From Ascoidea asiatica JCM 7603 (lineage: Eukaryota > Fungi > Ascomycota), in the NCBI GenBank assembly GCA_001600695.1, contig BCKQ01000017.1, positions 96,609-160,608 of the forward strand: a stretch of DNA of 64,000 nt, in the 5' to 3' direction. Shown here one piece after another: positions 1-64,000 of this stretch. The notes beneath the pieces were generated by a model. That model searched no databases. It worked only from the letters and a program-made list of their open reading frames with translations, and was not told the origin of the DNA. The position numbers and the translations under genes are program-made. Numbering within the stretch: the first letter of the stretch is position 1; every line of letters starts with the position of its first letter.

Positions 1-1703
1 ATTTTTGATTTTGAATTTAAAGATTCATTAATTGAAATAAATTTTGCATTTTCTAAAGATTTTGAAAAACCTGTTGATAAATAAATATTATTAAAATATA
101 AATCAACTTTATATAAATTATTTTTAAAATTAGTTTTAAATTCTGGATTTAAATTTTTAAAAGAATTGATTAATTTCAATTTTGTTGATTTTAAAATTGA
201 TAAATTCAAGTCATATTGTGATCCATTGAAATAATTATCTTCTAAATTTATTGATTTTAAATTGTTATTATTTTCATTTTCATTATCGTTATCATTATCA
301 TTATCATTATCATTATCACTTTTATTATTATTATCACTATCACTATCGGTATCATTATCGCTATTTAAATCACTATCAGTAATTATATCATTGTCATTAT
401 CAACATCAATAGCAGCGTTACTTTTATTATTATTATTATTATTATGTGTATTATGGAATTTTTTAAAATAACTATTTCTGAACTCAAATTTGAAATAATT
501 TAAGGGAATTTTAAAATTACCTAAAGATCTAATATTTTTATTAAAAAGTAAAATTAAAGATTGTATGATATTATATGAAATATTAATTGATTGTAAAAAA
601 GAAAATTTTGATAAATTAATTATAAAAATTGAACCAAAAAATGAAAGAAAAATATTTGAATAAATTTGTAATAAATTTTTTTTTTTATTATTATAAATAT
701 CATTATAAGTTATAAATAATTTATCAAAATTAAAATTATTAATATTATAAAAATTTTTAAGTATATTATTAATTAAAATATCTAATTTAAAAATGAAAAA
801 AAAATTAGATAAGAATTTTTGATTTTTTAAAAATTTTAAATCATTTAATAATTGATTTTGATTTGCAGTATTATAAAAATTTTTTGAATAATAATTATAA
901 TGAATTAAAAAATCAAATAATTTTTTTGAAAAATTTAATAATTTTTTATTATTAATTGAATAAGTTTTAAAATCAATATTTGATATTTTAAAATTATTTA
1001 AATTAAAAGATAATAAATTTAAAAAATTTTCAGAAAATAAAGAATTTTTAATTTTTTTAATTGTATCAAAATCATTAATATTTTGATATTCATAAATAAT
1101 TTTATTAATTATTTGAATTGGATCATTAATTTGTTGTAAATTTGAATTTGTTGTAAAATGAGAAGAAACTGAAGTATTTGAAGAACCTAAAGTTTGATCA
1201 GTAATATGAGAATTTTGAGAATTTTTGGAATTAATTGAATTAATTGAATTATTAAAACTATAAGAATAATTTTGATTTTTTAATGGAATTGAAATTGGAA
1301 TTTGATTTTGAATTGGAAATTTATTTGAAAATTGAGTTGGAAATTCAGAATCATCTCTAATAATATAATGATCATCTAAAAGTTTAATTTGTAAAGAATT
1401 TAATTTTAAATCATAATTCATAATTTGTTTTAAAATACCTAATTTATTATCTTTAACAAAAGTAACTAATTGAGTAGCTAATTGAATTTGAGGAGATTTT
1501 AAAATTTCATATAATTTATTAAATTTATAATTACTATTTGAATCATCAGTTGAATTTTTTAAATTATTTAAAGTATTAATTTCTTCATCAATATCTGATT
1601 TTATTGGACATTTTTTAATCATAATTTGAATAGATTTTTGTAAATTATTTATTGCTCTTTGAATGCATAAAGCTTCATTAAAACTTAAAAATAAATCATC
1701 CAT
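1..1703 (-). CDS. Rnt1/Dcr1-family protein (N-terminal domain + degenerate RNase III domain + dsRBD), Cdl1-like; 3' end lies outside the window
   Basis: Manual translation from ATG at 1703 is open to position 1 (MDDLFLSFNEALCIQRAINNLQKSIQIMIKKCP...PQIQLATQLVTFVKDNKLGILKQIMNYD resembles the Rnt1 NTD; LQIYSNIFLSFFGSI resembles KLYADVFEAYIGGL; YKVDLYFNNIYLSTGFSKSLENAKFISINESL is dsRBD-like). Absent from the ORF track because it has no stop in the window. Confidence 0.75.
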   Translation of the reverse strand, partial: MDDLFLSFNEALCIQRAINNLQKSIQIMIKKCPIKSDIDEEINTLNNLKNSTDDSNSNYKFNKLYEILKSPQIQLATQLVTFVKDNKLGILKQIMNYDLKLNSLQIKLLDDHYIIRDDSEFPTQFSNKFPIQNQIPISIPLKNQNYSYSFNNSINSINSKNSQNSHITDQTLGSSNTSVSSHFTTNSNLQQINDPIQIINKIIYEYQNINDFDTIKKIKNSLFSENFLNLLSFNLNNFKISNIDFKTYSINNKKLLNFSKKLFDFLIHYNYYSKNFYNTANQNQLLNDLKFLKNQKFLSNFFFIFKLDILINNILKNFYNINNFNFDKLFITYNDIYNNKKKNLLQIYSNIFLSFFGSIFIINLSKFSFLQSINISYNIIQSLILLFNKNIRSLGNFKIPLNYFKFEFRNSYFKKFHNTHNNNNNNKSNAAIDVDNDNDIITDSDLNSDNDTDSDSDNNNKSDNDNDNDNDNDNENENNNNLKSINLEDNYFNGSQYDLNLSILKSTKLKLINSFKNLNPEFKTNFKNNLYKVDLYFNNIYLSTGFSKSLENAKFISINESLNSKSK

Positions 1704-2982
1704 TTTTTGATATATTAAATATATTAAATATATTAAACAAATTCAATGGATTTGATTTGCTTTTTTAAAAAAAAAATAAAGTTGATTTACAAGTTGAGTT
1801 ATTTCAATAATAATCTTATTGAAATTGAAATTAATACTGATAATAAAATGAATGAATTGATTTACTTGTGATTACTTCTTTTATCAATTGATGATATTCG
1901 ATATTAGATATTTGATAGTGGATGGAAAAAGAAATACAATACAATAAAATAAAAAAAGGTGAAATGATTAAAAAGACAATTTGTCAAAAGTCTGTTTTCT
2001 TGTTTATATTTGGTGTTTATTCTTGTTGTTTTGGTAAAATGACAATGAGAAATTGAGATTCGTGAGATTTAAGATTGAGTCTGAGACTGAGATTGAGGAA
2101 AGTTGGAGAGTGGCGACTAGTGGCGACTAGTGGCAAATTAAAGTGGCTAGGGTACATGGCGCATAGAAGGTAGGGTAAGTATTTTAGCCACAGTATAACC
2201 TCAAAAACTATATGTTCAAAGAAGTACAAAAATGCTAGTGAATGTGAGTCCATTATGATGGGGTTATAGTCCTAATTTGGAAATGAAATTAAATAATTCT
2301 AATGTGTCACGTGGACAAATTTGTTAGATAACCGTTATTGAGAGTAGAACTGGCTAGAACAAAAGAAAAAGGATTTTCCCGAGAAACAAGAGCAAAACCC
2401 AGCAAAAAAGAAACACCAGTGCAGTGGTGCAGTGGTGATTGGTGATGATTAGTGCTGGAATGGAGTCTAACTTTACACACGCCAAACGCAGAAAAGCAGC
2501 GACTGCGGTGTCTGTAGCAGTGTTTGTTAGCAACAGAGCCGTTCCGTTTAGCTATTCTGGATGGGTCCCGGGCTGGTGTCTCTGCGGAGATTGCAATTAT
2601 GAGGTTACGGAAGTGCACACTCATGAAACAGATCTCATGCTGCGACAACCAGAACTGGATCCCGGTGCCAGTTGCACAAGCAAGTCCCGTGATAGAACAG
2701 TGCTGCATCTAAGCGAGTCTGTTTCTTCTGTGCCCAGAATTTCGGTTGCTTAAGGTTTGGGAGGTGGTCTGCTGCTGCTTTCTGCTGCACCACTGCCCCT
2801 GTGCCGGCGTGGGCCTCTGGCGTGCGCGAAGATAAAATTAGCTCTGGCTCGCGTTTCTTTTGGTTTCTTTTGCTTTGCAGCTGAGATTTTCATTTATTTT
2901 CATTTTGTGTATGTTCTGGCACAGATCTCAAACTGCTATTAATATTACTGCTCTTTTATTACTGCCATTACTCTCTCTTCTG

Positions 2983-3034
<52 letters not shown>
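2983..3034 (+). repeat. (CTA)n microsatellite
   Basis: About 17 tandem CTA units upstream of KRE9. Confidence 0.9.
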
Positions 3035-3036
<2 letters not shown>

Positions 3037-3556
3037 TTACTACTCTTATTATTACTGCTTCTTTTGATTCAGAACTCTAAAAAAATATTTATTTCAGATA
3101 ACGTTAAGAATCCTCGATCAATTTATTGGTACTACGACAAGAACTACAAAAACTACAAGAAGCTATTGCAAATTATTACTATTGCAAAATATTATTTCAA
3201 AAATGATTCTTTTTTCTAACAAGCTTTTCTCTATCTGCAAATCAATAATTTGATTTGACTTATTACTTATCCTTTTCACTTTCTACTTTCCACTTTTTTC
3301 ACTATTTATTCTTTTCTCATTTCTTATTAAATTTCTTTTCTTTTTCTTTTTCTCATTGGTATTCATAATATCTATCCTATTTTTTATCCTATTCTATATC
3401 TTTCAAAAAGAAATATACTTATTTCTATTTCAATATTTCATTTCATTTCTTTAAATTCAATTCAATTCAATTCAATTCATTTCAATTCATTTCATCTCAT
3501 TTTAGTTCATCTCAATTCAATTACTCACACTATCACATAAACAAATAATTCAAATA

Positions 3557-4483
3557 ATGTTAATCATATATTCAATTATATTTTTCATTCAATTATTCAA
3601 ATTATCTTTAGCTGATATAAGTATTTCAACTCCTGCAAAATCAAAAACTTTCACAGTTTCAAATAGTATTGCAACTGTTCCTATAACTTGGACTGATTCA
3701 TCTTCTTCTCCTTCTATTTCTGATATCACTTCATATACTTTTTCTTTATGTACTGGTTCAAATGATGATATTACAGTTTTAGAAATTATTGCTTCTTCTT
3801 TATCTTTATCAACTAATTCTTATTCTGCTTTAATTTCTAATTCTATTGGTAAAGATGGTGTTTATTTTATTCAAATTTATGCTTTATTTTCAACTGGTAC
3901 TTCGACTCATTATACAAATAGATTTAAATTATCTGGAATGTCTGGAACTGTAGTAACTTCAGGTTCTTTATCTGATGATCCTCCTTCTTCTGAAGTTTCT
4001 TCTATTTCATCTACAATATCTGAAACTTCTTCCGATTCTTCAACTTCAATTGAAGATGATTCATCTACAACTTCAACAACTTCAATATCTCAAAATCCTT
4101 TAACAACAATGGATACTTCTGCAAGTTTTTCTCTTCCATATACTTTACAAACTGGTTCTTATAGATTTGCTCCAATGCAAACTCAACCAGGTTCAACTAT
4201 AACTGCAACAACTTGGTCAAGAAAATTTCCAACAAGTTCTGTAACTTATTATTCAACAATAAAACCATCTCCTGTAGTTTATTCAACTTTAACTCCAGGT
4301 TGGTCATATTCAAGAACTTCATACTTTAATTATGCAACTCCACAACCAAATCCAAGTCAAAATGGTGGTTGGTATGTGGCTTCTGAAAAAATTAAAAAAC
4401 CAACAAAAATGAATACTGCAACTTTAAAAAAAAGATCTTGGTATTATAATCATTATAATGATTATAATAATTATTATTATTAA
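3557..4483 (+). CDS. KRE9: Kre9/Knh1 beta-1,6-glucan synthesis protein
   Basis: Signal peptide, YTFSLCTGSN, HYTNRFKLSGMSG, Ser/Thr linker, FSLPYTLQTG..RFAPMQTQPG C-terminal Kre9 domain. Confidence 0.93.
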   Translation: MLIIYSIIFFIQLFKLSLADISISTPAKSKTFTVSNSIATVPITWTDSSSSPSISDITSYTFSLCTGSNDDITVLEIIASSLSLSTNSYSALISNSIGKDGVYFIQIYALFSTGTSTHYTNRFKLSGMSGTVVTSGSLSDDPPSSEVSSISSTISETSSDSSTSIEDDSSTTSTTSISQNPLTTMDTSASFSLPYTLQTGSYRFAPMQTQPGSTITATTWSRKFPTSSVTYYSTIKPSPVVYSTLTPGWSYSRTSYFNYATPQPNPSQNGGWYVASEKIKKPTKMNTATLKKRSWYYNHYNDYNNYYY

Positions 4484-4967
4484 ATATTACCTCATCATAT
4501 TAAATCTTTAATTTAATTCATTATTATACTATACTATATTAATAATCATTTAATATAATAATTCCATTTCATTCCTTTATCTTTATCTTTATCTTTATCT
4601 TTATCTTTTTTTTTCTCTTTTTTTCTCCTCTTTTTTTTTTTCTTTATATAAAATTCATTGCTTACATTAGAAATATCATTATCATCATTATTGTCTTTTT
4701 TTCAATATTTTTTTAACATTTTTTTAATCATCGGGAGTATCTTGTAATTTTTTATTTCTTTTTCTTTTTCATTTTTTTTTCAATTAATTGAATCATTTTA
4801 AAACTTATCATTCTTGATAATTTCATTTTTTTTTAATAAAATATCAATGCAAATATACACAATTATATAAAAAAGTAAGTAATTTTATTATCATCATCAT
4901 CAATACTGTATTAAGTATTAAGTATTAAGTATTATATTCAAAAGTATAAGCCATTAATATAACATAT

Positions 4968-4977
4968 GTCACGTGAC
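4968..4977. promoter_or_regulatory. Cbf1-type E-box palindrome GTCACGTGAC upstream of MRP49
   Basis: Perfect RTCACGTGAY about 200 bp upstream of the ATG in a very AT-rich context. Confidence 0.6.
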
Positions 4978-5114
4978 TGAATAACTTTCATAAATTTTAT
5001 CAATAAAATCAATAAATTTCAATTTCAATATACTCGCTGATTCAATAGAATAAAATATTATTGATATCAATACTGAAATTGATATTTACTCCAAATTATA
5101 TATCGACAAAGAAA

Positions 5115-5145
<31 letters not shown>

Positions 5146-5180
5146 ATCAAAAGATAATAATACAAATATAACATTTCAAT

Positions 5181-5657
5181 ATGCCGGTTGGAAAATTTAC
5201 AAATCAAATGTTTAAAAACATTCCAAAAACTTCAATTTCAAGACAATTTGCAAGATTAAATTTAATTTCTAATGGTCCATTATCTTATAAAATAAATTCT
5301 CAAAAGAAACTAAAAAGTATAGATTTAATATTTAAACAATTAAATAAAGGTGGTCATATGGGTATAAGAAAATTTTGGTCAAATTATTTACCTTCTTTAC
5401 AATTTTATAATCCTGATTTAAATATTAATGTTACAAGAGTTAAAATTGGTACAAAAAAAGGTGAAAAAATTAAAAAATTTATTGATAAAGTACCTTGTGA
5501 ATTAAAAATTAATTTTTTTAATGGTAAACAACATAAAATTAATTGTAAAAATAAACATTCTGATGAAATTATGAAAGAATTTATTAATGAAACAAATCTT
5601 GAAAAAATTCCAAAAAATAAATTAATGATTTTATCGAATCCAAATTCTTCTCATTGA
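5181..5657 (+). CDS. MRP49: Mitochondrial ribosomal protein mL61 (L51/S25/CI-B8 domain)
   Basis: GHMGIRKFW..YLPSLQFYNP and CKNKHSDEI motifs. Confidence 0.88.
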   Translation: MPVGKFTNQMFKNIPKTSISRQFARLNLISNGPLSYKINSQKKLKSIDLIFKQLNKGGHMGIRKFWSNYLPSLQFYNPDLNINVTRVKIGTKKGEKIKKFIDKVPCELKINFFNGKQHKINCKNKHSDEIMKEFINETNLEKIPKNKLMILSNPNSSH

Positions 5658-5864
5658 AGTAATTTATCAGTATATAGATATTTCTTGTATTTAAGTAATA
5701 GGTTAACAAACAAACAAACAAACAAATAAATAAATAAATAGATTTTTGATTTTTTTTTATTACAAAATTTAAATTACAATATATACAAATATATATTTAT
5801 ATTGTATATTTTCAAATTGATCATTTTTAATAGTTATTATTTACAGGATAATAAATTTATTCTC

Positions 5865-6266
5865 TCATACAACTTTTGGAGCAATTGAAGCAATTTTATT
5901 ATAATTTTTAAGCTTAACTTCTTTTGCAACACAACTACTTATTCTTGTTCCTATTGGATCATTATTACTTTTATTAATTAATACACATGCATTATCATCA
6001 AATTTAACAATTGATCCATCTTTTCTTCTAAAATTTTGTCTCTGTCTTACAACAACTGCATGAACAATATCACCTCTTTTAACTCTATTTGCACTATTTG
6101 CTCCAGATATTTGACTTGTAACTGGTTTTGCTTTTTGAATAACAACTACAACTCTATCTCCAAGTCTTGCACAATTCATTGGTGATTTCCTCATAACTTT
6201 AATACATTCGGCAAGTTGAGCACCTGAATTATCTATCACCTTTAACATAGTTTTCAAATAAATCAT
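5865..6266 (-). CDS. MRPL38: Mitochondrial ribosomal protein uL14m
   Basis: [24 protein letters not shown]...[10 protein letters not shown]...IASIAPKVV, classic L14. Confidence 0.97.
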
Positions 6267-6684
6267 CTTGTCTATTGATATTCCTTACTTTCAATATTAT
6301 ATTCTTAAAACTAATAATTATTGATTATTTATTATTAATTATCATTTCTTAAAAGACTTCTCTCACTTTGACAATAATTTCTTATAAATCAATTTCAATT
6401 ACTGTAAAATATTTCCAGAGAACGCATTGAATTCATTTTTCAATAGGGCAGGGTAACCCGTTTATTTAATACTTGTAAGTTTCCCATATATATTTCTCAA
6501 GTTACTGCATTTATTGATGATTGAAATGAACAAAATCTACAAAAGAACCATTAAAAAAATATAAAAATATAAAAATATAAAATATAAAAATAAATTATGT
6601 ATAAAAACATTACATAAATTTATATATGATTATTACAGATTACATTTGAGTATAGACAAAATAACATTATAAGTATTTTTATGA

Positions 6685-9600
6685 TTACACCTCCGCCTGT
6701 ATATTATTCTGTTGTCCCAAATTTTGATTTTCATTTATTGCATTTGTTAGTTTTTCTTTTAAATTTTGACCCAAAGGCTCTTCTTTATTTTCATTTTGAC
6801 CTATCAACTGATTCACATCAGGTTGTGTATCTTGTCCAAATAATATTTCTTGATTTGAATCTGGTTTTGGTTCAGCTATTTGATTTTCTTTTAGCTGGGT
6901 ATCTTCTCCAAACACTTGATTGGAATTTTCTATTTGTCCTTCAATATTATTAGAATGCTCTCCAGGTACTAGATTATTCAGATTATCTTGTCCAAATAAT
7001 TGTTCAGTTTCTTGTCCAAATATTTTTTCTTCTACTGGAGAATCAGGAATAGGTATTTGTTCTCCTTGTTCTTTAGCTATTTCTGCATCTTTATTTCCCT
7101 GTAATGCAACGTCTCCTTCTTGGTTCAAAGGCTTTTCAATTTCAATATCATTTTCTTTTTCATTTTGAATATTTTCTGAATTTTCTTTTGAAACTTGTTC
7201 TTGTTTTTGACCTAAAATTAATTCTTGAAGTTGTAAAATTTTCTCTTCAAGAGCCAGTAGTTTTCCATCATCGACATTATCCTTTGGTTGATTCTGATTC
7301 TCTTGATTTGATTCGTTTTCATTTCCTTCTCTAGATTGTTCTTGTTCTTCTTGTTTGGGTTCTTCTCTATTCTCTTCATTAGGTTCCTCCTTTGGTTCTT
7401 CCTTTGATTCCTCTTTAGGTTCTTCTTGAGGCTCTTCCTTAGGTTCTTCCTTAGGAGGCTCTTCTTTGGGTGGCTCTTCATTTCGTTGTTCTTGACTTGG
7501 TTGTTCTTCCCCTTCTTCATTTTCAACAATAGGAATGTATGGTTTTGGCAAATCATTATCTAACATATATAAATAAAAATCTTCACCATAATTTGATAAG
7601 TCGATTAAATTATTTAAAGGGTCCTTTTCATCTTCTTTATAAGTATATTCTTGACCTGAAATAAATGCATAATGCTCTTCTAAAAGACCATTAAGTTTTA
7701 AATACTCAATTAAAACATTATGATTTTGATTAAATAATACCAAATAATCTTCGTCATCAATAAATTCTTTTTCATCTTGAAAATTTTTAGTGAAATCATT
7801 TAATTCTTTTCTATATTTATCACCTAATAAAACTAATTTATCTAATTTTTTAGCAATTTCATATTCAACCAGTTCTATACTTAATGGTGCCATATTTGCA
7901 TCATTTGCTTCATTAATTCTATCAATATTACCATTGAAAAAACCTTTTAAAATAAGTTGAATAGCACTTGGATCTAGCCATTGACCTATTTTTTTAAAGA
8001 AAAAATTATCTTTAAATTCAATTTTCAAAGACTCATGTCTATATTCCCTTTTTAATAAAGTTTTATATTGATTTGGTACCAATGCAGTTCCACCAGAAAC
8101 TAATTTAGTTTTTTTAAAAGGAACAATTTCATCATAAGATACAAAATGATTATTTCTACAATTAAAAATTTGTAATCTTAAATTTCTTTGTAAAAAAATT
8201 TGTTCAAATTCTTTTGTATTTTGTAATAATTCAAGATATGCACTATTATAACCAACATCATTTTTAACTTTTTTAAATTGTTCTTCAAATTTTTGATCCA
8301 TAAATTGAAAAGTTTCAAAATTTAATTTTGTTCTATATCTTGTTGGAGTTCTAGTATTTGATAAACTTAAACCAGTTAAATCAATATAAAAACCCGTTCT
8401 AACATCAATGAATCTTGCATCAATTCTATTTAAACCAGCTTCTTTTTCTCTTCTAGACATATAAGTATTACAATCTAAATAGTATTCTCCAAAACCTTGA
8501 GTAACATCTTCCATAATAATAGTATTATTATAATTAAGACAAAGTCTATTTAAATCTCTTATAGATAATTGTAAATCAATATCATCTTCCCAAGGAAAAT
8601 TTGCATTTCCAAAATACCAAGATAATAAAGTACCATGACCTAACCAACTTTTAATTGAAATTGCTTCAGTAAATTTGAACCAATTTTTAAGCATTTTTTC
8701 TAGAGCTATTTTTTGTTGTTCTTCATTAAAAGATATACCTTGAAAGAAACGCCAATCAAAATGAGAACCATCTAATTGTTTTTTTTTATTTTTTTTATCT
8801 TTTTCTTGATCTTTATTTTTTTTTGGAGGTTTTGGTAATTGAACTTCATGAAAATATTTTCCAGGATTTAAATTAAAAGTTGAAAATTTTAAAGATCTAT
8901 AATAATTTAATTGATTTGGAGTTAAAAGATCTCTTAATTTTAATAATCTCATATTATCCATTCTTTGAATTAAATTATCACTACTAATTGATTTATCTAA
9001 AATTAAATTTTTTTTAATTTCTTCTTCATCAACTAATTTTTCAAATAATTTGATAACTTTTGGAGCATTAAAATAAAAAGAATCAATAGAAATTGAATAT
9101 GGATTATTATGATGATCAGTACTAAATTCTTTTTCAATTTGATTAAAAATTAATTTATTTTTATTATTATTCATATCATAACCAGGAGGTTTATTTGTAT
9201 TTATAGTTATATCTTCATTTAAATCTTTTTTTGTATCAATTAAATAATCAGTTATTGCTTCAAATTCTTTTAATGGATCAACAAAAACATCAGAATTTTG
9301 ATCAAAATTTGGGTGTAATTTATAATAATTTGAAAGATATTTACTTATATAACCATTTTCTAATAATCTTTCACTTTTTATAATATTATTTTTTTCATCT
9401 TTATTTAAAAAATCATATGGTTCTGAATCTAATCTTTCAGGAATTTTAAAATTGATTTCAAATCTTTTTGAAAGTAATTTATCATTTAATAAAGTCATTT
9501 TAAATGGACGTACAGCATAATTATTAACATTATTATAATTATAAAGATAAGATTTACCTTCCATAACTTCTTTTTCAGGTAATCTTCTTTGATCAGTTGC

Positions 9601-10737
9601 ATTAAATATAACAAAACCTAAGAATGGTTGAACATTTTTATCTAAATAATTATAAAATTTTTTTAAATCACCAATTTCTTTTTTTCTATAAAAATCATGT
9701 AAAAAATAAAAAAAATCATGATCTTTACAAAATGGATGAGATGTTTGTCTTGCAGGAATTTTTAATTTATTATCTAAATTAATATAATTATTTTGAATTA
9801 TATCAGTTTTTGATAAAGAAGGATAATTATTAAAATGAAAAGATTGAAAAAGATCTGGATTTAAATTTAAATCATTTAAAATTTGATTTAATTTTAAATT
9901 ATCATAATTATCTAAAGTTGATAAATCATTATCTAATAACATAAAACATGAGGAAGTTTTATTAAAAATTTCTATAATTCTTGACATATCTAAATCATTA
10001 TTTTCAGAATTTGGATTTTGTAAAAAATTAAATAAATTATATTGTATATAAAAAAAATAATTAATTTGATTATTTAAAATTGATAAATCAACAAAATCAT
10101 ACCAATTAAAAGGTAAAAATAATTGATTTGGATTTAAAGCATTATTTGAAATTAAATTTAATTTTATATCATTTAAATATATACCTAAAGTTAATTTATA
10201 ATCATAATTTGTTGTTAAAGGTAAAACTCTATTAAGAGAATTATAATTATTTTTTAAATTTAAAAAATTATTAATATAAAATTTATTAATTTTTGTTAAA
10301 GATCTTAAATTTGATTTCATATAATTAAATAAATTATTAATTTTATTAATAATAATTGGATTTGATTTTATTAAGAAATTAATTTTTTTATTAAAAGTAA
10401 TTTTTAAATTTTTATTATTAAATAATTTAAAAAATTTAAATTCATTTATTTGATTTTTTTGATCATTATCATTAAAATAATTTAAAATTAAATCATTTTT
10501 TATTGATTTTTTTTGATTTATTAAATTTTCATTAAATTTATTAATATTATTTAATTTATTATTTACTTTATAATTTAATGGTTTTTTATTATTGTTAATA
10601 TTAATATTAAAATTTGATAAATAATTTAATTTTGAATCAGAAGATAAAGAGAAATTTAAGAAAAGTAAAAAAGCTAGTATTGAAGAATAAGTTAATATTC
10701 TAAATAATTTTTTACTATTACGACGAGATCGAGCCAT
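6685..10737 (-). CDS. MNN4: Mnn4-like LicD-family mannosylphosphorylation protein (paralog A)
   Basis: Type II N-terminal TM; LPFNWYDFVDLS; GSHFDWRFF; WLGHGTLLSWY..FPWEDDIDLQ; NRIDARFIDV.TG.YIDLTGL; NCRNNHF; acidic repetitive tail. Confidence 0.88.
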   Translation of the reverse strand: MARSRRNSKKLFRILTYSSILAFLLFLNFSLSSDSKLNYLSNFNININNNKKPLNYKVNNKLNNINKFNENLINQKKSIKNDLILNYFNDNDQKNQINEFKFFKLFNNKNLKITFNKKINFLIKSNPIIINKINNLFNYMKSNLRSLTKINKFYINNFLNLKNNYNSLNRVLPLTTNYDYKLTLGIYLNDIKLNLISNNALNPNQLFLPFNWYDFVDLSILNNQINYFFYIQYNLFNFLQNPNSENNDLDMSRIIEIFNKTSSCFMLLDNDLSTLDNYDNLKLNQILNDLNLNPDLFQSFHFNNYPSLSKTDIIQNNYINLDNKLKIPARQTSHPFCKDHDFFYFLHDFYRKKEIGDLKKFYNYLDKNVQPFLGFVIFNATDQRRLPEKEVMEGKSYLYNYNNVNNYAVRPFKMTLLNDKLLSKRFEINFKIPERLDSEPYDFLNKDEKNNIIKSERLLENGYISKYLSNYYKLHPNFDQNSDVFVDPLKEFEAITDYLIDTKKDLNEDITINTNKPPGYDMNNNKNKLIFNQIEKEFSTDHHNNPYSISIDSFYFNAPKVIKLFEKLVDEEEIKKNLILDKSISSDNLIQRMDNMRLLKLRDLLTPNQLNYYRSLKFSTFNLNPGKYFHEVQLPKPPKKNKDQEKDKKNKKKQLDGSHFDWRFFQGISFNEEQQKIALEKMLKNWFKFTEAISIKSWLGHGTLLSWYFGNANFPWEDDIDLQLSIRDLNRLCLNYNNTIIMEDVTQGFGEYYLDCNTYMSRREKEAGLNRIDARFIDVRTGFYIDLTGLSLSNTRTPTRYRTKLNFETFQFMDQKFEEQFKKVKNDVGYNSAYLELLQNTKEFEQIFLQRNLRLQIFNCRNNHFVSYDEIVPFKKTKLVSGGTALVPNQYKTLLKREYRHESLKIEFKDNFFFKKIGQWLDPSAIQLILKGFFNGNIDRINEANDANMAPLSIELVEYEIAKKLDKLVLLGDKYRKELNDFTKNFQDEKEFIDDEDYLVLFNQNHNVLIEYLKLNGLLEEHYAFISGQEYTYKEDEKDPLNNLIDLSNYGEDFYLYMLDNDLPKPYIPIVENEEGEEQPSQEQRNEEPPKEEPPKEEPKEEPQEEPKEESKEEPKEEPNEENREEPKQEEQEQSREGNENESNQENQNQPKDNVDDGKLLALEEKILQLQELILGQKQEQVSKENSENIQNEKENDIEIEKPLNQEGDVALQGNKDAEIAKEQGEQIPIPDSPVEEKIFGQETEQLFGQDNLNNLVPGEHSNNIEGQIENSNQVFGEDTQLKENQIAEPKPDSNQEILFGQDTQPDVNQLIGQNENKEEPLGQNLKEKLTNAINENQNLGQQNNIQAEV

Positions 10738-12232
10738 ATTAATGAAGTTGTATTATTTAATCTTGAATTATTTTAATCATTCAAATTAAGAATATAATTT
10801 GATTTGAATTGAATTGAATTGAATTGATTGAGGTTTATTATTATTATTAGATTAAGAATATTGATTAAATCTTTTTAAGCGATTGATTGATTGATTGACC
10901 AGTGATTGATTAGTGATTGATTTGTTTATTATTGATTGATTGAGTGATTGATTTATGAGTGAATGATTTCTATTGAATATTGACTATATATTATTTTGAA
11001 TATTACAATATAACAATATTAGAATATAATAATAATATTATATATATCAGTTGAAATGAATAAAATCAGATTCTAACTTGAATATATTCTTAACGCTGAC
11101 TTTTAAAAAGAAGTAGTGAAAGAAAAGGAGTTAAAAAAGAAAGAGAACTAGAACTAGAAATGGAAATAGAAATAGAAATAGAAATAAAATAGACATAAAT
11201 TTAGAAATAAAGCTTTGAGAAATAGTGAATAATGAATAACGAATAATGAAATAAAGGACTGAAAAGTTTGAAATTGAGTTGTAGCGCTGTTAGTGCTAAC
11301 AGTACTATTAATAGTGGTGGGTGGTGGTGCTCCTAGCGCTGAGATGGAGAAGAGCTGAGGACGACGACGACGACGACGACGAAGAAGAAGAAGAAGAAGA
11401 AGCTACGTGAAATGAAACTGCACTCGAGAAGTTGCCAGGAATCGTAAATCAGCACACTGAGATCTAGGACGCAGACGTGGCGGTGCTGCGCCAAGGGGTG
11501 CGCCGCCCGCTGCAGCCCAAGCTGGCCACGCGACCTTTTCCCTGCCGCACAGCACCAAAGCGGAAGAAAAAAAGAAATGCGGAAACAAACAACAGAAAAA
11601 AACAGAAAGAAACAAAGCAGATCACTTGCCCGATACGGTTTATTTGTGGCAGTGCACACAATTTAAGGTTAAGCTTAGCGCTGCACCCGCGGGTCCACAA
11701 AACCTTAGTTTCCTCCTGAAATTGGCCCTGCTTGTTTGAGTCCCTCTGAATTCTGGGATCTTGGTTGGTTGTCTGCTGCTGGTCTTCCCAATCGGGCAAC
11801 TTCTAACAAGCTCCCTCTGAATGCAAACGTCGATCACACGCGTACTCTCCAAAAGCAAATATTTATTTATTTGTTATCAGATTTCAAACTGTAAACAAAA
11901 CAAAACAAACAAACAAGAAAAAAACAACTATTGAAATCCAGTCGCGTGGTTCAAAGTCTAAGTTTTGTCTTTTAGGAGATCCATGAAAATGGTCTCATTG
12001 TCTGCTATATAAAAAAAATATTTAGAGTTAATGTTACAAATAATAAATAAAGAAAGGTTATAAAGAAAAGATATGGATGAATATAAAAATATGAAGAGAG
12101 AATTATGATTAACAACAACAATGAATATAAGAAAGGATAAAAATATAAAAGCAGATTTAGAAAGAATAAAAAGAATTGAATATAAAAATAAAAACGGTTA
12201 AAGGTTAATGGTTATTATTGACTGGTTTCATA

Positions 12233-15200
12233 TCATATAACATTTTTGATTTCTTCTTCTTCTTCTTCATCTTCATTTAATTCTTGTAAATCAAATTCAT
12301 TATTAATTCTATTAAATTCATTTTCTTCATTTTTATCTTCAATTAAATATTCTGCATTCAAATTTTTTCTATAATGTTCATTAATAATTTTATGAGTTTT
12401 TAAATAATGTAATAATATTTCTTCCTTTTCTTTTAGTAATATTAAAAAATATTCTTCTTTGATATAGCTATCAAAATTTATATATTTATTACCTTTATAA
12501 TCATAATCAAATTCTTTAAATTCTCCATTAATTTCATCATTTTCATTAAATTTTATTTTTCTTGAAATCATTTCAATTTTTTGAAAATTTCTATCAATTT
12601 CCATTCCAATTTTCTCAATTAAACTCTTTTCCTCATCTTTATTCATAATACTTTCATTTTCATTTTCATTTTCATTTTCATTATTTAATTTTAAATTTTT
12701 TAAATTATTTTTATAAAAATCTTTTAAAATTTCTTTAAATTTATCAATTTCAATCCATTCTCCAATTCTTTTAAAATATATAATTATTCGTACTTTTTTG
12801 GAAACTTTTGTTGGATCATGAATATTACGAAAAATTATATTCTTATTAAATATTGGTTTTAATGATTTATATCCATATTCATTAATTAAAATTCTTTTAA
12901 AATCTTTTGGTATATATCCTTCTTCATATCCATATTTATTTTCTAAAAATCTTAATGGTATTAAATCTTCATATTTTATAAAATGATTATTACGACAATT
13001 AAATATTTTTAATTCTGAATTATCTTTTAATCTTTTAAAAATATTTTCTCCATTTCCTTTATCTTTAAAAATATTTAATAAATTTTTATATTCTTCATCA
13101 TTTCCATTTTCATCTTCTTTGTAATTTAATTTTAAATCTAAATTATTATTTCCATTTTTATCTAAAAATCTTCTTGGTTTCTCAGTATTTGAAAAACTTA
13201 ATCCAGTTATATCAATATACATACCATTTTTAACATCAATAAATCTTGCATCAATTCTATTTTTACCAGAATCTTTTTCTCTACTAAAAATATCAAAATT
13301 ACAATCTAAATAATATTCTCCAATTCTATCTTTTTCATTTTTATTATCTAATTCTTCAATTATTAAACTATTATTATAATTTAAACATAAAAAATTTAAT
13401 TCTCTTATTGACATTTGTAAATCTAAATCTCTATCCCATGGAAATATATTACTATTAAAATACCATGATAATAATGTACCATGACTTAACCAACTTTTAA
13501 CTTTAATAGATTCAGTAAATTTAAAAAAATTTTTTAATAAATTTTTTAAAATAATTTTTTTAAATTTTTCTTCTTTAATACCTTGAAAAAATCTCCAATC
13601 ATAATGTGATCCATCTTTTTTAATTACATTACATTCATAAAAATATTTTTTATTAAATTTATTATCATTTGAATAATTTTTTATCCAATTTTTTAAACTT
13701 TTAAAATAATTAATTTGATTTAAAGTTAATAAATTTAAATCTAAATTATTAAAAATTTTATAAACATTTGTATAATTAAAATAAAAATTATCAATTGATA
13801 AATAATTTTCATTTTTTTTTAAATTTAATTTATCTTTTAATTTATCATCAATTGGATTATTTAATTCATCTCTTAAGAAATATTTATATAATTCAAAATT
13901 ATTTGAATTTATTTCATTTATTATTAAGTTTTTTTCTTTTATTAAATTTATGATCTCTTCTTCTTCTTTATTTAAATCAATTTCAATTTCTTCAATTTCT
14001 TTTTCTTCATTATTTTTGTTATTATTAAATGAAAAAATTTGATTGAAAAATTCAACATTTTCAAATAATCTTTCACTTTTTACAGGAGTATTGAATACTT
14101 TATTCTTAATTTCAATTTGATTTTCATTATCCATTTCATTATCACTATTGATATTTTCAATTTTATTTAAATTAATTTCAAATTTTTTTAAAATATTATC
14201 ATTTGTTAAAAAAACCAATTTAAATGGTTTTGCATTATAACCATTAATATTATTATAATTATAAAGAAAAGATTTTCCATAAAAAATTCTTTTTTCAATA
14301 GATAATTTTTTAATAATTGGATTAATTATATTTAAACTTATAAAAGGTTGTAATTTGAAATCATTATTACTGTTGGATAATGGATTGAATTTGAATTGAT
14401 TGAATTCAATACAATTATTATTAGTATTTTCTCTGATTAATTGTATATCATTTGGTGAAAATTCATTATTTATATTTATATCATTACTTATGAAATTATT
14501 GATTTCATTTAATAAATTTTGATCGAAATTAATTAAATTTTCATTATCAATATCAGAACATGAAGAATATGAATTAAATAATTGTAATAATTTAATTTGA
14601 TCTCTTTGATTAATTGAATTATTATAAGATTTTATGAAAAAATTGATGAAATTTATATAATTATTTAAAATTGATAAATTTGTAAAATCATACCAACTAA
14701 AAGGTAAATAAATATTATTTATATTAAAATTTTCAATTTCTTTATTATTGATTAATAAAATTTTTATATAATTTAAATATATTGATAAAGTTAATTTATA
14801 ATTAAAATTTGAATTTAAAGAAAAATTTGAATTTTTTTTAAGATAATTTTTTAATAAATTTATTGATAAATTTATTGATAAATTTTTATTTGAAATTGAA
14901 TTTTTTTTTATAAATTCAATATTTTTATTAGAATTTATTAAAATATTTAATTTTTCATTCCATGATAATGGACAATCAGGTTTAAAGATTGAATAGAAAT
15001 CTAATTTTTTTAATTTTATTAAATTACTTTCATTATTTTCATCATTATTATCTTTTATTGGATCATTGATGATTTGATTATTGATTATTGGATCATCTTT
15101 TAAAATCTTATTTATATTATCATTTATATCTATAGCAATTTTAGGAGTTTGAATATTATAAATTAAAAATAATAATAGAATTGAAGCATAAATTGAAAGT

Positions 15201-15238
15201 TTTATTATTTTATTCTTTCGAAAGAAATGTAAAACCAT
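12233..15238 (-). CDS. Mnn4-like LicD-family protein (paralog B, tandem duplicate)
   Basis: Same motif order as paralog A: LPFSWYDF, GSHYDWRFF, WLSHGTLLSWY..FPWDRDLDLQ, NRIDARFIDV, NCRNNHF. Confidence 0.88.
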   Translation of the reverse strand: MVLHFFRKNKIIKLSIYASILLLFLIYNIQTPKIAIDINDNINKILKDDPIINNQIINDPIKDNNDENNESNLIKLKKLDFYSIFKPDCPLSWNEKLNILINSNKNIEFIKKNSISNKNLSINLSINLLKNYLKKNSNFSLNSNFNYKLTLSIYLNYIKILLINNKEIENFNINNIYLPFSWYDFTNLSILNNYINFINFFIKSYNNSINQRDQIKLLQLFNSYSSCSDIDNENLINFDQNLLNEINNFISNDININNEFSPNDIQLIRENTNNNCIEFNQFKFNPLSNSNNDFKLQPFISLNIINPIIKKLSIEKRIFYGKSFLYNYNNINGYNAKPFKLVFLTNDNILKKFEINLNKIENINSDNEMDNENQIEIKNKVFNTPVKSERLFENVEFFNQIFSFNNNKNNEEKEIEEIEIDLNKEEEEIINLIKEKNLIINEINSNNFELYKYFLRDELNNPIDDKLKDKLNLKKNENYLSIDNFYFNYTNVYKIFNNLDLNLLTLNQINYFKSLKNWIKNYSNDNKFNKKYFYECNVIKKDGSHYDWRFFQGIKEEKFKKIILKNLLKNFFKFTESIKVKSWLSHGTLLSWYFNSNIFPWDRDLDLQMSIRELNFLCLNYNNSLIIEELDNKNEKDRIGEYYLDCNFDIFSREKDSGKNRIDARFIDVKNGMYIDITGLSFSNTEKPRRFLDKNGNNNLDLKLNYKEDENGNDEEYKNLLNIFKDKGNGENIFKRLKDNSELKIFNCRNNHFIKYEDLIPLRFLENKYGYEEGYIPKDFKRILINEYGYKSLKPIFNKNIIFRNIHDPTKVSKKVRIIIYFKRIGEWIEIDKFKEILKDFYKNNLKNLKLNNENENENENESIMNKDEEKSLIEKIGMEIDRNFQKIEMISRKIKFNENDEINGEFKEFDYDYKGNKYINFDSYIKEEYFLILLKEKEEILLHYLKTHKIINEHYRKNLNAEYLIEDKNEENEFNRINNEFDLQELNEDEEEEEEIKNVI

Positions 15239-16572
15239 TTTTGTAGAGATGATTTCTGGAAATATATAGCAAATTCAATAAAACAACATTAACTAACATA
15301 AGTAACATAAATTAAAAGAATATAAAAGCAAAAAGAGAAAAGATAATATATATGAAAAGCTGTGAAAGTTTTCAATAGTTTTCAATAGTTTTCAATTAGT
15401 TTGAATTGAGTTGAATTAAATAGAGATAAATCCAAAGATATTTTTATAAAAGAATTGAAGAGGTATGTAAAGAAATAGTAGTGAAAATAGTGAATTGCTA
15501 CGTATTTTTATATCTCGGTTACTTCTATTTATCACTATTGTTGGTTAAATACTGCCATTGGTAAGTGAGTAGATGGCGCAAGTGAATTGGGGCTAGCAAC
15601 CGAGCGTGGAGTCTAGACTCTCTGCAGATCGGTCGGGGTCTGGCTCGAGGGGCGTGAGAGGTCTGGGGTCGGAGGGCAGCTAGCAATAAACCAGCGCACT
15701 TAGCGAAGCCAAAGCCGGTGGGGACACCTCCTCATCGGACCGATGTCCACCGGAAAATAACCATATCGGATAAAAGATATATATACGAACCACATACGGG
15801 TTTGGTCTGTGCCAAGACAGCAAAAAAACGCAGGAAAGCTTGTCTGCAAAACCCGCAAATGCAAGTTGACTTGCTAACATTTATATTGTACATGGTTATG
15901 CTGTTAAAGGTATATCACCATACCAGTGGATCTAATGATAAAATATATTCCGATTACTATTTACGAAGTAGGAAACAGCTGGTCGGAATAGAAAGCTCAC
16001 CGTTGAATGTTCACAGAGACATCCGGTTATGAAACGCACAACCACTCGCGGTGGCAACTCCAAGATCTGGGTTAGAGCCCTAACATGGTTGATTTGTGGC
16101 GTAGCTTGTAAAAATGATTTTAGCCTTACGAGATTCGGAGTGAGAATTTCATTCAGAGAAGACAAAAGAGAAAAGAGACGGAGAAAAGAGCGATATAATA
16201 CTAAGAGTACTAATAATACTAAGCACCATTAAAAGCACTAAGCATTAACAGTGTAGATGCTATCAAAACGATCGTTAAAGATTAGACCTATTTGCCCCAG
16301 ATTGAGCAGATTAATAATATTAGGTATATCTATTAAGTATTTTTATATACAGCATGCAATTGCAATTTTACAAATAACCTCAAAACTTATCCTTCACATA
16401 TTTATTTAATCCTTTAGCCATTCTGATTATATTCTTATTAAACCTGTTAAACCTGATTATATTTTGTTTATATTCTTTTTACTGTTTTTGAATTGCAATA
16501 TTTAATCTTATAAACTTCTCTTTTTACTCTTTAATTTCTCCTAAATTAATAACTTTCAATAATTAATCTTCA

Positions 16573-18396
16573 ATGAATAGTAAATACTCAAGTATCAGTC
16601 AAGAACCTGATGTAAAACAAAATTATTTACCTTATTATAATGAACAAAATAATATCTCAAATTTAAATCATTCAAAAATAATTAAATCTTCTTCAAAATA
16701 TACAAGATTTATATTTTATATATTTTATTTTATTATTTGTTTATTTATTTATAGTATATATAATTCAAATCAAATTTTAAAACAAAATAATATTCAAATT
16801 CAAATTCAAAATCAAAATCAAAATCAAAATCAAAATCAAAACTTATTCTCAATTAATAATTCTACTCCAAAAAGAAATGTTATATTCATGGTTTCTGATG
16901 GTATGGGTCCAGCTTCTTTATCTTTAGCTAGATCTTTTAAACAATTTCGTGATAATTTATCAATTGATGATATTTTATTAATTGAAAGACATTTAATTGG
17001 TGCTTCAAGAACAAGATCGAATAATTCTTTAGTTACTGATTCTGCTGCAGGTGCTGATGCTTTTTCTTGTGCTTTAAAATCTTATAATGGTGCAATTGGT
17101 GTTGATCCATTTAAAAATCCATGTGGTACTGTATTAGAAGCTGCAAAATTAAAAGGTTATTCAACTGCTTTAGTTGTAAAAACTTTAATTGAAGATGCAA
17201 CTCCTGCTGCTTTTGCTTCTCATGTAGATTATCGTTTTCAAGAAGATCAAATTGCTGATCAATTCTTAGGTAATTATCCTCTTGGTAGAACTGTTGATTT
17301 ATTAATGGGTGGTGGTAGATCTCATTTTTATAATTCAAATGATAATAAATATGGTAATAATGGTTGTAGACAAGATAATAGAAATTTAATTGATGAAGCA
17401 ATTAATGATGGTTGGTCTTATGTTGGTGATAGATCTTCTTTTGATGATTTAAATTTAGGTAAAAATGTATCTTTTCCATTATTATCTTTATTAGCTGATT
17501 ATAATATACCTTATGATATTGATAGAAATTCTACAATTTATCCTTCTTTAGCTGAAGAAGCTTTAACTGCTTTAAATGCTTTATCTGAAAAAACTAAAGA
17601 TTCTGAAAAGGGTTTTTTCATAATGATTGAAGGTTCAAGAATTGATCATGCTGGTCATGATAATGATCCTTCTGCTCAAGTTAGAGAAGTTTTAGGTTAT
17701 GATGATACTTTTAAAATTGTTAAAGAATTTGCTGATAATTCTGATGTTGAAACTATTATTATAAGTACTTCGGATCATGAAACTGGTGGTTTAGTAACTG
17801 CAAGACAATTAACTCCTTCATATCCTGATTATTTATGGTATCCTGAAGTTTTATTAAATGCTTCTCATTCTGGTGAATATACTTCAAATCATTTAAAAGA
17901 AGGTGCAAAATCCCTTGAATCTAAATTTTCTCAAGATTCTCAAGATTCTCAAGATTCTCAAGATTCTCAAGCATCTCAAGATTCGAAAACTGATGCTTTA
18001 AAAAAATTTGTAATGAGTAAAATTATTGAAGGTGATTTAGGTATTACTGATATTACTTCAAATGAACTTCAACAATTAATTGAAAATAAAGATAATTCAA
18101 AATATATTTTAAATGATATTGTTTCAAGAAGATCTCAAACTGGTTGGACAACTCATGGTCATTCTGCTGTTGATGTGAATATTTATGGTTATTCAAATAC
18201 TGAAAATGGTATGAATTTAATTCATAAAAATTTAGGTGGTAACCGTGAAAATATAGAAATTGGTAAATTTCTTGCTTCTGTATTAGATGTTGATCTTTCT
18301 GAAGTTACTAAATTACTCAAAGATACAATTCATGCTCCTAATTCAAAAGCTTTTATTGATAAATCTGATATCCATCAAAATGCAATCTCAATTTAA
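16573..18396 (+). CDS. PHO8: Repressible (vacuolar-type) alkaline phosphatase
   Basis: Cytosolic N-tail + type II TM; NVIFMVSDGMGP, VTDSAAG (catalytic Ser), DATPAAF, IEGSRIDHAGH, TSDHETGG, GHSAVDV. Confidence 0.95.
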   Translation: MNSKYSSISQEPDVKQNYLPYYNEQNNISNLNHSKIIKSSSKYTRFIFYIFYFIICLFIYSIYNSNQILKQNNIQIQIQNQNQNQNQNQNLFSINNSTPKRNVIFMVSDGMGPASLSLARSFKQFRDNLSIDDILLIERHLIGASRTRSNNSLVTDSAAGADAFSCALKSYNGAIGVDPFKNPCGTVLEAAKLKGYSTALVVKTLIEDATPAAFASHVDYRFQEDQIADQFLGNYPLGRTVDLLMGGGRSHFYNSNDNKYGNNGCRQDNRNLIDEAINDGWSYVGDRSSFDDLNLGKNVSFPLLSLLADYNIPYDIDRNSTIYPSLAEEALTALNALSEKTKDSEKGFFIMIEGSRIDHAGHDNDPSAQVREVLGYDDTFKIVKEFADNSDVETIIISTSDHETGGLVTARQLTPSYPDYLWYPEVLLNASHSGEYTSNHLKEGAKSLESKFSQDSQDSQDSQDSQASQDSKTDALKKFVMSKIIEGDLGITDITSNELQQLIENKDNSKYILNDIVSRRSQTGWTTHGHSAVDVNIYGYSNTENGMNLIHKNLGGNRENIEIGKFLASVLDVDLSEVTKLLKDTIHAPNSKAFIDKSDIHQNAISI

Positions 18397-18706
18397 TTCT
18401 CTCCACTCATCTAAACAAAATTTATTTATTTTGTTTCTTATTTATTTTTTTTTTTCTTTTTTTGGTTAGGTAATTTTTTTTATATGTTCTCTCAAACTTT
18501 TATTCATTTTTCAATTCATCTTTTATTCAAAATCTTTAATTGAATTTATAACTTCATATACATATTGTATCTATTTATTTAATTATTTACTTATTAACTA
18601 TTTAAATATACAAAATATAAAACATTTGGTTAATTATTCTAATACTGTAAAGCTAAATATAAATGCAATAGAAGACCCAAAAAATTGGTTTCAAAATAAA
18701 GTTATA

Positions 18707-18713
18707 TCACGTG
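18707..18713. promoter_or_regulatory. TCACGTG (Cbf1-type) upstream of RPA34
   Basis: Exact motif about 180 bp upstream of the ATG. Confidence 0.5.
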
Positions 18714-18893
18714 CTTATCACCAAAATCTTGAAAAAAAATTGGAAAAAAAAAAAAATATTGAAATTTCATTTGTATGGGAAAGTGAGAAAGTGAAAGTTT
18801 ATTGGAAAGAATAAAAAAAAAAAATTTGTAAGTTTGTGAATTGTGTAAATTGTTTAAATCGAAGAAAAAAGAGTTGAATTTAAATGGAACCAA

Positions 18894-19784
18894 ATGGCTG
18901 TGAGAAACCCTATTAGTATTTCCAAAGAACATATATCTGATTCTGATTCTGATTTGGATTCCGAAGAGGAATTTGGAACTTATGTGCCTAAGGAATATAG
19001 TCAAATTAAAAATTTCAAAACAATAGATAGTTCAGATTTAAATAATAAAGAAGTTTGGTTGATAAAAACTCCTAAAAATTTTTCATTCAAAGGTATTCAA
19101 GAATTACCTATTAATTTTAATCATGATCAGTCTTCTTTGACGATAAATGAAAAACCTTATACTATAAAAGAAGATCTTTTACAGGAACATAAAAAATTAG
19201 ATGGACCAAATTTAACTTCAAAATATAAATTATTAGCAGCTCCAAAAGATGATGGTATTTTAAGATTACAACCTGATTTGAAAATCAATAGATTCTTTAC
19301 TGTTTCAGAAAAAGTAATAATTCCAAAGATTAATTATAATAAAATAGTGAAACCTAGAAAAGATGTAAGAAAAGTTAAAGATTTAAGATTAAGAAATTTT
19401 CCAACAGGATATGATTTCAAAGATTATTTGGAAAGTACAAAATCAATAAGCATAGATGATTTAGTTCCCAAAAATGCTGATAATCAATCAGATATAGATT
19501 CTGATTTAGATATGTTGGATGGATTAGATTCTAATGTTTCTAAAGAAAAATCACTTGGAAAAACTAATACATTGATATCATCTATATCGAATAGTGAAAA
19601 TCTTGAAATCAAAGAGAAGAAACATAAAGATAAAAAACATAAAGATAAAAAGCATAAGCATAAAAAAGATAAAACAGATAAAAAGGATAAAAAAGAAAAG
19701 AAGGATAAAAAAGATAAAAAGGACAGAAAAGATAAAAAAGAAAAAGAGAAATTGATTAAAATCAAAAGTGAAGCAAGAAATTAA
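18894..19784 (+). CDS. RPA34: RNA polymerase I subunit A34.5
   Basis: SKEHISDSDSD, KEVWLIKTP, IPKINYNKIVKPRKDVRKV..LRLRNFPTGY, Lys-rich KKDK tail. Confidence 0.9.
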   Translation: MAVRNPISISKEHISDSDSDLDSEEEFGTYVPKEYSQIKNFKTIDSSDLNNKEVWLIKTPKNFSFKGIQELPINFNHDQSSLTINEKPYTIKEDLLQEHKKLDGPNLTSKYKLLAAPKDDGILRLQPDLKINRFFTVSEKVIIPKINYNKIVKPRKDVRKVKDLRLRNFPTGYDFKDYLESTKSISIDDLVPKNADNQSDIDSDLDMLDGLDSNVSKEKSLGKTNTLISSISNSENLEIKEKKHKDKKHKDKKHKHKKDKTDKKDKKEKKDKKDKKDRKDKKEKEKLIKIKSEARN

Positions 19785-20050
19785 ATAGATATGATAATTT
19801 CTGTTATGATTTTTTAGTTTTGTAATAATATATTTTTAAAATTAAGTTAATTCTCAATACAAAAAACGAGCTTGAATTAAACTACAGTTATTTTAATTTA
19901 TCAGTGAATTTGAATAAATACAAAGTAATAAGAAATTGTTGACAAAAAAAAATACTTTATTTGAATATATAAAAAACTAAGATAAAAATATATAAAAAAA
20001 TTAAATAGTATGAATTTTTTTTGGAAGAGTTATAAAATTTATCTTAAAAT

Positions 20051-21742
20051 TTATTTCTTTTTACCTTTATTTTTATTTTTATTATTATTATAATTATTTT
20101 GATTTGAAGTTGATTGATTTGTTTCTTCAGTAAGTTTATCAGTATTAGCTATAACATCTTGAACTTGATAATTTTTAATTGTATTTCTAATAAACCAATC
20201 AGAAAATTTTCTTGCAATTTTTAATTCAATAATAGTTATTAAATTATCATTATTTAAATTAATATCAAAATCTTGAACATTAGAAATTGAACCATCTAAT
20301 AAATTAATTTCAGAAGAATCAATAATTTTATTTGAATCATTTTCATCCCATTTAACTTGTCTATTATTTAATTTAAAAGAAAGTAAAGTTGATCGTAAAT
20401 CATCTAAATTATTAATTTTAATTTCTTCATCAGAATTTAAAAAAGTTAATAATTTATTTAAATCCATTGTTGAATATAAACTTAAATAAGCTTTTAATAC
20501 AGAACTATAAATTGAATTTTTAATTTTAATCATAAAAACTCTTAAATGTAAATTTACAGCATCAACGTTTAATTCAGGATGATCAAAACTTGGTAAAGAA
20601 ATTGAGATAAATCTTGGAAAACCAAATTTGAATAATTCTTCATAAACAGTAATAGTTTTATCAAAATCAGAATTTTTATTAATTTGAGATAATTGTTCAC
20701 CATATTTTTGTTTAATATGTTGATGTAAAGAATCATCAATTCTTGAAGGAGATAAACCAATACATATAGTTAAAAGTGCATACATTTGTTCAGATCTTCT
20801 TGTAATTGAATCATATTGACCAGATTTATTAATATTTTTTGTTCTTGAAATAAATAATAAAATATGAGAAAAAATTCTTGAAGCATCAGAATATCTATGC
20901 ATCATAAGATAACAACAACCAACATAATAATAAGTTGTGAAATGACAACCAGGTATTCTTGTTAAAAATGCTTTTTTATTTAATTCAATATCTTCCATAG
21001 TTTTAAGAGCTAAAGTAAAATCACCTAAAACAGTATGAATTCTTAATAAACCAATAATTGAAAAATAACCTAAATTTTTATATAAAGGTAAAATACCATA
21101 ATCACCAGCAATTTCATTAATTTTTTGTTGAGATTGATTTTGTCTTTGAGCTTGTAATTGTTCTTTAATTTTTGAACGACCAATTAATGAATAAAGAGCA
21201 TTTAAAACAGAATATGCACTCCAAATTTCCGGATGTTCTTGTAAATAATTTAGTTGAGCAATATCTTGATCATTCATTTTATTTTTATAAGTTAATTTTG
21301 ATCTATAAACAGTAAATTGAATAAATTGATAAATAAATTCATCAATTATTTCCCAAAGCCATTTATTTGGTAATTCAAAAGTTACAGGACCTCCTTCATT
21401 ATTTAAGATAAGATTAAATAAATTACAATAATTACTATATGAATCACATCTTTGTTGTAAAGAAGGGGATAATTTTGCATAAATATGTCTATAATAAACT
21501 TCGGAATACAATACAAGAAATACTTGATCATTATTAACTAAAGGAGCTACATCTTTTATAGGATCTGGCCAAGTAGTTGATTTATAGAATTTTTCAGTTA
21601 ATTTATTAAAAGTATTTTCATAACAGCCATGAAGTTCATAAACATTATCATCTAAATAACATTTATAAAAATATTGAATGAATTCCTTAACAACATCAGG
21701 AATTGTAGAAGAAGAAGTAGAAGAAGAAGAAGATTGATCCAT
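20051..21742 (-). CDS. EIF3L: Translation initiation factor eIF3 subunit L
   Basis: YENTFNKLTEKFY, LYSEVYYRHIYA, LPNKWLWEIIDEFIYQF, LGYFSIIGLLRIH..LGDF..AL, C-terminal PCI region. Confidence 0.93.
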   Translation of the reverse strand: MDQSSSSSTSSSTIPDVVKEFIQYFYKCYLDDNVYELHGCYENTFNKLTEKFYKSTTWPDPIKDVAPLVNNDQVFLVLYSEVYYRHIYAKLSPSLQQRCDSYSNYCNLFNLILNNEGGPVTFELPNKWLWEIIDEFIYQFIQFTVYRSKLTYKNKMNDQDIAQLNYLQEHPEIWSAYSVLNALYSLIGRSKIKEQLQAQRQNQSQQKINEIAGDYGILPLYKNLGYFSIIGLLRIHTVLGDFTLALKTMEDIELNKKAFLTRIPGCHFTTYYYVGCCYLMMHRYSDASRIFSHILLFISRTKNINKSGQYDSITRRSEQMYALLTICIGLSPSRIDDSLHQHIKQKYGEQLSQINKNSDFDKTITVYEELFKFGFPRFISISLPSFDHPELNVDAVNLHLRVFMIKIKNSIYSSVLKAYLSLYSTMDLNKLLTFLNSDEEIKINNLDDLRSTLLSFKLNNRQVKWDENDSNKIIDSSEINLLDGSISNVQDFDINLNNDNLITIIELKIARKFSDWFIRNTIKNYQVQDVIANTDKLTEETNQSTSNQNNYNNNKNKNKGKKK

Positions 21743-21947
21743 TTTGAAGTAACTAATACTGAATAGATAACACTAATTGGAATTTGATCTTAGATGAAAT
21801 TGAACAGAATATATTCTTCCTCAAACAGTTCTTTATCGAAATAATTGATATTATTCTTTCTACAGTAGTTCAATTACTGATTTTGATTTATTATTTTTGT
21901 TTTACCTCTTGTTTTACTTCTACTTTTCCTTTGGTGGTCGAGTGAAT

Positions 21948-22059
21948 AAATTTTTCACTCTTCACAACTCTCACTTGGACAAATACGCACGGGCTCGCTG
22001 TGAGAAAGTGAAAGAGGCTGGAGAGCAAGGCTGGAAAGTGAAAAAAAATAGATCACGTG
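21948..22059 (-). promoter_or_regulatory. eIF3L promoter: RRPE-like TGAAAAATTT (21957-21948) plus TCACGTG (22053-22059)
   Basis: Motifs seen directly; RRPE is typical of ribosome-biogenesis and translation genes. Confidence 0.5.
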
Positions 22060-22259
22060 TGTATATGTGGCTAATGATATATTTTTTCATTTTCATTCAT
22101 TTTCCAACTCGTGCAGAGGAAAATAGAGAAAGAAAGGTGTAACTGTAAATTTGTAAATAGAGTGAATATTGTATATTTATTGTATCTTTTGTATTTATTG
22201 AAAGCTATGTAAAAGAATGATTATAAACTTAAATAATAAATACTAAGAACTAAGAATAA

Positions 22260-23849
22260 CTAACAAAAATCATGAGAGTAATAGCTTCTCTTTCTTTTAG
22301 AAGAAGTACTAGTGGTGGTTTCTCTTGGTGAATGATCAATATCTTTAATCATTTCACTAATTTCATCAATATCAACTTCTAAAATCTCTGCAAGAAAATT
22401 TCCAATTTCTGTATTTTCTCTAGCTCCATGTAAACTTTCATAAATTTTAAAAAATCCATTAACTGTATTAGAATATCCATAGATATTAACATCAACTGCA
22501 GAATGTCCATATGTACTCCATCCAATTCTTGCTCTTTTTGAAATTGGTTTTGTTAATGATTTTAATGGAGATTCTAAATTTTCAATAATTGTTTCAATTT
22601 CTTCATCTGTTGAATCTGTAATATTCAATTGATTTAATAATATATCATATTTAATAAATTCTTTTAATTCATCATTATCATTATTATTATCATTATCAAT
22701 TAAATCTGAATTTTCAATTAATGTTGATAAATATTCACCAGAATGTTTAACATTCATTAATTTTTCTGGATACCATGCATAAACTGCATCTTCTTCATCT
22801 TCTGATTGATAAGCAACTGATAATCCACCAGTTTCATGATCTGAAGTTGTAACAAGATATGTTTCAACTTCAGAATTATCAATAAATTCTTTAACTACTT
22901 TAAATGTATTATCCCAATCAATTGTTTCAATAACTTGTGCTGCTGGATCATTTGCATGTCCTGCATGATCAATTCTTGATGCTTCAATCATTATGAAAAA
23001 TCCATTTTCTGAATTTTCTGTTGCTTTTGATAATGCATTTAATCCTGTTAATGCTTGTTCTGCTAATGATGGATTTTCATTTGAATCTCTATCAATTTCA
23101 TATGGTAAATTTTCATCTCCTAATAATGCTAATAATGGAAATGTAACATTATTTCCAAAATTTAATTCATCAAATGATTTTTTATCTCCAACATAAGACC
23201 AACCATCATTAATAGCTTCGTCAATTAAATTTCTATTATCTGATCTACAACCTGAATTACCATATTTTGTTTCAATATCTGATGGATAAAATGAACATCT
23301 ACCACCTCCAATCATAAGATCAACAACTTTACCTAATGGATGTGAACCTAATAATTGTTCTGCAAGTTGATCTTCTTGTTTTCTAGAATCAACATGACCA
23401 AAAAAAACTGCAGGTGTTGCATCAACTGATGAACTTTTAACAACCAAACCAGTTTTATAACCTTTTAATTTTGCACCTTCTAATACAGTACCAAATGGAA
23501 TTTTATTTGGATTAACACCAATTGCACCATTATAAGATTTTTGTCCACTTGCAAAAGCACAAGCACCAGCTGCACTATCAGTTATAAAGGTATCAGTTGA
23601 TCTTGTTCTTGAAGTACCAATTAAATAATTTTCAAAAAATAAAATATCAGAATATGTTAAATTTTCTCTTGTTTGATAAAATGATCTTGCCATATTAACA
23701 GCTGCAGGTCCCATACCATCAGTAACCATAAAAATTACATTTTTTTTATTTTTAAAAGTTGTTGGAGCGGCATTTGTTGGTAATGAATTTAATAAACTTG
23801 AGATTAAAAAAATATAATTGAAAAAAAAAGAAATTAAAAATTTACTCAT
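22260..23849 (-). CDS. Alkaline phosphatase, Pho8 paralog with N-terminal signal peptide
   Basis: NVIFMVTDGMGP, ITDSAAG, DATPA, IEASRIDHAGH, TSDHETGG, GHSAVDV; hydrophobic stretch right after Met, no cytosolic tail. Confidence 0.93.
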   Translation of the reverse strand: MSKFLISFFFNYIFLISSLLNSLPTNAAPTTFKNKKNVIFMVTDGMGPAAVNMARSFYQTRENLTYSDILFFENYLIGTSRTRSTDTFITDSAAGACAFASGQKSYNGAIGVNPNKIPFGTVLEGAKLKGYKTGLVVKSSSVDATPAVFFGHVDSRKQEDQLAEQLLGSHPLGKVVDLMIGGGRCSFYPSDIETKYGNSGCRSDNRNLIDEAINDGWSYVGDKKSFDELNFGNNVTFPLLALLGDENLPYEIDRDSNENPSLAEQALTGLNALSKATENSENGFFIMIEASRIDHAGHANDPAAQVIETIDWDNTFKVVKEFIDNSEVETYLVTTSDHETGGLSVAYQSEDEEDAVYAWYPEKLMNVKHSGEYLSTLIENSDLIDNDNNNDNDELKEFIKYDILLNQLNITDSTDEEIETIIENLESPLKSLTKPISKRARIGWSTYGHSAVDVNIYGYSNTVNGFFKIYESLHGARENTEIGNFLAEILEVDIDEISEMIKDIDHSPRETTTSTSSKRKRSYYSHDFC

Positions 23850-24344
23850 TTTTAAATTATTAATATTAATATTATTATTATTTTTGATATTATTTCTATA
23901 GAATTGATATTACTATTAATATTATTAATTATAGCTAATAAATTAATAATTATTTTTTAGAAAAAGATAGGAAATGAAAGTTCTTAAATATTAGTTTTTG
24001 GAAGAAAGAAAAAATAGAAAGAATTAAATAATGAATAATGAATTGAAGAATGAACTGAATAATGAATTGAAAATGAATTGAAAATGAATTGAAAATGAGT
24101 TGAAAATGAATTGAATGGAGAATTAAAGGATGAATTAGGTTTAAAATGAAGAAAACGTTTTGGAAGTTTGAAATATTAATACAAAATAGAAGAATTAAAG
24201 GGTTTTATTTAATCAATCAAAAGGGTAAATGAATAGAAATATTAATTGAGTAAGATTTACAGATTTATATCATAAGGGTCTAATTTTTGATGATAAAAAT
24301 GGAGAAATTGAAGAAAGTTGCACAAAACCAAATTTAAACTTTTC

Positions 24345-24351
24345 CCACGTG
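24345..24351. promoter_or_regulatory. CCACGTG Pho4-type E-box upstream of the secreted alkaline phosphatase
   Basis: E-box without the 5' T that favours Cbf1, about 500 bp upstream of ATG 23849. Confidence 0.45.
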
Positions 24352-25868
24352 TCAGACTAAAGTTTTGATAGTTTCAATAATATTGACAAAATTAGCTGAA
24401 GTAAGGTAAATAGAAGGTGAAAAGCATAATCCTCGAAAATAAAATTGAAGAAGGTTTTCTTAAATGAACCGAACAAGTTATCCAAATTGAGAATACAAGG
24501 GAGTGTGAACCCTTTATTTTGACTAAAATCAAAAGAAAATTAAAGTTATTTCCACTCAAAAGCTGTTATTATTTCGGAGAGGTATTACTGAACTTCAAAA
24601 TAGGTACTTTTCTAAAATATCAATAAATTTTTGATTACTTCGGATCATAATAAAGCATTGTAAGTTATAAAGTTATTCAATTCAAAGAATATGAAATATA
24701 GAGAAAGATCACTAATGCTTTTGTGCTTTAATATAATAAATACTCAATATACTAAAAGCAAGTACTAAACTGTATAAACCTCAGTAAATAAAATATTTCG
24801 AAGTACAAAAACTGAAGCCAATGTTACGGGAGCGCTGAAGGGTGAGCTCAAGAACCTGTTCTGTTTTAACTTGCCCTGGAAGTTCTTGGAGTGTGTCCTA
24901 CCAGCCCGTGCCTTCCCTGAAATTTGCCACAATTATTTAAAACTCACATCATCTGACTATATATGCCTTTCAATGCAGTATGCTGTTTAACTGTAATTGA
25001 GTGGCGCGTTTTGTATAAATGCGGACGTGAGAGTGGCTTTTGGCTTGGCAAGTGTGGCAGGTGCAACTAGGTGGCTGGCGGGCGTCCCATTTGGGCGGGT
25101 GTCCCGATTGGGTGCGGTGTCTTCTGAGCAGGGATCTTGCAGGCACCGCTGCACGCGTATTGCGCATTCTACGCGTTTCGCGCGGTCTGCGTATTTCACT
25201 CCAATTTCAGAGCTCGACTGCTCTTCAGCGCCAGCATTGTGCTCAAATCCTGTGTCTTTCTTCCGCTTGCACAGTAATTTCATTCTGGTCGTCTTTCTTT
25301 TTCCACTGTTTTCAAGATGCTCAAGAGATATTCAAAGATAGATTCAAGATTTTTTACATCTTCAGGAAATATTCCAAATATCTGTTAAAGAGTATTATAT
25401 ATTAAGTACTGTATAAAATACCGAATAAATAAAGCAAAAAAAGAAGAAGGATCCTTTAATTCATTCAATAAACAAAGAAATAAATCTGGTCTATTATCTC
25501 AATAAATAACTGATAAATATCCTTACTTTCTTTCCATTCCTATTCTTTTCTATTAATAAGACTTCTTCTCTCTTTTTCTAATCTTCATTTATCATTCTTT
25601 TGTCTATTTTTATATATTCTAATTTTACTTAAACAATAACAAACAATAACAAACAAAGTGATAATAAAGTGATAATAAAGTGATAATAGAATCACCAATT
25701 ACAATATCTTACTTTCGCTACTATTTAAATTTACTTTCTTTTTTACAATCTAAAAGGGTCTTCTTCTGTTCTTTTTAATTCTTCATTTTTTCACTTTTTT
25801 TTGAAAAAAACAATCAATATTCATTACAATTATTATTACTATATTATCTTTTTTTTTTTTTTATTTGA

Positions 25869-27287
25869 ATGTATTTTATAAATTTCAATATGATTGATAG
25901 AAAAGAGAAAAAATATAAATTATTAATAGTTTTACTATTTTTTACTAATTTATTTTCTTTTTTTTATATTTTTAAATCTTTTAATAATTCAAATGATGAT
26001 TCTTTTACTTCTGATTCTTTATTTACTTCAAAAAAAAAATTAGATCAATCTCAATTTTTATCTGATTCTAGTTCTACTTCAGATTCTTCAATTCCAATTC
26101 CAATTCAAATACCTTCAAATGATAATAATAATGACAATTCTAATAATTCAAAACCAAAAATTGATAGAAAATTATTACAAAATGATAAATTTTTTAATAA
26201 TAAAATTATAAATAATAATTTATTATTTCAACATTATATAAATAATGATGAAAATAATCAATATCAAGTTTTTACTTATCAACCAATAAATTTAATATCT
26301 TTTGATGATATTCAACATTCAAATATTAATAATCCAAATATAAAATTTGATATTAATGATGATTCAAATTCAACTTTAATTTTATCAACAATTGGTTCTT
26401 CAAATGCTTATGGTAATAATAGATCTTTTAAAGATTTTTTTAATGATTGTATAAATTATTTAAATTTTAATAAAAATCAATTATCTTTAGCATTTTCTTT
26501 TGTTCAATTAAATGATTTAAATATTGCTTTAAATTATTTAATTGATAATAAATTATTATTAAATTTTAAAAAAATTACTTTAATTCATGCACCATTTATT
26601 GAAAATAATAATAATAATAATAACAATTTAGATTATTCAAATAGACATTCAAATAATGTTCAAAGACAAAGAAGATCAACAATTGCAAGAGCAAGAAATT
26701 TTTTAATTAATATTGCATTATCAAATGAAAAAAATGTTTTATTTTATGATGTTGATATTATAAAAATTAATAAAGATATGTTAAATATTTTTTTAAATTC
26801 AAATAAAGAAATTTTAGTACCAAGAGTAACTTTAGGTCAAAGAGTTGATTATGATTTAAATTCATGGGTTGGACCAAGATTTCAACCAAATGAAGAAGAA
26901 TTAAAAAATCATCATGATTTAGATAATGAATATATTTTTATACCTCATGATGATGTTGAAAATGGTTTATTACATTTAAAACAATTAGTTAAAGATGAAG
27001 ATCAACAACATAGTAATTTAGATCCAGATAATATTGATTTAAATGATTTAAAAACTTATAAATTAGATTCAGTTGGAGGTGCAATTTTATTTGTTAAAAG
27101 TTTTATTTTTAAACAAGGTATTCAATTTCCACCATTTTATTTAATTGGTAGTGATTGGAATTATCCTGAAGGTGGTTATGATGGTATTGAAACTGAAGGT
27201 TTATGTTATCAAGCAAAAACAATTGGTTATCAATGTTGGGGTATGCCAGATTTAGTTGCAAATCATTATTATAATCCAGATTCATAA
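25869..27287 (+). CDS. Anp1/Mnn9/Van1-like (GT62) Golgi mannosyltransferase-family protein; start may be ATG 25890
   Basis: Type II TM; RR..IARARNFL; DxD (YDVDI); YDLNSW; LDSVGGAIL; IETEGLCY.AK..GY.CWGMP. Confidence 0.85.
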   Translation: MYFINFNMIDRKEKKYKLLIVLLFFTNLFSFFYIFKSFNNSNDDSFTSDSLFTSKKKLDQSQFLSDSSSTSDSSIPIPIQIPSNDNNNDNSNNSKPKIDRKLLQNDKFFNNKIINNNLLFQHYINNDENNQYQVFTYQPINLISFDDIQHSNINNPNIKFDINDDSNSTLILSTIGSSNAYGNNRSFKDFFNDCINYLNFNKNQLSLAFSFVQLNDLNIALNYLIDNKLLLNFKKITLIHAPFIENNNNNNNNLDYSNRHSNNVQRQRRSTIARARNFLINIALSNEKNVLFYDVDIIKINKDMLNIFLNSNKEILVPRVTLGQRVDYDLNSWVGPRFQPNEEELKNHHDLDNEYIFIPHDDVENGLLHLKQLVKDEDQQHSNLDPDNIDLNDLKTYKLDSVGGAILFVKSFIFKQGIQFPPFYLIGSDWNYPEGGYDGIETEGLCYQAKTIGYQCWGMPDLVANHYYNPDS

Positions 27288-27929
27288 GTGGTTTTTTATC
27301 ACCAATATGATTTGATATGATATGATATGATATGATACGATAATATTAATATTTTATTCTTTACTATGTTTTATTTATTTATTTCTTTATCAATATTTAT
27401 AACATTATTTTTTTTTTTTTTTAAAATACTTTTTAATTCCCTATTTACTTATCAATCACACCCTATTTTCTAATTCCCTTGCTCATCCCTATTTCCTCCC
27501 CTTTTTTTCTTTTTATACTTTTCTTTTTATTCATCTATATTTTTGTTTATAGTTATTATATTTATTCATAAACTTTTGTCTAAGGTTATTTCTATTTTTA
27601 TTTCTTTACCAAACATTCTTTGCTTCATCATTTAATAAAAGAAAGTCAAAAAATTGAAAAATATCAGATGGGGGCAGCAATGTCCTATAATATTTGTTAT
27701 CAAGTCCTAAATATGGGCCAAATTTCAAATATCACGAAAAAGAGCATCACGTGAACAATTAACATTGAGCATTTTACACTAAAGGCAATGAATTTAGTGA
27801 TAAAAAAGAAAGGGTTCAGATTATGGTAAATTGTTGATTTATACAGGAATAGTTGAATATGCAAAGAGAAATTGAAAAGAGCTTGAAAGCATTATATATT
27901 ATATATATATATATGTATATAAGATTAGC

Positions 27930-28277
27930 TTAGCTTAACATTAGAGGATGACCTTGTTTAACTTTTTCAATAGTATCAGAATTTATTTCAGCAGAATATC
28001 CACAAATTGAACATTTACAACGTTTACCCCAAGAAATTGGAATTAAAGGAACAAAAAATAAAGTAAAAAATCTTTTATGATTTATTAATCCAACTGAATT
28101 ATTATGACATCTTGGACAATTAAATTTCTTATTAACTATTTGAGGATCTTTCATATCAGAATCATATGCATCAACTATTATTAGAAAATAAATATTTATT
28201 TATGTTAGAAAATATTTCTATTCAAAGTAATGAAACTAATGATTTTACTTACAACCAAAAAGTACAATTGGACACAT
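27930..28277 (-). CDS. Small zinc-ribbon protein (zinc_ribbon_15-like), spliced: exons 28277-28253 and 28174-27930
   Basis: GTAAGT donor at 28252, TTCTAAC branch, TAG acceptor ending at 28175; spliced product MCPIVLFGFDAYDSDMKDP..CPRC..FTLFFVPLIPI..CSICG stays in frame. Confidence 0.82.
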
Positions 28278-28916
28278 TTTTTTAAAAAGAGTGATTATTA
28301 TCTAAGTGAAGAAAATATTATAATATTGAATTGAGAAATAAAAGGGAAATATATATATTTATTATAATATTATCACAATTGATACTACTTCTTGATCATT
28401 GAAATAAGTAAATAAAGTAAATAAAGTAAATAAGAAATACTGATAAATTGTTAACTGGGCAATTCTAGCACTCACTGCTATCACTCACTGCTATCACCTT
28501 CAGGGACAATAAACTATTGCCATTTTGTCATATTGCATACTGGAGCAATAAACAAAGAGCACCCACAAATATGGCTTCAATTTTGTTTCCGGAGTGTTCC
28601 ATAGTGTTCCGAAGTATTCCTTTATCGGGATTTAATCCTACCAGCGGATCGCACAACCGTGCTCGGACAGTCCAAAATCCAAATAAAAGGAGGTCTGGAA
28701 GAGGTCTAGATAAAATCAAAAGGGGTCTGTGTTTAAACCACTTCGAATTCGATAAAAATACCCATTGAGAAGAGTGAATTTATCGAATTTATCAAATTCA
28801 TTTAATGAAGATATTAGAATAATGACTAAAATGATAGAGGAATTCAATCAAGATTCAACTTAGGATTCAAATATATATATTAGTTCTTTCAGTTTAATAA
28901 TCCCCCCTTGAGGATC

Positions 28917-30377
28917 ATGATAAAGTCAATAAAGCAGTCTAAAAAAATAGCTATAAATTTAGAACAATTACTTTCAAAATATGATAATTCAAATGATACA
29001 TATATTGATACTGATACTGATACTGATGAATTTAATATAAATGATAAATTGATAGAAAAATTCTCAAAAAGGGATAAATTTTATGTTTTGAATACAACAA
29101 ATAGATTAAATCTTTTAAATAAACAAAAACTTCAAAAAAAGATATTCTTAGAACAATATTATAAAAAAAAATCAATAAAATTAAATCAATTAAATTTACC
29201 AATTAATAATAATAAATTTGAACAATCAATAATTAATTCAATTTTTGATTTCAATATCTCGAAGAATAATAATAAAAAAAATAAAATTTTATTTAAAAAA
29301 ACTGAAAATTTATATCCAATAAAATCTTTTTCAATTAAAGATAAAAGAATTGAAATTATTAATAAAAGATTATTATTATTAAAATTATTTACAAATAAAA
29401 ATTTTAAATCAAAACAAAATATTTCTAATTTTGTTAATCATTTAATAAATTATTCAAATTATATTAAAAATTTAAAACTTTTAAATAATTATTTGAATTA
29501 TTTAATTAATTGTCCATTAATTATAATTTTAAAAGATATTTCAAATTCATTAACTGATATAAATTGGTCAAATAATTTAGATTCTTTGATAAAATTTTCA
29601 AATAAAAATAAAAAAGATAAAAATGATAAAAATGAAATAAATTTGGCAAAATCTAAAATTAAGTTTGAAAGAATTAATGAATATTTATTTTATTTAGCTC
29701 TTCAGAGTAAAAAAAATAATAATAATAAAAATTTATCATTATTATCTAAAAAAATTGAAGAATTTAATAGTGAAATTTATTTGAATAGTATAAATTCTCG
29801 AATTATAAAACATTTAAATGAAAATATTCAAAATTCAAAATTTGATGAAATTTCAGAAAAAATATTAAGTGATTCAATAAATCTAAATGAATTAAATGAT
29901 TCAAAAGATTTATTAGATTCAATGAATTTATTAAAAAATTTAATGAATAATTATTATATTATAACTTTTAAAAAATCAAATTCATTATCATTAAGTCCAA
30001 AAATTATTGATAAATTTATAAATAATAATCTGAATAATAATAATTTTCAAATTCTTGGAACAATAATAAATTATTCAAAAATACCAAATTTTAATAATTA
30101 TATCACTCAGACATTAAATTCAAATAGTGATAAAGATAATTTAAAAATTGATTATAAAAATTTAATAAAATTTGCAAAAGATTCAAAAAAGGAGAAAAAT
30201 GTAATTGAAAAATTATTTTTAAGTCTTGGAAAAAATAACAAATTTCATGTTGTCAATAATGAAATTGAAAATAATTTATATTTAATTAATAATAATAATA
30301 ATAATGATAATTCAAGTGATAAAACTAACAATGAAACCAGTGGTAAAACAAGTGATAAAAGTAGAGTAATTATATAG
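28917..30377 (+). CDS. Hypothetical Lys/Asn-rich protein, no recognised domain
   Basis: About 486-codon ORF with host-like codon usage; first ATG at 28917 (the track starts at a TTG). Confidence 0.65.
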   Translation: MIKSIKQSKKIAINLEQLLSKYDNSNDTYIDTDTDTDEFNINDKLIEKFSKRDKFYVLNTTNRLNLLNKQKLQKKIFLEQYYKKKSIKLNQLNLPINNNKFEQSIINSIFDFNISKNNNKKNKILFKKTENLYPIKSFSIKDKRIEIINKRLLLLKLFTNKNFKSKQNISNFVNHLINYSNYIKNLKLLNNYLNYLINCPLIIILKDISNSLTDINWSNNLDSLIKFSNKNKKDKNDKNEINLAKSKIKFERINEYLFYLALQSKKNNNNKNLSLLSKKIEEFNSEIYLNSINSRIIKHLNENIQNSKFDEISEKILSDSINLNELNDSKDLLDSMNLLKNLMNNYYIITFKKSNSLSLSPKIIDKFINNNLNNNNFQILGTIINYSKIPNFNNYITQTLNSNSDKDNLKIDYKNLIKFAKDSKKEKNVIEKLFLSLGKNNKFHVVNNEIENNLYLINNNNNNDNSSDKTNNETSGKTSDKSRVII

Positions 30378-31639
30378 TTTTATTTCATTCATATTCTTTG
30401 TATTATAGTTAATACTGTATTAATACTTTGCCATGGATATTACCTAGAGATTGTTTTATGATTTAACTTAACATTATCCCTATTCTATCACTAATACAAC
30501 ATGAATATAATATTCTTATATTATTATTGTAAAAAAGTGAATGAAAAGTTATAAAAAGATATAAAAAGATTTAAAAAGATGTAGAAGTAGGAAATAGTTA
30601 AAAGTTTACTGCTTATATTTTCCTACTTTTTTTCATTAGAAAAGATCAACATTTATTCCTTTTGGACGAGTAAGGTTTTTTTTTCAGTCGAGCTTTGAAC
30701 TTTACAAAAAGATGATTTCATTGATATTTTGCCAATTAATAACATCATAGATGATGAATCATACTTTTTACAAATAGAAGAGCATTATGATGTTATGTAG
30801 TTTATGTAAAAATGTAGAGTATTACCATAGTAGTAAAGTTGTAGTCCTGAGTTACGATTTGTTTCTGAAAAGGATTGTCAGTAAGATTGTGAATAGGATT
30901 GTGAATAGGATTGTGAATATGGAAAAAAAAAAAGCTGCATCGATATTGGACAAATCTTAATGGCTTTAAGCTTTCTGGGCTTGCCCAGTCTTTGTAAAAG
31001 TATTGTTTGAATCAAAGTGTGATCTGAATGGAGATAAAACTGGATTTGTATGGGGCATTATTGAATACTGATGATAAAATAATGAAATAATAATAATTAT
31101 TAAAACAAAGATACTAACAATACTAATAATACTAACACTACTAATAATAATATATTTATTATATTGCCTAGTTTCCCAGCTTTATACGGCCTGTGCTGTG
31201 TTTATACGGACTCGCTCGACTCGCGCTGGGAGGTTTGCCTCTTTTTTAGTGCTCAGCTCACAAAGAATACGAACTGGAGCTGGAGACTGAGACTGAGACA
31301 AGACAAGACAAGAAAGGAAAAGAAAAGAAAAGAAATATAAATATATATCAGGAAATATAAAGAAATATAAATATATATAAAGGAAACATATTCCAGGGAG
31401 TATATAAGGCACACACAGGTCTGGGAGCTAGAGTTATACAAGCACTCGTCATATAAAAAGATCATAAAAAGGGTAAATAGTACCAGAAATACACAAAATA
31501 ATCTGTGATTAATCAATAGTTTCTGTAATCAAACAATACTAGTTGTAAATAGTTGTAAATAGTTCTCAATATTCTTATCAAATTTTTATCAAATTCTTAT
31601 CAAATATCAATAATAAATAATCAGTTCAAATACTTAGAA

Positions 31640-33331
31640 ATGACTGGATCAAAATCAGTTTTACGTTCTCCATCAATATCAAGACAGAGCATAGACTCTA
31701 AAAATGTGATCCACAATATAAACAATAATAACAACAATAACAATAATAATAATATTAATAATAATAATACTCTTATAATATTGGAAAATGGTAATCATAT
31801 ACATAAATTCAAAAAAATAAGGATTCAAGAGAAGATTCCTCAGCCTTCAACTTTTAGTAGTTTATTTGCAGGTTTATGGAGAGTGAAATCTAATCATCAT
31901 GCAAATGGCCATTCTATACCTCCTAGAAATGATGATGAAACTGCTTTTAGTTTATTGGAAACTGATTTATCTTCTTTGGATTCTATACACTCTGATTCGA
32001 ACTTAAATTTAACTTCAAATTCAAAATTAAATTCAAAATCACATAAAAGATCATATTCAACAAAAGAAAACACAAAATCTAAGATAAAATCTAATATAAA
32101 ATCTCACTCAAGTTCAGATTCAAACTCGAATTCAAATTCAAACTCAGATTCTTCTATAGAATCTGGTGATTTATCTTCATTATCAATGATAAGTCCTTTA
32201 AATAGTAAAAAAAATTTTAATGATTATGAATTTCAAATAAATTCATATAAAAAAATTAAACCAACAATTGGTAAACAACAAGTTAAATTAATTGAAAATT
32301 TATCAAAAAAAATGAAAAAACATAAACAATTAATAATTCCTTCAAAAAGTTTATGTAAATCATATTCAAATTTAAGTGAAAAATATGGTAAACCTTTAGG
32401 TATTGTTGGTAGAGGTTCATATGGTGTTGTTAAAGTTTTATGTAAAAAATCTCAAATTAATGATAATTATAATAATGGTACAATTATTACTATAAATAAA
32501 TTATTTGCTGTAAAAGAAATTAAAAAAAGAAATGGTGAAAATAATGATCATTTTTCAAATAGATTAATTTCTGAATTTTTAATATCTTCAACTTTAAAAC
32601 ATCAAAATATTATAAAAGTTTATGATTTAATGAAAAGTAAACTGGATATATATTCTGAAGTTATGGAATATTGTGAAGCTGGTGATTTATATACTTTAAT
32701 TTTACAAACTAAAGGTTTACATTATATTGAAAGTGATTGTTTTATAAAACAAATTTTATTAGGTATAGCTTATATTCATTCAAGTGGTATTGCACATTGT
32801 GATATAAAACCAGAAAATATATTATTAACAATTGATGGTTGTTGTAAAATTATAGATTTTGGTACTTCTGTTGTATTTTGTAATGCATGGGAAGATCAAA
32901 TTCATTATTCAAAAGGTGCTGTTGGTTCTGCACCATATGTGGCACCTGAAGAATATTTAGAATTAGATTATGATCCAAGATTAGCAGATATTTGGGCTAT
33001 TGGAGTTTTATATATCGTTATGAGAACAGGTTCATATATTTGGTCAATTGCAAAAAAAAGTGATGAATTATTTATTGAATATATAATGAAAAGATCAAAA
33101 AAATTCGGTGGTAATAATAGATATAGTAGAAGAGATAGTTCATTTTATGACCCAATTGATAGATTAACAGGTGGTGATCCTTCTTTACTTATTTCAAGAA
33201 GACTTGCTCTTTATCAATCTTTAGATCCAAATGTTGAAAAACGGTTATCTGCAATTGAAATGTTACAAAGTGAATGGATTTCAAATGTTAAAGCATGTAA
33301 GTTTGATATGAATGGACGAATAAGTGATTAA
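31640..33331 (+). CDS. HAL5: Npr/Hal-family Ser/Thr kinase (Hal5/Kkq8 type)
   Basis: GRGSYGVV, AVKE, HCDIKPEN, DFGTSVVF..AWE..IH...GAVGSAPYVAPEE, YDPRL; HCD and DFGTS are typical of Hal5/Kkq8. Confidence 0.82.
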   Translation: MTGSKSVLRSPSISRQSIDSKNVIHNINNNNNNNNNNNINNNNTLIILENGNHIHKFKKIRIQEKIPQPSTFSSLFAGLWRVKSNHHANGHSIPPRNDDETAFSLLETDLSSLDSIHSDSNLNLTSNSKLNSKSHKRSYSTKENTKSKIKSNIKSHSSSDSNSNSNSNSDSSIESGDLSSLSMISPLNSKKNFNDYEFQINSYKKIKPTIGKQQVKLIENLSKKMKKHKQLIIPSKSLCKSYSNLSEKYGKPLGIVGRGSYGVVKVLCKKSQINDNYNNGTIITINKLFAVKEIKKRNGENNDHFSNRLISEFLISSTLKHQNIIKVYDLMKSKLDIYSEVMEYCEAGDLYTLILQTKGLHYIESDCFIKQILLGIAYIHSSGIAHCDIKPENILLTIDGCCKIIDFGTSVVFCNAWEDQIHYSKGAVGSAPYVAPEEYLELDYDPRLADIWAIGVLYIVMRTGSYIWSIAKKSDELFIEYIMKRSKKFGGNNRYSRRDSSFYDPIDRLTGGDPSLLISRRLALYQSLDPNVEKRLSAIEMLQSEWISNVKACKFDMNGRISD

Positions 33332-33454
33332 ATTTAAAAAAAGAAAAAAAGTTTCAAAAATTTTATCTGTATTATTTATTAAATCTAAAAAATTTTTTTC
33401 TAAATTTTTTTTTTTCTAATTTTTTTTTTTTTTTTTTTTTTTTTTTGAGCTTAC

Positions 33455-34000
33455 TCAATTTTTCATCAATAATCCATTCTCCTGATAAATAACATCACTT
33501 AATTTATGATCTTCACCATAAGTTGTTGTAAAAAGAGAATTCTCATTTGCATTAAATAAATATTGTAACATAATCTTAATATTATCAACAATTCCTGAAT
33601 TATCTTCATTATTAATCCAATCAATTTTTTTCCAATCTAAGATTCCTTCAACTGTACCCGTTGGAGTATTATAATTTGATTTTGATTCTGGTTTAATTTC
33701 AGCTGTATATAAATACATACCTCGACCATCAAATGGAGCTTTTGATTCCAGATGATACCATTCCATTATTCCTCTTTTTTTAACTTCAAAAAGATCTTTA
33801 CCTGGAATAAGTTCAGTTTCCTCTTGAATTTCCCTTAAAATACAATCATATCCAGTTTCTCCAAGATCTAGTTTCCCTCCAACTCCATTCCATCTTCCCA
33901 TCCAAGGCTTCTTTTGTCTATTCAACAAAAGAATCTCGTCTTTGGTATGTATGAAACAGATTGTATAAGGATATTTCTTCCTGTCTTCCAGTATAGTCAT
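33455..34000 (-). CDS. Nudix hydrolase, MutT/8-oxo-dGTPase-like
   Basis: Nudix box GGKLDLGETGYDCILREIQEETEL; YTICFI, LLLNR.KKPWMG.WNGVGG, EGILDWK. Confidence 0.88.
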   Translation of the reverse strand: MTILEDRKKYPYTICFIHTKDEILLLNRQKKPWMGRWNGVGGKLDLGETGYDCILREIQEETELIPGKDLFEVKKRGIMEWYHLESKAPFDGRGMYLYTAEIKPESKSNYNTPTGTVEGILDWKKIDWINNEDNSGIVDNIKIMLQYLFNANENSLFTTTYGEDHKLSDVIYQENGLLMKN

Positions 34001-34137
34001 TATTTATTTTTATTCTCCAAGTGGTTACCTCAGTCAAAAGTAAAACAGACCAATATTCAATTCATCAATCCATCAACTAATCTACTATCAAATAATAATT
34101 CTGTCTTCTTTCTGTTTTTATACTCATTTTTGCTGAG

Positions 34138-34209
34138 TCGCGTTTTGTGCTCAGTTCTTCAAAAACGCCAAAAATAAAAATAAAAATAAAAAAATAGTGG
34201 AAAACGCGT
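34138..34209. promoter_or_regulatory. MCB-like elements (TCGCGT 34138, ACGCGT 34204) upstream of the Nudix gene
   Basis: Two MCB-type hexamers 140-210 bp upstream of ATG 34000. Confidence 0.45.
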
Positions 34210-34744
34210 AAAAAGCACCAGAAAACACGTTAAAAAAAGGTCAATTTCACAAAATGACACAGAACTTGAAAACCTCTTTTTGACATTTGAACAATTACGA
34301 TTATTATTGAATTGTTTGAATATATTTAGAACAATATCTTGTCAAGCCTATCTTTTGAACATGATTCAAGGAGATTTTTGACTTTTTAAATAAAAATACT
34401 CGAAGCAATTTCAAATATATGCATCTTCGAGCTTCTTTTTTCGAATTTCAAAGTAAAGTTTCAGTAATAACTCGAAAAAAGTTCACTCCAGCCAGCAATT
34501 GTATCTTCTACCAAATTCAATTTCCTATCAAAACTATTGAATTTCCTTAAATCACACCTATTTCAACTGATTTAGTTTGTCTTATAGGTATACATTTTAT
34601 ATAAATGAGTTGCTTTATCTGATTTTTCCCTTATTTTTTCTTATTTGCTTATATATCAATAATATAAACTTCTCTTATTTCCCCAATAATAATTTTATAA
34701 ACATCATTCTCTATATATTTCAATCATATTTCATTAACTTCAAA

Positions 34745-35644
34745 ATGCAACTCAATCAATGGATGAAAGATATTAGTGACGATACTTCAGTATCAAAGAT
34801 TTCAATTGCTGGTACTCATAATGCAGCTGCTTGTCATACTGCTTTACCTTCTGTTCAATGTCAAGGTAAATCAATCACAGAACAATTAAATCATGGTGTT
34901 AGATTTTTAGATATTAGACTTTCTAAAAATATAATTGGTGGTAAAGATAAATTATATGATTTAATTGTAATTCATGGTAAATTTCCAATTAAATTAATTG
35001 GAAACGTTTATTTAAAAGACGTTTTAAAATCCGTTTATGAATTTCTTCAATCAAATAAATCTGAAACTATTATTATTTCCTTAAAACAAGAAGGTTCTGG
35101 TGAATGGGATAATAATTCTGATGAATTTGGTAATTGTATTTGGAATAATTATATTAATAAAGATGATAATAAAAAGTTTTGGTATTTAGGTACTGAAATT
35201 CCAAATTTAAAAGATTCCAGAGGTAAAGCAATTTTATTACGTAGATTTGGTGTCAAAAATCAAGATTTAAAAAATCAATTTGGTATTGAAGCAAGTGTTT
35301 GGAAATATAATACTATTGATGATAATAGAGATAAAGTTAGAGTTCAAGATTTTTGTGAAATTGATGATAATTCAATTTCAAAAAAATCTCAATATATTAA
35401 AGATCATTGTAAAAGAGCTTGTGAATATAATTCAACTAATTCAAATACTCCAAAATTTTTCATTAACTTTTGTTCTGCTTCAAATTTTTTTGATAATAGT
35501 TGTTGGCCAGAAGCTATTTCAACAAAATTAACTGAAGATAAAATTGATGAATGTTTTGGAAAAGGTAGTGGGGTTGTAATTCTTGATTATGCTGAAAAAA
35601 ATGATTGGAAATTAGTCAAAGAATTAGTTAATAAGAATTTTTAA
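34745..35644 (+). CDS. Phosphatidylinositol-specific phospholipase C (bacterial-type PI-PLC X domain)
   Basis: WMKDI.D...SI.GTHN, SVQCQ..I.EQL.HGVRFLDIR, HG, SETIIISLKQEG, RGK.ILLRRF, GVVILDY. True start is probably ATG 34745; the track's extension starts at a TTG. Confidence 0.9.
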   Translation: MQLNQWMKDISDDTSVSKISIAGTHNAAACHTALPSVQCQGKSITEQLNHGVRFLDIRLSKNIIGGKDKLYDLIVIHGKFPIKLIGNVYLKDVLKSVYEFLQSNKSETIIISLKQEGSGEWDNNSDEFGNCIWNNYINKDDNKKFWYLGTEIPNLKDSRGKAILLRRFGVKNQDLKNQFGIEASVWKYNTIDDNRDKVRVQDFCEIDDNSISKKSQYIKDHCKRACEYNSTNSNTPKFFINFCSASNFFDNSCWPEAISTKLTEDKIDECFGKGSGVVILDYAEKNDWKLVKELVNKNF

Positions 35645-36030
35645 TAGCTTTTAATAACTTTTATTATATTAAGTAGTTTACTATTTCTTTAAATGTGTAT
35701 TTTTTTTAGCAAAGATGGAAATTATTTTTTGTTTATTTAATTTTTTATATATTTGGTATATGTATTGTATAAGCGATATTTGTAACATAAAGCAAAAAAA
35801 AAAATTACAAATTTTAGCTAACTTTTGTATTTTTCATCATAATAAACTACCAAACGCAAAGAGCTCAAAAAAGAAAAGAATAATATGTAAAAGAACTTTT
35901 AAAATTGAAATTGAGAAGTAATAAAAAATGTTTAGAATAAATAGAATTTTGCATAAAATAAAGAAAGAAAATAATAAAAAAGCACATGTAGGAAATTTGA
36001 TAGTATAAATTGTTAATCGTTCAAAAGATA

Positions 36031-37869
36031 TTAGAACTGATTATTTAAAAAATTGTTTAAAAAGCTATTCGAATTTAATGAATTCGCTTGATTGTCATCA
36101 AGATTTGAAAGATAAGTATTATCAGCTAATTGATTTGGATCATTTGATGATTGTAATAAAAAATTTGTAGAAAATGAATTTAGAAATATTTGAGGATTTT
36201 TGAAATTATTGAACATTGAAGAAAAATCGGTTAAACTTAAAGAATTATTTTGATTAAAAATATTAGAAAAATCATTTTGATTACAATAATCAATATTTTC
36301 AATCAAACTATTTTGTTCAAATTGATTTTTTGGAGAATTAGTAATATTATGGTAATTTATAATTTGGGGAATAAAATTTAAATTATTAACTAATAATGGT
36401 TGAAGTGTATCATTATAGAAACTAAATTCTAGTGGAAATTGAAAATTATTATAATTTTGGCAAAGTATATTTGAATTATCAATATTGAGTGAGTTCAGTT
36501 GTTCTTGAAGTTGAAAATTCTGAAAATTATTAATATTATCAATATTATCAATATGATTGGAATTTTGAATACTTTGAATTGTATCAATACTTTGGGTATT
36601 ATTATTATTATTATCAATATGCTGAATATTTTGAATATTTTGAAAAGTGTTCAGAGCTCTTTTTGAAATCAAGAATTCTTTTAAATCTTCATCTGAAATT
36701 TCATTTGAGCCTTCATCAAATTCCTCAATCAAAATTTCATTTAAATCTTCTTTGAATTCTTCTATAGGATAATTTATAGGATTAACTTTAGGATAATCTT
36801 TAGTGTCTTTATTTGAAGTTTCTATAAAATCATTCTCATTCAAGTTCTTGATTAAATATTTATCCAAATCTTCATTGGGACCAGGATCAAAGTTCCCAGA
36901 AATAATTAAATCTAAAAAGTTTTCATTTATTTCAGGACTGTTACTTATTATGCTTGTATTGCTTGAAGGTATTATATTATTTAATTTTTCAACTTCTTTA
37001 TCTTTTTTTGAATTTATAACATCTTCTTTTGATTTTAAACTAATTTTTTTGATGTTTTTTTCAATTTTGATAATATCTTTAGAATTAATTGTATTTGTAA
37101 GTTTAGAAGAACTTTTTTTTATAACTTTATTAATTTTAAAGACACTTTTATTTGATAATATTTTTCTATTATTACTTTTTTTTTTAGTTAAATTTTCTCT
37201 AATATCAATATCGGTAAATAAGGAAATTGGAGAAATTTCTTCTTTAATTTTATCCACTTTTTCAGTATATTTTTTACTTGTTAAAATTTCAATAATATAA
37301 GAATCAGATTGAATTAAAGGAAATAAAACAGGAATTGAGATTGAATATGATTTTGAAGTTGAAGTTGAATATTGATATTTGAAAAGTTTGAAAGAAATTT
37401 TAAAAATTCCTCTTCTATTAATACCAAGATGATTAAATTTAAATTGAATTGAATTATTTAATTTATTAAAATTTCCAATAACTAAATTTTTATCATAACC
37501 AACTAAAAAAAATTTTAAAAGAGTATGTTTTGAATTTTCAAAAGATTCAGTCAGTTCAATTTCTGGAATTATAAAAAAAGTTTCTAAAGAATTTTTAGTT
37601 ATATTAATATTATTACTAAATAATTTTAATTCAAGTAATGGCTTTGGAAATAAACATCTAATTTGAGAAGGAATTTTAATTTCAATATTTTTATTATTAT
37701 TAATAGTAGTATTACTATTACTAGTATGAGTAAAAGAATTATTTGATTTGATTGAATAAGATTCTCTACCAATTTTAGGTGGAATTAAAACTTTTAACTG
37801 ATAAGTGACATTTGAAATATTAATACATTCTACAGAATTTACAAATTTTAAAGAATTAGATGAACTCAT
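36031..37869 (-). CDS. Putative transcription factor with divergent N-terminal velvet-like domain and acidic/Asn-Gln tail
   Basis: YQLKVLIPPKIGR, RCLFPKPLLEL, FKFNHLGINRRGIFKISFKLF, SDSYIIEILTSKKY follow velvet motif order; basic region then low-complexity tail. Confidence 0.55.
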   Translation of the reverse strand: MSSSNSLKFVNSVECINISNVTYQLKVLIPPKIGRESYSIKSNNSFTHTSNSNTTINNNKNIEIKIPSQIRCLFPKPLLELKLFSNNINITKNSLETFFIIPEIELTESFENSKHTLLKFFLVGYDKNLVIGNFNKLNNSIQFKFNHLGINRRGIFKISFKLFKYQYSTSTSKSYSISIPVLFPLIQSDSYIIEILTSKKYTEKVDKIKEEISPISLFTDIDIRENLTKKKSNNRKILSNKSVFKINKVIKKSSSKLTNTINSKDIIKIEKNIKKISLKSKEDVINSKKDKEVEKLNNIIPSSNTSIISNSPEINENFLDLIISGNFDPGPNEDLDKYLIKNLNENDFIETSNKDTKDYPKVNPINYPIEEFKEDLNEILIEEFDEGSNEISDEDLKEFLISKRALNTFQNIQNIQHIDNNNNNTQSIDTIQSIQNSNHIDNIDNINNFQNFQLQEQLNSLNIDNSNILCQNYNNFQFPLEFSFYNDTLQPLLVNNLNFIPQIINYHNITNSPKNQFEQNSLIENIDYCNQNDFSNIFNQNNSLSLTDFSSMFNNFKNPQIFLNSFSTNFLLQSSNDPNQLADNTYLSNLDDNQANSLNSNSFLNNFLNNQF

Positions 37870-39377
37870 TTTGATTGATTCAATTTATATAGTTATTTTA
37901 AGAGCATAAGTTATAAAGTAAGATAATAAGTCAGTTAATAAGTCAGTATTTAAATCGTCATCGATCCAGTCAGCAATTAGACTAGTGATTGATGATAATC
38001 AATTGAACGTGTGAATATATGAATATATGAATATATATTTGTTTAAACATTTTTTTACAAGCATAAAGAACAAGGAAATTTGTATTAGTATTTATACAAA
38101 AATCTATTAAATAAAAATTTGATAATTTACCAAAACTGTGTCTGGAATAATAGTTTTAATGAAAAAAAAGATTATGGAAATGGAGATTGGAGAGAATAAT
38201 TTAAATTAAAAATGGACCTAGAATTAGTAAAGATAGATAAAATATTAATAATTATTGAAATTAGGTATTTGGTTGAAAAAAAAGACACAGTTAATTTAGG
38301 AAAAAAGCATACCTGAAATGAAAAATATATAGTAAAATCATTAGTCCTTCACTCATTACTATTCCAAATAGAATACATTAACGATTATATTCATTGGAAT
38401 ATATTAATTTCAATTGTAAGTAAAGCAGATACCCCAAATTTAAGCCCTAAAGTAACCTTTCTCAACCGAGATTTTTTCAAACACCCTTACCTAAAAAAAC
38501 AGAATCTAGCATGCACTTGCCGATACGGCCTTAAAAGCTTAGACTCAGCCGCGGGACACGAGCTCTAAAGAAGGGTCTGAGCTTCTGCAAATGCCGGAGC
38601 TGGGACCGGGGTAAAAAGATTTGGGACAGCGTAAAAGCCCTGTTATCAGGGCTGCACACTAGAGCCCTGGTTTATAAATTCACTGCTGTGGCCTGTGTAC
38701 CACCTTAGGAAGGTCCACCTGTACCCCGCACTCAAGGTCCCTGCCACCAAAAATATTCCTTTTCGGAGTCTCGGCAGACCTTCAGACAGGAGCTCGGCAC
38801 ACGATCCGCACCCACAGCAGTCACGGGGGCTGACTGGCCACTGCCACGCCCTGTGTGTATCTGCTTGCTGACGAGAGACCCAGCGCGCTGGCTCCTCTCT
38901 GCTGCTGCTTTTATGTTCTTATCTCGCTGCCGGCCGTTGTGTATCCGCTAGCAGAATGAAATCTGAATGAAATAAGCATTGAGATCTTTTCGTTACTCTT
39001 TAGCCAGACAGAGAGAGAGAGAGAGATTTAGGATCAGGATTTGCCAGTTTTCACTATGGATGACAATCAAATTCTTTTATATGTTCAAGTTTTAAAATAT
39101 TCCTCTAATTTTGAATATATTCAATTAATAGATACTGTTTTGCATTTATACTCAAAATATTTTCATTACTAATCTCACTTAATAAAATTGACTGATTAAA
39201 ATACTTGAATGGTCTTTGCAAGAAATCTTTTGTCTTTCAATTTCACTTTAAATACAATAGGTTTATTTTCCCTTTTTTTGCTTTCTATTGTTTTTTTTCT
39301 CCTTTCATACTTCTTCTTCATTCAATCTACTAATCATATAACAGTTTCTCCATCTCAATAGAAAGAGTAATATTTAT

Positions 39378-39378
39378 C

Positions 39379-39418
<40 letters not shown>
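39378..39418 (+). repeat. (AAT)n microsatellite
   Basis: Tandem AAT just upstream of ATG 39439. Confidence 0.85.
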
Positions 39419-39420
<2 letters not shown>

Positions 39421-39438
39421 TTATTAATAAAAATAATT

Positions 39439-39883
39439 ATGTCTTTGAATAATATGAAATATCCAGCTTGCTCTCCTCCTTCATATATTCAATCCATTTC
39501 TTCAAATCAAAATATCAATAATTTACCATCATATTCTGAATTTAATGATATTTTACCAGATTATAAACCTTCAATAATTAATTATACTATAATTTATTTA
39601 AAAAATGAATTATCAAACCCTTTTAATAATGATTTATCTTCTTTAAATTCAAATAATTCAATCTCAAATTTACCTTGGAAACCATACCTTTTACAAATTA
39701 ATTCAACTCAATTAAATTTTTATTCTTTTAAAAATAAAAATTTAATATCTTTCTTTAATCATTTTTTTCTTTTATTAGATCAAAATATCATTTCAAATAA
39801 TAATAACAATAACAATAATAATAAATTTAATAGTAAATTCAAAAATAAATTAAATATAAAATTTAAAACTTTACCAAATACTA

Positions 39884-39917
<34 letters not shown>

Positions 39918-40920
39918 CAACAAGAACTTAAATTTAAATGAACTTTTTCAAATATATAATTTATCAAATTTAGAATCAAGTTTAATCTCTTTAATTTTAA
40001 AAAATTCAAATTTATCTTTAATTTCAAATTTAACTTTAAAAAATTTATCACCATTATTATCTTCACCATTATTACCAATTTATTCATATTCTTTACAATA
40101 TTCAAATTTAGGTAAAGCTTCTGATTATTTAATAAAAAATTTTATTTTAAGATTAAGAATTGAATTAAATCAATTATTAATAAAATTTATAAATTTAAAA
40201 TTTTTAATAAATTGGTATAATATAATTAAATGGTCAATAGATATTTCAATTCCAATTGATCAAAGAATTTTAATTAAAGATAATAATTTACCAAGAAGAC
40301 ATTTAATTTTAAATCCATTACCTTTACCAATTCATCAATCTCAATCTCAATTTTTTAATACCAATAATCATCGTCAATCAAATTTAAATACAAATTTAAA
40401 TTCAAATTTAAATTCAAATTTATTTCGTTCAAATTCAAATTCTTCAAATAATTCAAATAATTCAAATAATAGTGAAGATGGTGATATGAATGATTTTGAA
40501 AATTTTGAAGATATTCTTGAATTAGATAATAATATTAACAATAACAATGATTCAAATTCTATAAAATCTTTATCTAATTCAAATTCAAATTCAAATTCAA
40601 AAACTTTATTATCTATAAATTATTTATATGATACTAATTTTGTTGAAAATTTCACTTTATCTTCAATTTTATCAAATATTCATCATAATCAATCACTTGA
40701 AAATCAATCAATAGAAACTTTAAATAATAATCTTCAAAACTTAGATTTAAATAATGATTTTGCAATTGATATAAATGATGATGATGATGATGATGAAGAT
40801 GATGAAGATGAAATCTCAGTTTCAGAAACTTTAAGTTTATCAAATACTAGATCAAATGATTCAATCTCAACTATAGAAGAAGATAATAACAATAGCAATA
40901 ACAATATCAATAATAATACA

Positions 40921-40952
<32 letters not shown>

Positions 40953-41826
40953 GAATAAAGATAAGAATAAAAAATTTGAAAATTTATTTCATCCATTAGA
41001 TTCAAATGCAATTAATGTCAATATAAATAATGATTTATCAATTTATAAAAATGAATTAATTGATTTAATTTATTCATATAAATGTATAAAATCATTAAAA
41101 TCAAAAGATAAATGGATTGGTAAGAATTGTGTAATATCTTTTAATAGTAGTAGTAGTAGTAGTAGTAGTTATGGAAATTCAAAAAAATTAATGAAATTAA
41201 ATAAAATTAATAATTTTGAATTAAATAAAAATGGAGTTAATTTAATTACAATGAATAATGTTAATAAAGAAAATAATAAATTAAATAATAATATGAATGA
41301 TAATGATAATCATTTAAATTTAATATTTATATTTAATTCAGATGTTGATAAATTTATTTTATCTTTTAAAAATGGTAAATTAAATTTTTTAAATGATTAT
41401 AATTTTCATTTAAATAATAAAATTAAAAATTTTAAATTTATAAATTCAACAGATAATTATAGTAATAAAGAAAATGAAAATAATAATAATAAGGAGAATA
41501 ATGATAATGAAAATGAAAATGAAAATGAATTAAGATTAACAAGTTCTAAATCATATTCAACAAAATCTACTGAAATGTATAAAAGTAAGAATAAAAAAAG
41601 ATTCAATCGTCATAGTTTTTCATTTAGTAGTGGTAGTAGTGGTAATGGTAATAGTTTTAAGAAAATTATTGATGATAAGTATATTGATAAAGAAAGAGAA
41701 GAAGTTAATGAAATTAAATATATTAAAGATATTAAAGATGAATTTGAGATTAATAATAAAGATATATTTCATAAAATTGGATTTTGTAAACAATTTATAA
41801 TTTTAGATGAAGGATTAGTTGGATAA
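39439..41826 (+). CDS. Split PH-domain protein (YHR131C/YNL144C-like) with PY motifs
   Basis: PPSY, LPSY, LPDY motifs; WKPYLLQINSTQLNFY; YSLQYSNLGKASDY..K.FILRLRIE..Q; IDISIPIDQR...PRR. Confidence 0.75.
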
Positions 41827-41882
41827 AATGATATAGAATTTATATACAATATAAGATATATATAGTTTAATTTCATTTAATT

Positions 41883-42428
41883 TTATTTAATTTTATTTTT
41901 TTTATTTTCAACTTCTTGTTGTTGAAATTTTTGTCTTAATACATTATCAATACTATTTAAACTTTCAGCTTTTGATTTAATTATATCAGTTAATTGTTCA
42001 CTATCTTTTGATAATTTATCAATTTTAGTTTGAAAAAAGATTTTTGCATCATTTGAATTTTTTTCAATAAAATATCCAGTTCCAATATCACATAAAAATT
42101 TTTTATCATTTTGATTAACACTATTTGAATTTGAATTTAAATTTAAATTTAAATTTAAATTTGAATTTTTTATTATACCAGGTACATATAATGAAGAAGT
42201 TAATGGAACCATAATTTCAGTTTGTTTTACCTGAGATGAAGTATTATTAGTTGGAATAGTTAATTGATTTATATTATTTATACATTCTTTAAATTTTGAT
42301 TGAGCAGTTGATAAAGCTTGTAAAGAAGAACTAAAATGATTTAATTCTTCTTGAATTTGTTGTTTAAATTGTATAATTTGATCCGGAGGTAATTTTGTTA
42401 TATCAACTTTTGTTGTTTTTGAAGCCAT
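41883..42428 (-). CDS. GIM5: Prefoldin subunit 5
   Basis: EELNHFSSSLQAL, IMVPLTSSLYVPG, FLCDIGTGYFIEK. Confidence 0.95.
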   Translation of the reverse strand: MASKTTKVDITKLPPDQIIQFKQQIQEELNHFSSSLQALSTAQSKFKECINNINQLTIPTNNTSSQVKQTEIMVPLTSSLYVPGIIKNSNLNLNLNLNSNSNSVNQNDKKFLCDIGTGYFIEKNSNDAKIFFQTKIDKLSKDSEQLTDIIKSKAESLNSIDNVLRQKFQQQEVENKKNKIK

Positions 42429-43460
42429 TTTAAAAGATAATTGAATAAATAAAATTGAGTGAGATTGAAAGGTTAATCAAAGAACCTTTTGATTAACAAA
42501 TTATCAATTCTATTAAATATAATTTGATATTGAATCTCTTAATCAAACGATAAATAAATATTCAAATGAAATCAATAGAATTCAAATATTCAATATAAAA
42601 AGGAAAACAGCCTTTGATTATTACGTAATGTCTTACAAATGCACGAAGCGCAAAATGAATTTTCAAAAATAATTGGATTTGCGTTGTACAGCGCAGTACC
42701 TTTGTCATGGTTAGTACCACAAATATGGTAAAGCCACCCTCATGGTACTAATGCGCTTATACTTAATAAAACCTACACAAACGCCCACGTGCATGATCTA
42801 TTTTTGGAAACAAGTCACATGCTTGCTTTCATGGCGTGTCAATTTATTGTGTTGCGTGTTGCGTGTTGCGTGCTTCGTGCTTCGTTCCCTTGTTGTCTCT
42901 GGATTGGGAATCTGGGCACGCGAGCCGGCTGCGGTGCCCGCCACCCGTGGTTGCACCTGTTCCGAACGCGGTCAGAGGCTTTTGCCCGATCCGGCGACTC
43001 TGGCTGCTCTGTCGAGGCTCGCTCGAATTCTCCTATTTTTTTTCCACGTCCTGGGCAGAGAATAGTGCTAGCGGTGTTAGCTGTGCTACTGGAGCTAGAA
43101 TGTGACTACAGCTCTAGTTAACTTTGACTTATCTTCCTTTTGATACTGCTCGAAATCTGAATTTGATATTTTGTTGCATTTGAGATTGAACTGGAATTTA
43201 TTCTTATTTTATTCTTATTCCTATTTTATCTTCTTCTCGACAATTGTTTTATTGTCTTTCACTTCATATTCCTTTCATATTCAATTCTTTTTTGACTTTC
43301 TCTCGTTTCCAAAGTTTTCATTCGTTTCTATAAAGTATATAATATTCAACATTACATTACTATATCAGATTCCATTTAAATTATCTTTATATTATCTTTA
43401 GTAATCTTTAATAATCAATTCAACTAAAATCTCAATTTATCAACTTTCTTATTTCTCAGA

Positions 43461-43886
43461 ATGTATGTACTTAATCTTTTACAAGCTGCTTTTGCAACAA
43501 ATATCCTTAATCAAGGTGCTCAACAAACTGAACAAAATCAAGTAGTTGTTGGTTTTACTGAACAAATTCCAGTTGATATTAATGAAATTTCTAATATTAA
43601 ACTTGAAATTTCTGAATCTGAAATTGAATCAAAACAAATTGAATCAATTGAATCAATTGAATTAAAAGATTCTGAAGATTCTATTGAATCTATTGAATCT
43701 ATTGAATCTATTGAATCTAATGAAGATGATCAAATTAATAATTTCTCTTCCGGTAAAGAAATCTTTATTCAAAATAAATCAAATGCTACAAATGATACTT
43801 CTTCAAATGCTGCTAATGGTTTAATCACCTATAATAATGGTGTTGTTGGTATTGCTTTATCTCTTGCTGCTGCTTTACTTTTATAA
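43461..43886 (+). CDS. Small acidic GPI-anchored cell-surface protein
   Basis: (IES)n repeats, N-glycosylation sequons, omega-like SNAAN followed by hydrophobic GIALSLAAALLL; signal peptide is weak. Confidence 0.7.
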   Translation: MYVLNLLQAAFATNILNQGAQQTEQNQVVVGFTEQIPVDINEISNIKLEISESEIESKQIESIESIELKDSEDSIESIESIESIESNEDDQINNFSSGKEIFIQNKSNATNDTSSNAANGLITYNNGVVGIALSLAAALLL

Positions 43887-43916
43887 GTACTTTTATAACA
43901 TACATATAACTATCTA

Positions 43917-43926
43917 TTTATATATA

Positions 43927-43961
<35 letters not shown>
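43917..43961 (+). repeat. (TA)n microsatellite
   Basis: Tandem TA with one interruption, downstream of the GPI gene. Confidence 0.85.
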
Positions 43962-43962
<1 letters not shown>

Positions 43963-44301
43963 AAATATGTATTAAATTAATGTAGCTTTCAAATTTTTCC
44001 CCTTTCTTCAATTAAAAATTATATTTATTCACTTAATTACTTGCCTAATTACTTATTCTTTAATACAATTTACTCTAAATTCACTTCACTTCATTTCATT
44101 TCATTTTAATCCATTTTAATTTCAAATTTAACAAAGAAAATTTAAAAAAAAAAATATTCCGGGAATCCACCTTTACGGGTCTCCTTATTTAGTATATAAT
44201 AAATTAATTTAATTCAATATAATAAATAATAAATAAACGTTTATTATATATTTATTTTACAATTCATTTTCATTCTCATTTCCAATTCAATTAACTTCTT
44301 T

Positions 44302-45353
44302 CTATTTTTTTTCTTCATTATCATCTTCTTCATCTTCAAACATTTCTTTATATTTATTAAACATTTCTTCATTAATATCTCTTATTTCTAATAATTTACT
44401 TTTATTTTCATAAATATTTTTATCATCTTTTTTATAATTAAATTCTTCAATTAAAAATTCCATCTCTTCTTCATATTCATAATCAACTTCAATTAATATA
44501 TTTAAATTTGTTAAAAATTCTTTATTTGATTTAATTAATTTATTTAAATTTTCATAATCTTTTAAAATCTTTATTCTTGGTATTGATGATATTGAAATTA
44601 ATTCAAATAAATATTTATATTCATAATTATTTTCAATTTTAAAAAATTCAATTAAATTTATTAATATTTTTTCATTCATATTTTCAATTAAATTTTTTAA
44701 AATTTCTTTATCTTCAATATTTAATTTAATTATTGTAATTAATTTTTCAATATCATTTAATTTAAATTTATTATAAATTTCATTTTCAATATCCTCAATA
44801 ATTTCTTTATCTTCTTCACCAATAATAATATTATTATTTTTATTATTATTAATTTTATATTCATTTTTAATATTATTTAATAATAATTTTAATTCAACAA
44901 ATTTATATAATGAATTAAAATTATCTTCAATTAAAAATCTTTTTTTAAAACTTTTACCATTTTTAAATTTAAATTGAATTAAAATTGAATTATTTTTATT
45001 TAAATCATCATTACTTGATAAATTATTATTTAATAAAATTTCTTTATTTATAATTAATTGAAATTTTAAATATAATGAAATTATTTTAAATTTATTTAAA
45101 TTTTTTAAAATTTTTAATTTCATATTATCTTTTTCTAATTTTTTAATTCTATCAATTTCTAAAGATTTTAAATATTCATCATCTTGTTGTTTTTTAATTA
45201 ATCTTTCAAATTTTTTTTCTTTTAAATCATATTTAAGTGAAATTAATTCAGGTTGATATAAAGTAATTAAATTATGAATATTTTGAATAATATAATTATA
45301 ATTAATATTATTTGAATTTAAATTAAATTTTATTAATGAAGTTAAAGTACTAC

Positions 45354-45386
<33 letters not shown>

Positions 45387-46950
45387 CACTATTACTTAAA
45401 TTTGTAATTAAATTTAAATATGGTAATTTTTTAATATTTAAATTTTTACCAATTAAATAATTTTGTAAAAAAATTGGATTTCCAATATAAAAAATTAAAT
45501 TATCATTAATTTCACTATTATTTAAAATTTTTAATTCTAAATTTTTATTAAAGATAAAATTATTATAAAAATTTGAATTTGAAATTAATTTATCACTTTT
45601 TTTATCATTATTAATTAAAATTAAAATTAAAAATTTAAATTCATCTTTTATAATATCAAATAATTCATTAAATTCTCCTTGGAATATATTAATTTTATTA
45701 ATTATATTCAATTTTTCTGGAAATCTTTTAATTAAATGATTTTTAAAATTAAAATTATTAATTTCTTCAGTTAAATTTTCTTCAATGTCATCAATTTCAG
45801 TTTCATTAATTTTTTCATTAATTTTTTCATTATTTTTTTCATTAATTTCAATTTCAGATTGATTAGAAATTTCATTAATTTTATTATTATTTTGAGAATG
45901 AATTTTCAATTCCTCAATTTTTTTAATATTAGATAATTTTTTAATGGAATTGTCATTGAAAGTTAAATATATAGGTAATTTTGGAAATGAATTTAAAATT
46001 TTTTTATTATTATTATTGTTACTGTTATTTATATTGTTGTTATTATTATTAGAAAAATAATTAAAGATATAACTTAAATTAAAAGTGATATTTAAATTTG
46101 GAAATATTAAAAGTAATAAGTTTTTAAGAATTAATAAAATTGTTTTTGGTAAGAATAATAATATCATAAATAAGTAGTTTGTATTTGTATTTATATTTGT
46201 ATTAGTATCAGAGTTATTATTTGAAATTGTCGAATTTTTTTTTGTATTTATATTAGTATTAATATTTATATTAATATTATTATTTAAAATATTTAAAATT
46301 GAGAAATAAGAAATACCTGGATTTAATTTCCAATTTAAATTAATTTTTTTAATTTTTTGAAATTTAGGAGAAATTGGAGATAATGGAGATATTAATGGAT
46401 TGAAATTTAATAAATCAAAAGAATCTAAATTTTGAAAATTTCTATTATTTGAAATATTTCTATTATTTCTATTAAATAAATTTGAATTTGAATTTGAATT
46501 TGAATTTGAATTAAATTGAGAATCATTTGATTGAAACCCAGAAGTTATATTTTCAAAGTCAAAATCAGATATTAATTCAGATTGAGATTGTGATTGAGAT
46601 TGTGATTGAGATTGAGATTGTGAATTTAATTGACTTGAAGATGGAAAATCATTATCAAAATATCTTTGTAGAGATAATTGTAAATTCCAATTTGTGAAAG
46701 TTAATAAATTTATGATTTTTTCATTATCAGAATCAATAAATTGAGTTATTTCTTTGAATTGATTAAATATTTCTGATTGATCATTTGATAAGTTACTTTG
46801 ATCATTTGAAGTTGAATTTGAATTTAAAGTTGAATTTGAATTTGAATTAGAATTAGAATTTGAATTTGAATTAGGAGTTAAATTATTTAAATCATTCAAT
46901 TGATGATTTATATCATTAGCTAAATCATTAAGATCATTGAATTCAGTCAT
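44302..46950 (-). CDS. UBX2: Ubx2-like Cdc48 adaptor (UBA-like, membrane hairpin, UAS, UBX)
   Basis: FKEITQF..LL..NWNLQLSLQRYFD; hydrophobic LLFLPK hairpin; ERLIKKQQDDEYLKSLEIDRIK; IQFKFKNGKSFKKRF. Confidence 0.78.
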
Positions 46951-47160
46951 ATTTGATGTGATTAATGTAATTTATATTACTAAATGATGATGATGATGAT
47001 GATGTTATAGTCAATAGATATAAATAATAAGTATCATTGATTAGATAAAAGGGATTCAATTGATATTTATAATTTTATACCTTTATTTTGTTATTTGCCA
47101 TTGATTAGGAGTTTAAACAGTTAGCAACGATTACATTATAGGAGTCGGAAGTTGAAAATA

Positions 47161-47168
47161 TCACGTGA
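47161..47168. promoter_or_regulatory. TCACGTGA in the UBX2/SEC72 bidirectional promoter
   Basis: Palindrome roughly centred between the divergent ATGs. Confidence 0.55.
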
Positions 47169-47356
47169 AGTAGTGTTTTGGTTGCTATTTGGAAAGTAAT
47201 TCGAGGCCGGTTCTGGAAGTGGACAAATGTTCAGTTGCTAAAGAAAATAAAATAGAACAAAAGAACAAAAATAAAAAGAATAAAAAGAATAAAAAGAGAG
47301 AGAGCTGCTGGGAAAGAAAGAAGAAGAAGAAGAAGAATAACTGAATATTGTGAAAG

Positions 47357-47992
47357 ATGGCTACAGTTAGTTTACCTATAATATATCAACCAAGTTCCAA
47401 GAAAGTAGAACTTAATAAAGCCGAAGTTGAAAGTGGACTTGAAGTAGAGGAATTCAATAAAGAATATATAAAAGAACTACAAAATAATATAGAATTATTA
47501 AATGATTTAACCCAAAATTTAATAAATAGTAATAGTGATGTACCTGAGAGTAATGTTTGTACAAAACAATTAGGATTAATGATTAAAAGTCTTTTTGAAA
47601 ATGGTATAAAATCATTAAAAACTGGTAAAATTACTGAAGCTATAAAATATTTTACAATTGGATTAAATATTTCGAATAAAAGAAATAAATGGGAGAATTT
47701 TAAAAATACATTAATTGAAAATCAATTATTATTACAAAGTAGATGTGATTCATATATTTTAAATAAAGATTATATCAATGCATTTAATGATGTTGACTTA
47801 TTACTAAATTTACAAATCAATACACCTGAGAATTTCTCAAGAAGAAGTTTCTGCTATTACAATTTGAATTTGTATGAGGAAGCAAAAGCAGATTTGGAAA
47901 GAGGAATGGCCTTTGATAGTGGCAATGGCAAACTCAAGAAAGAATTGGCCATGGTTCAAACTACAATCGATAAAATGAATGGTGATTTATGA
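47357..47992 (+). CDS. SEC72: Sec62/63 translocon subunit Sec72 (TPR)
   Basis: VSLPIIY.P, RNKWE.F, RCD, DVDLLL, EAKADLERG. Confidence 0.88.
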   Translation: MATVSLPIIYQPSSKKVELNKAEVESGLEVEEFNKEYIKELQNNIELLNDLTQNLINSNSDVPESNVCTKQLGLMIKSLFENGIKSLKTGKITEAIKYFTIGLNISNKRNKWENFKNTLIENQLLLQSRCDSYILNKDYINAFNDVDLLLNLQINTPENFSRRSFCYYNLNLYEEAKADLERGMAFDSGNGKLKKELAMVQTTIDKMNGDL

Positions 47993-48562
47993 ACTGTCCA
48001 AGAACACAGCCATAAAATAGCATAGTAATTAAGTAGCTAAGTAAGTAGCTAATTAAGTAGCTAATTAAGTAGCTAATCAAAAGACTTATCCGAGGAACAC
48101 AGAAACAAAGGAGCACCAGACATCTGGCCTCAGAAACAGCCGTGCTTCACGCGGATCGGCAAATCAAACGATGATCCGCGCGTGGAGCACAAGCCACTTG
48201 TAACCGGATCGACCCCACGCCTTTGCATCCGCCCGGCCAGCCAGCCCCAACGTGGCCTGTTTCAGCCACCTCGGCTGCTGGTGGCTCTGAATGAGAGAAA
48301 TACGCTGCAGCTGCACTGCAAAGGCAAAAAGCAAGCAAATATATAAATACTAATACTAATACTAATACTAATACTAATACTAACACTAATATCAATATCA
48401 ACTTCAACTTCAAAGCAGTTAAGTAATGGAGTATTCGAGTAAGTTAATAAAATAAAGGTCTAATCTTTCTTAGGGCCTATTCACTCTCAGAACCGAGTAT
48501 AAACAAATTATTCAATTCATTCAAATAATATCATTTATCCACTGTTTACTCTATTCCATCAA

Positions 48563-48600
<38 letters not shown>

Positions 48601-48623
48601 TGACATAATCATAAATAGGATAT

Positions 48624-48697
48624 CAAATATTGTATTGTATTGTATTGTATTACATTACATTATTATATTATATTATATTATATTATATTATATTATA
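48624..48697 (+). repeat. Compound pentanucleotide microsatellite (ATTGT/ATTAC/ATTAT)n
   Basis: Successive 5-bp unit variants upstream of the MTC4-like gene. Confidence 0.8.
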
Positions 48698-48744
48698 GTT
48701 AGTTATTCAAATCACTTTAATTGATAATTATATATAATAATATA

Positions 48745-49017
48745 ATGTCTTCAACTATATCAATCTCAATTCCATCTTCTAATTCAGATTTAAATGATAT
48801 AAAAGAATTAGATAATGAATCTTTTTCTTTAAATTCAATCAATACTTTTTCACTTAATAACTTCTCTAATAATATTAACAATAATAATAATAATGATAAA
48901 ACTATTAGTAATATTAATTTAGATAAAGATTGTCTTAAAAATGTTTCCATTTTCTTAAATCAAAACAATAATCAATTCAATCATAATTATCATAATCAAT
49001 TTCAAATTAAAAATATA

Positions 49018-49059
<42 letters not shown>

Positions 49060-49794
49060 CCAATTACTAATATCACCAATGATAACGCTGATACAATTAT
49101 AAATGATAATAAAAAAATAAAAAAAATATCTTTATTAACTAAAAAAAATGCTGAGAATACAATAGCTTATTTTAATAATTATTTTAATACAATTAATAAT
49201 ATTATTAATATTAATCATTTAAATTATAATCCTTTGATTTTAATTCATGATAAAAATAAAAATAAAAATATAAATAAAAATATAATAAATTATAAAATTA
49301 AATATAAAAATAAAAATAAAATCTCAAATCAAATTCAAAATCAAAATCAATTAATATTACCTTCAACTTTTTTAAGTAAGAAATATAATAATAATAAAAA
49401 AAATTTGAAAGATTTAAAATATACATTCAAATGGCAATTTAATATCAATGATTATTCAATTTACTTAAGTCATTTAAATCATTTAGATAATACAAATCTT
49501 TTAAATACTAAAATTAATTCTATATCTCCTTTATCTAATAATTCAAATAATTCATATAAATCCAATAATTCAAACAATTCAAACAATTCAAATCATTCAA
49601 ATCATTCAAATCATTCAAGTCAATCAAATAATATAAATGATATAAATAATGTAAATAATAGTCATTCTTTATTAAATTTATCTAAATTTCATCATGCAGT
49701 CTCAAATTCTTTTAATTCAAACTCAAATTCTAATTCTAATTCTAATTCATCAAGTGATTCTTTAATTTTAACACTAAATAACAATAATAACAAC

Positions 49795-49828
<34 letters not shown>

Positions 49829-50256
49829 GTAATTCATATCTTAATTTAAATTTAAAAAATAAAATTAATTCAATAAAATTTCCAACTTTAAATAAAAATT
49901 CTAAATTTTTATCAATTCCAAATCCTTTATCAAACTCATATTCTAATACAAATTCAAATACAAATTCAAATACAGTTTCTAATTCAAATTCAATCTCAAA
50001 TTCACTTTCTAATTTATTAAATTCAAATAATAATTCAAATAGTAATTCATATCAAAATTTATCAAATTTATCAAATTTATCAAATTTATCAAATTTAAAT
50101 GATTTAGATTATATAACTTATAATAATAAAAAATATTTAATTGTAGAAATACCTGAAAAAGATAATATTTCAAATAAAAATCCAATTAATAATTTAATAA
50201 ATATTAAAATTGATAGTTATGATGATAATAATGATAATAATGATAAAAATAATAAA

Positions 50257-50294
<38 letters not shown>

Positions 50295-51189
50295 GATTAA
50301 TAATAATACAAATTTATTAAATGTGCCGATTAATTCCATTAATTCCATTAATTCAATAAATTCAATCAATTCAATCAAATCACCAACTAGTAATATTAAT
50401 GTTGATAATCTTAAAGTGAATAATATAAAAATAAATGAGAAAGTAGAAGAAAAAGAGAATGAATATGATAATTTATTAGAGAATTATATGAATGAATTGA
50501 AAAACAATAATGGAATTATAAAAATTAAACAAAATCATTATAATATTAAAAAAAGATATATATCAAAATTAATTAAAAATAATTTAGAAAAAGATAATAT
50601 AATAAAAATAAATAAAAAAAATGAAAATTTAATTAAAAATTTAATTTCTAAAGAAAATTATAATATAAATTTAAAATTAAATAAAATTAATGATAATAAA
50701 TTAATTTTTTTAAATAAATTTAATCCAAAAATTGATAATTTATTAAGTTTATCAGATAGAATTATAAGTGAAGTTAATATAACTTTAAGTAAAAAAATTA
50801 AAGAATTGAATGAAAATTTAGATAAAATTTTAAAATTAAATTTAAATTGTTATTTAGCTTATAATAGAAATTTAATAAGAAATAGAATTTCAAAAAAATT
50901 AATCAGTTCTAATAAAAAAGAATCTGAAATTTCTAATAATGAATATGATTTTGATTGTATTAAAGTTAATGAAAATGAAAATGAAAATGAAAATATTCCA
51001 ATAGAATTATTTAAATTTGTAAATGATGATTTTTTATTTAAAGAGATTATTATAAATTTTGGATATAAATCATTAGAAGTTGGTATAATTATATTATTAT
51101 GGTTTGTTTGGGGATTTGTTTCAATCATTAGAATTTTTAAAAAAACAATATTATTAATTATAAAAATATTAAAATGGATATTTTGGTAA
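48745..51189 (+). CDS. MTC4: Mtc4-like protein with long Asn-rich region and C-terminal TM
   Basis: YNPL motif, KIDNLLSLSDRIISEVN.TLSKKIKEL, GYKSLEVGIIILLWFVWGFVSI; ATG at 48745. Confidence 0.55.
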
Positions 51190-52286
51190 AATTTATTTTA
51201 TAAATTTTATTTAAATAATTAATTATCATGGTCATGTCCTAGAAATAAGTCCTAGAAATAAGTCCTAAGACACGGGCCCACATACATTTAGAGTTGCTCC
51301 TTGTTTCTGATTGGTCAATTAAGAAAAAGAGAGAGTTATATATATATATACACTGCATAGAATAAAAAATATTTTATATAAATCAAATAGTAAAAAAAAT
51401 TACAAATATGAATGAGCCGAGCCGTAAGTGGCATTTTCAACAGATTTTCAGTGATTTATCGTTACCTGTACGAGGATTATTGAATAAAAATAATTTAATA
51501 GGAATAATTCAATGAGAATAACTCAACGTTCATAAAAATAAAAAGCATATATTGAAAAAGCATTGAAAAAGAGTGAAAAAGAGTGAAAAAGAGAATGAAT
51601 TCATAAAAGCAATAAGTTATAAAACTGCATATATGCTTAGCCCTTCCATTGCAAACTGCCAAACAACAAACTATTCAACAAAAGGCCTTCATTACTTCCA
51701 GCAGTTTCCAAAACATAACAATGTTTTCATGTTTCTTCGAAGGTCTTGCTGGGCACTTCGGGCACTTCACCCGGGATGAGAGCCACGAAACTGGTCTCAC
51801 TTACTTTATTTTTTTGATTCCCATTTCTGGTCTCGTTCCAGTCACGCTTTCTCGTCGGCTGAATTCTGTTGCGCTCTCCGACATCCAAGACCCCTTTCTT
51901 TGCACCAGACCCCTTCTCGCTTGCTTCGGATTTTTGTTTTGTAAGAGACTTTTTGTTTTTTGGGGGGTTGCAGCGAGCCCCGACTCAGATCCACTCGCTA
52001 ACAAGACTCGAGTCTCTCTCAGTTATTCACATTGATTGAATGTTGACTATTGAATATATTATATAATAAATAATGGAAATATATTATTCTGTATTGATCT
52101 GAGTAGATTTTATTCACCAAGTTATACTCATCTAATTATTCAGGATTATCAAGCAATACTAATCAATATCAATTCATTGGGCAAGATATTATAATCAATT
52201 ATCGATTCTCTTTCTCACTTACAATCGTTTTCATCTTTTGTATAAATCTTTAATATATTGAAAAGAGTTTATTTGGATTTTCTAAA

Positions 52287-53585
52287 ATGTTTAAGAATTT
52301 ACCAAAAAATTCTTTATCTTTAAAGACTTGTAATTATTTAATAACATCTAAAGTCTCATCTAAAGTTTCTTCACTTCAACTTTTAAGATATGCTTCTCAA
52401 TCTCCAAATTCTTCATCAGTTTCTTCCAATGATGATTTAAATTCTAATTCAATTTCAATTTCAAATATAAAATCAGATAATTCATTAAAATTAAATAAAA
52501 AAAATTTTTCAAAAAAATTATCAAATGGTCCAGAATTTAGTGATTTTTTAAAAGGTACTGCAAAAAATTTTAATTTAGATCCTTTACAACAAGCAAGATT
52601 AATTAATTTATCTGATAATATTAATAAATTAAATAAATTACCACAATGGTTAAAAGTTCCAATACCAAAAGGTAAAAATTTTACAAAATTAAAAAAAGAT
52701 ATAAAACAATTAAAATTATCAACTGTTTGTGAAGAAGCAAAATGTCCAAATATTGGTGAATGTTGGAGTGGTGGTAAATCAAAAATTTCAACTGCAACTA
52801 TTATGTTAATGGGTGATACTTGTACAAGAGGTTGTAGATTTTGTTCTGTAAAAACTAATAGAAATCCAAATCCTTTAGATTTAAATGAACCTGAAAATGT
52901 AAGTGAAGCTATAAGTAGATGGGGTTTAGGCTATGTAGTTTTAACAACTGTTGATAGAGATGATTTAATTGATAGTGGTTGTGATCATTTAATAAAAACA
53001 ATAAAATTAATTAAAAAAAAAGGTAATACAAATATAAATTTAAATACAAATTTAAATACAAATATAACTAATTCAAAAGAAATTTTAATTGAATGTTTAA
53101 GTGGAGATATGAAAGGTGATTTAAATCAAGTTGAAAAATTATCAAATTCTGGTCTTGATGTTTATTCTCATAATTTAGAAACTGTAGAAGATTTAACTCC
53201 ATTTGTAAGAGATAGAAGAGCAACTTATAAACAATCTTTAAATGTTTTAAATCATGCTAAAATTTCAAATCCAAATATTATTACTAAAACTTCAATAATG
53301 TTAGGTTTAGGTGAATCTGATGATCAAATTAAAAAAACTTTAAAAGATTTAAGAAATATAAATGTTGATATTGTAACTTTTGGTCAATATATGAGACCAA
53401 CAAAAAGACATATGAAAGTTGTAGATTATTTAAAACCTGAAAAATTCGATTATTGGAAAAAAGTTGCTGAAGATGATTTTGGTTTTTTACTTTGTTCTTC
53501 TGGTCCTTTAGTTAGAAGTAGTTATAAAGCTGGTGAATTTTTTATTGAAAATGTTTTAAGAAAAAGAAAAATTGCAAATTTATAA
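52287..53585 (+). CDS. LIP5: Mitochondrial lipoyl synthase
   Basis: [33 protein letters not shown]. Confidence 0.97.
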
Positions 53586-53768
53586 AAAATTACCCTGAAT
53601 TATCAAATTCAAATTAATGTATTATAATAAATATTTAAATCAAAAAAAAAATAATGATGATAGATAAATAAATTAATTTTTTTTTTTTTTTAAATAAATT
53701 TACATTACAATACATTACAATTATATACCATTCATGATAACAATAACATTTATTTTTTCATTCACATT

Positions 53769-55676
53769 TTACATTTCTTTTAATAATGTAATAAATGTTT
53801 GCCAACCTGGTTTTTCTAATAATTTATATGTATTCAATAAATCATTTTCTTTAATAATTTTTATAATTAATTCTTCTTCTTCTTCATTAAATATTCCTAA
53901 TGTAAACATATAACATAATAAATGAAAATCTGATAATAATTTTATTGAATTTTCTTCATTTTCATTATTACTATTATTATTAATATTTAAATATCTTTTA
54001 ATTGCAGAAAAATCTTGAATTATACTTCTATTTTCTCTTGGAAATATTTTTTCATTTTTAAATAATGGATTTGGAGTTTGTGGAAAACCATGAGAAAGTG
54101 TAACTAAAAGATAATCAACTGGAAATGCAGGTTTTGCATTTTTTTTAACAAGAATATTATATTCATTTTTCATTAAATAAAATATTTCTGGTACATATCT
54201 ATTATCTGTTGTATCATTAATAAATGCCATTGATGGATGTGTTGAACCACATATTATATCTGCATCAACTAATGCTTCTCCATGTTTTGAAACTTGATAA
54301 CATGAAATATCAATATCACCTTTTTCATTACCAGAAATTACACATGTTGTAAATTTTGAAGAAAATTTTCCAGAATCTGACCATTTACATGGATTTGAAT
54401 TTTTTAATTGAAGTGTAGCTGATAAAATAATTTCTAAAGATGATAAAAAAAATGAATCTTTATTTCTTTTACAAAATACAGTTCCATCACTTTTACCAGA
54501 ATCTGTTAAATCTGTAAATATTATTCCAAGTTTTTGTAAACCAAGTTTATTTGCAATTTTATCAATTTTTGATTCCATTTCCCAAACCATTTCAAGTGTT
54601 AAACCATCATCTTCATTTTGTTGAGGAGGTTCATAAATTGCTTCTACAACACCTTTTATACCCATTGGAACTTCTTTATATTCTTTATAAGTACCATATA
54701 AATAACCAATTCTTTGTTTACCAGTAATTCTCCAAAATTCAATAAAATTATTTACAATTGAAGATGAAGAAAATTCAATATGATCAACCATTCTAAAAAC
54801 TTGTTGTTCTAAAGTTATTGCAGATGGTTGACATTTTGAACAAATACCTTTTGGCCAAGGTAAATGACCATTTTTACAATTTTTATCAACTTTATAACTT
54901 GGTTCATTTAATGGTGAAATATATGAACCTGAAGAACCTTTTTTATTAGTTGATTCATTTTGTTGTTTAATATAAGCTTGAAATGACATATGTTTAATTG
55001 CATGTTCTTCTATATAACCTTTATCCCAAGGTGGTAATGGAGAACAATATTCACACATTCCTTTATCAGTATGTCTACAAAATGTTGATTTTTTTCTTTT
55101 AATAAAACCATTTTCATTATCATATTTATCATCAATTGGTAATTGTTTAACTTTTTTAGGTCCAGAAACTTTATTTGTTGAATTTATTAAGATATTATTA
55201 TTATTTTGAATTTTTTCATTTTGATCAGTTTTTTTGATATCATAAGTTATAAATATCATATCACCATGACTAAAAAAAAATGTTAGTAAAAGCAATCATT
55301 TGAAATTTTTTTAAAAATTCAATTTAAAACTTACCTAAATCCTAATGATTCAATTGTTTTACCACAGAGACTATTAGCCAAAGTAGTTTTCCCATTTGGT
55401 TTATCAGATGTCTTTAAAGTGGTATAATCAACATTATCTGGTAATTTTCTAGTAAGCTGATCTATAACCGTTACAAAATCATTATTTAGTTCACAAGAAA
55501 TTCTAAATATTCCCTCTTTAGTTCTAAAACGAAGTATCTAAACATTAATAATAAAAAAGAATAATTTAAATGTGTAAATTAAGAAAGTCAGTATTTGCAT
55601 TATTCAATATTTCGCCTCCTAATTGAGTATTTTGAAGAAATTATCATTCAAAAATAACTATAGAGTTACATACCAT
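53769..55676 (-). CDS. NPL4: Npl4 (Cdc48-Ufd1-Npl4), 3 exons: 55676-55674, 55537-55335, 55269-53769
   Basis: ATG|GTATGT...TACTGAC...TAG and AG|GTAAGT...TACTAAC...TAG; splicing restores MILRFRTKEGIFRISC...GFSHGDM; zf-NPL4 CRH...MCEYCSPL; FRMVDHIEF; AFPVDYLLV. Confidence 0.95.
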
Positions 55677-56307
55677 TTTGCTCATGAATTATATTATGAA
55701 TCAAATATATATGATAAAGAAGTTTACCTTATGAAGTAACTGATATATATAAATATTTATATTTATATTAATGATTGCTACTATAAATATTTTATTCAAA
55801 AGGACAAATTAATAATAAAAAAAGATCAAATGAATTGAATATCATTCTTGATGCTAGTTTTAAAGCTACTCTTTTCTGATACGGTTTATATTGCCGGTGC
55901 TTTAAGCTGCTACAGTAGTAGTAAAGCTTGCGAGCATTGTTCAATCAGGCCCTGAACCCGAGTCCAGAACAGCGGGTTAAAGAAAGAGAGCCGCGTTTCT
56001 GGTCTCTTCTGATTTACTAGTCGATTTTTGCTTTGGTTCTGTTTCGATTCAGTTTTGATTTATTCAAATTGTTGCAGTTTTAGATAAATCAAAAGACTTT
56101 CAAGAAGTGAATTGTTATGAAGAGATATGAATGGCATTAGTAATTTTATTTTCGTGCAAAAGTTTATATAAATATATATTGTATATGCTTTTTATCTTAT
56201 AGGCTTTTAGTTTCCTGTTTATAGGTTCATAAATCTTCTGTAGCAGTTTTTCTGATTCTTGGGAAAATTCATTGTTAATCATAACATCATAGCAAATAGA
56301 TTTACAA

Positions 56308-57030
56308 TCACATATTATCTTCATCAATTTTAGTAATTGGACCTTGTTTTCTTGATTCTCCTCCAAGACCAATGATTAAAATCTTATCAATAGAAGTACT
56401 AAAATCTTCATCATCTCCATCAATAAAAATATTAATCGAATTACAATTTTGAAATTTAACAAACTTAACTTTAACTACATACCATTGGCCAATTTCATTA
56501 TTCTTTTTATCTTCTTTAACATCTATCCATTTAGATTCATCTAATTTTTCTAAATGAGCATAACTTGTTGAAGAATCTGCATCTTCAAAAGATAAGATAT
56601 TTGTTAGATTATTCCATATTTTAACAAGCGAAGGTTTTTGAATTTCTAATTCATCATCTTCGCTACTTTCATCTTCAACTTTTTCTTTTTCCTTTTCTTT
56701 TTCTTTTTCTTTTCCTTTTTGATTATTTGATATTGTGGATCTAATTAAAATAGTATGTATTTTACAAAAATTTTGAAAAGGAATCAACATATTAATTTGA
56801 GAATCAGCATCTGAAATAATTGTTGAGTTTGAGAATTTTTTTTCATTATCATTCAATTTTAAAAAATTTTTAAGATTATTTTTTGAATCATTGTCCTTAT
56901 CAGTATTATTATTTTTAGTTATATTTTTACAATTTAAGATTTCGAAATTTGTAAAATCAATTGAATCATTTAATAATGAAAATCCTTTTGGAATCAAACC
57001 ACATTCTTTCAATGAATCAATGTATGACAT
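56308..57030 (-). CDS. PITH-domain protein (proteasome-interacting thioredoxin-like)
   Basis: SDADSQ..IPFQ..CKIH.ILI, P...K...N...LSFEDA, VKFVKFQNCNSINIF, KILIIG. Confidence 0.88.
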   Translation of the reverse strand: MSYIDSLKECGLIPKGFSLLNDSIDFTNFEILNCKNITKNNNTDKDNDSKNNLKNFLKLNDNEKKFSNSTIISDADSQINMLIPFQNFCKIHTILIRSTISNNQKGKEKEKEKEKEKVEDESSEDDELEIQKPSLVKIWNNLTNILSFEDADSSTSYAHLEKLDESKWIDVKEDKKNNEIGQWYVVKVKFVKFQNCNSINIFIDGDDEDFSTSIDKILIIGLGGESRKQGPITKIDEDNM

Positions 57031-57410
57031 TTTAGTAATAAATTTAAAATACGAAATAGTTTCTTTATTCTTTTTACTTCTTGTTTAAATAATTGATGAA
57101 ATCAAAAAAGAATCAAAAATGAATTGAATTTATAAAGGCGAATTGAGTTTGAAAACATCAATTTTTATAGAACATTACACGAAATGACCCATGGATCACG
57201 TGGGTTATATATATTATTTAAAAGTTACAATATTAAACTAAAATTAACATTAATAACTTACAATAAATAAATTCATTAATCTTACAGAAACATAATAATG
57301 ATAATAAGAATAATGATTTTGATTGATTTAAAGAGTTTATTAAAAATATGAAATATGAAAGATATAATATTTATACAAATGATTTCAAATTAAAATTTTA
57401 ATAAGATATT

Positions 57411-58405
57411 TTAACGAGAGTAAGACCAGACATTTTTTAATAAACCATCTCTTTGACATAAACGATTTAAAGAATCATCAGCTTCACCATTAGCTCTAAT
57501 AAAACCAGATAAAGCATAAGTAGTATTTGAACCTGGGATTATGTGACCTTCTTCATCAACATTACCAATATTAATTTGAACAGAAGAATGATCTTTTGCT
57601 TTAATAATACGGTTAGTAGCAGAACATTTACGAGGAATGTATAATTCAACCTTAATTCAAAAACAAAAAAAAAAATAGGTTAGTAAATTTGTTTTAATAT
57701 CATTTTAATTTTTTACTTCATGCAAATTTTAATCATTTGAAATTTTATTTTGAAAGAAACAATGTAAAAAAGAAAATCATTTAATATGAAAGAAAAATAG
57801 ATTGAATTTTTTCTAAGGATATAATCAAATAATCTAGATTATGAATATCTCTATATCTAAAATGGTTTACTGAATAAATATTTCAATGCTAATTTATAAA
57901 ATCATTTGTAAATAAGTCTCTTCGAATTTTATACTTCATTTTCATTTAATTCTTCTCTGTTGTTGAATTCATGCTTCATTTTTAAAATTTGCTTGAGCTT
58001 CGCTGAGTAATTGAATTTTCCTTAATGTAAAATGATACTGAGAATAATTCACTTTTTCTGGTCTTGCTTAATCATTATTAATCGTTTTTTACTTCATTTT
58101 ATTGATCTTTAGATATATGACTCTTGACAGATCAAGTATTCTTTTTATTTTTCTTTTATTTTCTACTTTTTTCAGTTTTTTTTATCACAACCCTCAAAGG
58201 TCAATCTTTTTTTGAAATTGTAAAGTTTCTTAAAGTTCATTCATGTTTCATATTTTCTTCCTCCAATCTTCATAATCAGTTCTTATTTCTTGTTCTTTTC
58301 TGTAATTTTACTTGTATTGATTTTCCTTCAAATAATATTTCATTCTACAAAAGTGAAATTTAGGCAGGTTCTATTACTTACAAGTTGACCTTTATCGTTT
58401 TCCAT
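57411..58405 (-). CDS. RPS21: 40S ribosomal protein eS21, exons 58405-58382 and 57650-57411 (87 aa)
   Basis: MENDKGQL|[28 protein letters not shown]...VWSYSR*; GTAAGT donor, TACTAAC branch at 57685-57679, AAG acceptor; 731-nt intron. Missed by the ORF track. Confidence 0.97.
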
Positions 58406-59036
58406 TTTGATATATTTGTTATTATAATTATTTCTAGTTGATGATGAATCAGTTTCTGATGGACTATGATTATTGATATATTACTTCAATAACTGTTACC
58501 ACTCTTAACTTCCACATTCGCTTTCAGGCGATGATATTTTTCATACTCTTTCAGATGCTGATTCTCTAAGTCCAGTGCCGAGCACCTGACCGCCGCTGTC
58601 CTCCAGCCTCAGAAATCGATTTCAAAACCTCTGTTCAAGTTCAAAAACGGAGCACGTGCCAAGTACGAGCTTCGAGCTGAGTGACTGCCCGTTTCAGGAT
58701 GACTTCTGTGACTGCTTTTTTTCTAGTGGTAGGCGAATCTGAAGGCCAGTTGAACTGAACGGGTTTTCATCTAAGCAAGATCCTTGAAAGATTGTTACTT
58801 GCCCCGGGTAATATTAAATCCAATGTTTCATTATTTGACGTTGCATTTTACTTATTTCAAAGTTTATTGGAACCATTGCGATGGTTTGCAACAAAAATAT
58901 ATCCATTTAAAGTCCAAATATTTGGAACTCCTTTGATTCATGATATTGTACTACAAAATTATTATGAAATCTATCCACATTTTTAAAAATTGTAAAATAA
59001 ATATACATTAAAATTAAAATTTATAAATAACATTCA

Positions 59037-61055
59037 TTACCTTGATAATATTGCAACACTTTCAACATGATGAGTTTGAGGGAAAAAGTCAAATCCAGTA
59101 ATAGTTTCAATTTTAAATTGAATACCATTTTTAGTATTATTAATAAAAAATTCTAAATCTCTTGCTTGAGAATGAACATTACAAGAAACATAAATAATTT
59201 TTTTTGGATTATAATCAGATAATTGATTTAAAAATAATTCATCACAACCTTTTCTTGGAGGATCTAAAATTACAGAAGTTTCATCATTTGGTGTTAAAAC
59301 ACTTTTAAAAATTTCTTCAGCTTTACCATAAATATATTCAGCATTTAAAATATTATTTTTTTCTTTATTTTTATAAGCAAAATCAACACTATCTTTTGAA
59401 ACTTCAACACCAATTACTTTTTTAACAAAATTTGAAGCTGTTATACTAAATAAACCTGAACCACAATATGCATCAATTAAATAATTTATTGAATTTTCTT
59501 TATTTTCATTTAAATTAAATAAATTTTCTCTAACAAATTTTGTAATAATTGGTAAAATTGAATTATTATTTTGAAAAAATTCACCTGCAGAAAATTGAAA
59601 AATTTTATCATCAATTTTTTCTTGAACAATTTGTCTTGAATTTGTTACACAAGTTTTAATAATTTCATTTTCTTTAATATATGAAATTTTATTTGTTTTA
59701 AAATCTTTTGAAGCTTCTTCAAGATTTAAAAATTTTTCAAAATCATTTGAAATTTCAATTTCATTTGTTTCATTAGTTTCATTAACTAAATTATTTGGTA
59801 AAATTCTTGTATTTTCTCTTAATAAAATAGTTGCACCTTTTTTATAAAGATTATTTTTAAATTTATTTTTAAAAACTTCTCTTTCATTTTTTAAACCAAT
59901 ATTTAAAATTTTTGTACCAATATTACATTCTTCAATATCTAAAATTGAGAAATTTCCACCTTCAGTTTTTCTCCATTCTGGTTTACCTTTTGAACCAAAA
60001 CCTAAAGATGGTAAATAATCATTATCATTATTTTTAAAATTTTTTTTATTAAATTTTTTTGGTAAATCAAAATGTGGAGTTAATTTTGTTCTATAATTAT
60101 ATTTTAATGGAGAACTTATTGTATTTGAAATTTCAGGTATTAAATTTTTTTTAATTAAATTTTTTGCAAAAAATTTATAAGCATTTTTTATTGTATTTTT
60201 TTTAAAAATTAATTGATTTTGATAAGAAACAGATTGAAATTGACAACCAGAACATTTACCAAAATATTTACAATTAATTAAATTATTATCTCTTAAATTT
60301 GAATTTTTAATAATTTTTATTAAATCAGCTTCAACATAATTTTCTAAAGTTTTAAAAATTCTAATATTAACAATATCACCAGGTAAAGAAAAAGGTATTA
60401 AAACAATTTGAAAATTATTTAAAATTAAAGGATTTTGAATAATTGAAATACCATCACCATTTGAAGATAATTTTAAAATTTGAACATTATTAACAATTCT
60501 ATTATATTTATTTTGTAAAATTAAATCATTTAAAATTTCATTAACATTATTTTTAATTTGATTTAAATTTAAATTTTTTTCAATTAATAAATCATTAATT
60601 TCAAATTGTAAAACACCAATTGGAGAAATTGGATCAATTTTTTTTGGTCTAAATCTTCTTTTTTTTTTTTTAATTTTTTTTATATTTTCATTTATTAATA
60701 ATTTTTGTTTTTTATTATTATCATTAATTTGATCATTTATATTATTTATATTATTTATATTATTTATATTATTTATGTTATTTATGTTATTTTCCATTTG
60801 ATCTTCAATTTGAATTTGTATTTGATTTTGATTAATTATTTTTGGAGATTCCATTGAATCTATTCTTCTTTTTTTATCATTATCTATAAGATTATTATTG
60901 TTATCTATTTGATTATTATTATCAGTCATTTTCAAAGTTAATAAATTTCTCTTAAATTGAAATTGAGATTTATTAGTAAAATATAAATTAGATGTTAAAT
61001 TTAAATTAAAATAATAATTTTTCAATACTTTATAAGAATTTAAGATATTTTTCAT
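59037..61055 (-). CDS. TRM2: tRNA (uracil-5-)-methyltransferase
   Basis: TRAM domain, CKYFGKCSGCQ, YRTKLTPHF, FFQNN, DAYCGSGLF, LDPPRKGC, YVSCN, DFFPQTHHVE. Confidence 0.96.
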   Translation of the reverse strand: MKNILNSYKVLKNYYFNLNLTSNLYFTNKSQFQFKRNLLTLKMTDNNNQIDNNNNLIDNDKKRRIDSMESPKIINQNQIQIQIEDQMENNINNINNINNINNINNINDQINDNNKKQKLLINENIKKIKKKKRRFRPKKIDPISPIGVLQFEINDLLIEKNLNLNQIKNNVNEILNDLILQNKYNRIVNNVQILKLSSNGDGISIIQNPLILNNFQIVLIPFSLPGDIVNIRIFKTLENYVEADLIKIIKNSNLRDNNLINCKYFGKCSGCQFQSVSYQNQLIFKKNTIKNAYKFFAKNLIKKNLIPEISNTISSPLKYNYRTKLTPHFDLPKKFNKKNFKNNDNDYLPSLGFGSKGKPEWRKTEGGNFSILDIEECNIGTKILNIGLKNEREVFKNKFKNNLYKKGATILLRENTRILPNNLVNETNETNEIEISNDFEKFLNLEEASKDFKTNKISYIKENEIIKTCVTNSRQIVQEKIDDKIFQFSAGEFFQNNNSILPIITKFVRENLFNLNENKENSINYLIDAYCGSGLFSITASNFVKKVIGVEVSKDSVDFAYKNKEKNNILNAEYIYGKAEEIFKSVLTPNDETSVILDPPRKGCDELFLNQLSDYNPKKIIYVSCNVHSQARDLEFFINNTKNGIQFKIETITGFDFFPQTHHVESVAILSR

Positions 61056-63323
61056 AATTTTGTTTTAAAATTATAATTATAAATTGAATATATAATTATA
61101 TATAGATCATTATTACAAATTAATTTTTCAATTCATTATTTCAATTATTTCAAATCGATTACTTTTTTCATATTTATTGTTAAAGTCAATAATTTTTTTT
61201 TTCATTTTTCAATTTTCAAAATAACTTTGGAAGTAAATTGAAACCGTTGCAGTGGGACCAATCGGCGACAAATTATAAAAAAGTAATTTATAATCAGTTT
61301 GGCAAAACAACAGAAAAACAGAAAAACAGAAAAATCAAACAAGAAACAAGAAAAGAGAGAAAAGAGAGAAATGAGAGAAATGAGAGAAATGAGAAATGAA
61401 GAGAAATGAAAAGGTTAAATAGTCTTTGATAAATACTGCCAGGAACAAAAAAGAAGAAGCGAAAAGAAGAATCAGCTGATTGCAGTTGTTGGTTTGGGAG
61501 AAGTGGCAGCAGTGGCAGTTGCGTTTGAATTAGCAGTTGCGTTTGCGTTTGCGTTTGCGTTTGTGGTTCTATTGCTTTTGCTGTTTTTGCTGAAACTGAT
61601 GATGTTTGTTCTTCTTGTTCTTGTTCTTGTTCTTCTTTACCATGTTTATTTTTAGAAACAGATTACTTTCATCTGACGTTGTAATACAATATTATGACAA
61701 CAACACTGTCATAGTGTTGTATTTTACATGCTTTTAGCACGGCAGTTTCATTTTCTTTTCTTTTCTTTTCTTTTCCACGCTATTATCATTCATTTAATTT
61801 CATCTCATTTCATTTTCCATTTTCCATTTACCTTTTACCTTTAATCTTTATCTTTATCTTTATCTTTATCTTAGGTTTTTATTTTAAGATGACGGTGAAA
61901 TTTTCCGGTAGCGGAAAAGTAATGAAATAGTCTGTGGAATAACTTGGAATAACTTGGAATAACTTGGAGCGTATTACAAAAAGTGCAGCTTAAGAAAAGT
62001 GGCTCAATTTGGGTTTAGAACTAGCTTCATTTGCAGGGTAAAATAGTTATAAGTGTATAAATATGTTTAGTAAAGTAGTAAAGCTTAAACTAGCCTAACC
62101 TAACGCTTAATATTCTGTCATTTTATTGGCTGAAAGTGGATTTACTGAACCTAATAGCACACAATATGCTTATTAACAAATGCACAAAGAAGTCAAGTCA
62201 CTCCAACACAACAAAGTGAACCAGAGTCGATGGAAATCTGAGGAATTGCGGTGTACTGTTCCAATAACGTTATCTATTGCTATGGCAGAGAGTCTAGGAG
62301 CAGGCCTTTTGCTCTATTTCTGGATTTCATTTCAGCTTGTTTCATTTTAGATAGTGGAATCTACAATTAATCTACAGTTAAATTGGGTATTAAATCTGCT
62401 ACTGTATCACATCTACGTTGCAGTGGTTCTTCATCCAATCCCATCTCATATCCTCAAACACTGTCTATCAATTGTAAGAATTATGATAATATGAGCCAGT
62501 ATACTGGCTACTGGATTATGGAATTGCCATTCTAGGAAGGCGAGTAATTGAATTAGGAAGTATGCTATGTACTTTCTTTGATTTCTACTCTTATTTCCTC
62601 TCGTAGAGACAACAATTTGACCTTGTTTACTGTTTCCAGCAATGCAACACCACCAGAGTTGTTGAGTTGCTACTCCCAAGTAGTTAAAAAACGGGCCTCT
62701 TTAGACATCTCTGTAGAAGTCTCTGTGGAAATCTCTTTAACAGTACACAACTCTAATTCCGCCTTCACAAAATCCAGAGTCTTTCCCTCCCAGCAATCAA
62801 AATTGAATATTTGCAGTCCCTTCACAGATCTTTCTTCAGAAATCTTCTTTAAAAAGCAGCTCGAAAAGCAGCTGAGAAAAGAGCTTTTCGAGAAGTTTCT
62901 TTTTCGGTGGTCAGATCTGCGTCTTGGCGTCTGGCTGCCTGAGCTTTAGATTTTAGCTGGCGTTGGGCTGCAGCTCCCTTTTATTTTACTGCACAATTTT
63001 ATAATTTATCGGATTTCCTTTAAATTTATTGCATTTTCGTTATACACTGCAAAATTTCTACTCTTACTTTATTCGAAATAATCAAAATAATCAAAATCTT
63101 CAATTTTTTCAATATAAAAACTTCTTCATTTCCTGACTTTTCTATCCTTTTTTTTTTTAACCCTTTTTCCTTTTACTTTTACTTTCTCTTAGATATTTCT
63201 TCAAGTTTATTCCATATTTAAAATTATATCGATTAAATTCTAGTTACAAACTAACTTACATACATTCGCTCAAAAATATACTTATATTTTAATTAATTAT
63301 TAATAATTTTACTTTTAAAAAAA

Positions 63324-63686
63324 ATGCATTTCTCATCTTATGCTTTAGTCGCTTTAGTTGCCTCAGTCGCTTCTGCTGCTTATACTAATACAACCATCAC
63401 TGATATTGGTACTACTGTTATTACCATTACTTCATGTGTTTCTCATACTGCATGTACTGAAATTCCAGTTACAACTGGTGTAACTGTTGTTACTTCTACT
63501 ATTGAAGGTGTAGAAACTATTTACACAACTTATTGTCCATTAACTTCAACTGAATCTGTTGTTGAAGCAACTTCTGCTGAAACTTCTTCTGCTCCTGAAG
63601 TTGAAACTGCAAATGGTGCTAATAAAGCTGTTATTGGTGGGTTAGCCGGTTCTTTATTCGGTGCTGCCGGTTTATTATTATTATAA
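63324..63686 (+). CDS. Ccw12/Pga59-like GPI cell wall mannoprotein
   Basis: Signal peptide, TTVITITSC...C, VTTGVT......TIYTTYCPL (flocculin type 3 repeat), GPI tail ANGAN..GAAGLLLL. Confidence 0.9.
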   Translation: MHFSSYALVALVASVASAAYTNTTITDIGTTVITITSCVSHTACTEIPVTTGVTVVTSTIEGVETIYTTYCPLTSTESVVEATSAETSSAPEVETANGANKAVIGGLAGSLFGAAGLLLL

Positions 63687-63906
63687 TTTTAATATAATTA
63701 ATATAATTAATACTAATTAATACTAATTAATATAATAATTTATTCCCTTTTCATTTCTTTTCAACTTCTTATAAAATAAATATATTCAAAAAAATATATT
63801 TAAAAATTCTTATTTTCTTCATTAATTCTTTAACTCATTAATTCATTATTTCATTAATTATTTTAATTCCTTAATTTTATAAATTCTTTATAATTCTTTA
63901 TAATAT

Positions 63907-64000
63907 ATATTTATATTTATATTTATATTTATATTTATATTTATATTTATATTTATATTTATATTTATATTTATATTTATATTTATATTTATATTTATAT
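63907..64000 (+). repeat. (ATATTT)n hexanucleotide microsatellite running to the window end
   Basis: About 15 perfect units. Confidence 0.9.

What the first reader, a model, noticed from the sequence alone, without database searches (positions are those of the whole stretch)
37260..37869. Divergent velvet-like domain in a budding yeast
Seen: YQLKVLIPPKIGR / RCLFPKPLLELKL / IQFKFNHLGINRRGIFKISFKLFKY / IQSDSYIIEILTSKKY. Known: the velvet consensus runs Y.L.v.QQP..aR / RpidPPPiiqL / FvF.DLSVR.eG.frL.F.Lf / S..F.VysaKkF. Velvet regulators (VeA, VelB, VosA; Rel-homology-like fold) control development and secondary metabolism in filamentous fungi and are absent from S. cerevisiae and C. albicans. 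Inference: this is a highly diverged velvet or related Ig-fold TF, followed by a basic NLS-like segment and an activation-like tail. The C-terminal PGM..ST.LS dimerisation helix is not evident, so its partners or mode of action may differ.
Basis: partly seen in the sequence, partly recalled or inferred. Interest (0 to 1): 0.8.

Follow-up and report, generated by a model that had tools for sequence, protein, structure and literature searches.

The report
Cryptic, highly diverged velvet-domain regulator gene
The first ~210 residues of this 612-residue yeast protein are a real but very diverged velvet (NF-kB-like) domain, one long-branch member of a hidden expansion of about 30 velvet-type genes in an Ascoidea-like budding yeast.

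Summary
ORF 36031-37869(-) encodes 612 aa, and the four quoted motifs are present.

- **Pfam:** Velvet alone scores below threshold (12 bits, E 0.21).
- **The genome:** it holds 10 canonical velvet genes plus at least 20 diverged velvet-like loci.
- **Profile test:** a profile of 20 of these paralogues, built without the query, hits query aa 21-207 at E 5.9e-9. The best of 2000 shuffles scores 5.3 bits.
- **Link to canonical velvets:** the diverged set is tied to them by hhalign (P 6.5e-13). Against PDB sequences it matches only VeA, VosA and VelB.
- **Structure:** two AlphaFold models, one made without any canonical velvet in the alignment, have only VeA, VosA and VelB chains as significant Foldseek matches (E about 1e-8). 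VIA-align Z is 14-15, against 8-10 for Rel, NFAT, STAT and p53.
- **Differences from canonical velvets:** a 33-residue low-complexity insertion sits in DNA-binding loop A, three of its four basic positions have no counterpart, and the PG..ST.LS segment is absent.
- **Rest of the protein:** a Lys-rich stretch, three EDLxxxLI repeats and an N/Q-rich tail.
- **Relatives and host:** no relative was detectable outside this genome. The host is an Ascoidea-like budding yeast, and velvets are already known in part of Saccharomycotina.

The scan's other readers had independently noted velvet-like genes elsewhere in this genome.

The parts
36031..37869 (-). Whole gene: intact ORF of 612 codons plus TAA stop (36031-33), 20.1% GC
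   Evidence: Chance of no stop in 612 codons at this composition is about 4e-27.
37237..37821 (-). Diverged velvet domain, aa 17-211
   Evidence: The profile built without the query hits aa 21-207 at E 5.9e-9. hhalign of the query against the diverged paralogues gives P 6.9e-10. AF2 models have pLDDT 78.8 and 72.1. Foldseek top 7 are VeA, VosA and VelB chains. VIA Z is 14.2-15.2.
37765..37803 (-). First strand and start of loop A, YQLKVLIPPKIGR (aa 23-35). It corresponds to the canonical Y.L.v.QQP..aR block; QQP is replaced by IPP and the Arg is kept.
   Evidence: Alignments; coordinates checked.
37666..37764 (-). 33-residue N/S/T-rich insertion (aa 36-68) inside loop A, the loop that carries the VosA DNA-binding residues K37, K39, R41 and K42
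   Evidence: Gap in all 23 other rows of alignment A2. pLDDT is 51-68 there. Loop A function is from PMC3876986.
37621..37662 (-). IRCLFPKPLLELKL (aa 70-83), equivalent of the canonical dRRpidPPPiv.L. R71 and P75 fall in nearly invariant columns. R71 is the only loop-A basic residue that stays in register (VosA K42).
37375..37449 (-). Best-conserved block, IQFKFNHLGINRRGIFKISFKLFKY (aa 141-165), equivalent of fF.F.DLSvR.eG.yrL.F.Lf. G154 falls in the one invariant column of A2.
   Evidence: The Pfam Velvet partial hit covers aa 137-182 against profile positions 150-195. Also.
37267..37314 (-). Last strand, IQSDSYIIEILTSKKY (aa 186-201), equivalent of S..F.VysaKkF
37234..37278 (-). Predicted alpha-helix directly after the last strand (aa 198-212). 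It takes the place of the canonical C-terminal helix but has no PG..ST.LS motif.
   Evidence: Helix at model residues 189-202/203 in both models; pLDDT is about 93 for 191-200 in model 1 and falls to 65-67 beyond residue 200. VIA alignments to VosA and VelB run to model residue 214.
36982..37257 (-). Lys-rich segment, aa 205-296 (KKKSNNRK at aa 229); a possible nuclear import signal or non-specific DNA contact
   Evidence: Composition only
36667..36873 (-). Acidic segment with three EDLxxxLI repeats (aa 333, 374, 394); a possible activation or protein-contact motif
Evidence: Regex and composition.
36034..36666 (-). N/Q-rich low-complexity tail, aa 402-612
   Evidence: Composition; no Pfam family

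Best explanation
[quoted passage not shown] Its N-terminal ~195 residues fold as the velvet beta-sandwich; homology is shown by profiles and the fold is predicted. By analogy with VosA, VelB and VeA, it most likely acts in the nucleus as a homo- or heterodimer with other velvet proteins of the same cell and regulates transcription. The Lys-rich stretch would then provide nuclear import, and the EDLxxxLI repeats plus N/Q tail would provide activation or co-factor contacts. All of these functional steps are inferred, not shown. The DNA-contacting loop A is remodelled by a 33-residue insertion and keeps only one of four basic positions in register, and the canonical C-terminal segment is missing. 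Its DNA specificity or its reliance on a partner therefore probably differs from canonical velvets.
For: Pfam's only domain-level match is Velvet, though sub-threshold. The genome has 10 canonical velvets and at least 20 diverged velvet-like loci. A leave-query-out profile hits the query at E 5.9e-9 over aa 21-207, and the best of 2000 shuffles scores 5.3 bits. A profile of only the Pfam-detected members, chosen without reference to the query, hits at E 5.1e-5. hhalign gives P 6.9e-10 for the query against the diverged set, and P 6.5e-13 for the diverged set without the query against the canonical set. The diverged-set profile matches only VeA (1.2e-7), VosA (1e-4) and VelB (0.1) among 177,635 PDB sequences. 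Two AF2 models, with and without canonical velvets in the alignment, have VeA, VosA and VelB chains as their only Foldseek matches at E <= 0.001. VIA Z is 15.2, 14.3 and 14.2, against at most 10.1 for Rel proteins. In the ESM Atlas feature search, 26 of the 30 nearest clusters are velvet clusters. The ORF is intact.
Against: Pfam Velvet is not reached (12 bits against a cut-off of 25). The query alone against canonical velvets is weak (hhalign P 0.008 over 31 columns). The whole-genome scan with the leave-out profile did not list the locus, probably because its first look scored only 30 candidates. No orthologue was found anywhere, so conservation and purifying selection could not be assessed. 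No RNA data exist for expression. The loop-A basic patch is largely lost. The Atlas recognition value was low. Part of the diverged set used in the profiles was first picked up through similarity to the query, which introduces some circularity; the 'caninter' profile avoids it.
Confidence: 0.8

Rival explanations
1. It has the velvet fold but is no longer a DNA binder. It would act only by dimerising with canonical velvets, titrating or retargeting them, or as a scaffold through its tail.
For: Loop A carries a 33-residue insertion. Only R71 aligns with one of the four VosA residues whose mutation abolishes DNA binding. The canonical C-terminal segment is absent. The branch is long at 2.3 changes per site.
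Against: K65 and R35 remain near the loop, and a Lys-rich stretch follows the domain. VelB also has only one Lys in loop A, yet it is part of a DNA-binding heterodimer (PMC3876986). The dimer prediction gave no verdict.
Confidence: 0.25
2. It is a decaying or functionless paralogue: an ORF left over from the family expansion and drifting without selection.
For: It is a long-branch singleton with no detectable orthologue. The family contains broken copies at C20:210220 and C20:187262. There is no expression evidence.
Against: A 612-codon ORF without a stop at 20% GC has chance probability of about 4e-27. All nearly invariant core positions of the family are retained. The domain is predicted to fold confidently.
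Confidence: 0.1
3. The match is a chance or compositional resemblance in an AT-rich, N/K/I-rich proteome, or the domain belongs to another Ig-like DNA-binding family (Rel, NFAT, p53/Ndt80-like, CSL) rather than velvet.
For: Pfam is sub-threshold. HMMER reports a high bias term of 22 bits. Rel, STAT and p53 folds also align at Z 8-10.
Against: Shuffles with the same composition reach at most 5.3 bits against 39.2 for the real sequence. Other N-rich ORFs of the window score no better than E 200. Velvet structures stand 4-5 Z units and about 5 orders of Foldseek E-value above all other folds. The PDB sequence search returns only velvets.
Confidence: 0.04

Closest known systems
Velvet family (Pfam PF11754): VeA, VelB, VelC and VosA of Aspergillus nidulans; structures 4N6Q, 4N6R, 9I2S
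   Same: It shares the seven-stranded twisted beta-sandwich with a helix after the last strand (predicted). It has the motif blocks Y.L.v...P..gR, .R.l.P.p.l.L, L.G....G, .F.F..L.i...G.f.i.F.L and S..i.v.tskk(Y/F). The domain is N-terminal and followed by a long disordered tail, as in VosA and VeA.
   Different: The Pfam score is only 12 bits. QQP is replaced by IPP. There is a 33-residue insertion in loop A, and three of the four basic DNA-contact positions have no counterpart. The conserved PG..ST.LS..l..qG..i.iR segment is absent. Identity to solved velvets is 13-22% in the structural alignments.
Canonical velvet genes of the same genome (such as G000 C4:457814 and C4:487383) and Ascoidea rubescens velvet factor family proteins (ASCRUDRAFT_74701, ASCRUDRAFT_71456)
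   Same: They are in the same genome or lineage, and have the same domain and the same habit of long N-rich insertions between strands.
   Different: The canonical genes score 79-222 bits on Pfam Velvet and form a well-supported clade (99/98) that excludes the query.
Diverged velvet-like genes of the same genome (cluster on contig C20 at 140-214 kb; also C6:912 kb, C4:1316 kb, C3:1384 and 1389 kb, C11, C5, C48)
   Same: They are likewise truncated, lacking the PG..ST.LS segment, and have G-R-x-S in place of the aRmCG loop start. All are at or below the Pfam cut-off. The nearest row to the query in the tree is C6:912 kb.
   Different: Most keep a compact basic loop A (sKRRLkP) without an insertion and are short proteins of 170-400 aa. 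The query is a singleton on another contig with the longest tail. It is at most 31% identical to any of them.
Rel homology region, N-terminal domain (NF-kB p50/RelB, Dorsal/Gambif1, NFAT)
   Same: It has the same Ig-like DNA-binding sandwich architecture, with Z 8.9-10.1, as already described for VosA (PMC3876986).
   Different: There is no sequence-level relationship, no Rel-C dimerisation domain, and the structural match is clearly weaker than to velvets.

Membership tests
Velvet (PF11754) | Score at or above Pfam's gathering cut-off (25 bits) | tested here: not met
   12 bits, E 0.21, covering only profile positions 150-195. The locus was not found in the whole-genome PF11754 scan.
Velvet (PF11754) | Significant profile-level homology to bona fide velvet proteins over most of the domain | tested here: met
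   The leave-query-out profile of 20 paralogues gives E 5.9e-9 over aa 21-207. The hhalign chain links the query to the diverged set (P 6.9e-10) and the diverged set to the canonical set (P 6.5e-13). The diverged-set profile hits only VeA, VosA and VelB among PDB sequences.
Velvet (PF11754) | Velvet-type beta-sandwich fold, closest to VosA, VelB and VeA | tested here: met
   This rests on predicted structures only. The Foldseek top 7 are velvet chains at E 1.9e-8 to 1.5e-5 in two models. VIA Z is 15.2, 14.3 and 14.2, with rmsd 2.7-4.0 A over 144-170 residues.
Velvet (PF11754) | Conserved core residues of the family (Arg and Pro of the RR..PPP block, L.G, F.F, G, F.L) | tested here: met
   The invariant column (G154) and all nearly invariant columns of the 24-row alignment (R71, P75, L122, G124, F143, F145, F160, L162) are occupied by the consensus residue in the query.
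Velvet (PF11754) | Basic patch in loop A needed for DNA binding (VosA K37, K39, R41, K42) | tested here: inconclusive
   Only R71 aligns, with VosA K42. The K39-equivalent is Ile70. The loop holds a 33-residue insertion of low model confidence. K65 and R35 lie nearby.
Velvet (PF11754) | C-terminal conserved segment PG..ST.LS..l..qG..i.iR (loop B plus C-terminal helix) | tested here: not met
   The motif is absent from the query and from all the diverged paralogues in the alignment. A helix of unrelated sequence is predicted at aa 198-212.
Velvet (PF11754) | Homo- or heterodimerisation through the velvet domain | not testable with these tools
   One homodimer job gave 'no answer'. This is neither support nor evidence against.
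Velvet (PF11754) | Sequence-specific DNA binding and control of development or metabolism | not testable with these tools
   It needs EMSA, ChIP and deletion experiments. No RNA-seq runs exist for this organism in the index.
Rel homology domain (NF-kB, NFAT) | Rel-N plus Rel-C two-domain architecture and the Rel sequence signature | tested here: not met
   There is no Pfam RHD hit. The structural similarity is only Z 8.9-10.1 to Rel-N. No second Ig domain follows, since aa 212-612 are low-complexity.

The most novel reading that the evidence does not exclude
This gene and the other diverged copies (about 20 loci in all) would form a previously unrecognised, lineage-specific radiation of truncated velvet domains in Ascoidea-type yeasts. 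These domains lack the C-terminal segment and have remodelled DNA loops. They would have taken on new roles, either new DNA specificities or DNA-independent partner-swapping that modulates the 10 canonical velvets. That would give a budding yeast one of the largest velvet-type regulator repertoires known among fungi.
Probability: 0.25. Interest if true: 0.6.

Novelty: new variant of a known kind. Interest (0 to 1): 0.45.

Why it matters
Velvet regulators are the fungal counterparts of NF-kB and are usually discussed for filamentous fungi. Surveys based on Pfam report modal counts of 2-14 velvet genes per genome across fungal groups and find them missing from most budding yeasts (PMC10845976). 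Here a 20-Mb yeast genome carries about 30 velvet-type loci. About two thirds of them, including this one, fall at or below the Pfam cut-off, so such surveys would miss them. The gene shows how far the domain can drift while keeping its fold: a loop insertion, loss of the C-terminal segment and at most 22% identity to solved structures. It also offers a natural test of which parts of the velvet domain are needed for DNA binding and which for dimerisation. The practical result is a better annotation, and a family-specific profile could recover cryptic velvets in other AT-rich fungi.

Tried and rejected
- **Homologue searches outside the genome.** A word-indexed search with aa 1-215 found nothing. 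phmmer of aa 1-215 against 1.84 billion representatives found nothing at E <= 0.001. The diverged-family profile in the word-indexed search also found nothing. None of this genome's proteins is in the 15-billion collection by exact look-up. 'No relatives' therefore means none detectable, not none existing. The E-value scale of the big library would also hide hits below about 40 bits.
- **Whole-genome scan with the leave-out profile.** It did not list the query locus. Exactly 30 candidates were scored and the same profile gives 34.9 bits locally, so I attribute this to the first-look prefilter. It remains a blemish.
- **phmmer with default filters.** It returned nothing within the C20 region because of the bias filter. 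--max was needed.
- **Single sequence against PDB sequences.** It gave only a meaningless E 0.13 hit to 4h0a.
- **Homodimer prediction.** No answer, score 0.01. It is not used as evidence either way.
- **Expression.** Only DNA runs hold the stretch.
- **GC island at 38470-38990.** No Rfam match even at E <= 1, and it is single-copy.
- **Pfam 'Tox-REase-2' (E 0.5) and DUF7690 (E 5.8)** on the full protein: dismissed as noise in the Lys-rich region.

Full report
**What is there.** The finding lies at the 5' end of an intact minus-strand ORF, window 36031-37869, of 612 codons and 20.1% GC. At this composition a stop is expected about every 10 codons, so an open frame of 612 codons has a chance probability of about 4e-27.

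**Direct family scans are weak.** Pfam gives Velvet (PF11754) as the only hit for aa 1-210. It scores 12 bits (E 0.21, cut-off 25) and covers only profile positions 150-195. A single-sequence search of PDB sequences gives nothing meaningful. A word-indexed search of 5.8 billion proteins found no relative, and neither did a full phmmer scan of 1.84 billion representatives. On its own the sequence is an orphan with a hint of velvet.

**The genome supplies the missing links.**
- Scanning the window's own 20.3-Mb assembly with PF11754 finds 10 canonical velvet genes (79-222 bits) and several weak ones.
- Searching with the query domain finds a weak paralogue on contig C20.
- Reading that region shows a cluster of velvet-like ORFs with the pattern Y.L.F....GRpsG.sskRRLkP..II.L ... 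L.G....G.Y......F.F..LGI...G.Y.L.F.L.
- Profile scans of the genome bring the total to at least 20 diverged loci, two of them broken by stops. They lie on C20 (12 loci), C3 (2), C4, C5, C6, C11 and C48, plus the query on C17.
- Contig C3 at 574 kb also has a further short copy that groups with the canonical genes in the tree.
- These counts are lower bounds, because the genome tool scores only the best candidates.

**Statistical test of membership.** I built a profile from 20 paralogues (8 canonical and 12 diverged or intermediate) without the query.
- It hits the query at E 5.9e-9 (34.9 bits, Z = 8000) over aa 21-207, spanning profile positions 5-158 of 177. No other ORF of the window does better than E 200.
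- Against the isolated domain it scores 39.2 bits, and the best of 2000 composition-preserving shuffles scores 5.3 bits.
- A profile made only from genes that Pfam itself had picked, and so chosen independently of the query, still hits at E 5.1e-5.
- hhalign gives P 6.9e-10 for the query against the diverged set over 140 columns. It gives P 6.5e-13 for the diverged set without the query against the canonical set. The query alone against the canonical set gives only P 0.008.
- The diverged-only profile (A3) searched against all 177,635 distinct PDB sequences returns exactly three hits: VeA (1.2e-7), VosA (1e-4) and VelB (0.1).

One blemish remains. The whole-genome scan with the leave-out profile did not list the C17 locus. 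I attribute this to its prefilter, which scored exactly 30 candidates.

**Structure.**
- AlphaFold2 on aa 10-225 with a 24-row alignment gave mean pLDDT 78.8 and pTM 0.74.
- That alignment contained canonical velvets, which could steer the model. I therefore repeated the prediction with 15 rows from the diverged set only, which gave pLDDT 72.1 and pTM 0.69.
- In both cases the only Foldseek matches at E <= 0.001 are the seven velvet chains 9I2S A-D, 4N6R A/B and 4N6Q, at E 1.9e-8 to 1.5e-5. The next fold is at 2-3e-3.
- VIA-align gives Z 15.2 (VeA, 2.7 A over 144 residues), 14.3 (VelB) and 14.2 (VosA). Rel, NFAT, STAT and p53 domains follow at Z 8-10. This is the same ordering reported for VosA itself (PMC3876986).
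- A language-model feature search of the single sequence puts 26 of the 30 nearest ESM-Atlas clusters in velvet clusters, though its recognition value is low.

**How it differs from canonical velvets.**
- *Loop A.* This loop lies between strands 1 and 2. In VosA it carries K37, K39, R41 and K42, whose substitution abolishes DNA binding (PMC3876986). In the query it holds a 33-residue N/S/T-rich insertion (aa 36-68) of low model confidence. Only R71 stays in register, with VosA K42, and the K39-equivalent is Ile70.
- *C-terminal segment.* The conserved PG..ST.LS..l..qG..i.iR segment is absent, as it is in the rest of the diverged set. A helix is predicted at aa 198-212 in both models, with high confidence over its first ten or so residues in model 1.
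- *QQP.* It is replaced by IPP.
- *Position in the family tree.* The query is a long-branch singleton (2.3 changes per site). It lies outside the well-supported canonical clade (99/98), and its nearest row is the C6 gene. Its exact placement is unresolved.

**Rest of the protein (composition only).** There is a Lys-rich stretch at aa 205-296, an acidic stretch with three EDLxxxLI repeats at aa 333, 374 and 394, and an N/Q-rich tail to aa 612. These are compatible with nuclear import and activation or co-factor contact, but that reading is inference.

**Organism and what is already known.** A canonical velvet of the same genome is 55% identical to Ascoidea rubescens ASCRUDRAFT_74701. The next named yeast match is Saccharomycopsis crataegensis at 39%. 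The neighbouring genes are of fungal and yeast type: Anp1, a protein kinase, Nudix, PI-PLC-X, prefoldin and UBX. The host is therefore an Ascoidea-like member of Saccharomycotina, and 'budding yeast' is right. Velvets are not new to the subphylum, however. Part of Saccharomycotina retains them (PMC10845976), and Saccharomycopsis fibuligera was reported to have 12 (PMC5106798). What is new is the size of the repertoire once sub-threshold copies are counted (about 30 loci), and the truncated, loop-remodelled form to which this gene belongs.

**Mechanism, with shown and inferred steps.**
- *Shown computationally:* homology to the velvet family, a predicted velvet fold, and an intact ORF.
- *Inferred from family knowledge:* nuclear regulator, dimerisation with other velvets, and DNA binding.
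- Because loop A is remodelled, I give roughly even odds that the domain still binds DNA specifically by itself. The main rival is a partner-only modulator.
- A homodimer prediction returned no answer and is not used. No RNA data are available.

**Verdict.** This is a real, diverged velvet-domain gene: a new variant within a known family. It is of moderate interest on its own and of more interest as part of the cryptic family expansion. Other first-stage readers of this scan had already flagged velvet-like genes on other pieces of this genome.

Noticed in passing
window 38470-38990: A single-copy island of 53% GC sits in a genome of about 20% GC, between the velvet-like gene and the 795-aa ORF at 39439. 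It has no tRNA and no Rfam match even at E <= 1, and it occurs nowhere else in the genome. It may be an unclassified structured RNA gene.
   Followed up: partly
G000 contig C20, about 140-214 kb (loci L012, L013, L019-L023): A cluster of 12 diverged velvet-like ORFs, interspersed with housekeeping genes such as spermidine synthase and a class II aldolase. Two copies are near-identical (200160 and 208744), and two are broken by stop codons (210220 with 3 TAA; 187262 with TGA and TAA).
   Followed up: partly
L006 (G000 C1:656573-658771) and L017 (C8:407345-408523): Canonical velvet domains are interrupted by very long N/D/K-rich low-complexity insertions between strands, about 500 aa in L006. 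This shows that the fold tolerates large loop insertions in this genome.
   Followed up: no
L005 (G000 C4:419639-420424): The Pfam Velvet match of this canonical copy starts 13 codons upstream of the first ATG of its open frame. That suggests a non-ATG start, a short intron or a mis-set start.
   Followed up: no
L025 (G000 C48:8387-8869): A velvet-like copy on a 17-kb contig contains ambiguous bases, read as X in translation. It was left out of the alignments.
   Followed up: no
window 36803-37300 (+): A 165-aa GTG-initiated ORF lies antisense to the velvet-like gene. It is hydrophobic and low-complexity and is most likely a by-product of the AT-rich coding strand.
   Followed up: no
window 37554-37552 (codon 106), and codons 406 and 458: The gene has three CTG codons. 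In the Ascoidea/Saccharomycopsis lineage CUG decoding is non-standard (my own knowledge), so these residues may not be Leu. Codon 106 lies in a loop of the domain.
   Followed up: no
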